Part shown: positions 1-32,000 of the stretch, piece by piece | Numbering within the stretch: position 1 is the stretch's first letter | Layout of the letters: every line of letters begins with the position of its first letter | Assembly: GCF_003428155.1 (NCBI RefSeq) | Contig: NZ_QLIR01000004.1 | Span: forward strand, 90,001-122,000 | DNA length: 32,000 nt | DNA from: Fastidiosibacter lacustris | GTDB taxonomy: Bacteria > Pseudomonadota > Gammaproteobacteria > Francisellales > Francisellaceae | Direction of reading: 5' to 3' | Notes under the pieces: model-generated | What the model saw: the letters and a program-made list of their open reading frames with translations, nothing else | What the model was told of the DNA's origin: nothing | The model's database searches: none | Translations under genes and position numbers: made by a program

Positions 1-50
1 TAGGTGCTTAATTCAAAATAGGTCCTGAACATATCCACAAAGGAGAACTC

Positions 51-521
51 ATGGATATAAATATTACTCTAATTGGGCAGATGATTACTTTTATCATCTT
101 TGTCAGCTTTACAATGAAATTCGTTTGGCCACCGCTTAAAAAAGCGATGGATGATCGTAGAGCAAAAATTGCTGACGGTTTGGCTTCAGTTGATCGTGCT
201 GAAAAAGAGCTAGAAGTTGCTCGTAGAAAAGCAAATGAGTTGGTTAAAGAAGCGAAAGCACAAGCAACGAAAATTATTGAGCAAGCAAATATGCGTGCGA
301 TAAAAATTGATGAAGAAGCAAAAGAAACAGCAAGGTTTGATGCTGAACGTATTCGCAAAGCAGCACATGATGAAGCAGAGGCTCATATGCGTGCAATGAA
401 GCAAAAGCTCCGTAAAGAAGTTGTTGGCATCGCTGTTGCAGGTGCTGAAAAACTCATTGGTAAGAACATTGATATGGTCGCCAATAATCACTTATTGGAA
501 GAGATGGCGGCAGAGCTTTAA
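51..521 (+). CDS. atpF: F0F1 ATP synthase subunit b
   Basis: 156-aa ORF with an N-terminal TM helix followed by a charged coiled coil. [23 protein letters not shown]...IADGLAS follows the E. coli b-subunit N-terminal pattern. AGGAGA RBS lies just upstream. It is the first gene of an atpF-H-A-G-D-C order. Confidence 0.93.
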
Positions 522-539
522 ACAATTAAGAGGTGACAA

Positions 540-1076
540 ATGGCAGACTTAATCCCTATTGCAAGACCTTACGCGCAAGCTGCATATGAATATGCTAAGG
601 CGCATAATTCACTTGCAAAGTGGAACAGCATGCTCTTGAACTTGTCTGAGTGCATAGTGAATGATGAGATTGTATTGCTACTGGATAATCCTGCCTACTC
701 TCAAAAAGAAGTTTCAACGCTGATATTGGATGTTCTTGCAAGTGGGTTAGACGAGCATGGTAAAAATTTTGTTATGATCGCTGCTGAACATAATCGTTTG
801 GCGATTATTCCAACCATCTATAATTTGTTTTTGTTATATAAAGCAGAAGATGAAAAGGCAAAGAAAGCAAAGTTTACGACTGCGTTTCCAGTCTTAGAAG
901 TGGAAATAGAGAAACTAAAAAAGAGGCTTGAGCAAAAATATCAGTGTGCAATTGAGGTAGAAATGGCAGTTGACTCAAGCTTGATTGGTGGCGCCATAAT
1001 TGTAATTGGCGATCAAGTGATCGATGGTTCGATTAAAGGCAAACTGCAAAAGCTGAAGTATGAACTACAAGCTTAA
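540..1076 (+). CDS. atpH: F0F1 ATP synthase subunit delta
   Basis: 178-aa ORF. The N-terminus IARPYAQAAYEYA matches the OSCP/delta signature, and the gene sits between atpF and atpA. Confidence 0.9.
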   Translation: MADLIPIARPYAQAAYEYAKAHNSLAKWNSMLLNLSECIVNDEIVLLLDNPAYSQKEVSTLILDVLASGLDEHGKNFVMIAAEHNRLAIIPTIYNLFLLYKAEDEKAKKAKFTTAFPVLEVEIEKLKKRLEQKYQCAIEVEMAVDSSLIGGAIIVIGDQVIDGSIKGKLQKLKYELQA

Positions 1077-1101
1077 TAAAAGATTAATAGGAAGATAGTG
1101 T

Positions 1102-2643
1102 ATGCAACTTACTCCAGCAGAAATTAGTGAATTAATAAAAGAACGAATTGCGAAATTTAACAATGCTCCACAGACAAAAACAGAAGGAACAATTGTCTCT
1201 GTTTCAGATGGCATTATTCGCATTCATGGTTTAAATGAAGTTGCCGCAGGCGAAATGATAGAGTTACCAGGAAGTGTTTATGGTTTGGCGCTTAACCTGG
1301 AGCAAGACTCAGTTGGTGCTGTTGTGCTTGGTGACTATGAACATATTCAAGAAGGGCAAAAAGCGTATTGTACAGGTCGTATTTTAGAGGTCCCAGTCGG
1401 TGAAGCACTCTTAGGACGTGTAGTGGACGCGCTTGGCAACCCAATTGATGGTAAAGGTGATATCAAAACAACAGCCACTTCACCTGTTGAAAAAGTTGCT
1501 CCTGGTGTGATTTGGCGTCAATCAGTTGATCAACCAGTGCAAACAGGTATTAAAGCGATTGATGCAATGGTACCAATTGGGCGTGGTCAGCGTGAACTTA
1601 TTATTGGAGATAGACAAACAGGTAAAACAGCTGTTGCAATTGATACTATCATTAATCAAAAAAGTACAGGCGTTAAATGCGTTTATGTAGCGATTGGTCA
1701 AAAAGCCTCTTCTGTTGCAGATGTTGTGCGTAAACTAGAAGAGCATGAGGCACTAGCACATACGATTGTTGTTGCTGCTAATGCTGCAGATTCAGCAGCA
1801 CTTCAATATTTAGCACCATATGCAGGATGCGCAATGGGAGAGTATTTCCGTGATCGTGGTGAAGATGCGCTTATTATTTATGATGATTTAACCAAACAAG
1901 CTTGGGCATATCGTCAAATTTCATTGTTATTGCGTCGTCCACCTGGACGCGAAGCTTATCCAGGGGATGTATTCTATCTACATTCACGTCTATTGGAGCG
2001 TGCAGCGCGCGTTAATGCTGAATACGTTAGAAAAGCAACAAATGATGAGGTACACGGTAAAACGGGTTCATTGACGGCATTGCCAATTATTGAAACTCAA
2101 GCAGGTGATATTTCTGCATTTGTCCCTACTAACGTCATCTCAATTACTGATGGTCAGATCTTTTTGGAAACCGACTTATTCAATGCGGGTATGCGTCCTG
2201 CAATTAATGCTGGAAATTCAGTGTCTCGTGTTGGAGGTTCAGCGCAAACAAAAATTATTAAGAAATTAGGTGGTGGTGTACGTTTGGCATTGGCTCAATA
2301 CCGTGAACTTGAGGCCTTTTCGCAATTTGCATCTGATCTGGATGATGCCACGCGTGCACAGTTAAAACGTGGTCAGCGAGTAATGGAGTTGATGAAGCAA
2401 AAGCAGTTTTCCCCGCTTAGCATTGCTAAAATGGCATTGTCCTTATATGCAGCTGAAAAAGGTCATTTGGATGAGCTTGAATTGAATAAAGTGGGTTCAT
2501 TTGAAGCAGTTTTACATGCGTTTGCTGAAAGCCAGTATAAGCCTTTAATGGATGAAATTAATACCCATTGTAATTACAATGATGAGATTGCTGCTCAACT
2601 TGAAAAAGTGATCACAGAGTGTAAGCAAACGCAGTCTTGGTAA
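1102..2643 (+). CDS. atpA: F0F1 ATP synthase subunit alpha
   Basis: 513 aa with Walker A GDRQTGKT. Alpha-subunit blocks such as [27 protein letters not shown] are highly conserved. Confidence 0.97.
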
Positions 2644-2655
2644 TAGGAGAGTGTC

Positions 2656-4952
<2,297 letters not shown>

Positions 4953-4963
4953 AGGTGGATGCT

Positions 4964-5416
4964 ATGAATAATAAACTCATCCATGTTAATGTGGTTAGTC
5001 AAGAAGGCTCTGTTTATAAAGCCGAGGCTAAAATGGTTAGCTTACGTGGTTCAGAGGGTGAAATGGGTATTGCTTATGGACATACTCAGCTTTTGTCGAC
5101 TCTACCACCAGGTGTCGTCCGCATTGAACGTGAAAATGATGAAAGAGACACACTTTACATTTCTGGTGGTGTGCTTGAAGTTCAGCCTCACCAGGTCATC
5201 ATTCTTGCTGATGTGATGGAGCGTGCTAAAGATTTAAATGAAGCAGCTGCTGAGAAAGCACGTCAACAAGCACAAGAAGTATTAAATAAAGCCAAAGATA
5301 TGGATAAGCTTGAAGTGGAGGAGGCACGTCAAATGCTAGCTGAAGCGGAAGCACGTTTAAAAGCACTTAAAATCTTGAAAGGTGTTAATGCTTACTACAA
5401 CGACTCTGATCGTTAA
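4964..5416 (+). CDS. atpC: F0F1 ATP synthase subunit epsilon
   Basis: Last gene of the atp operon, with an epsilon-like N-terminal beta-sandwich (VNVVSQEGSVYKAEAKMV...GEMGI..GH) and a helical C-terminus. ATG 4964 is preferred over GTG 4955 because AGGTGG lies 5 nt upstream. Confidence 0.88.
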   Translation: MNNKLIHVNVVSQEGSVYKAEAKMVSLRGSEGEMGIAYGHTQLLSTLPPGVVRIERENDERDTLYISGGVLEVQPHQVIILADVMERAKDLNEAAAEKARQQAQEVLNKAKDMDKLEVEEARQMLAEAEARLKALKILKGVNAYYNDSDR

Positions 5417-5452
5417 TGTTGTGAGAGTATTTATAAGGTAGTAGGTATTAAA

Positions 5453-5472
5453 ACGCTTTATCTAAAAAGCGT
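5453..5472 (+). terminator. Weak hairpin after atpC (ACGCTTT-N6-AAAGCGT)
   Basis: Perfect 7-bp inverted repeat read directly from the sequence, with no clear U-tract after it. Confidence 0.3.
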
Positions 5473-5510
5473 CGATGTGTTAAGAGAGTCTGCAAAATCT
5501 TGAAACGAAT

Positions 5511-5533
5511 GCTAATAAACCGAGCTTATTAGC
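5511..5533. terminator. Hairpin GCTAATAA-N7-TTATTAGC between convergent atpC and the kinase-like gene
   Basis: Perfect 8-bp inverted repeat that overlaps the stop codon of the minus-strand gene. It is AT-rich and has no U-tract, so function is uncertain. Confidence 0.35.
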
Positions 5534-6350
5534 ATGATGCCTGCTGTAATATCAAGATGTCGAGCAAGGTGTTTGGTTGCGGTCTATCTGCAAACTGCGT
5601 ATGCAAAGTGCCGACACTTGTGTAATTATCACTGTTGAGTTTACCAATCTGAAAGGTCAGACAATGTGCTTTTGCCCATAGGATTGCTTGCGTTTGAATG
5701 ACTTGAGTAGCTTTATCTTTTGCACAATCATAAGTAAGACTTTCAAAACGTATTGCCTTAGGATGTTTATTAGGATCAAGATCATATACTCCATCGACAT
5801 CTTTTAATAAAATACAACATTTAGCTTTAAGCTTATGAGCAATAAAAAGTGCGCTTAAATCAGAGCCGCCGCGACCCAGTAAACATGGTTCGTTTTTATC
5901 GTTATTTGCAATAAAACCAGGAACGACAATGACTTGTTGTAAAGCCAAAAGTGTGTTGAATGCTTTGGAATTTATGAACTTTGGTGTGGCATCGTTGTAG
6001 TCACCTTCAGCGATAATAGGGTTAGTAATGAAATCTGCTGGAATTGTTTGTTGTTGAAGTTTCTGAGTCAGATAAGCAACAGATTGCAATTCTCCAGTTG
6101 AGAGCAAAAGAGCATGTGCTTTGGTACTTACTTGAGTTTTTGTGCATACAAAAGTTTGCTCGGATCTAATCAGGTTGTCAGTGGTATTGCCGATAGCAGA
6201 AACAACGGCAATAACTTTATATTTTCTATCGAGAAAACGTTTAATTTCTGTTACTGCATTACAAAAACAGTCAAGTGATTTTAAAATAGAGCTGCCAAAC
6301 TTTAAAACGACGATTTCAGGTGGGAAACTGCTACAGCGATATTGAGTCAT
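5529..6350 (-). CDS. Amino-acid kinase family protein: aspartokinase-like catalytic domain without ACT domains
   Basis: Motifs VVLKFGSS, AVVSAIGNTTDNL, GELQSVAYL, LGRGGSDLSALFIA and KDVDGVYDLDP follow the aspartate kinase catalytic-domain pattern. The protein ends about 270 aa in, with no ACT region. Start placed at ATG 6350 (MTQYRC); the track ORF start at 6380 runs into the tail of an upstream gene remnant. Confidence 0.7.
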   Translation of the reverse strand: MTQYRCSSFPPEIVVLKFGSSILKSLDCFCNAVTEIKRFLDRKYKVIAVVSAIGNTTDNLIRSEQTFVCTKTQVSTKAHALLLSTGELQSVAYLTQKLQQQTIPADFITNPIIAEGDYNDATPKFINSKAFNTLLALQQVIVVPGFIANNDKNEPCLLGRGGSDLSALFIAHKLKAKCCILLKDVDGVYDLDPNKHPKAIRFESLTYDCAKDKATQVIQTQAILWAKAHCLTFQIGKLNSDNYTSVGTLHTQFADRPQPNTLLDILILQQASC

Positions 6351-6354
6351 GTCT

Positions 6355-6520
6355 TTAAACCTTTTGTTTGTATGTTGCAACTGCCAAAACTTGATCTAAA
6401 TTCTGAATGATATTAAAAGGATCTTCAAGCCCAACAGACAAATGAGCAAGTCAGTAATCAATATCAAGTTTTTTGTGTCCTTTCTCGAAATGGGTTCATG
6501 TATCATTGTGGCAGCTAAAG
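6355..6520 (-). pseudogene. Decayed C-terminal remnant of a Cys/Met-metabolism PLP-dependent enzyme (MetB/MetC/MetZ-like)
   Basis: The minus strand reads TLAATMIHEPISRKDTKNLILITDLL, then after a frameshift and stop LAHLSVGLEDPFNIIQNLDQVLAVATYKQKV*. This matches the family C-terminal pattern HPAxMTH...GIxDxLIRLSVGLEDxxDLIxDLxQAL. Fewer than 60 codons remain, and the stop lies 4 nt upstream of the kinase ATG (7 nt from the first base of the stop codon). Confidence 0.55.
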
Positions 6521-6623
6521 TTCAAAACTAGAAAGTCTTGAAAATGGTTCAAGTTGGGTATATTAAAATATAGGCATATGATAACATGCCGTGGATGAAT
6601 TTAATTAAACCTAAAGGTGAAAT

Positions 6624-7139
6624 ATGGCTAAAGGTACAATCAATAAAGTAATATTATTAGGGCGTTTAGGAGCGGACCCAGAAATTCGTTATATGCCAAG
6701 TGGGATGTCGGTTGCAAATTTACGCTTAGCAACAAATGATGGCTATAAGGATCGCCAAACAGGTCAGTTTATTGAAAACACTGAATGGCATCGTGTTGTT
6801 GTATTTGGTAAGCAAGCAGAAGTAATTTCGCAGTATACACAAAAAGGCTCAATCATTTATATTGAAGGTCGAATTCGCACTAACAAGTGGCAAGATCAAA
6901 ATGGTCAAGATCGTTATACAACTGAAATTGTTGCAACTGAAATACAATTAATTGGTGGTCGTGGAGATGGTCAAATTCAAGATTCAGCACCTGCTCAACC
7001 ACAGCAGTCTCAAGCACAATTTGCTCAGCCATCAGCGCAACCAGCAGCACCTGCATATAACCAACAGGCAGCTCAGAATCAAACGCCACCAGATATCAAT
7101 CAATTAAATGATTTTGATGATGACGAGATCCCATTTTAA
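6624..7139 (+). CDS. ssb: Single-stranded DNA-binding protein
   Basis: OB-fold N-terminus (NKVILLGRLGADPEIRYMPSG...TEWHRVVVFGK), a Q/P-rich linker and an acidic tail DFDDDEIPF. Confidence 0.96.
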   Translation: MAKGTINKVILLGRLGADPEIRYMPSGMSVANLRLATNDGYKDRQTGQFIENTEWHRVVVFGKQAEVISQYTQKGSIIYIEGRIRTNKWQDQNGQDRYTTEIVATEIQLIGGRGDGQIQDSAPAQPQQSQAQFAQPSAQPAAPAYNQQAAQNQTPPDINQLNDFDDDEIPF

Positions 7140-7141
7140 TT

Positions 7142-7744
7142 ATGCTAAATGAATTTATCACGCTAACAGCAACAGATTCCATTTATTGGGATATTAAATA
7201 TAGTCATAATGGGAATATTGTTGGACGCAAAATTAGCGGTTATTATGCAAATAAGTGTATGATGACGAAAAGTTGCTTTAGTGCACTGCAAAAAGTCACG
7301 GCTTCAGCTAAACGCTTAGGATATAGTTTATTAATTTGGGATGCCTATCGCCCTAAAAAAGCGGTAATCGATTTTTGGCACTGGTCTCAGAATTTAAGTG
7401 ATAATGGTACTAAAGCACAATATTATCCTAATTTGTCTAAGGGTGAGTTATTTGCCAAAGGCTATTTCAATAAAACCTCAAACCATTGTAGTGGTAGCAC
7501 AGTCGATTTAACATTAATAAACAAAAGTGGTAAAGAGCTTGATATGGGAACGTGCTTTGATTTTATGGATCCATTGTCACATCCACATAACTTGTGTGTT
7601 TCTAAAGTTGTGCAAGGTAATCGTAAACTTTTGCAAGGCATGATGATAGATGCAGGTTTTGAGCCAATAGACACTGAATGGTGGCATTTTCGCTTATCTG
7701 ATGAGCCTTTTGAAAATCAAATGTTTGATTTTGATATTATTTAA
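7142..7744 (+). CDS. ddpX: D-alanyl-D-alanine dipeptidase, VanX/DdpX (M15D) family
   Basis: WDAYRP, the zinc motif SNHCSGSTVD (SxHxxGxAxD) and EWWHF (ExxH) follow the VanX pattern. The ATG lies 2 nt after the ssb stop. Confidence 0.85.
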   Translation: MLNEFITLTATDSIYWDIKYSHNGNIVGRKISGYYANKCMMTKSCFSALQKVTASAKRLGYSLLIWDAYRPKKAVIDFWHWSQNLSDNGTKAQYYPNLSKGELFAKGYFNKTSNHCSGSTVDLTLINKSGKELDMGTCFDFMDPLSHPHNLCVSKVVQGNRKLLQGMMIDAGFEPIDTEWWHFRLSDEPFENQMFDFDII

Positions 7745-7794
7745 ATTAGTATTGATCCATTAATTTGCTGATCAAAATAAGGATGTGAATCAGG

Positions 7795-8520
7795 ATGGGT
7801 AACAATGTTGAAATTAAAAAAAGCAAAGATTATCTGGAAGCGGTGTTGATGGACCAAGACAATTCAGCACTAGCTGAATTTTTGTTGCCAAATTGTTTGG
7901 CGTTAACCGACTATGGCATTGCCTTTGGTCAAGAAGAAATTGCAATGGATTTGAATTTTTTCTTCCAATCAATAGATGTTAAATCGATTAAATTCTCCGA
8001 ACAGATGCATTGTGCTGATACTACTATCATTACATTTTCGGAGCGCTGTCAACACATTGGTGAATTTTGCGGAGTGGAAGCCACAGGTAAAGATTTTATT
8101 TTTAATGCAACGATTGCACTTCGTTGGCAAGAAGGCAAGATTCGAGAATATTCATTAACTCCAGATGTGAATGGTATGCTCAATCAATTAACGGACAATA
8201 ATACAGCCACTAAAATTATGTTAGCTTTATCTGAATCAAATAATCGCTGTTACACCTTGTTGACCAAGTTGTATGCCTTAGTGCATGAAAAAGGACTGTG
8301 CTTAACCAAACAGCAACTCAAGTGCTTAGCATTACATTTTGAGGGCTATAGTGCTGTGGTCAGTGCACGTATTTTAAATTGTTCGATTGAGACGGTTAGA
8401 ACGCACATGAAAAATATTCGTGAGTTGTATCGAAACGGCTTTTTAGGTAATATTGAAAATTGGTTTAAACAGCAAGGTTTGTACAGCTATATGCGCCGCT
8501 ACGCTAAGCTTATGCGTTAA
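7795..8520 (+). CDS. Transcriptional regulator: SnoaL/ester-cyclase-like (NTF2-fold) N-domain fused to a LuxR/GerE-type HTH
   Basis: The N-domain GEFCGVEATGKDFIFNATIALRWQEGKIREYSLTPDVNGMLNQL matches the ester-cyclase pattern GEFxGIxATGKxv...GKIxExW...D..g..QL. The C-terminus LTKQQLKCLALHFEGYSAVVSARILNCSIETVRTHMKNIRELY is a LuxR-type HTH. Confidence 0.75.
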   Translation: MGNNVEIKKSKDYLEAVLMDQDNSALAEFLLPNCLALTDYGIAFGQEEIAMDLNFFFQSIDVKSIKFSEQMHCADTTIITFSERCQHIGEFCGVEATGKDFIFNATIALRWQEGKIREYSLTPDVNGMLNQLTDNNTATKIMLALSESNNRCYTLLTKLYALVHEKGLCLTKQQLKCLALHFEGYSAVVSARILNCSIETVRTHMKNIRELYRNGFLGNIENWFKQQGLYSYMRRYAKLMR

Positions 8521-8708
8521 TTGTAAGAAGTTTCTTACTCTGAATGAAGTATGCCGCCAAACTAGGTAAAAACTTGCATCTTCGACACTTTAGTCCTGAG
8601 TGTAAACTCCTTTTAGGAAAAGCAGGTAATATGGTTGAAGCTAATGTTTTAGAGGATCCAGATTATCATGTCGCTTCTAATAAATTGGGATAAAATATTT
8701 TGTAAATA

Positions 8709-8729
8709 ACTTTAACATTACTTTAACAT
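8709..8729 (+). promoter_or_regulatory. Tandem direct repeat ACTTTAACAT-T-ACTTTAACAT upstream of the transporter gene (candidate operator)
   Basis: Two identical 10-mers spaced 11 bp start to start, about 80 bp upstream of ATG 8810 and downstream of the LuxR-type gene. Function is inferred only. Confidence 0.25.
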
Positions 8730-8809
8730 AAACATTATTTTTTTTAGGGACTCTGCTTTATATTCCTTATAAGATAAATCTCGGGTTAACAAAAATAAGG
8801 AACTTTTAT

Positions 8810-10204
8810 ATGCTGATCAAAAATAAACCGGTCACACTCACTTTCTTCATAACTCTCTTTCAAACTATGAGTACAGGAGTGATGTTTAGCTTAACTGTTT
8901 TGTATTTAACTTTATCACTTAATGTCAGTGAGGCAGAGGCATATATGCTTAACACTGCTTTATTCTCGCTATTTTACTGCTTACCGCTTATCTCTGGGAT
9001 GGTTGCTGACAAGTTTTTAGATGCCAAACGTACACTTATTATTGGACAACTTTTTAGTATCGTTGGTTTTTTCACTTTAGCGAGCATGGGCACCAATATG
9101 CTTGTTGTGAGTTTAAGCTGTATTGCCATTGGTGGGGCTTTTTACTTACCTAGCATCTGGAAGCTTTTGCATAGCTGCTTTCCTGAACACAATAGTAAGC
9201 GATCATATTATTTTACCGTTGCCTACATCAGCCTTGCAACAGGAGGGATGATTTCAACTTTTAGCTCTGGATTTATTGCGGATCATTTTGGTTATCATAC
9301 CGCTTTTTATATTGGTGGAATTTATAATGTCATCGCTTTAGTTTTGTTTATTTTATTTCACCGAATTTACCCACGCTCGTCCTATCAGTTTTCTTTAGCT
9401 AAAATCGGCTATAGCGTTTGTATACTTATCCTTACCTTTGCGGCTGTTCATTACCTTATTCAAAGACCAAACACTGCTGCGATGGTTATTTACATTGCTG
9501 CAATTGCACTATTTTTTTACTTTTTATATCTTGCCAAAACTGCCGATAATGCCAATCAAACAAAGGGGATTCTTAAGTTTGTAATTTTATGTTTAATCTG
9601 TGTGACTTACTGGAGCATTGCCACACTGTCGCAAACTAACATTACCTTATTCTCTCAATATAACCTTAATCGTTATATTTTTGGAATTATTTATCCAGCT
9701 GGTTCTGTTATTACTTTTTGGTATATCAGTATGTTTATCTGTGCCATTGCGGTCAGTACGCTATGGTATCGCAATATCAAGCACAATGCCTTTGATTTGA
9801 AATTTTTTATTGGACTTGTTGTCACTGCTATAGCAGGTATCACCATTCCTATCTCGATTGGCTTATCAGCCTCAGGCGCACAGGTTGCATTTTTCTGGAT
9901 CATTATATTTTTCTTTTTCTTGGGTTTTGGAGAAATTCTTATTCATCCAAATGGCAGTGCTGCCGCTGGAGAATATATCACAGAAAAAAACAGGGGATTT
10001 GCACTTGGTGCTTGGGAGTTTTCAAGTGGTTTAGGTGTTGCTATTTCAGGGAAGCTCTCAATACTTACTATTACTGATGATAAGCAAACAAATCTCTTGC
10101 TGAGTAATCAAGCTTATAGTCGCACTTTCCTGTATATCGCGATTATTTGCTTTGCTTTTGGGGTTGTGACATATCTTGTTAATCGGCTACTCAAAACGCA
10201 CTAA
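8810..10204 (+). CDS. POT/PTR2-like MFS transporter (putative di/tripeptide permease), atypical
   Basis: 464 aa with about 12 or more hydrophobic helices. SGMVADKFLDAKRTLIIG resembles PTR2 motif GGxxADxxxGxxxTI, and FTVAYISLATGGMIS resembles FYxxINxGS. The canonical N-terminal ExxERF motif is not visible. Confidence 0.6.
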   Translation: MLIKNKPVTLTFFITLFQTMSTGVMFSLTVLYLTLSLNVSEAEAYMLNTALFSLFYCLPLISGMVADKFLDAKRTLIIGQLFSIVGFFTLASMGTNMLVVSLSCIAIGGAFYLPSIWKLLHSCFPEHNSKRSYYFTVAYISLATGGMISTFSSGFIADHFGYHTAFYIGGIYNVIALVLFILFHRIYPRSSYQFSLAKIGYSVCILILTFAAVHYLIQRPNTAAMVIYIAAIALFFYFLYLAKTADNANQTKGILKFVILCLICVTYWSIATLSQTNITLFSQYNLNRYIFGIIYPAGSVITFWYISMFICAIAVSTLWYRNIKHNAFDLKFFIGLVVTAIAGITIPISIGLSASGAQVAFFWIIIFFFFLGFGEILIHPNGSAAAGEYITEKNRGFALGAWEFSSGLGVAISGKLSILTITDDKQTNLLLSNQAYSRTFLYIAIICFAFGVVTYLVNRLLKTH

Positions 10205-10240
10205 GCGATACTTTATACGGATTTTTTATCAGCAGGAATC

Positions 10241-10258
10241 CCCTTCCTTTAGGGAGGG
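10241..10258 (+). terminator. GC-rich hairpin CCCTTCC-TTTA-GGGAGGG after the transporter gene
   Basis: 7-bp stem with one G-T wobble and a tetraloop, 37 nt after the stop. No U-tract follows, so it is only a weak terminator candidate. Confidence 0.3.
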
Positions 10259-10293
10259 AGGATGTCAAATCTGAGTATTGCGCGATTTTTACT

Positions 10294-10333
10294 AATATCC
10301 ACCAATATCCCCCGATATCCCCCAATATTTTGG
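10294..10333. repeat. Four phased 10-bp tandem repeats: AATATCCACC AATATCCCCC GATATCCCCC AATATTTTGG
   Basis: Read directly from the sequence with an exact 10-bp period, in an intergenic region. Confidence 0.8.
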
Positions 10334-10423
10334 TATTACATTATATTTATGTTTTGTTATCATAGACCCAATAGCAGATGCTAGTAAATGTTGTTTTTGC
10401 GATGGGGGTCGACAAAGTACAGC

Positions 10424-10459
10424 GTTTCTGAGAATATGCAATAGCATGTTTTCAGAAGC
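10424..10459 (+). other. Long imperfect palindrome / RNA hairpin (14-16 bp stem, AATA tetraloop)
   Basis: TTCTGAGAATATGC-AATA-GCATGTTTTCAGAA. Its two non-Watson-Crick pairs are G-T on the + strand and would be C-A on the minus strand. It lies about 110 nt upstream of the methyltransferase ATG. Confidence 0.45.
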
Positions 10460-10569
10460 TGTCTGTGCTTTATGTATATGTTTGTAGATTATACGTATTT
10501 TTAAAGATAAAATTATAAGAATATGTTATACAATTTTATAAAAATTAAAAATACAGATGGAGTGACTAA

Positions 10570-11322
10570 ATGGCCACGATTCACACACCTAAACAATATG
10601 CCGAAATTTATAAAATCTTGCAAAAACATGACAACTCCAAGCAAATTATAACCCATATCCAAAACACTATTTTGCCCTATATTGAAAAGCAGTATTTTCT
10701 TGATATTGGTGCAGGAGAAGGCAAAATAACTCAGCATTTTATTTCACAATTTCAAAATAATACAGCGATTGAACCTAACTCTAACTATACAAAAATACTA
10801 CAAAATTTTCCCCAATTGACTGTCATCAACGATATCTTTCAAAACACTTTTCTGTCACACAAGTATAACTTTATTTTATGTTCTCACGTTATGTACCACG
10901 TTGCAGAGCAAGAATGGGAAAGGTTTGTTTTAAAAGCCTATGATCAACTTGAAGAAAAAGGTAGATTGATGTTTGTAGTACCCTCTGACCAAGGTGTGCA
11001 TTATGATAAATGTATCAGCTATAACCCATATTACAAATGCTATAAATTATTGAAAAATATTGCACACAAATATGAGATCCCCTATCAGGTTACAATTGAT
11101 AAAGCATTTTATAATACAGAAACCTTGGAAGAAATGTATCAAATTTGTCGCTTTTCTATCGTTGAAGATAGCTTTAATTATGACATGTACCAACAGTTGC
11201 TTAACAATGGCATAGCTGAATTTGATAGAGATGTGCTAAATTATGCAAAAAGTACAAAAATTAACGATACACTTTATTCACTTGTCATTCATCCTGCTTT
11301 TGTTACCTTATACAAAAGTTAG
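10570..11322 (+). CDS. Class I SAM-dependent methyltransferase
   Basis: Motif I FLDIGAGEGKIT, then an acidic residue at the end of beta2 (AIEPN), then CSHVMYHV. Substrate is unknown. Confidence 0.8.
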   Translation: MATIHTPKQYAEIYKILQKHDNSKQIITHIQNTILPYIEKQYFLDIGAGEGKITQHFISQFQNNTAIEPNSNYTKILQNFPQLTVINDIFQNTFLSHKYNFILCSHVMYHVAEQEWERFVLKAYDQLEEKGRLMFVVPSDQGVHYDKCISYNPYYKCYKLLKNIAHKYEIPYQVTIDKAFYNTETLEEMYQICRFSIVEDSFNYDMYQQLLNNGIAEFDRDVLNYAKSTKINDTLYSLVIHPAFVTLYKS

Positions 11323-11623
11323 CCCATCAATATTGAGAGTCGTTACAAGTCAATTTTCGTTATATTTTACTCTTGTTTTCAACTACCTTGTTAATCCCTA
11401 TTGAAATCAAAACCTCTTGTCTCACACCGTTAACCACGTTAGCCAACAAAACCGTTAGAATGACCCGTTTTAATGACTTGTTGATAGTAAATTTAGTGCA
11501 AAGGCTGTTATGGCTTGTAAAAGGAGAGCAAATAGAAACCAGTAATTTTAGTTAAATTATTACGGTTACTAAGGTGTATAAAATTAATTTATACTATCGC
11601 TGGATTAAATTTTAACATGGATT

Positions 11624-14600
11624 ATGGAAATGGTTATAAAAAAGTATTTTGCATATTTATTGGGGTGGGTTTTTCTTTTATCAGGCTGCGGTGGTAGCGG
11701 TGGCGGCAGTGAGGATGTATCTGCAATTAAAATAAAGCAAGGTATAGCTTTGCCAGATGTGATAAAACAAGATAGTGAAGCAATTGGTATTGTTGAGATA
11801 GGTTATGAAACAAATCGTGATCAATTTACGATTGCAACCAAGAGTGACAGTCAGCGTCTTATGATTGATAAGGATAAGATTAAACTGGAAGGCGAAGGAG
11901 TCAGAATAGCTTGGGACTTGGTTAATGATTCATCCTGTGTTAACAAGGAAAGGCAGTATGTTGAGCGCAATGGTAGTTGTAATTTACCTATTCAGATTAA
12001 CAGTCAAAAGCTCGGTGTTCATTCGATTAACTTACAGGTGACCACGCGTGATGGCAAGACAGCAGAGCAATCATTTAAGATAGAGGTGGTAGAGCCATTT
12101 TCACCTAAGCTTGGTAGCAGTGCTATGATAGTCAATTATCTTGATCCTGTCCTAAATGGTATATATGGTCATAGTGATAGATCCGTTTTGCTATACAATG
12201 CGGGGAATAAATTAAACAATGTGCGCGTTCTGGATAAAAAAACTAAATTAGTGTTACATAGGGCAGTTGAATTAAAAGCCGGTGAATTAAGTAAATTACG
12301 ATTTGATGGACAACTGGAGTTACCTTTTGGTCTGTCTCCTTCATTAGATATTATGGCAGCAAACTTGCGTGAGAATTTCAAAGTGAATTATTTGCCGCAT
12401 GATTGGCTAGCAACGCGTGTTAATCACCTTGCAATTACCAAACCTGGGCAAAGTAAACTTGCATTTGAGGTTTTGCAACCAGGTTTTGAAGTGGTGGAAA
12501 TAAGTTTTGACTTTGAAGGTAAGGGTGTAGCGTTAACTGATAAGCCATTCACCGAAGACGACACATTAGAGTCCAAATTATATAATTTTACTTTCTCAGT
12601 AGCAGATGATGCTTATGGAGCGGGGGACTTGACAGTTACATTGCGTCGTGATGGGCACGATGTGGAATATAAAAGTAAAGTTACTGTTCAACCGATTAGT
12701 TTAAAAGTTGAAGCAGCAGATGAAGTATTACGCGAAGCTGGACAACTTTATACAATAAAGGTTACCAATCAATCGGCATTTAACTGGTCAATTTCACAGG
12801 ATAAATTTGAGCTTGGTGGATTAGCACCTCATGCAATGTGGGATAATACAGTTCTTGATAATTGTCGTGATCTATCTTACTTGGCAGCAGGTGGAAGTTG
12901 TAATTTACAACTAAAATATACTCCTGATGTTAATAACTTGCGTACAGGCAATTATGCGTTGAAGATAAAAGATGATATAAGACTTCCGAAAACGCAAAGT
13001 GTAGATATCAAGGTGATTCAAGGGAATCAGAAGTTGCATGTCTATGCACCTGTAAAGCTGTCTGAAAATGATTATAAACTGGAGATTTTTAATAATGACA
13101 GTAAGAATGTTGATGTCACATTAATTGGTAATAATCTTGATTTTATCACGGCTCAAAATTGTGGTCTTATAAAACAAGATGATAGTATTAAGGTAACAGT
13201 GTCTCAAACAAGCTTATGTACAGTTGAGCTTAGAAAGTCAGATGTCAACACTGAAGCAACATTAGAGTATGACAGTGAAAATGGTAGAGGTAAGTACTAT
13301 TTCTTACAATCAGAGCAGTTATTGTATATCGATGGTAAGGCAGTTGTTGTTTATGATGTCAATAAATATGGAGAATTTATAAGGATTGATGAAAATCAAT
13401 ATCCTGTGAAAATTCAGAAAGTACAAGATATTGTGGCAAAAGAAGATGAGCTATATATTGCAACAGATGTTCCGGGTGTGTTGTATCGCTATAAGGATAA
13501 TACGATAACTGAGTTTATCCATATTCCAGACAATAGTTTTATTCAGCATATTGAAAAGGGTGCAGCAGATGATGTTTTAGTGGCAGTATCTTTTAACCCG
13601 TTTGAGGAGCAAAACAATTTCTGGCAGATTAATTTGCAGACTCGAAACGTTGAGCTAATTGCCAGCTTTTCAGGATATATCAATCGTATTAAAGGAATTG
13701 AAGCAAATGAGTTTCATATTGTTGGTACGGATCTTATCTATAACAATCAGACATCAAATATACTGGTTTTAAAGGTTGATAAAGACAGTAGTAAAAGTGG
13801 TGTAATGATTCCTCCGCTTCCGGTTATTATGCAGAGCGGACCGATATTTGATGTTGCTCACACGAAGGATACTTATTATGCAGCCAGTATTTTTGGTGAG
13901 CATTCTGGATTGATCGAGCTTCCTTATCCTTTGGATGCCAGTAATACTGTGAAAGCGCAAACGGTGGTGATGGACGATACATTTTATAAGGAAGGAGGAT
14001 ATGTATCACAAGTAGATGCAAGTATTGAAGGAGATGCTGTTTATGCCTATGGCTGGCTGAAAGACAATCAATACGTTTTGATGCAAAAGAAACAAGGTCA
14101 AGTTAAGCCTATCCCATTGAGTAGCTATATAAGATACATTGTGCCTATGTCAGATGGGCTATATTACAGTGCAACTGAAAGTAGTGGGAATAATCATTTT
14201 ATTTCTCGCTGGAAGAATAAGGAAGAAGAACAAAAAATTATGAGTCAAAACTTTACTATTTCAACAACAGAAAATGTGTTGAAATTGAAAAGACACCATC
14301 AGGAAGTTGTTTCTTCGAATGCATTTTCGGTATTATTGCCTGCGTCGTTGGAGATAACAGAGCGTAAAGAGCATCTATTACAAGCAAAAGAATTTGTATC
14401 TAGAAATATGGATAGTCATGCAATAGATTATGTTTGGTCAGGAGAGGTGGGGGTGTTTAACCCAGATGCAACAAATCAAGCAAGCATTAACTTGACTGCA
14501 CCAGCTTTTAACCCAAGAGAGAACAATCAATATAATGTTAAGCTTTTAGCAACTTTGGATAATGAACAGCAAGCGCTAGAGACAATAGTAGAAGTACTTG

Positions 14601-17600
14601 TGGATCCAAATCTTAAAGGCAGTGTAGCGATTAGTGGAGATACTGAGGTTACAGAGAATAACGAAGTGACATTGAGCGCAAGCTATAGTGCCCCGAGTGA
14701 TTCACCTGTACGTTTACCGAAAGCGGATGGATATAGCTGGACTGTACCAGCGGGTTGGAGCGTGGTAGGCGCAAGCAATCAAGCGACGCTTACAGTAAAA
14801 GCGCCGAACTGGAGTGCGACTCTTACAGCGGGATCGTTTAGTGTGACTGCGACGGATGATGCGAATATTACAACGGATAGCTCAGTAGCGCATGGTGTAA
14901 CGGTTAAGCATGATACGAACTTAAAAGGCAGTGTAGCGATTAGTGGAGATACTGAGGTTACAGAGAATAACGAAGTGACATTGAGCGCAAGCTATAGTGC
15001 CCCGAGTGATTCACCTGCACGTTTACCGAAAGCGGATGGATATAGCTGGACTGTACCAGCGGGTTGGAGCGTGGTAGGCGCAAGCAATCAAGCGACGCTT
15101 ACAGTAAAAGCGCCGAACTGGAGTGCGACTCTTACAGCGGGATCGTTTAGTGTGACTGCGACGGATGATGCGAATATTACAACGGATAGCTCAGTAGCGC
15201 ATGGTGTAACGGTTAAGCATGATACGAACTTAAAAGGCAGTGTAGCGATTAGTGGCGCGGCTGAGGTGATTGAAAATAACACGGTGACATTAACCGCGAA
15301 TGTAACAAATCTTCCTGCTGGTAGAGAGATTCAAGTGGATGGATATGACTGGAACTTACCAAGTACCTGGAGTGTTGTGGGAGATAAGAATAAAAAGGAC
15401 ATTACTATAAAAGCTCCACGCATGACTTTAGATCAAAATATAAGCAATATAAATGTTGTAGTAGACGCAACGGATAATGCAGGTGTAAGAACATCTTTGG
15501 CTGTGAAGCGAATGACTATCAAGCCAGATCACAACCTTTTGACGGTAGATGCAGGTTTTGGTGATAATGCAATAGAAGGAAGTACGAAGAATTTGGCTGC
15601 AACGGTGAGTGGAAGCGGTACTGCGCCGTATAGCTATCTTTGGACAAACAATCAAGGTATTACTATTACAAATGCAAATCGAGCGTTCTTTGCGATGTTT
15701 ACAGTGCCTATCCTTACAGCTCCCAATGAAGACTACACCTTTACGGTGACGGTAACAGATGCGGTAGGTAGACAAAAGAGTGCAAATGTAACTTACATAG
15801 TAACGCCAGATAACAACCGCTTGCAGGTAAGTGCAGGTACTAATGGTTTTGTACAGGAAGAAATCGAACAAGCGTTGAGTGCAAGCGCAAGTAATGGTAC
15901 TGCACCGTATCAATACAAGTGGACGACAACAGATGGGGTTAGCATTACAAATCAGAACGCCCAAAATGCGACATTTAAGGCACCTACATATAATGCAACT
16001 GGTAATAATCGCTACACATTTAATGTGGAAGTGACTGATGGAGTTGGTAGGAAAAGAACCGCTGTGGTGACTTATGATGTTGAGAAAGTCACAATTAATA
16101 TCACCAAGGTAGTAGCGCTTCCAAGCGTTATGATGAAGGGTGTTAGCTATCCTTTTACTTATGAATTTAAAAATACCTCAAAGGTTGCTATAAAAGGAGT
16201 CCACGTAGAGTATGATGGTAGTTCGGGCGCTGTTACTAATACTGTTTCACATGGCTGTAGAGGGGAGATGGCTATAGGTGGATATTGTGAAGTAACTGGT
16301 GTATTCACACCACGAAATTTACGTACAGCGATGACACGTTTTAGATTGGGATACAATCAAGGTATGGGTAGAAAGTTTGTTTCTTCACTTGATCTAAGTG
16401 CTGTCTACGGTTTAACCACCCCAGTTGCCCCTGTATCAGGCAGTGTCACTTCATCCAGTCAGCAATGGCCGGCTAGACGATTTGAAGAGGCGACTAACAG
16501 TATTGGTCAAGCTTGTAATGATGCGGTATATGATAAATTAACAGGATTGATGTGGAGAAAAGATGGTCGCAATGGCTCGACATCATGGAATGCAACTTGG
16601 CCTACTGGGACAAGTGAAGGATCCACGTGTGGTTATACTGACTGGCGTCAACCTAATCTAAATGAACTGCGTAGTTTGGTGAATTATGGTCATCCAGGAA
16701 CCCCCGCATCATGGTTAAATGCCAATGGGTTTAATAATATTCAAAGTGAGTATTGGACAACTACGGAATATGGTCCTGACAATACTAAAGTGTGGTGGAT
16801 AGATATGACTAACGGTCAATTAAGTGTAGCCGCTAAGAGCAATAGATCTTATGTGATAGCTGTTCGTGAAGAGCGCCCTCCGGTTACAGTTACGACAGTA
16901 ACGCCAATTCCAGAGCAAACGGTTGTGGGTGAGAGCTATCCTTTTAGGTATGTTGTTACTAACTCTGGTGTATCTTTTGCAGTTGGTGCACCTGTATCAG
17001 CTTTAAGTATAACAGGGCAGCATACTGATAATGGGACTGTACAATTAAATTCTGGCAATCGAACATGTGAAGATAATATGGTATTAAACTTCAATCAATC
17101 TTGTGAGGTAAGTGGTGTATTTACGCCATCCACCCCGGGTGTGCAGAATGTCGGCTTTTTAGTAAAATATAATTTAGGTCTAGGTGGTAGGTATAAAAAG
17201 ACGACTAGTACAGTCACCACGGCTAAATCTAAAACCTCCCCAATTGCGCCTCAACCAGATGCAGCTACTTTCCCGAATCATCAATGGCCTGAGGGAAGGA
17301 TTAAATACTTGGGTTTCTGTACTATGATGGGCTCTGGAGGAATCCCTGTATATAGATGGTATGATAACTTAACAGGTTTAACGTGGCACGTGAGTTTTAG
17401 GTCGATTATGTGGCAGGAGAGCAATAATATTAGTAGTATTAGTACTGAGAATAATTGTGGTGCGATGACAGGTTTGCGGTTACCTACCGTAAATGAGCTA
17501 CAAAGTTTAGGGAACTTTGGTTATGCGGGAACTCCTTTTGTATGGTTAACTGATGTCGGGGGCAGTGGTTTGGTTGGGACTTATTGGACAAGTAGCCCTG

Positions 17601-17704
17601 TTGCGCTCTCAAATACTCATGTGTGGGCAGTTGATATGACGAATGGTAAAGTAGTTGAGAAGCTAAAAACTGATTCTGCTTACGTGATACTTGTTAAGGC
17701 TTAA
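11624..17704 (+). CDS. Giant modular surface lipoprotein (2026 aa): Ig/ASH-like modules, 5 PKD-like repeats, 2 x [Ig-like + DUF1566/Lcl C-terminal-like domain]
   Basis: Signal peptide with lipobox LLSG|C (Cys22) followed by a GGSGGGS linker. The beta-sandwich motif (G)SCxLxLx(Y/F)xP / CEVxGVFTP recurs. PKD-like repeats lie around 14609-16090. DUF1566-type domains lie around 16460-16870 and 17279-17701 (WPxxR, LTGLxW, CGYTDWRQPNLNELRSLVNYG, YWT, VWxxDM). Confidence 0.9.
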   Translation: MEMVIKKYFAYLLGWVFLLSGCGGSGGGSEDVSAIKIKQGIALPDVIKQDSEAIGIVEIGYETNRDQFTIATKSDSQRLMIDKDKIKLEGEGVRIAWDLVNDSSCVNKERQYVERNGSCNLPIQINSQKLGVHSINLQVTTRDGKTAEQSFKIEVVEPFSPKLGSSAMIVNYLDPVLNGIYGHSDRSVLLYNAGNKLNNVRVLDKKTKLVLHRAVELKAGELSKLRFDGQLELPFGLSPSLDIMAANLRENFKVNYLPHDWLATRVNHLAITKPGQSKLAFEVLQPGFEVVEISFDFEGKGVALTDKPFTEDDTLESKLYNFTFSVADDAYGAGDLTVTLRRDGHDVEYKSKVTVQPISLKVEAADEVLREAGQLYTIKVTNQSAFNWSISQDKFELGGLAPHAMWDNTVLDNCRDLSYLAAGGSCNLQLKYTPDVNNLRTGNYALKIKDDIRLPKTQSVDIKVIQGNQKLHVYAPVKLSENDYKLEIFNNDSKNVDVTLIGNNLDFITAQNCGLIKQDDSIKVTVSQTSLCTVELRKSDVNTEATLEYDSENGRGKYYFLQSEQLLYIDGKAVVVYDVNKYGEFIRIDENQYPVKIQKVQDIVAKEDELYIATDVPGVLYRYKDNTITEFIHIPDNSFIQHIEKGAADDVLVAVSFNPFEEQNNFWQINLQTRNVELIASFSGYINRIKGIEANEFHIVGTDLIYNNQTSNILVLKVDKDSSKSGVMIPPLPVIMQSGPIFDVAHTKDTYYAASIFGEHSGLIELPYPLDASNTVKAQTVVMDDTFYKEGGYVSQVDASIEGDAVYAYGWLKDNQYVLMQKKQGQVKPIPLSSYIRYIVPMSDGLYYSATESSGNNHFISRWKNKEEEQKIMSQNFTISTTENVLKLKRHHQEVVSSNAFSVLLPASLEITERKEHLLQAKEFVSRNMDSHAIDYVWSGEVGVFNPDATNQASINLTAPAFNPRENNQYNVKLLATLDNEQQALETIVEVLVDPNLKGSVAISGDTEVTENNEVTLSASYSAPSDSPVRLPKADGYSWTVPAGWSVVGASNQATLTVKAPNWSATLTAGSFSVTATDDANITTDSSVAHGVTVKHDTNLKGSVAISGDTEVTENNEVTLSASYSAPSDSPARLPKADGYSWTVPAGWSVVGASNQATLTVKAPNWSATLTAGSFSVTATDDANITTDSSVAHGVTVKHDTNLKGSVAISGAAEVIENNTVTLTANVTNLPAGREIQVDGYDWNLPSTWSVVGDKNKKDITIKAPRMTLDQNISNINVVVDATDNAGVRTSLAVKRMTIKPDHNLLTVDAGFGDNAIEGSTKNLAATVSGSGTAPYSYLWTNNQGITITNANRAFFAMFTVPILTAPNEDYTFTVTVTDAVGRQKSANVTYIVTPDNNRLQVSAGTNGFVQEEIEQALSASASNGTAPYQYKWTTTDGVSITNQNAQNATFKAPTYNATGNNRYTFNVEVTDGVGRKRTAVVTYDVEKVTINITKVVALPSVMMKGVSYPFTYEFKNTSKVAIKGVHVEYDGSSGAVTNTVSHGCRGEMAIGGYCEVTGVFTPRNLRTAMTRFRLGYNQGMGRKFVSSLDLSAVYGLTTPVAPVSGSVTSSSQQWPARRFEEATNSIGQACNDAVYDKLTGLMWRKDGRNGSTSWNATWPTGTSEGSTCGYTDWRQPNLNELRSLVNYGHPGTPASWLNANGFNNIQSEYWTTTEYGPDNTKVWWIDMTNGQLSVAAKSNRSYVIAVREERPPVTVTTVTPIPEQTVVGESYPFRYVVTNSGVSFAVGAPVSALSITGQHTDNGTVQLNSGNRTCEDNMVLNFNQSCEVSGVFTPSTPGVQNVGFLVKYNLGLGGRYKKTTSTVTTAKSKTSPIAPQPDAATFPNHQWPEGRIKYLGFCTMMGSGGIPVYRWYDNLTGLTWHVSFRSIMWQESNNISSISTENNCGAMTGLRLPTVNELQSLGNFGYAGTPFVWLTDVGGSGLVGTYWTSSPVALSNTHVWAVDMTNGKVVEKLKTDSAYVILVKA
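14615..15255 (+). repeat. Intragenic tandem repeat, period 309 bp (103 aa): two copies differ at one base (T14709 vs C15018), and the start of a third, diverged copy follows
   Basis: Base-by-base comparison at a 309-nt offset. The third copy is identical for about 23 nt, then diverges but stays homologous at the protein level to about 15535. Confidence 0.95.
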
Positions 17705-17733
17705 TAAAAATTAATAAATGCTAGGAATATAAT

Positions 17734-18300
17734 ATGAAAAACATTCAGCATAGAATAATAAAAAAAATTGGCTTGCTTTCAACCCTGCTTATTTTCTTGG
17801 GAGTGGCAAGTCAAAGCTTCGCTTATGATGTTGTGATCCAAGCGGATGATGCAGCATTTCGCGGTGATGGACAATGGCCAACCCCTAGGTTTGTAGAGGC
17901 AATTGGAGCAGATGGTGTGCCTTGCTCTAGTTTACTACGTGATAAATTAACGGGTTTGACATGGCGAAAGAATGCTTATGAGGGTCGCACAAATTGGCAG
18001 GGTGCAATGAATTTTGCAGCGAACTTTGCAAAGGATCATCCTATTTCTGCGTGTGGTTATACGGACTGGCGCGTGCCTAATATTAATGAGCTTCGAAGCC
18101 TAGTGAATTATGGCGCTCAAGAGCCAAACATATGGTTAAATGCCAATGGGTTTAATAACTTTCAAGATACTGCTGGTTATTGGACAAGTACGGAATATGG
18201 ACCTGACAAAGATCAAGCCTGGCTCGTGGATATGGGAGAGGGTGGCACTTTTTTCGCTCCTAAGCGCAATGGACGAGCTTATGTAGTGATTATTCGTTGA
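17734..18300 (+). CDS. Secreted single-domain DUF1566/Lcl C-terminal-like protein
   Basis: 188 aa with a Sec-type signal (MKNIQHRIIKKIGLLSTLLIFLGVASQSFA). Motifs are WPTPRF, DKLTGLTWRK, CGYTDWRVPNINELRSLVNYG, YWTSTEYGPD and AWLVDM. AGGAA RBS is present, and the gene starts 29 bp after the giant gene. Confidence 0.87.
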   Translation: MKNIQHRIIKKIGLLSTLLIFLGVASQSFAYDVVIQADDAAFRGDGQWPTPRFVEAIGADGVPCSSLLRDKLTGLTWRKNAYEGRTNWQGAMNFAANFAKDHPISACGYTDWRVPNINELRSLVNYGAQEPNIWLNANGFNNFQDTAGYWTSTEYGPDKDQAWLVDMGEGGTFFAPKRNGRAYVVIIR

Positions 18301-18410
18301 TTAACAACGGTCATTGAGTCATTTGATGATTTATTTTAATTGCTTTGTAAGTAAAAATTGAAACAGAATAAATAGGTACAAAAATCGATAGAGTTTTTAA
18401 GGAATATGCG

Positions 18411-19016
18411 ATGAAAAGCATTCAGCACAAAATAATAAAAAAAATCGGGATTGTTATGACCTTGTCCATGACCTTAGGCATTGGTGAGTATAGCTTTGCG
18501 GCGGCTATCGTTCAAGATGTCAAGCCAGGTGGTATGGGTTTTGGAGGATGGCCAAATCCCAGATTTGAAGATGCAGTTAAGGCAGATAGTACACGTTGTG
18601 CTGACGCAAAAATAGATAACTTAACGGGGTTGATGTGGCAACATAATGCTAGAAATGGTGGACATACTTGGCATCATTTAACGAACGCTGCTACAGGTGC
18701 CAAAACATGTGGTTATACTGATTGGCGTTTACCTGACTTAGGTGAAATGTTAAGTTTAGTGAATTATGGAAGCGCTGGTACACCAAGAGATTGGTTATTG
18801 GGTCAAGGATTTTTTTATGACATTCCAGGGGATGCTTATTATTGGACAAGTACAGCAAATTCGCAAAACAGTAATCAGGCGTGGCTTGTTGATATCATGA
18901 ATGGCAGTACACGAGTACACAATAAGGGTAGTTATGAAGTCGCTACTTCTCCAACAACAAGGTACACCTTTGCCTGGTATGTTCGTGGACCCAAGAATCC
19001 GCATTTGATTTTGTAA
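18411..19016 (+). CDS. Secreted single-domain DUF1566/Lcl C-terminal-like protein (paralogue)
   Basis: 201 aa with signal MKSIQHKIIKKIGIVMTLSMTLGIGEYSFAAA. Motifs are WPNPRF, DNLTGLMWQH, CGYTDWRLPDLGEMLSLVNYG, YWTST and AWLVDI. AAGGAA RBS is present. Confidence 0.87.
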   Translation: MKSIQHKIIKKIGIVMTLSMTLGIGEYSFAAAIVQDVKPGGMGFGGWPNPRFEDAVKADSTRCADAKIDNLTGLMWQHNARNGGHTWHHLTNAATGAKTCGYTDWRLPDLGEMLSLVNYGSAGTPRDWLLGQGFFYDIPGDAYYWTSTANSQNSNQAWLVDIMNGSTRVHNKGSYEVATSPTTRYTFAWYVRGPKNPHLIL

Positions 19017-19214
19017 TTATGTTTATGACGTTTTTTGTATTTAAAGAAGGGGAATATGATCGATAAATGCACACTAGTGATTTGTTTTGCATACTTTTTA
19101 CACAACTATAAACATTTAACAGCATTATTTAGCATAAGCCACCTGATTTACCTAAAATGAACCGCGTATTTACCGATATTGGTCATTATAGGAACTTTAT
19201 AAAGGACAGCTGAC

Positions 19215-20315
19215 ATGACAGATAAAATACCAACAGAAATAAATGCTTCAAAATCTGATATGCTTTCATCAGAAGGCACAATTGATTTATTTCATGACGT
19301 TACCAAACTTATTGAAGAAGCTCGTAATCATGTTGCCAGAGAGTATAATTCAGCTCAAGTGCTACTTTGCTGGCTGATTGGCGAGCGCATCAATGATCGT
19401 TTACTACAGTCCGATCGAGCTGACTATGGTGAAATGGTAGTAAGTTCTTTAGCCGACCAACTTAAAGTGAAGTATGGTAAAGGTTATAGTCGAGCAAACT
19501 TATTTCGTATGATCAAATTTGCTAAGTTATATCCTGATCGCAAGATTGTCTCAACGCTGTCGCGACAATTATCCTGGTCTCACTTTGTGCTTATTTGCGG
19601 TATTGATGATTACTTAAAACGAGACTTTTTTGCTGAAATGTGCCGTGTACAGAAATGGAGCGTTCGAGCATTGCAAAAGCAGATTAATGGAATGCTTTAT
19701 GAGCGTGTTGGTTTAAGCAAGCAACCAGAGGGGGTAATTAAAGCTCAAATTAGCCAACTTAAAAATAACGATGAAATGACGCCAGAGATGACATTTAAAG
19801 AACCTTACTTTTTGGATTTCATTGGTGCTCATTCTTATGCTTCAGAGCAAGAACTCGAAGATTTGATTTTGCAAAATATCACTGAATTCCTGCAAGAGAT
19901 TGGAACTGATTTTTGCTTTGTTTCTAGACAAAAACGTATGAGTACTGGCAAAAAGGATCGGTATCTGGATTTATTATTTTTTAATCGTCGACTGCGCCGC
20001 CTTATTGCCATCGATCTTAAACTCGGTGATTTTGATCCAGCTTATAAAGGGCAGATGGAATGGTATTTGAACTGGCTGGATAAAAATGAACGTCTTGACT
20101 ACGAAGAAAAGCCTATGGGCATTATTTTATGTGCAGGCAAAGATCATGATGATATTGAATATCTTGAAATGGATAAAACCGGCATTCATGTTGCTCAATA
20201 CCTAACAGAATTACCACCTAAAGAAATCTTAGAAGAGAGTCTACGCAAAGCGATTTCAACCGCAAGAGAAACCCATATTAAGCGTCTATTACTAGAGGAT
20301 AGGCGTGATGATTAA
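19215..20315 (+). CDS. YhcG-like PD-(D/E)XK nuclease family protein (DUF1016)
   Basis: 366 aa. The N-terminal helical domain (LSRQLSWSHFVLI...) and the C-terminal core DRYLDLLFFNRRLRRLIAIDLKLG (D...D/ExK) followed by GQMEWYLNWLD are typical of the YhcG family. Confidence 0.85.
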   Translation: MTDKIPTEINASKSDMLSSEGTIDLFHDVTKLIEEARNHVAREYNSAQVLLCWLIGERINDRLLQSDRADYGEMVVSSLADQLKVKYGKGYSRANLFRMIKFAKLYPDRKIVSTLSRQLSWSHFVLICGIDDYLKRDFFAEMCRVQKWSVRALQKQINGMLYERVGLSKQPEGVIKAQISQLKNNDEMTPEMTFKEPYFLDFIGAHSYASEQELEDLILQNITEFLQEIGTDFCFVSRQKRMSTGKKDRYLDLLFFNRRLRRLIAIDLKLGDFDPAYKGQMEWYLNWLDKNERLDYEEKPMGIILCAGKDHDDIEYLEMDKTGIHVAQYLTELPPKEILEESLRKAISTARETHIKRLLLEDRRDD

Positions 20316-20324
20316 ATTAAACTC

Positions 20325-20417
20325 TTACCTTAGTGTGTAATAAGTCTCAAATTCTTGACTATCCATTTTCTCCTCAATATGAGAATTAATGCTTTGACCA
20401 ATGTATTTATTGCTCAT
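20325..20417 (-). pseudogene. Truncated N-terminal remnant of an XRE/HigA-like antitoxin (30 codons)
   Basis: MSNKYIGQSINSHIEEKMDSQEFETYYTLR* preceded by GGAGG. It resembles the MxxKYIGSSFDxFLEEEGxxEE N-termini of antitoxins partnered with RelE/HigB (Gp49-like) toxins. The HTH region is absent, and the ORF ends about 10 bp from the yhcG-like stop. Confidence 0.4.
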
Positions 20418-20496
20418 TTAAAACCTCCATCATACGTTTCTCGCTGATTCCACGATCATTGTTTTTTGTATTTTGAGTTGGGTAGGGATTATTGCT
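20407..20496 (-). pseudogene. Possible decayed C-terminal tail of a RelE/HigB-like toxin
   Basis: The minus strand reads ...PTQNTKNNDRGISEKRMMEVLNEQ*, overlapping the ATG of the antitoxin remnant (ATGAGCAATAA). It is bounded upstream by stops and frameshifts. The similarity is weak and judged by eye. Confidence 0.25.
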
Positions 20497-20602
20497 TCAG
20501 CGAGTGTTTAACACATCCTGTATTACTTCCTCTGCACCGAGTCTAACCCTTTAAGCAGCGATGATTCAGATAGAGAGTTTACTATTGTTAGATTAAGGGG
20601 TA

Positions 20603-20938
20603 TTACGACAATATTACCTTAGAAATTTTGAGGATCTCATCAAGGCATGTTTTGGGGCACGTTTCTATTTTTTCAGCATTTCTTGATTTAAAATCCATTG
20701 AGCGAATCTGAAATGTTAAAATACTGCCTTTTGTTTTACATTTTCCGGGAAGTGTAACTTCAAATTTATTGCTCCGTTGCACACTTGTAATTGGAGCAAC
20801 AAAGGTAAACCCCGTGTGATCGTTAAAAACAGCTTTTGTTAAAACAAGTGCTGGTCTGCGTTTCATTATTTCACGACCAAGGCTTGGATCAAAATCAAGC
20901 CAGATAATATCTCCTTGGTCTGGAATATATTTTTTCAA
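20603..20938 (-). CDS. mazF: MazF/PemK-family endoribonuclease toxin
   Basis: IPDQGDIIWLDFDPSLGREIMKRRPALVLT...FVAPITS follows the PemK pattern. The likely TTG start (20938) overlaps the mazE TGA in a TTGA junction. The track ORF starts at an upstream ATG (20971) inside mazE. Confidence 0.85.
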   Translation of the reverse strand: MKKYIPDQGDIIWLDFDPSLGREIMKRRPALVLTKAVFNDHTGFTFVAPITSVQRSNKFEVTLPGKCKTKGSILTFQIRSMDFKSRNAEKIETCPKTCLDEILKISKVILS

Positions 20939-21189
20939 ATCTCTTTTCCTTTTGGCTTGGCTTGAACCCACTCTTTATCTTCGTCAAGAAGCTTAAAACT
21001 ATCTTTTGGGCTTTCAGCAAGCATTTTTTCTAGACTTAATTCTTCTTTTTTAGGTATCAAAATGATTTTATTATCTTCAACATGGATATCAAGCTTATCA
21101 CCCGTATGCAAGTTGAGAATTTGAAGTATTTTTTTAGGGATGCTCACAATACTCGCACCACCTGATTGTCTAAGTGATAGTGATGACAT
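20935..21189 (-). CDS. mazE: MazE/AbrB (SpoVT)-family antitoxin
   Basis: 84 aa. SGGASIVSIPKKILQILNLHTGDKLDIHVEDNKIILIP is a swapped-hairpin AbrB/MazE motif. GGAGAA RBS is present, and the gene sits immediately upstream of and overlapping mazF. Confidence 0.85.
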   Translation of the reverse strand: MSSLSLRQSGGASIVSIPKKILQILNLHTGDKLDIHVEDNKIILIPKKEELSLEKMLAESPKDSFKLLDEDKEWVQAKPKGKEI

Positions 21190-21213
21190 TGTATTTATTC
21201 TCCAAGTTTTTTT

Positions 21214-21231
21214 GTTATATAAAAGTATAAC
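21214..21231. promoter_or_regulatory. Palindrome GTTATA-N6-TATAAC upstream of mazE (candidate MazE/MazEF operator)
   Basis: Perfect 6-bp inverted repeat 25-40 bp upstream of the mazE start, in an AT-rich promoter-like region. TA operons are typically autoregulated at such palindromes. Confidence 0.3.
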
Positions 21232-21407
21232 TCAGATTCATACTACTTTCATTCGTTATTTTATAAAACACTGCCGACATTGTTTGAATATCCAATGCGA
21301 TAAGTTTAGAATAAGCCGCAGGAAAAAAAGCTACGTTAAGCTACTAGGCGCGTGTAAACGGTATCCTAAACAATAGATGCGACATAGTGGCAATAAAGGT
21401 CTCTAAT

Positions 21408-22082
21408 ATGAATATTGAGCTTGCAAAAGAAAACATGATAAAACAGCAAATCCGTCCCTTGGGTGTGCCATATGGGGATTTATTGAGCACAATTATCGAT
21501 ACGCCAAGAGAAATATTTGTACCAAAAAGTTTTAAAGAATTGGCTTATTCTGAGGTCGAAATTTTGCTTAATCACGGTCAAAAAGAGCTTACGCCTCAAA
21601 CGGTAATTAAGATGTTGCAACAACTTGCCCCTAAAAGGCATGAAAGGGCTTTGGAACTAGGTTGTGGTTGTGGCTATTTAACCGCTTTATTGGCTAAACT
21701 CACTAAGCTTATCGATGTGGTAAGTGAACACGAAGATATGTTAAATCACGTTAAAAATGCTTTAAAGACGATTGGGGTATACAATGCAAAATATCACCTT
21801 GGTGTGACAAAAGATGCTAAAACATTGACTGAACTTGTTGGATTGGATGTAAAATTTGATGTTATAGTGGTGCATAAATATCTTACTGTATCGCCTGAGA
21901 ATTATCTAAAATACTTAGCAGGAAATGGGCGAATGCTATACTTTTTAGCCAAAGGTGGCTATGCTAAGGCGGTTTTGATTCATAAAAACGTAGATGGTTC
22001 ATATCATCAAACATCAACGTTTGATGTTTATGAAAATGTAGATAAGAAAATGCAAGCAAAAAAAGCAGTATTTAAATTTTAA
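21408..22082 (+). CDS. pcm: Protein-L-isoaspartate O-methyltransferase family protein
   Basis: MNIELAKENMIKQQIRP N-terminus and SAM motif ALELGCGCGYLTALLAKL. Start placed at ATG 21408 rather than the track GTG 21387. Confidence 0.78.
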   Translation: MNIELAKENMIKQQIRPLGVPYGDLLSTIIDTPREIFVPKSFKELAYSEVEILLNHGQKELTPQTVIKMLQQLAPKRHERALELGCGCGYLTALLAKLTKLIDVVSEHEDMLNHVKNALKTIGVYNAKYHLGVTKDAKTLTELVGLDVKFDVIVVHKYLTVSPENYLKYLAGNGRMLYFLAKGGYAKAVLIHKNVDGSYHQTSTFDVYENVDKKMQAKKAVFKF

Positions 22083-22106
22083 TAATGGATCACGATAGGT
22101 TAGCGG

Positions 22107-23495
22107 ATGAAAAGAATTACAATACTATTAAGTGGATTATTAATGACTGGATTAGCGTTAGCTAAGATAGACACGATGGATGCTGATGTAGAAAAAACAG
22201 CTTCTCTACCACAAAATTTGTCACAGATTTATGCACTTGCACAACAACATAATGCACAATATTTAGCAGCAGAAGCGACATTTAAATCAACTGAGCAAAA
22301 CGTACCACAAGCTTTAGGTAAGCTATTGCCAAATATTACCGCAAGCTATAATGCACAGAGTAACTACAGCCAAACTGTGGATGAGTCAACGGGTGCTAAA
22401 AACAAATATTTTACTCAAGCGCCTAGCTTAACAGCAACACAAGCACTCTTTAATTGGGGAGCGTGGGGAGGATATAACTATGCAAGTTATCAAGCTAAAG
22501 CAGATGCGATTACTTTTGTGATTGCGCAAGCAAATTTAATTATTTTTGTTACAAGTGCATATTTTGCGGTATTACAAGCAGAAGACAACCTTGCTTATGC
22601 ACAAGCAAATGAATCTTGGAATAAAGAATTGCTCAATCAAACGCAAGAAAAATATAAAGTGGGATTATCGGCTATTACCGATGTCCAAGCAATTAAAGCA
22701 CAATATGAACAATCAGTAGCGGTAACTGTGCAAGCTAAAAACAACTTAGCGACAGCGTTTTCGCAAATCAGTCAAATTATCGGTGAACAGGTGACATCGA
22801 TTGAAAATTTAAGTGACAAATTCCCATTCGACAAACCACAGCCAGACAATATGGATAAGTGGCTGCAAATTGCATTAAAGCAAAATAATAATATTGTACA
22901 AAATCAATTTTTAGTGGAGGCAGCTCAAGCGGGTGTAAGTGGTTTATGGGGAGCATTTTTGCCTGCGGCAGAGTTAAATGCTTCTTTGTCACGTAACTTA
23001 AATTACCAAAATAAAAACTATACGTCAGGGAGCACAACTTCAGCAGCTGGTGTTGGGGTGAGCTGGAATCTTGTCAATGGTGGCAGTGACTATGCGGCAT
23101 TAAAATCTCAACAATATACAGCAACAGCGACCAAATATACTTTGCAAGAAACACAGCGTGCAACGGAAAGTAAGCTAAAAACAGCTTACCTAACCGTGTT
23201 ATCCGACATTGCTCAAGTAGAGGCCTACAAGCAAGCAGTTATTGCAGCAGAAGCTTCTGTTAAAGCGATGAAAGCAGGTTATGATGTAGGAACGCACACT
23301 ATTGTCGATCTGTTACAACAACAGCAACAACTCTTCCAAGCCCAAAGGCAATATGCTCAGGCAAAATATGCTTATATCAATGATTTATTGACTTTGAAAA
23401 ATACAGCTGGGGTATTGAGCTATAAAGACGTTGATGCAATCAACAAATGGTTAACTGCTGAGAAAGTATCAACACAAAGTAGCAGTATGATTTAA
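22107..23495 (+). CDS. tolC: TolC-family outer membrane efflux channel
   Basis: 462 aa with a signal peptide (LMTGLALA). It has two repeated halves with TolC-like helical/beta motifs (LSQIYALAQQHNAQYLAA..., DVGTHTIVDLLQQQQQLFQAQRQYAQAKYAYI). Confidence 0.9.
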   Translation: MKRITILLSGLLMTGLALAKIDTMDADVEKTASLPQNLSQIYALAQQHNAQYLAAEATFKSTEQNVPQALGKLLPNITASYNAQSNYSQTVDESTGAKNKYFTQAPSLTATQALFNWGAWGGYNYASYQAKADAITFVIAQANLIIFVTSAYFAVLQAEDNLAYAQANESWNKELLNQTQEKYKVGLSAITDVQAIKAQYEQSVAVTVQAKNNLATAFSQISQIIGEQVTSIENLSDKFPFDKPQPDNMDKWLQIALKQNNNIVQNQFLVEAAQAGVSGLWGAFLPAAELNASLSRNLNYQNKNYTSGSTTSAAGVGVSWNLVNGGSDYAALKSQQYTATATKYTLQETQRATESKLKTAYLTVLSDIAQVEAYKQAVIAAEASVKAMKAGYDVGTHTIVDLLQQQQQLFQAQRQYAQAKYAYINDLLTLKNTAGVLSYKDVDAINKWLTAEKVSTQSSSMI

Positions 23496-23529
23496 TGACA
23501 AAGAGAGTATATAAAGAAAAGAGAAATAA

Positions 23530-24060
23530 ATGTTAAAACGAAGTGCTGATAAACTCAGTAAGCTTGAAGTTTTTCTTGAGCGTGCCATTTTTGCAAGTCG
23601 CTGGATTCAAGCGCCAATTTACCTTATTTTAGTATTGGTTTTGCTTGCTTTTGTTTATCAAATGGCAAGCGAAGTTTTACACCTTTTTATGACGATAAAG
23701 AGCTTAGCACCGCATGAGCTGATTGTGCTTGGTTTGACTTTGTGTGATACCGTTTTGGTGGCAAACTTAATCGTGATTGTAATTATCAGTGGCTATGAGA
23801 ATTTTGTCTCAAAAATCGACGTTGAACACAAATCAGGTGAACCTATTTGGATTAAACGCTTGTCACATACGGGTGTTAAGCTTAAAATTGCAGGATCAAT
23901 TGTGGCAATTTCCTCTATTTCATTACTTAAGCAATTTTTGGATATTCCACAGTTATCGAACCGTGATTTGATGTGGTATGTATTATTGCACTTAACTTTT
24001 TTAGTTTCAGCGTTAATATTGGTATTTGTAGGTCTGTTAGAGAAAAAAATAAAAGAATAG
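23530..24060 (+). CDS. yqhA: UPF0114 (YqhA-like) inner membrane protein
   Basis: 176 aa. The N-terminus LERAIFASRWIQAPIYLILV and a 3-4 TM layout are typical of the YqhA family. Confidence 0.72.
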   Translation: MLKRSADKLSKLEVFLERAIFASRWIQAPIYLILVLVLLAFVYQMASEVLHLFMTIKSLAPHELIVLGLTLCDTVLVANLIVIVIISGYENFVSKIDVEHKSGEPIWIKRLSHTGVKLKIAGSIVAISSISLLKQFLDIPQLSNRDLMWYVLLHLTFLVSALILVFVGLLEKKIKE

Positions 24061-24258
24061 TTTAGACGGTTAATAAACCCTCTATCACCTAAAGAAAATA
24101 AAAAGCATTCCGTTTGTGCTTTGACCGCTATCATTCTATAAGCTATAAGCATAGCTTTATATGAAGTCACTATAAGTAACATTGATTAAATGATTAAGCG
24201 TACATAATAAGTAAACGTTATTGCCAATGTGCCTTACATAATAAACACGAGTGAAAAT

Positions 24259-24684
24259 ATGAATATAATGGAACGACAACAGGCTTTGATTGATGACTTT
24301 AATTTTTTTGACGATTGGAGTGATAAATATGCCTATTTGATTGGTTTAGGCAAGAATTTAGAACCTTTCCCAGAGAGTAAAAAAGATGAAGCACACATGG
24401 TTAAAGGTTGTCAGTCACAAGTGTGGTTTGATGCGCAGTTGCAACAAGGCAAGCTTATGTTTCATGGTATCAGTGATGCCGCAATTGTATCGGGTTTAAT
24501 TGGATTGCTATTGCAAGTTTATAGCGATGCCTTTCCTCATGAAATTCTTGATTCTACTACTGATTTTATGACAGAAATTGGATTGGCTAAACACCTAAGT
24601 CCAACACGTAATAATGGATTATATGCCATGATCAACTATATCTATAGTACGGCACAAAAATATGTCGATGCAACAACCCCCTAA
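24259..24684 (+). CDS. sufE: Cysteine desulfuration protein SufE
   Basis: FDDWSDKYAYLIGLG and the active-site block VKGCQSQVWF. Start placed at ATG 24259 (MNIMERQQ) rather than GTG 24229. Confidence 0.85.
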   Translation: MNIMERQQALIDDFNFFDDWSDKYAYLIGLGKNLEPFPESKKDEAHMVKGCQSQVWFDAQLQQGKLMFHGISDAAIVSGLIGLLLQVYSDAFPHEILDSTTDFMTEIGLAKHLSPTRNNGLYAMINYIYSTAQKYVDATTP

Positions 24685-25426
24685 AGTTATTGTCTGCCGA
24701 CCTGAGCCCAAAGCAACTGAACTTGTGGAGCAATTAAATAAATGTGATATAAGTGCAGTTGTTATTGAGCCTTTTATAATCAATTATTTGCCTTTTGAGC
24801 TTAATGCAATTGATAGGGTGACAGATATGATCTTTACGAGTACCTTTGCTGTTGAAGCTTTCTTCCACCAAATGGTGCCTATTGATATGCTTGACGACAA
24901 AAAAATATGGGCGATTGGTGAGGCGACCAAGGCTAAGCTTAAAGCGTTTGGGTTAAGTGCAATCGCGCCGCAACATGCTGACTCAGAGGGACTACTTGAA
25001 GTGATGGATTATAGCGCAGATGTATTATCTAAAGGGCACTTTTTGATTGTGAAAGGCGAAGGAGGACGCGAGTATTTAGCATATGCTTTAGCAAACAAAG
25101 TCAAAAAATTAACAATGGTGGACTGTTATCGGCGCGTATTCGTGAGTAAGCATGATTTAGTGCAACAATTGCAATCTATCGACTCTCAAACAGCGCCTTG
25201 CGTTATTCTCTATACTAGCTTTGATGCCATGCAAGCAACGATGGCGATGTTTGATCTGTACCCTAGTTGGCGCAATGAATCTATCGTTACTGTAACAAAT
25301 ACCCGAATGTTAAGCTGGGCTAAATGCCAAGGTTTTGTTAAATTATATTTGTTAGAGAAATTGAGCAACGATGCGCTTATAAACACACTTATGACACTGC
25401 TCAAAAAAGGGATGGTAAGATGGTAA
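24662..25426 (+). CDS. hemD: Uroporphyrinogen-III synthase
   Basis: 254 aa with a HemD-like two-lobe pattern (VIVCRPEP...ELVEQL, IFTSTFAVEAF, WAIGEATKAKL), followed by hemX- and hemY-like genes. Confidence 0.78.
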   Translation: MSMQQPPKVIVCRPEPKATELVEQLNKCDISAVVIEPFIINYLPFELNAIDRVTDMIFTSTFAVEAFFHQMVPIDMLDDKKIWAIGEATKAKLKAFGLSAIAPQHADSEGLLEVMDYSADVLSKGHFLIVKGEGGREYLAYALANKVKKLTMVDCYRRVFVSKHDLVQQLQSIDSQTAPCVILYTSFDAMQATMAMFDLYPSWRNESIVTVTNTRMLSWAKCQGFVKLYLLEKLSNDALINTLMTLLKKGMVRW

Positions 25427-26673
25427 ATGAAACGACTAAGCATGATGAGGATCCAACAGCGCAACAAACACAAAACACTGATGTGCCATTAACACATATT
25501 AAAGAGCGGCAAGCGCTTTTAATAGAGGAACCTGATGTGTCCAAACTTATAAAAGATAAGCTCTATAGATCAAGCGGGCGAGGATATACTTTTATTGTGT
25601 TATTAGCCATTGGTATTGCGCTATGTGGATTGGGGGTAGGTCTATTTGCATTGTATAAGCAGCAAAGTTATAACGCGGTATTGCAAGAATTCGTCAGTGT
25701 CGAACAAATGCCAACCAAGATAGATGATAGTGTTGTTAAAGCTTTGCAAAATAAGCTTAATACTCAAGATATGCTGATGAATAAGCAGCAAGACGCATTA
25801 ACTGTATTACAAGCACAACAAACAAAGCAAAAATCAGAAATAGATAATGCATTAAAAGCAAACGATCTTAATCAGGTCGAGCTTGCACAAAAACTTAGCC
25901 AATTACAGCAAAGCTATTTATTGCCAACTACTGAGTTAAGTAAGCAAATTCAGCTTATGCGCAAACAAACACTCATCCTAAACCTAGCGTTTGCTAAACA
26001 AGCATGGCAAGTTCTAGGCAGCACAACACAAACTCTATTTTTCATTAATCAAGCAAAATCGATACTTATTAACATCGATCAAGCTGGTGGATGGTTTCCC
26101 AAACTTGATGCCATTGCCACAGAATTACAAAATAGTGTAAGTATTGAAGATAACTTCATCAAGATCTCTACTTTGCAAGCTCTACTTCTAAAATTAAAAT
26201 CGTTACCACCTATTGCTCTAGATCAAACTAATAAAGCAACTGCTGTAGTGCAATCAAATGCAGCTGATGAAAGTTGGAGCAAGGCGATTGATGTTTTATG
26301 GCAGCAAGTAAAATCGCTTATTCAAGTACAAAAACTCACAAATGACAATAGCGTTTTACTTGCTCAAAATGCGCATTTTAAAATACTGGCAAATTTATAT
26401 GAATTATTACTTGAGCTTAAAATTGCACTTCTGAATAACGATGCCCCATTGTTGCAAACCATTAAAGAAACATTGGATAAAAATATCCTCAGTTACTTTG
26501 CTGATGATCAAACAAGGCAAGCTGCACTTGCGCTAATTGCACAAATTAAAGTTACACCTGCTAAGATAAATGATGAAATTGATCAATTAATCACATCCAT
26601 TCAACAAAACTCGGTTGAAACGACTACACCACAAATGAATTTTCCACAAGAACCACAAGGTAAGCTATCATGA
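25420..26673 (+). CDS. hemX: HemX-like membrane protein
   Basis: Polar N-terminus, a single TM helix (FIVLLAIGIALCGLGVGLFAL), then a Q-rich coiled coil. The gene overlaps hemD and sits in hemD-hemX-hemY synteny. Confidence 0.6.
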   Translation: MVNETTKHDEDPTAQQTQNTDVPLTHIKERQALLIEEPDVSKLIKDKLYRSSGRGYTFIVLLAIGIALCGLGVGLFALYKQQSYNAVLQEFVSVEQMPTKIDDSVVKALQNKLNTQDMLMNKQQDALTVLQAQQTKQKSEIDNALKANDLNQVELAQKLSQLQQSYLLPTTELSKQIQLMRKQTLILNLAFAKQAWQVLGSTTQTLFFINQAKSILINIDQAGGWFPKLDAIATELQNSVSIEDNFIKISTLQALLLKLKSLPPIALDQTNKATAVVQSNAADESWSKAIDVLWQQVKSLIQVQKLTNDNSVLLAQNAHFKILANLYELLLELKIALLNNDAPLLQTIKETLDKNILSYFADDQTRQAALALIAQIKVTPAKINDEIDQLITSIQQNSVETTTPQMNFPQEPQGKLS

Positions 26674-27842
26674 AAAAGGTAGCATGGTTAATATTGATTT
26701 GTGCTTTAGCAGTACTTGGCAGTCTGTCGGTATTGTATCATCCTGGTGTGGTTGCTTTTTTTGTCGATGATACTTTGATTAAACTGCCGTTATGGTTATT
26801 CATCGTTATTATTGTTGTGGGACTTACTATTTTAGGTTTTGTTTATCATTTACTTAAGGTAGTTGTGTTTACGCCAAGACATTGGTGGCAAACCTTGCAC
26901 ATGCGTAAAAAAAAGAAACTCAATATATTACTTGTTGAAATGCAAAAAGCCTATTTATTACAAGATCAACGCTATATTGATAAACATAAAGCGCAAGCTA
27001 AGCTTGATACTCCCGAGGTTGGTGAAGGGTTGACCATGCTCTATTGGCAAAGTCTTTACGATGCAGGTAAATATAAAGAATTACAAAGTATTTTACTTGC
27101 GCTAAAAAGACAGATGGAACTTGAGTTTATTTGGCGTTATTATCAAGCGATGATTTTCGTTAAGGTTGCTGAATATGGCGAAGCGTTGGCACTGTTGCAG
27201 GGTTTAATCGAACAAGAACCACGTAGCAAAAGCCTTATTCATACACTTATCATCTGTCAGATTGAACAAAAACAATCTATCATTGCTCGAAATACGATTG
27301 TTAAATATCAACATTTATTCAGCTTGGATGAGCTTAATCACTATTTTGAACAGATTTTAATGTCTGTGGTAAGCTACAATGATTTAAGTGAAATTTGGCA
27401 AGGCTTGCCAAAACGTTGTCGTATAACGAGTGGGCTTGACTGTGTATACTTTAAACGACTAGCAGCTTTTGTACCTCTTGCTGATTTTAGAGAGCAAATT
27501 CAAAAGGAGCTAACACATCGACTTAGATTTGAACTGGTATTGCTTTATTTAAATAAACTAAAAGATCAAAGAGCGTATGAATTTATAAAAGCATGTTGGC
27601 TTAAACAAAATGATGGTGATTTAGATCAATTAAATTTGTTGTTGCTAACACAAGCGCTTGTTTATCAGGATTGGGAATTTATGGAAACACATATAGATCG
27701 ACTACAACGCACAAAGCTTACGACTCAAGAGGAGGTAAAATATTTACTGTTACGCTCAAAATTTTGTGAGCATCAATCTATGCCAAATCAAGCACATAAG
27801 CTTTTAGCTGAAGTAGAACAGCTATTATTGGAGTTAAAATGA
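26670..27842 (+). CDS. hemY: HemY-like protein (two N-terminal TM helices plus TPR-like region)
   Basis: HemY_N-like start (MKKVAWLILICALAVL...FVDDTLIKLPLWLFIV). It overlaps hemX by 4 nt (ATGA). Confidence 0.7.
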   Translation: MKKVAWLILICALAVLGSLSVLYHPGVVAFFVDDTLIKLPLWLFIVIIVVGLTILGFVYHLLKVVVFTPRHWWQTLHMRKKKKLNILLVEMQKAYLLQDQRYIDKHKAQAKLDTPEVGEGLTMLYWQSLYDAGKYKELQSILLALKRQMELEFIWRYYQAMIFVKVAEYGEALALLQGLIEQEPRSKSLIHTLIICQIEQKQSIIARNTIVKYQHLFSLDELNHYFEQILMSVVSYNDLSEIWQGLPKRCRITSGLDCVYFKRLAAFVPLADFREQIQKELTHRLRFELVLLYLNKLKDQRAYEFIKACWLKQNDGDLDQLNLLLLTQALVYQDWEFMETHIDRLQRTKLTTQEEVKYLLLRSKFCEHQSMPNQAHKLLAEVEQLLLELK

Positions 27843-28615
27843 TCTATGTTAAACGTTGGTATTTAAACAATTCGCTGAGAAATTATAATTATTCGTTGGT
27901 AAATGATGTCAGTCAAACAGCTTTAATTATTGATCCTACTTTGGTTGATCATTTTGTTCAATTTTGTGAACAAAATGCACTTAAACCAGAGGCGATTTTA
28001 TTGACACATGAACATGGTGATCACGTTGGCGCTGCTGTTTCTTTGAAAGAAAAATATCAGCTTCCAATTTATGCCCATTTCTATGAGTTTAGGGGAGCTC
28101 GGGTTGATTATGTTATAACAGACGGTGAAAACTTAAGCTTTTCAACCGCAGACTGCACGGTGATGGCATGTCCTGGGCATACGGCATCACACGTAAGTTT
28201 TTATGTTCAGGAACAAGGGCTTTTGTTTTGTGGTGATACGATTTTTACAGCGGGGGTAGGGAATCTAAAAGATAGTACAGCTGATGTGAATGCGCTTTAT
28301 GAGAGTATTTTGCGCTTGGTGAGTTTACCAGGTTTAGTGAAGCTTTATCCAGCACACGATTATTTTGAAAATAATTTGTTATTTGCTCAAAGTATTGATG
28401 CTCATGATCAAGCATTTCAAATCTGGTATAAAAAAGTAAAGGATGTTCCAGCTGAAGACAAGCCGATCACCAGTATTCAAGATGAAAAATCGATGAATAT
28501 CTTTTTGCGTACGCATGAACCCAATTTACAGCATATTTTACAGCGATCTAATAGAAAAGTGATAGATGCTAAATCAGCTTTTTGTGAATTAAGGGCACGT
28601 AAAGATGTCTTCTGA
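27839..28615 (+). CDS. gloB: Hydroxyacylglutathione hydrolase (glyoxalase II), MBL fold
   Basis: THEHGDHVGA (HxHxDH), CPGHTASH, YPAHDY, and MNIFLR resembling the GloB NPFLR motif. Confidence 0.8.
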   Translation: MIYVKRWYLNNSLRNYNYSLVNDVSQTALIIDPTLVDHFVQFCEQNALKPEAILLTHEHGDHVGAAVSLKEKYQLPIYAHFYEFRGARVDYVITDGENLSFSTADCTVMACPGHTASHVSFYVQEQGLLFCGDTIFTAGVGNLKDSTADVNALYESILRLVSLPGLVKLYPAHDYFENNLLFAQSIDAHDQAFQIWYKKVKDVPAEDKPITSIQDEKSMNIFLRTHEPNLQHILQRSNRKVIDAKSAFCELRARKDVF

Positions 28616-29378
28616 TTACTATCCGTTATCGGATTTACTTCATGTCATGCAGGTGATGCGTGATGAAGAAAAAGGATGTGCTTGGACAAGGTCACAAACT
28701 TGGTATTCATTAACGGAACACACCTTAGAAGAAGCATATGAATTGGTCGATGCGATTGAGCACAAAAATGCAATTGACGTTAAATACGAGCTTGCTGATC
28801 TATTAAATCAAGTAATTTTTTATGCCCAAATTGCGAAAGAGCAAAAACTATTTGATTTTAATGATATCGTTCATGTTTTAACGGATAAACTCATTCGACG
28901 TCATCCGGATGTTTTTGGCGATGGTCAAATACGAGAAATTGAACTATTGGAAAAACAATGGCAACAAATCAAGCAAAAAGAGCGTGGTGAGCGCCAAAGT
29001 GAACTTGATGAGATTGCACTTAACTTACCTGCGTTAAGTATGGCAAAAAAATTACAGATGAGAGCTTCAGCTGTAGGTTTTGACTGGGATAATATTGAGG
29101 ATGTCTTTGATAAACTGGTCAGTGAAGTCAATGAACTTAAACAAGTACTAAAAGTAGATGAAAAAAAAGCACAAGAAGAATTGGGAGATTTAATGTTTAG
29201 TTGTGTAAATTTAGCACGCCATTTAAAAGCAGATCCCGAAATGCTTTTGCGTGGGGCAAATAAAAAATTCGAACGGCGTTTTCGCGGTATTGAAATTGCT
29301 TTAAAAGAAAAAAAACGCCATATACGTGATGTAAGTCTTGATGAGTTAAATGCACTGTGGGAAGCTCAAAAAAAGTGA
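28605..29378 (+). CDS. mazG: Nucleoside triphosphate pyrophosphohydrolase MazG
   Basis: Tandem MazG domains: CAWTRSQTWYSLTEHTLEEAYELVDAIE and LGDLMFSCVNLARHL...ANKKFERRF. Confidence 0.9.
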   Translation: MSSDYYPLSDLLHVMQVMRDEEKGCAWTRSQTWYSLTEHTLEEAYELVDAIEHKNAIDVKYELADLLNQVIFYAQIAKEQKLFDFNDIVHVLTDKLIRRHPDVFGDGQIREIELLEKQWQQIKQKERGERQSELDEIALNLPALSMAKKLQMRASAVGFDWDNIEDVFDKLVSEVNELKQVLKVDEKKAQEELGDLMFSCVNLARHLKADPEMLLRGANKKFERRFRGIEIALKEKKRHIRDVSLDELNALWEAQKK

Positions 29379-29391
29379 TAAGTAGCAGATA

Positions 29392-30876
29392 ATGAAGAAT
29401 ATTAATTATTTCACTTTTTTAAACAATCGACTGTCAATTCAGAAATTTTTGAGTATTTGTCTTATTTTATTGATTACTTGTTCAATCTTTATTTTAGGGA
29501 TTTTCAATTATTATAAAATGCGTCAACAAAATGAAGATTTGTTTAAAATGCAGATGGTTAATAGTGCGAATGCAATTGATGCTTTGTTATCTGCAGCAGT
29601 AAAAGATAGTTCTAAGCGTCAACTTAGTGATTTGTTGAAATCTAATTCATTGACCATGCTTGATAACATCGCTGATAACCTAAAGCCAAAAGTTGCGCAA
29701 TTTGATAATGTTTATCAAGACTCATTTGCTTTTCAAGTTTATGATCGACGCAATGGTAATCTATTGTTGCATTCTACTGGCTCGCCAGAGATGTCAACTT
29801 TTCAAAAAGGTACATTAGATACTTTTCAAACCATGAACTTAAAAACAGCAAAAGGTATGCAAGCATGGAATATGTTTAGTATCAATAGTCGTTACCAACC
29901 TTATCGTATTGTGGTTTTGGTGAGCTCTGACTTCAAGCATCAGATGTTTTTAAATCTATTTCGTAGTGCGATATGGGATTTAGTTATCTTGTACGTATTT
30001 TTATTGTTTTCGATATTTGTTATTGTGCAATTAGCCTTGCGTCCACTATCGGATATTCGTCGTGCTATTGCGGTAAAAGATCCACGTAAACCGGAACCCA
30101 TTGCCATTAAAACTGCACCACCTGAAGTGCTACCACTTTTAAATCAGCTGAATACTTTGTTTCAAAAAATTAGCAAGGTACTAGACCGTGAAAAGCGCTT
30201 TGCTAGTGATGCTGCACATGAGCTTAAAACACCGCTTGCTGCACTTAAAACTCAGGCAGAAGTAGCTCTAAACTTAAATGATATAGATGAAATCAAAAAA
30301 AAGATTGCGAATATCATCAGTGGAGCAGATCGCTATTTTTATATTATTGATCAACTTTTAACCTTAAGTCGCTTAGAACCACAACAAGACTTACCCAATA
30401 AACAGCAAGTCAATGCAAATATTGTAGCTGAGAATCAACTAGCAGATTTAGCGTTGTTAGCGCTGCATAAAAACATTGATTTACAATTTATGCCAAGCAA
30501 AGAGTCTGCCTATGTTTTTGCTAGCGAAGCACTACTTGGTGTCCTTTTTCGAAACCTCATTGATAATGCAATTCGCTATACGCAAGCCTCAGGTAAGGTG
30601 ACCTTATATAGTTATGTCACTAAAGACACAGTGATTTTTGAAGTCGTCGATAATGGCATAGGTATAGCAGAAGATAAGCAAAAAAGGATTTTTGATCGAT
30701 TTTATCGAGAAGTCGGGACAGGTCAGGCTGGAAGTGGTTTAGGCTTATCAATTGCAAAGGAAATTGTGCGTTTACATGATGGTCAAATTAGTGCCCGCAC
30801 ATCAGAAGGTGGGCAGGGATTGACTCTAATGGTAAGCTTTCCTTATTGCAAGGTTACAACACTAATATCTACATAA
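29392..30876 (+). CDS. Two-component sensor histidine kinase (QseC/PmrB-like architecture)
   Basis: Two TM helices flank a periplasmic domain of about 150 aa. H-box is HELKTPLAAL, N-box is NLIDNAIRYT, and G-boxes are DNGIGI and GSGLGLSIAKEIV. Confidence 0.9.
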   Translation: MKNINYFTFLNNRLSIQKFLSICLILLITCSIFILGIFNYYKMRQQNEDLFKMQMVNSANAIDALLSAAVKDSSKRQLSDLLKSNSLTMLDNIADNLKPKVAQFDNVYQDSFAFQVYDRRNGNLLLHSTGSPEMSTFQKGTLDTFQTMNLKTAKGMQAWNMFSINSRYQPYRIVVLVSSDFKHQMFLNLFRSAIWDLVILYVFLLFSIFVIVQLALRPLSDIRRAIAVKDPRKPEPIAIKTAPPEVLPLLNQLNTLFQKISKVLDREKRFASDAAHELKTPLAALKTQAEVALNLNDIDEIKKKIANIISGADRYFYIIDQLLTLSRLEPQQDLPNKQQVNANIVAENQLADLALLALHKNIDLQFMPSKESAYVFASEALLGVLFRNLIDNAIRYTQASGKVTLYSYVTKDTVIFEVVDNGIGIAEDKQKRIFDRFYREVGTGQAGSGLGLSIAKEIVRLHDGQISARTSEGGQGLTLMVSFPYCKVTTLIST

Positions 30877-31009
30877 GGGCGAAGCGTTGGGCAAGTAGCA
30901 AGGGTCGCGTGTATGGGATGACGATAGACTTGGCTTAAGGTTGAAAGCACTTATTAATCAATGTTAGGATGGTTTTTATGAATCAGGATAGAAAAGAGAA
31001 ATAAGCACG

Positions 31010-32000
31010 ATGAAAAACACGAGTTTTAAGATTTGTGATGTTAATGTATCTCCTGGGGAAAAAGCAACTTTGGCACTCCCATTACCAGAGCAGTATTCCT
31101 GTTCCCCGATGTATATGCCAATAAAAGTGATCAATGGACAACAAAAAGGTGAGTGCTTGTTGGTGTTTGCGATGACAGATGGCAATGAGTTTAACGGTTT
31201 GGAAATCGTTAACCAGTTGTTTGATGATATATCAGCGAATGAAATAGCAGGAACACTCATTACCATTCCAGTATTAAACGTTTATGGTTTAGCGCATTTT
31301 CCTGAGTTCACACCAAATGGTATGAAGCTAAGTGACTGGTTTCCAGGAGATGAAAATGGTAATTTTGGTGAACGCATTGCACATGTATTCACTCATGAAA
31401 TACTAAAAAAAGTGAATTATTGTATAGAGCTGCAAACTGGCTCACTTAATCATGAAATTTTGCCGCAAGTATATTGTAATTTTGATAGTAAAGAAGCAAG
31501 AAAACTTGCTCGAGCTTTCCAAGCGCCCGTTATTACTGAAGTGGAAACAAAAATAAGTAGCCTAAGAATGACAGCAGAGAACCTAAACGTTCCAGTATTA
31601 GTATATGAAGCAGGTGAAGCCATGCGTTTTGATCAGCAAGCAATTCAAGTCGGTTTAGTGGGTGTGAAAAATGTTATGCGTACACTTAAAATGCTAGAGG
31701 GAGCAGTGAGTGAGAGTATTGCTTTAGTCTTCTCTAAGGATGATGATTGGATTATTTCCTCCTCATCTGGCGTGTTGCATAGCGATGTGTCTCTTGGTGA
31801 GTCGATTACAAAAGGAGAAAAAATTGGTAGACTGTCTGACCCATTTAGTAATGAAAATGCAACGATTATCAAATCCGACCTGGATGGTGTGATCGTTGGA
31901 ATTAACCGTTCACCTTTGATACAGGAAGGCACGTCTATTTTTAAAGTTGCATCTTTCGTCGACAATGAAAAAGCCAAAGCCATATTGGAAGAATGGCAGG
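31010..32000 (+). CDS. Succinylglutamate desuccinylase/aspartoacylase (AstE/AspA, M14-like) family protein, 3' partial
   Basis: The frame is open from ATG 31010 to the window edge, so it is absent from the ORF track because no stop is reached. The family layout is present: GEKATLALPLP, ...GNEFNGLEIV..., IPVLNVYG, IELQTG, and a C-terminal beta domain (GEKIGRLSDPF...DGVIVGIN). Confidence 0.72.
   Translation, partial: MKNTSFKICDVNVSPGEKATLALPLPEQYSCSPMYMPIKVINGQQKGECLLVFAMTDGNEFNGLEIVNQLFDDISANEIAGTLITIPVLNVYGLAHFPEFTPNGMKLSDWFPGDENGNFGERIAHVFTHEILKKVNYCIELQTGSLNHEILPQVYCNFDSKEARKLARAFQAPVITEVETKISSLRMTAENLNVPVLVYEAGEAMRFDQQAIQVGLVGVKNVMRTLKMLEGAVSESIALVFSKDDDWIISSSSGVLHSDVSLGESITKGEKIGRLSDPFSNENATIIKSDLDGVIVGINRSPLIQEGTSIFKVASFVDNEKAKAILEEWQ

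Follow-up and report, generated by a model that had tools for sequence, protein, structure and literature searches.

DUF1566 proteins are a published class of DGR targets, typified by the Legionella pneumophila lipoprotein LdtA, and together with DUF823 and Fib_succ_major proteins they make up 'category d' of the DGR variable proteins, with VRs of the CLec2 type (PMC5758913). About half of the known DUF1566-class targets are short proteins made up of DUF1566 only, the other half carrying Ig-type extensions; two-target cassettes account for 13% of DGRs, and remote targets at distances above 100 kb from the RT gene have been documented (PMC5758913). Many DUF1566 proteins are not DGR targets, among them L. 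pneumophila Lcl, whose C-terminal domain (Lcl-CTD, PDB 8q4e) likewise has a C-type-lectin-like fold (PMC11162425). Lcl binds GAGs through Lys369, Lys380, Lys385 and Lys391, and Arg342 is critical for its trimerization; Lcl-CTD has neither lectin motifs nor a disulfide, and the generic role of DUF1566 is unclear (PMC11162425).

The locus described here lies within a 32-kb stretch of DNA (the window) from Fastidiosibacter lacustris, a lake bacterium also able to live inside ciliates. It encodes a giant predicted lipoprotein and two small proteins predicted to be secreted, A and B, the three of which carry four Lcl_C (DUF1566) domains in all.

Results

Organization of the locus

An earlier note, made from the letters of this DNA, had described four copies of a domain of about 135 aa on one strand, gaps of 29 bp (giant to A) and 110 bp (A to B) between three genes, and a separate RBS for each small gene. 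All of this was borne out by reading the sequence (Table 1): the three ORFs are on the plus strand and an AGGA-type RBS (AGGAATAT) precedes the ATG after each gap. Profile scores for all four domains exceed the Pfam gathering threshold of PF07603 (34.9 bits), as expected from the proposed assignment to Lcl_C/DUF1566. The motifs WPxxR, D(K/N)LTGLxW, CGYTDWR, YWT(S/T) and (A/V)WxVDM were found where they had been reported, as was the replacement of CGYTDWR by CGAMTGLRLP in copy D2; CEVxGVFTP occurs in the giant at aa 1555 and aa 1827. Compared with D1, D2 is 38% identical, A 53% and B 43%, and every copy contains two cysteines. The genes for A and B are tandem duplicates; a 49-nt repeat with 86% identity, its units 677 bp apart, takes in the RBS as well as the first part of the signal peptide. 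In the database assembly the giant starts two codons later, at MVIKKY. A promoter and terminator scan, in which counts were at chance level, gave no terminator-like sites above chance between the genes; co-transcription is therefore plausible, and with it co-expression of the giant with A and B. No matches were returned when the whole window was scanned for Rfam families and tRNAs.

Table 1. Features of the F. lacustris Lcl_C locus (positions in the 32-kb window).
Feature	Position	Strand	Evidence or remarks
Giant lipoprotein gene, 2026 aa	11624-17704	+	ORF; Pfam Lcl_C x2, K319L-like PKD x4, PKD_6
Signal peptide and lipobox LLSGC, Cys22	11624-11689	+	read from translation
N-terminal ~970 aa (stalk or body)	11690-14599	+	sub-threshold Ig-like Pfam hits only
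Three 103-aa PKD-like repeats	14603-15529	+	PKD_6 hits
Two K319L-like PKD domains	15530-16093	+	Pfam PF22352
Beta-rich pre-domain 1, CEVTGVFTP, probably Ig-like	16094-16363	+	sequence, Pfam, AF2
Lcl_C copy D1, internal in giant	16460-16879	+	Pfam 75.5 bits
VR-equivalent of D1, YWT to domain end	16751-16879	+	aligns with VRs of L004, L002, L005
Beta-rich pre-domain 2, CEVSGVFTP	16901-17179	+	motif reading
Lcl_C copy D2, C-terminal, most divergent	17279-17701	+	Pfam 53.4 bits; tree
VR-equivalent of D2	17582-17701	+	alignment; two SNPs vs second strain (17618, 17686)
Small secreted Lcl_C protein A, 188 aa	17734-18300	+	Pfam 95.7 bits; AF2 and Foldseek
Signal peptide of A	17734-17823	+	n/h/c regions ending SFA, read from sequence
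VR-equivalent of A	18178-18297	+	alignment; no SNP vs second strain
Small secreted Lcl_C protein B, 201 aa, C-terminal extension	18411-19016	+	Pfam 72.2 bits; duplicate of A
Signal peptide of B	18411-18500	+	n/h/c regions ending SFA, read from sequence
VR-equivalent of B	18840-19013	+	alignment; no SNP vs second strain
IMH-like 14-mer in B, GTTCGTGGACCCAA	18981-18994	+	13/14 match to relatives' VR IMH-region GTTCGCGGACCCAA

The export signals claimed for the three proteins, a lipobox in the giant and Sec-type signal peptides in A and B, were recognized in their sequences. In the giant, LLSGC (aa 18-22), which fits the lipobox pattern [LVI][ASTVI][GAS]C, follows a KK n-region and a hydrophobic core, as in a lipoprotein signal; its large homologues carry LLFGC or LLLGC. 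Anchorage of the protein in the outer membrane is probable, and from its long PKD/Ig-like stalk the binding modules would be displayed at the surface. The first two PKD-like repeats are 98-99% identical and form a 309-bp tandem repeat, one unit of which is missing from a second strain (see below). A word-indexed homologue search with the N-terminal 992 aa, at E<=1e-5, gave zero matches, the query itself not being recovered either. The two units formed by a pre-domain and an Lcl_C domain are spaced 831 bp apart. Ig-like folds had been proposed for both pre-domains, and this is weakly supported: the AF2 model of the pre-domain part is all-beta and pre-domain 1 has a weak HYDIN/VesB-type Ig match in Pfam (E 0.052), set against a pLDDT of 50-62 and the lack of any Pfam match to pre-domain 2.

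Fold of the Lcl_C domain and comparison with Lcl

The C-type-lectin-like fold suggested for the domain was recovered by structure prediction. The AF2 model of protein A (pLDDT 86) has 8q4e as its top PDB match in Foldseek (E 1.6e-5, TM 0.54/0.64), the next fold matches being snaclecs, with intimin (1f00) and InvE (5n40) also among the matches; the Lcl_C part of the giant's module 1 was modelled with a pLDDT of ~80-90. When PDB sequences were searched, the family profile detected 8q4e at E 0.015, while protein A alone gave noise only. The window proteins resemble Lcl in domain family and fold. They differ from it in having two cysteines per copy, as opposed to no disulfide in Lcl-CTD, and in lacking both basic surface charge and collagen-like repeats (no run of at least four G-X-Y triplets was present in the three proteins).

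The positions corresponding to the functional residues of Lcl were located by combining an HMM alignment to 8q4e, the alignment of the four copies and the published roles (PMC11162425). Arg342 is replaced by I, L or V, Lys369 by Y/Y/V/N, Lys380 by T/T/G/M and Lys385 by S/V/F/R; Lys391 corresponds to N in D1, D in D2 and N in A, B being too divergent there to align. As neither the GAG-binding lysines nor the trimer arginine is conserved in any of the four copies, the GAG binding raised in the earlier note is unsupported, and it was rejected, the domains being moreover acidic to neutral (pI 5.1-7.2). An adhesin of the Lcl type, collagen-like and GAG-binding, was discarded on the same residues and on the missing G-X-Y region. 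The lectin function proposed there fared no better, for no carbohydrate or Ca motif is common to the copies: a single EPN is found in A (aa 130), a single QPD in a linker of the giant (aa 1877), and a motif scan found no WND in any of the three proteins. A canonical Ca2+-dependent C-type lectin was accordingly set aside as well.

These results weigh on a reading of the locus as a co-expressed lectin system, in which the soluble small proteins would work alongside the giant on host glycans, possibly GAGs, whether as competitors, bridges or primers. Common strand, short gaps and the lack of above-chance terminator-like signals between the genes agree with it, whereas the charge of the domains, the lost Lcl residues and the scattered lectin motifs speak against it, as does the fact that Lcl-CTD itself has no lectin motifs (PMC11162425). 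Taken with the evidence on gene pairing given below, we consider this reading unlikely.

A likeness of another kind links the giant to intimin/invasin-type adhesins, in which a repetitive beta-sandwich stalk presents a CTLD-like head. Anchoring differs (lipobox in the giant, beta-barrel in intimin/invasin), there is no sequence relationship beyond the fold, and the binding motifs are different.

The closest relatives are DGR targets

The closest non-self homologues of A (P0002, P0003 and P0005, with 47%, 42% and 40% identity) are either a DGR target or members of core-deleted DGR loci. P0003, which aligns with A over 97% of its length, is the VR-bearing target in locus L004. This locus contains a complete DGR: bAvd, TR (589-691) and RT (IGNLTSQ/YCDD), followed by the small Lcl_C gene, with the VR at its 3' end (2801-2903); mismatches between VR and TR all fall at TR adenines. 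In locus L005, whose RT is 74% identical to that of L004, the upstream target is a 497-aa lipoprotein with an LLFGC lipobox, and 14/14 VR mismatches are at adenines. Both loci are from uncultured Fastidiosibacteraceae-like bacteria. Across ~275 aa, the giant's pre-domain plus Lcl_C module shares 36-37% identity with the lipoprotein targets of L002, L003 and L005 (36% for the last). By sequence comparison, then, the window proteins are homologous to bona fide DGR targets.

The layout in these relatives is a large Lcl_C lipoprotein gene followed by avd, TR, RT and the gene for a small secreted Lcl_C protein. A genome collection was scanned once with an RT alignment, in search of a DGR in Fastidiosibacter or Cysteiniphilum, and the best 80 loci by match served for a survey of this layout. 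Lcl_C ORFs flank the RT gene on both sides in 22/81 RT loci listed, one being long and the other short in 16 of these 22. In six listed loci, Thiorhodospira sibirica ATCC 700588 included, a single TR corresponds to both VRs, the mismatches being 16-25 at A and 0-3 of other kinds. Adenine-limited TR/VR pairs were found in L004, L005, L076, L040, L017, L029 and L039. Among the loci listed, the pair of large and small Lcl_C genes recurs across phyla within one RT clade. The earlier note knew of no characterised system with this arrangement and called for a survey of related genomes; such a survey shows that two-target loci of one DGR clade usually combine a large with a small Lcl_C protein, and DUF1566 is an already published DGR target class (PMC5758913). 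The system is thus a variant of a known one, not a new one.

In a neighbour-joining tree of the domains (88 columns), the small domains of one gammaproteobacterial group make up one orthologous clade and its large domains another, suggesting that the pair has long been kept together. This conservation, the long-short pairing in many of the DGR loci listed and the survival of the pair where the DGR core is lost (L002, L003 and the window) would all suit the lectin system considered above; the pairing, however, may merely reflect the ability of one TR to serve two flanking targets.

The window locus compares with two known kinds of DGR system. As in the LdtA class, the Pfam domain is C-terminal, the large member is a lipoprotein and the nearest sequence relatives are such targets; unlike in that class, RT, Avd and TR are all missing from the window, variation is neither adenine-specific nor VR-localised, and the domain is present in four copies, one of them internal to its protein. 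With the two-target cassette, large gene-avd-TR-RT (MutS_I-like tail)-small gene, as seen in L004/L005, in T. sibirica (L076) and in Methylococcaceae MAGs (L039, L040), it shares the order of large gene first and small gene downstream on one strand, export signals on both products and a homologous pre-domain plus Lcl_C module. Where the cassette has a retroelement core of 1.5-2 kb, however, the window has a gap of 29 bp; beyond the cassette, it has an extra module in the giant and an extra small gene.

Two relatives have lost their core. In L002, from a metagenome, the stretch linking the large gene to the small one consists of ~28 nt from the start of avd and ~220 nt from the end of RT, and L003, from Cysteiniphilum halobium, retains ~150 nt of the RT 3' end. 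DNA identity between the large and the small gene is 93% in the scaffold and 78% in the VR-equivalent for L002, and 83% and 49% for L003. In these loci as in the window, large and small Lcl_C genes adjoin with no working DGR between them. L002 and L003 differ from the window in showing avd and/or RT fragments and VR-localised divergence. No flanking-gene synteny was found between the window and L002-L005.

Absence of a DGR from the window and stability of the four copies

DGR parts are absent from the window and hypervariation is absent from the copies. The best tblastn match of the L004 RT and Avd to the 32-kb window had an E value of 0.49, and no RT domain was present among the window ORFs of at least 100 aa. 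In the interval 11000-20500, no TR/VR pair differing only at template adenines was found, the similarities between copies being conserved coding blocks with mixed mismatches. Neither Fastidiosibacter nor Cysteiniphilum occurs among the best 80 RT loci listed, a listing that tells little about these two genera. Hairpins or cruciforms better than those of shuffled sequence were found neither after the four 3' ends nor after the relatives' VRs. Pairs of window copies are 50-61% identical at the DNA level in the scaffold and 50-66% in the VR-equivalent, and so their divergence is not VR-localised. K, E and Q occur at VR-equivalent positions of the copies, and these residues are beyond the reach of mutagenesis acting on AAC codons. 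The IMH-like 14-mer of B, possibly a relic of an IMH, lies over conserved VRGP codons, and its match was not significant in a blastn comparison.

A second strain was available in the Euplotes endosymbiont 'Ca. Nebulobacter yamunensis' (L001), whose genome shares an ANI of 99.38% with that of F. lacustris (PMC9837558). The supplements of that paper mention neither reverse transcriptase nor DUF1566 (PMC9837558). The Lcl_C domains hardly differ between the free-living and the endosymbiont strain. Across the four domains 4 SNPs were counted in total, below the genome average implied by the ANI.

The copies might still be live targets on which a DGR located elsewhere in the genome acts in trans. 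There are precedents for remote targets in Treponema and others, the search for RT and Avd covered the 32-kb window, the 14-mer is kept in B, and 2 SNPs separate the last 90 bp of D2 from the second strain. Nevertheless, VR-equivalents with so little identity to one another could include at most one copy served by any one TR; the scarcity of differences between the strains and the K, E and Q codons point the same way, as does the absence of any entry named Fastidiosibacter among the close homologues of the L004 RT in the matches listed. Ongoing diversification is therefore very improbable.

Discussion

The explanation we favor, with a probability of roughly 0.6, is that the locus descends from a DGR target pair, is now free of the retroelement, frozen and enlarged by duplication, and encodes exported binding proteins. 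The ancestor would have been a two-target DGR set of the DUF1566 class, comprising a large lipoprotein and a small secreted protein, from which the avd-TR-RT core was lost, leaving none of the present copies hypermutated. Ordinary duplication would later have copied the 831-bp pre-domain plus Lcl_C module within the giant and the small gene in tandem. The outcome would be four exported Lcl_C modules of C-type-lectin fold, two ending the 2026-aa lipoprotein and two Sec-secreted as single domains, that is, four fixed binding variants. As no avd or RT remnant is left and the flanks are not shared with the relatives, there is no visible scar, and it is from homology and gene order that we infer descent by retroelement loss; the locus might just as well belong to a sister lineage in which the retroelement was never present.

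It is conceivable, though in our judgment improbable, that these are ordinary DUF1566 surface paralogues that were never DGR-linked in the F. lacustris lineage, the DGR of the relatives having recruited the family independently. The lack of a DGR remnant and of synteny would be accounted for in this way, as would the age and even divergence of the copies, and there are precedents in the many DUF1566 proteins, Lcl for example, that are not DGR targets (PMC11162425). What counts against independent recruitment is the architecture that it has in common with loci of the DGR kind: a lipoprotein combining a Cys-pair pre-domain and Lcl_C and, directly downstream on the same strand, a secreted Lcl_C protein of ~180 aa with a similar signal peptide. 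Moreover, the cassette is found as a unit in distant phyla, deletion of the core between the two genes is visible in two relatives, and the neighbour-joining tree (88 columns) places D1, A and B with the DGR-linked clade.

Ligand binding would probably involve the last ~40-45 residues of each module, from YWT to the C-terminus, since this is the surface diversified by the DGR in relatives and the one that contains the ligand-contacting lysines in Lcl, where these residues sit in the C-terminal segment equivalent to the VR. By analogy, the window proteins would bind through the VR-equivalent face. A host or particle surface is a plausible ligand given the ciliate-associated lifestyle.

A bolder proposal, which we regard as quite unlikely, is that the anchored long and soluble short Lcl_C proteins form a two-component binding device in many phyla, diversified in step by the DGR, and that F. 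lacustris kept and duplicated the pair once its retroelement had gone. The two might build a hetero-oligomeric head of lectin fold, or the anchored protein might serve as a receptor and the soluble one as its partner or decoy. If this were true, the place of somatic hypermutation would have been taken by four fixed specificities, a small germline repertoire serving contact with the ciliate host.

A cluster of lectin-like paralogues is hereby tied to a known mechanism, the DGR. Read in this way, the loci compared line up in a short natural series of what becomes of DGR targets after loss of the retroelement, leading from the intact cassette (L004/L005) through scarred core deletion (L002 and C. 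halobium) to the scar-free, duplicated and evenly diverged array of F. lacustris. That large and small Lcl_C proteins are commonly paired around the RT gene in one DGR clade is a point we did not find stated in the literature, and this frequency makes the question of cooperation between the two targets a testable one. Finally, F. lacustris is one half of a pair of free-living and obligate-endosymbiont bacteria whose genomes are 'almost indistinguishable' (PMC9837558), so that, little as the Lcl_C domains differ between the two, the binding proteins it exports can reasonably be considered candidates for contact with the host.

The locus and its proteins

Reading frames, together with four Pfam matches to Lcl_C (PF07603, formerly DUF1566), all above the gathering score of 34.9 bits, bear out the four-copy locus described in the earlier note: a giant lipoprotein with two copies (D1 and D2) and two small secreted proteins, A and B. 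The motifs quoted there are all in place, including the loss of CGYTDWR from D2.

Open reading frames and Lcl_C domains of the locus (window positions)
Feature	Position	Length	Strand	PF07603 (bits)
Giant ORF	11624-17704	2026 aa	same as A and B	
Lcl_C copy D1	16460-16879			75.5
Lcl_C copy D2	17279-17701			53.4
Small A ORF	17734-18300	188 aa	same as giant and B	
Lcl_C of small A				95.7
Small B ORF	18411-19016	201 aa	same as giant and A	
Lcl_C of small B				72.2

In a four-copy alignment the other copies are 38-53% identical to D1. The proposed export signals are present, as predicted from sequence: the giant starts with a KK n-region, a hydrophobic core and a lipobox (LLSGC), and the signal peptides of A and B are of the Sec type, with SFA as their last residues. 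The small genes are tandem duplicates, RBS and first codons included (49 nt, 86% identical); the two pre-domain plus Lcl_C modules of the giant (spacing 831 bp) are an old internal duplication. The pre-domains had been called Ig-like; they are all-beta in an AlphaFold2 model, but with pLDDT 50-62 and sub-threshold Ig matches in Pfam the Ig assignment is weak. Pfam places three 103-aa PKD-like repeats and two K319L-like PKD domains in the remainder of the giant and assigns no family to its N-terminal ~970 residues.

The PKD-like unit is encoded by a 309-bp tandem repeat (14603-14911, 14912-15220 and 15221-15529) whose first two copies are 98-99% identical. A second strain, the Euplotes endosymbiont 'Ca. 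Nebulobacter yamunensis', has one unit fewer in its assembly and a giant of 1921 versus 2026 aa (start called two codons later), reflecting either copy-number variation between free-living and endosymbiotic strains or short-read assembly collapse. Against this strain, 15 of the giant gene's 24 SNPs are non-synonymous; 14 lie within 164 bp (12432-12595, aa 270-324; 8 amino-acid changes), versus 10 in the other 5.9 kb. At twelve of the 14, one of the two strains has adenine. A search for a repeat partner of this segment gave none; it may be a recombination patch. A TTG-initiated 178-aa ORF antisense within the giant gene (15428-15964, minus strand), low in complexity and rich in Cys, Ile, Arg and Thr, is almost certainly spurious.

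The genes directly downstream (19215-21189) are those of a YhcG/DUF1016 PDDEXK nuclease and a MazE/MazF (PemK) toxin-antitoxin pair on the opposite strand. G+C is 0.41-0.44 over 14-19 kb versus ~0.35 in the flanks (genome 36.3%), compatible with a horizontally acquired segment.

Related proteins are targets of diversity-generating retroelements

A protein collection lists A under Fastidiosibacter lacustris, and the window presumably comes from the cultivable strain. The best non-self homologues of A are ~180-aa proteins, 40-47% identical. For one of these, the small Lcl_C protein P0003 of L004, an uncultured Fastidiosibacteraceae-like locus, the gene order is bAvd, a 103-nt repeat, a 546-aa reverse transcriptase (RT) containing the motifs IGNLTSQ and YCDD, and, directly next, the P0003 gene. 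The 3' end of this small gene (2801-2903) is matched by the repeat at 589-691, and all mismatches fall at adenines of the upstream copy, the signature of a diversity-generating retroelement (DGR). In the similar locus L005 (RT 74% identical), a 497-aa lipoprotein (LLFGC) ending in Lcl_C lies upstream of avd, and its variable repeat (VR) has 14/14 mismatches at A. At its start (1-80) the L004 contig holds the tail of another VR-bearing target further upstream, 90% identical to the small-gene 3' end including the IMH region (the element at the VR 3' end); L004 is therefore also a two-target DGR. The giant's pre-domain plus Lcl_C module is 36-37% identical to the relatives' lipoprotein targets over ~275 residues. 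DUF1566 is a published DGR target class: 'category d', with CLec2 VRs, accounts for 14% of DGRs and is typified by LdtA, a surface lipoprotein of Legionella; half of the targets in it are short and carry DUF1566 only, and two-target DGRs make up 13% of all (PMC5758913; the class also appears in PMC4159848 and PMC11661182).

IS transposases and a group II intron RT lie around L004, in which the small target gene and the RT stop overlap by 17 nt. RTs of the L004 DGR clade (L004 746-2386 and homologues) have a C-terminal MutS_I-like region (PF01624). This tail, reported for three RTs only (Wu et al. 2018, PMC5758913), is common among the matches listed of 6342 L004-RT homologues (E <= 1e-10); in many database entries of such homologues PF07603 is fused to the RT ORF.

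An RT-alignment scan of a genome collection yielded the best 80 loci, from many phyla, whose six-frame ORFs were searched with an Lcl_C HMM built from our own sequences. Complete Lcl_C ORFs lie on both sides of the RT in 22 of the 81 RT loci so surveyed; in 16 of the 22, a long ORF (at least 330 aa, reaching >1700 aa) is paired with a short one (~140-320 aa). At six checked loci, one of them from the cultured Thiorhodospira sibirica ATCC 700588, the two VRs match one and the same template repeat (TR), mismatches numbering 16-25 at TR adenines and 0-3 at other bases. The giant-plus-small arrangement, for which the earlier note knew of no characterised system, is thus how one DGR clade commonly lays out its two targets. 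Signal peptides occur on both large and small partners. A rough neighbour-joining tree (88 columns) separates small from large domains across genomes in one gammaproteobacterial group; in other groups both partners of a genome cluster together.

Loss of the retroelement in relatives and its proposed loss in the window

Two relatives have lost the core. In the metagenome locus L002, a 609-aa lipoprotein adjoins a 181-aa protein, and the 332 bp between them retain ~28 nt from the start of avd and ~220 nt from the end of the RT gene, on either side of a ~58-nt palindrome; the RT fragment encodes 61 residues identical to the L004 RT. The palindrome (9741-9798; CCTACCCCGCGAATT...AATTCGCGGGGTAGG), exactly at the avd-TR-RT deletion junction, may represent a scar of that deletion or else a small mobile element of palindromic type. 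In Cysteiniphilum halobium (L003) the small gene is still preceded by ~150 nt from the 3' end of the RT. Large and small genes are 93% identical in the scaffold versus 78% from the YW motif to the end in L002, and 83% versus 49% in L003; both loci still bear the footprint of past diversification.

The window copies, in contrast, show no such drop on the VR side: pairs of copies share 50-61% identity over the scaffold and 50-66% over the VR-equivalent segment, so that divergence is not localised. Neither RT nor Avd was found in the 32-kb window by tblastn, nor a TR-like repeat by repeat search, and 29 bp separate the giant gene from A. Some VR-equivalent positions code for Lys, Glu and Gln, residues that lie out of reach of adenine mutagenesis acting on AAC codons. 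The endosymbiont strain's copy of the region (JAMBMW010000006) is 99.5-99.9% identical, with only 4 differences in the four domains (16858, 17618, 17686 and 18078), below genome-wide divergence. Judged from the window and the comparison of the two strains, live targeting by a remote DGR is very improbable.

The only candidate DGR relic in the window is GTTCGTGGACCCAA in B (18981-18994), a possible one: it matches the relatives' IMH region at 13/14 positions, overlaps the conserved VRGP codons and is not significant. No stable hairpins were found 3' of the genes, and flanking genes show no synteny with the relatives' loci. A paralogous family never linked to a DGR in this lineage would look similar on these points; set beside the relatives' loci, it seems unlikely. 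B carries a C-terminal extension (...TRYTFAWYVRGPKNPHLIL; 18975-19016) absent from the other copies. Its VRGP codons, with the bases that follow, look like the relatives' VR end, which goes no further than VRGPN, and the ORF may have been extended by a point change of the stop region.

Fold and comparison with Legionella Lcl

Mature A, modelled with AlphaFold2 (pLDDT 86), has as its top PDB match the C-terminal domain of the Legionella collagen-like adhesin (Lcl-CTD; 8q4e, E 1.6e-5), followed by snake-venom C-type-lectin-like proteins, intimin and Bdellovibrio Bd2740, in agreement with the C-type-lectin-like fold suggested earlier. The Lcl-CTD monomer has this fold without Ca/carbohydrate motifs or disulfides, its trimer depends on Arg342, it binds sulphated glycosaminoglycans (GAGs) via Lys369, 380, 385 and 391, and the generic role of DUF1566 is called unclear (PMC11162425). 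As mapped by profile alignment to 8q4e and the four-copy alignment, Arg342 and the four lysines are replaced in the window copies (Lys391 judged on D1, D2 and A, B being divergent there). The domains are acidic to neutral (pI 5.1-7.2), and none of EPN, QPD and WND is common to them, EPN occurring once in A, QPD once in the giant's linker and WND nowhere. Family and fold thus stand, but the inference of GAG binding or lectin function is not supported. A cooperative system of anchored and soluble lectins, as the earlier note envisaged, is compatible with descent from DGR targets, yet rather improbable.

A sequence scan found no collagen repeats in the window proteins. The cysteines of each Lcl_C copy (16460-19016) number exactly two, both conserved in position: one lies near the N-terminal strand, the other in CGYTDWR/CGAMTG. 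This suggests a disulfide, a feature that Lcl-CTD is reported to lack.

Discussion

We favour, with a probability of about 0.6, the reading that the locus is related to, and most likely descends from, a DUF1566-class DGR target pair, and is now retroelement-free, frozen and duplicated. Such a pair, left without its retroelement, would have been frozen and then duplicated into four copies, encoding an anchored stalk protein with two binding heads and two secreted single-domain proteins. Ligand contact is predicted for the C-terminal ~40-45 residues of each domain, because DGRs rewrite that segment in relatives and the ligand-binding lysines of Lcl lie there. That the anchored protein and its soluble partners make up a genuine two-component device for binding, retained as a small repertoire of fixed variants once the DGR was gone, is quite doubtful.

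The domain family, its fold and the DGR-target class were already known. The advance is modest: a version of the large-plus-small pair that has four copies, no scar and no variability, deletion intermediates documented in closer relatives, and a long-plus-short pairing around the RT that is widespread.
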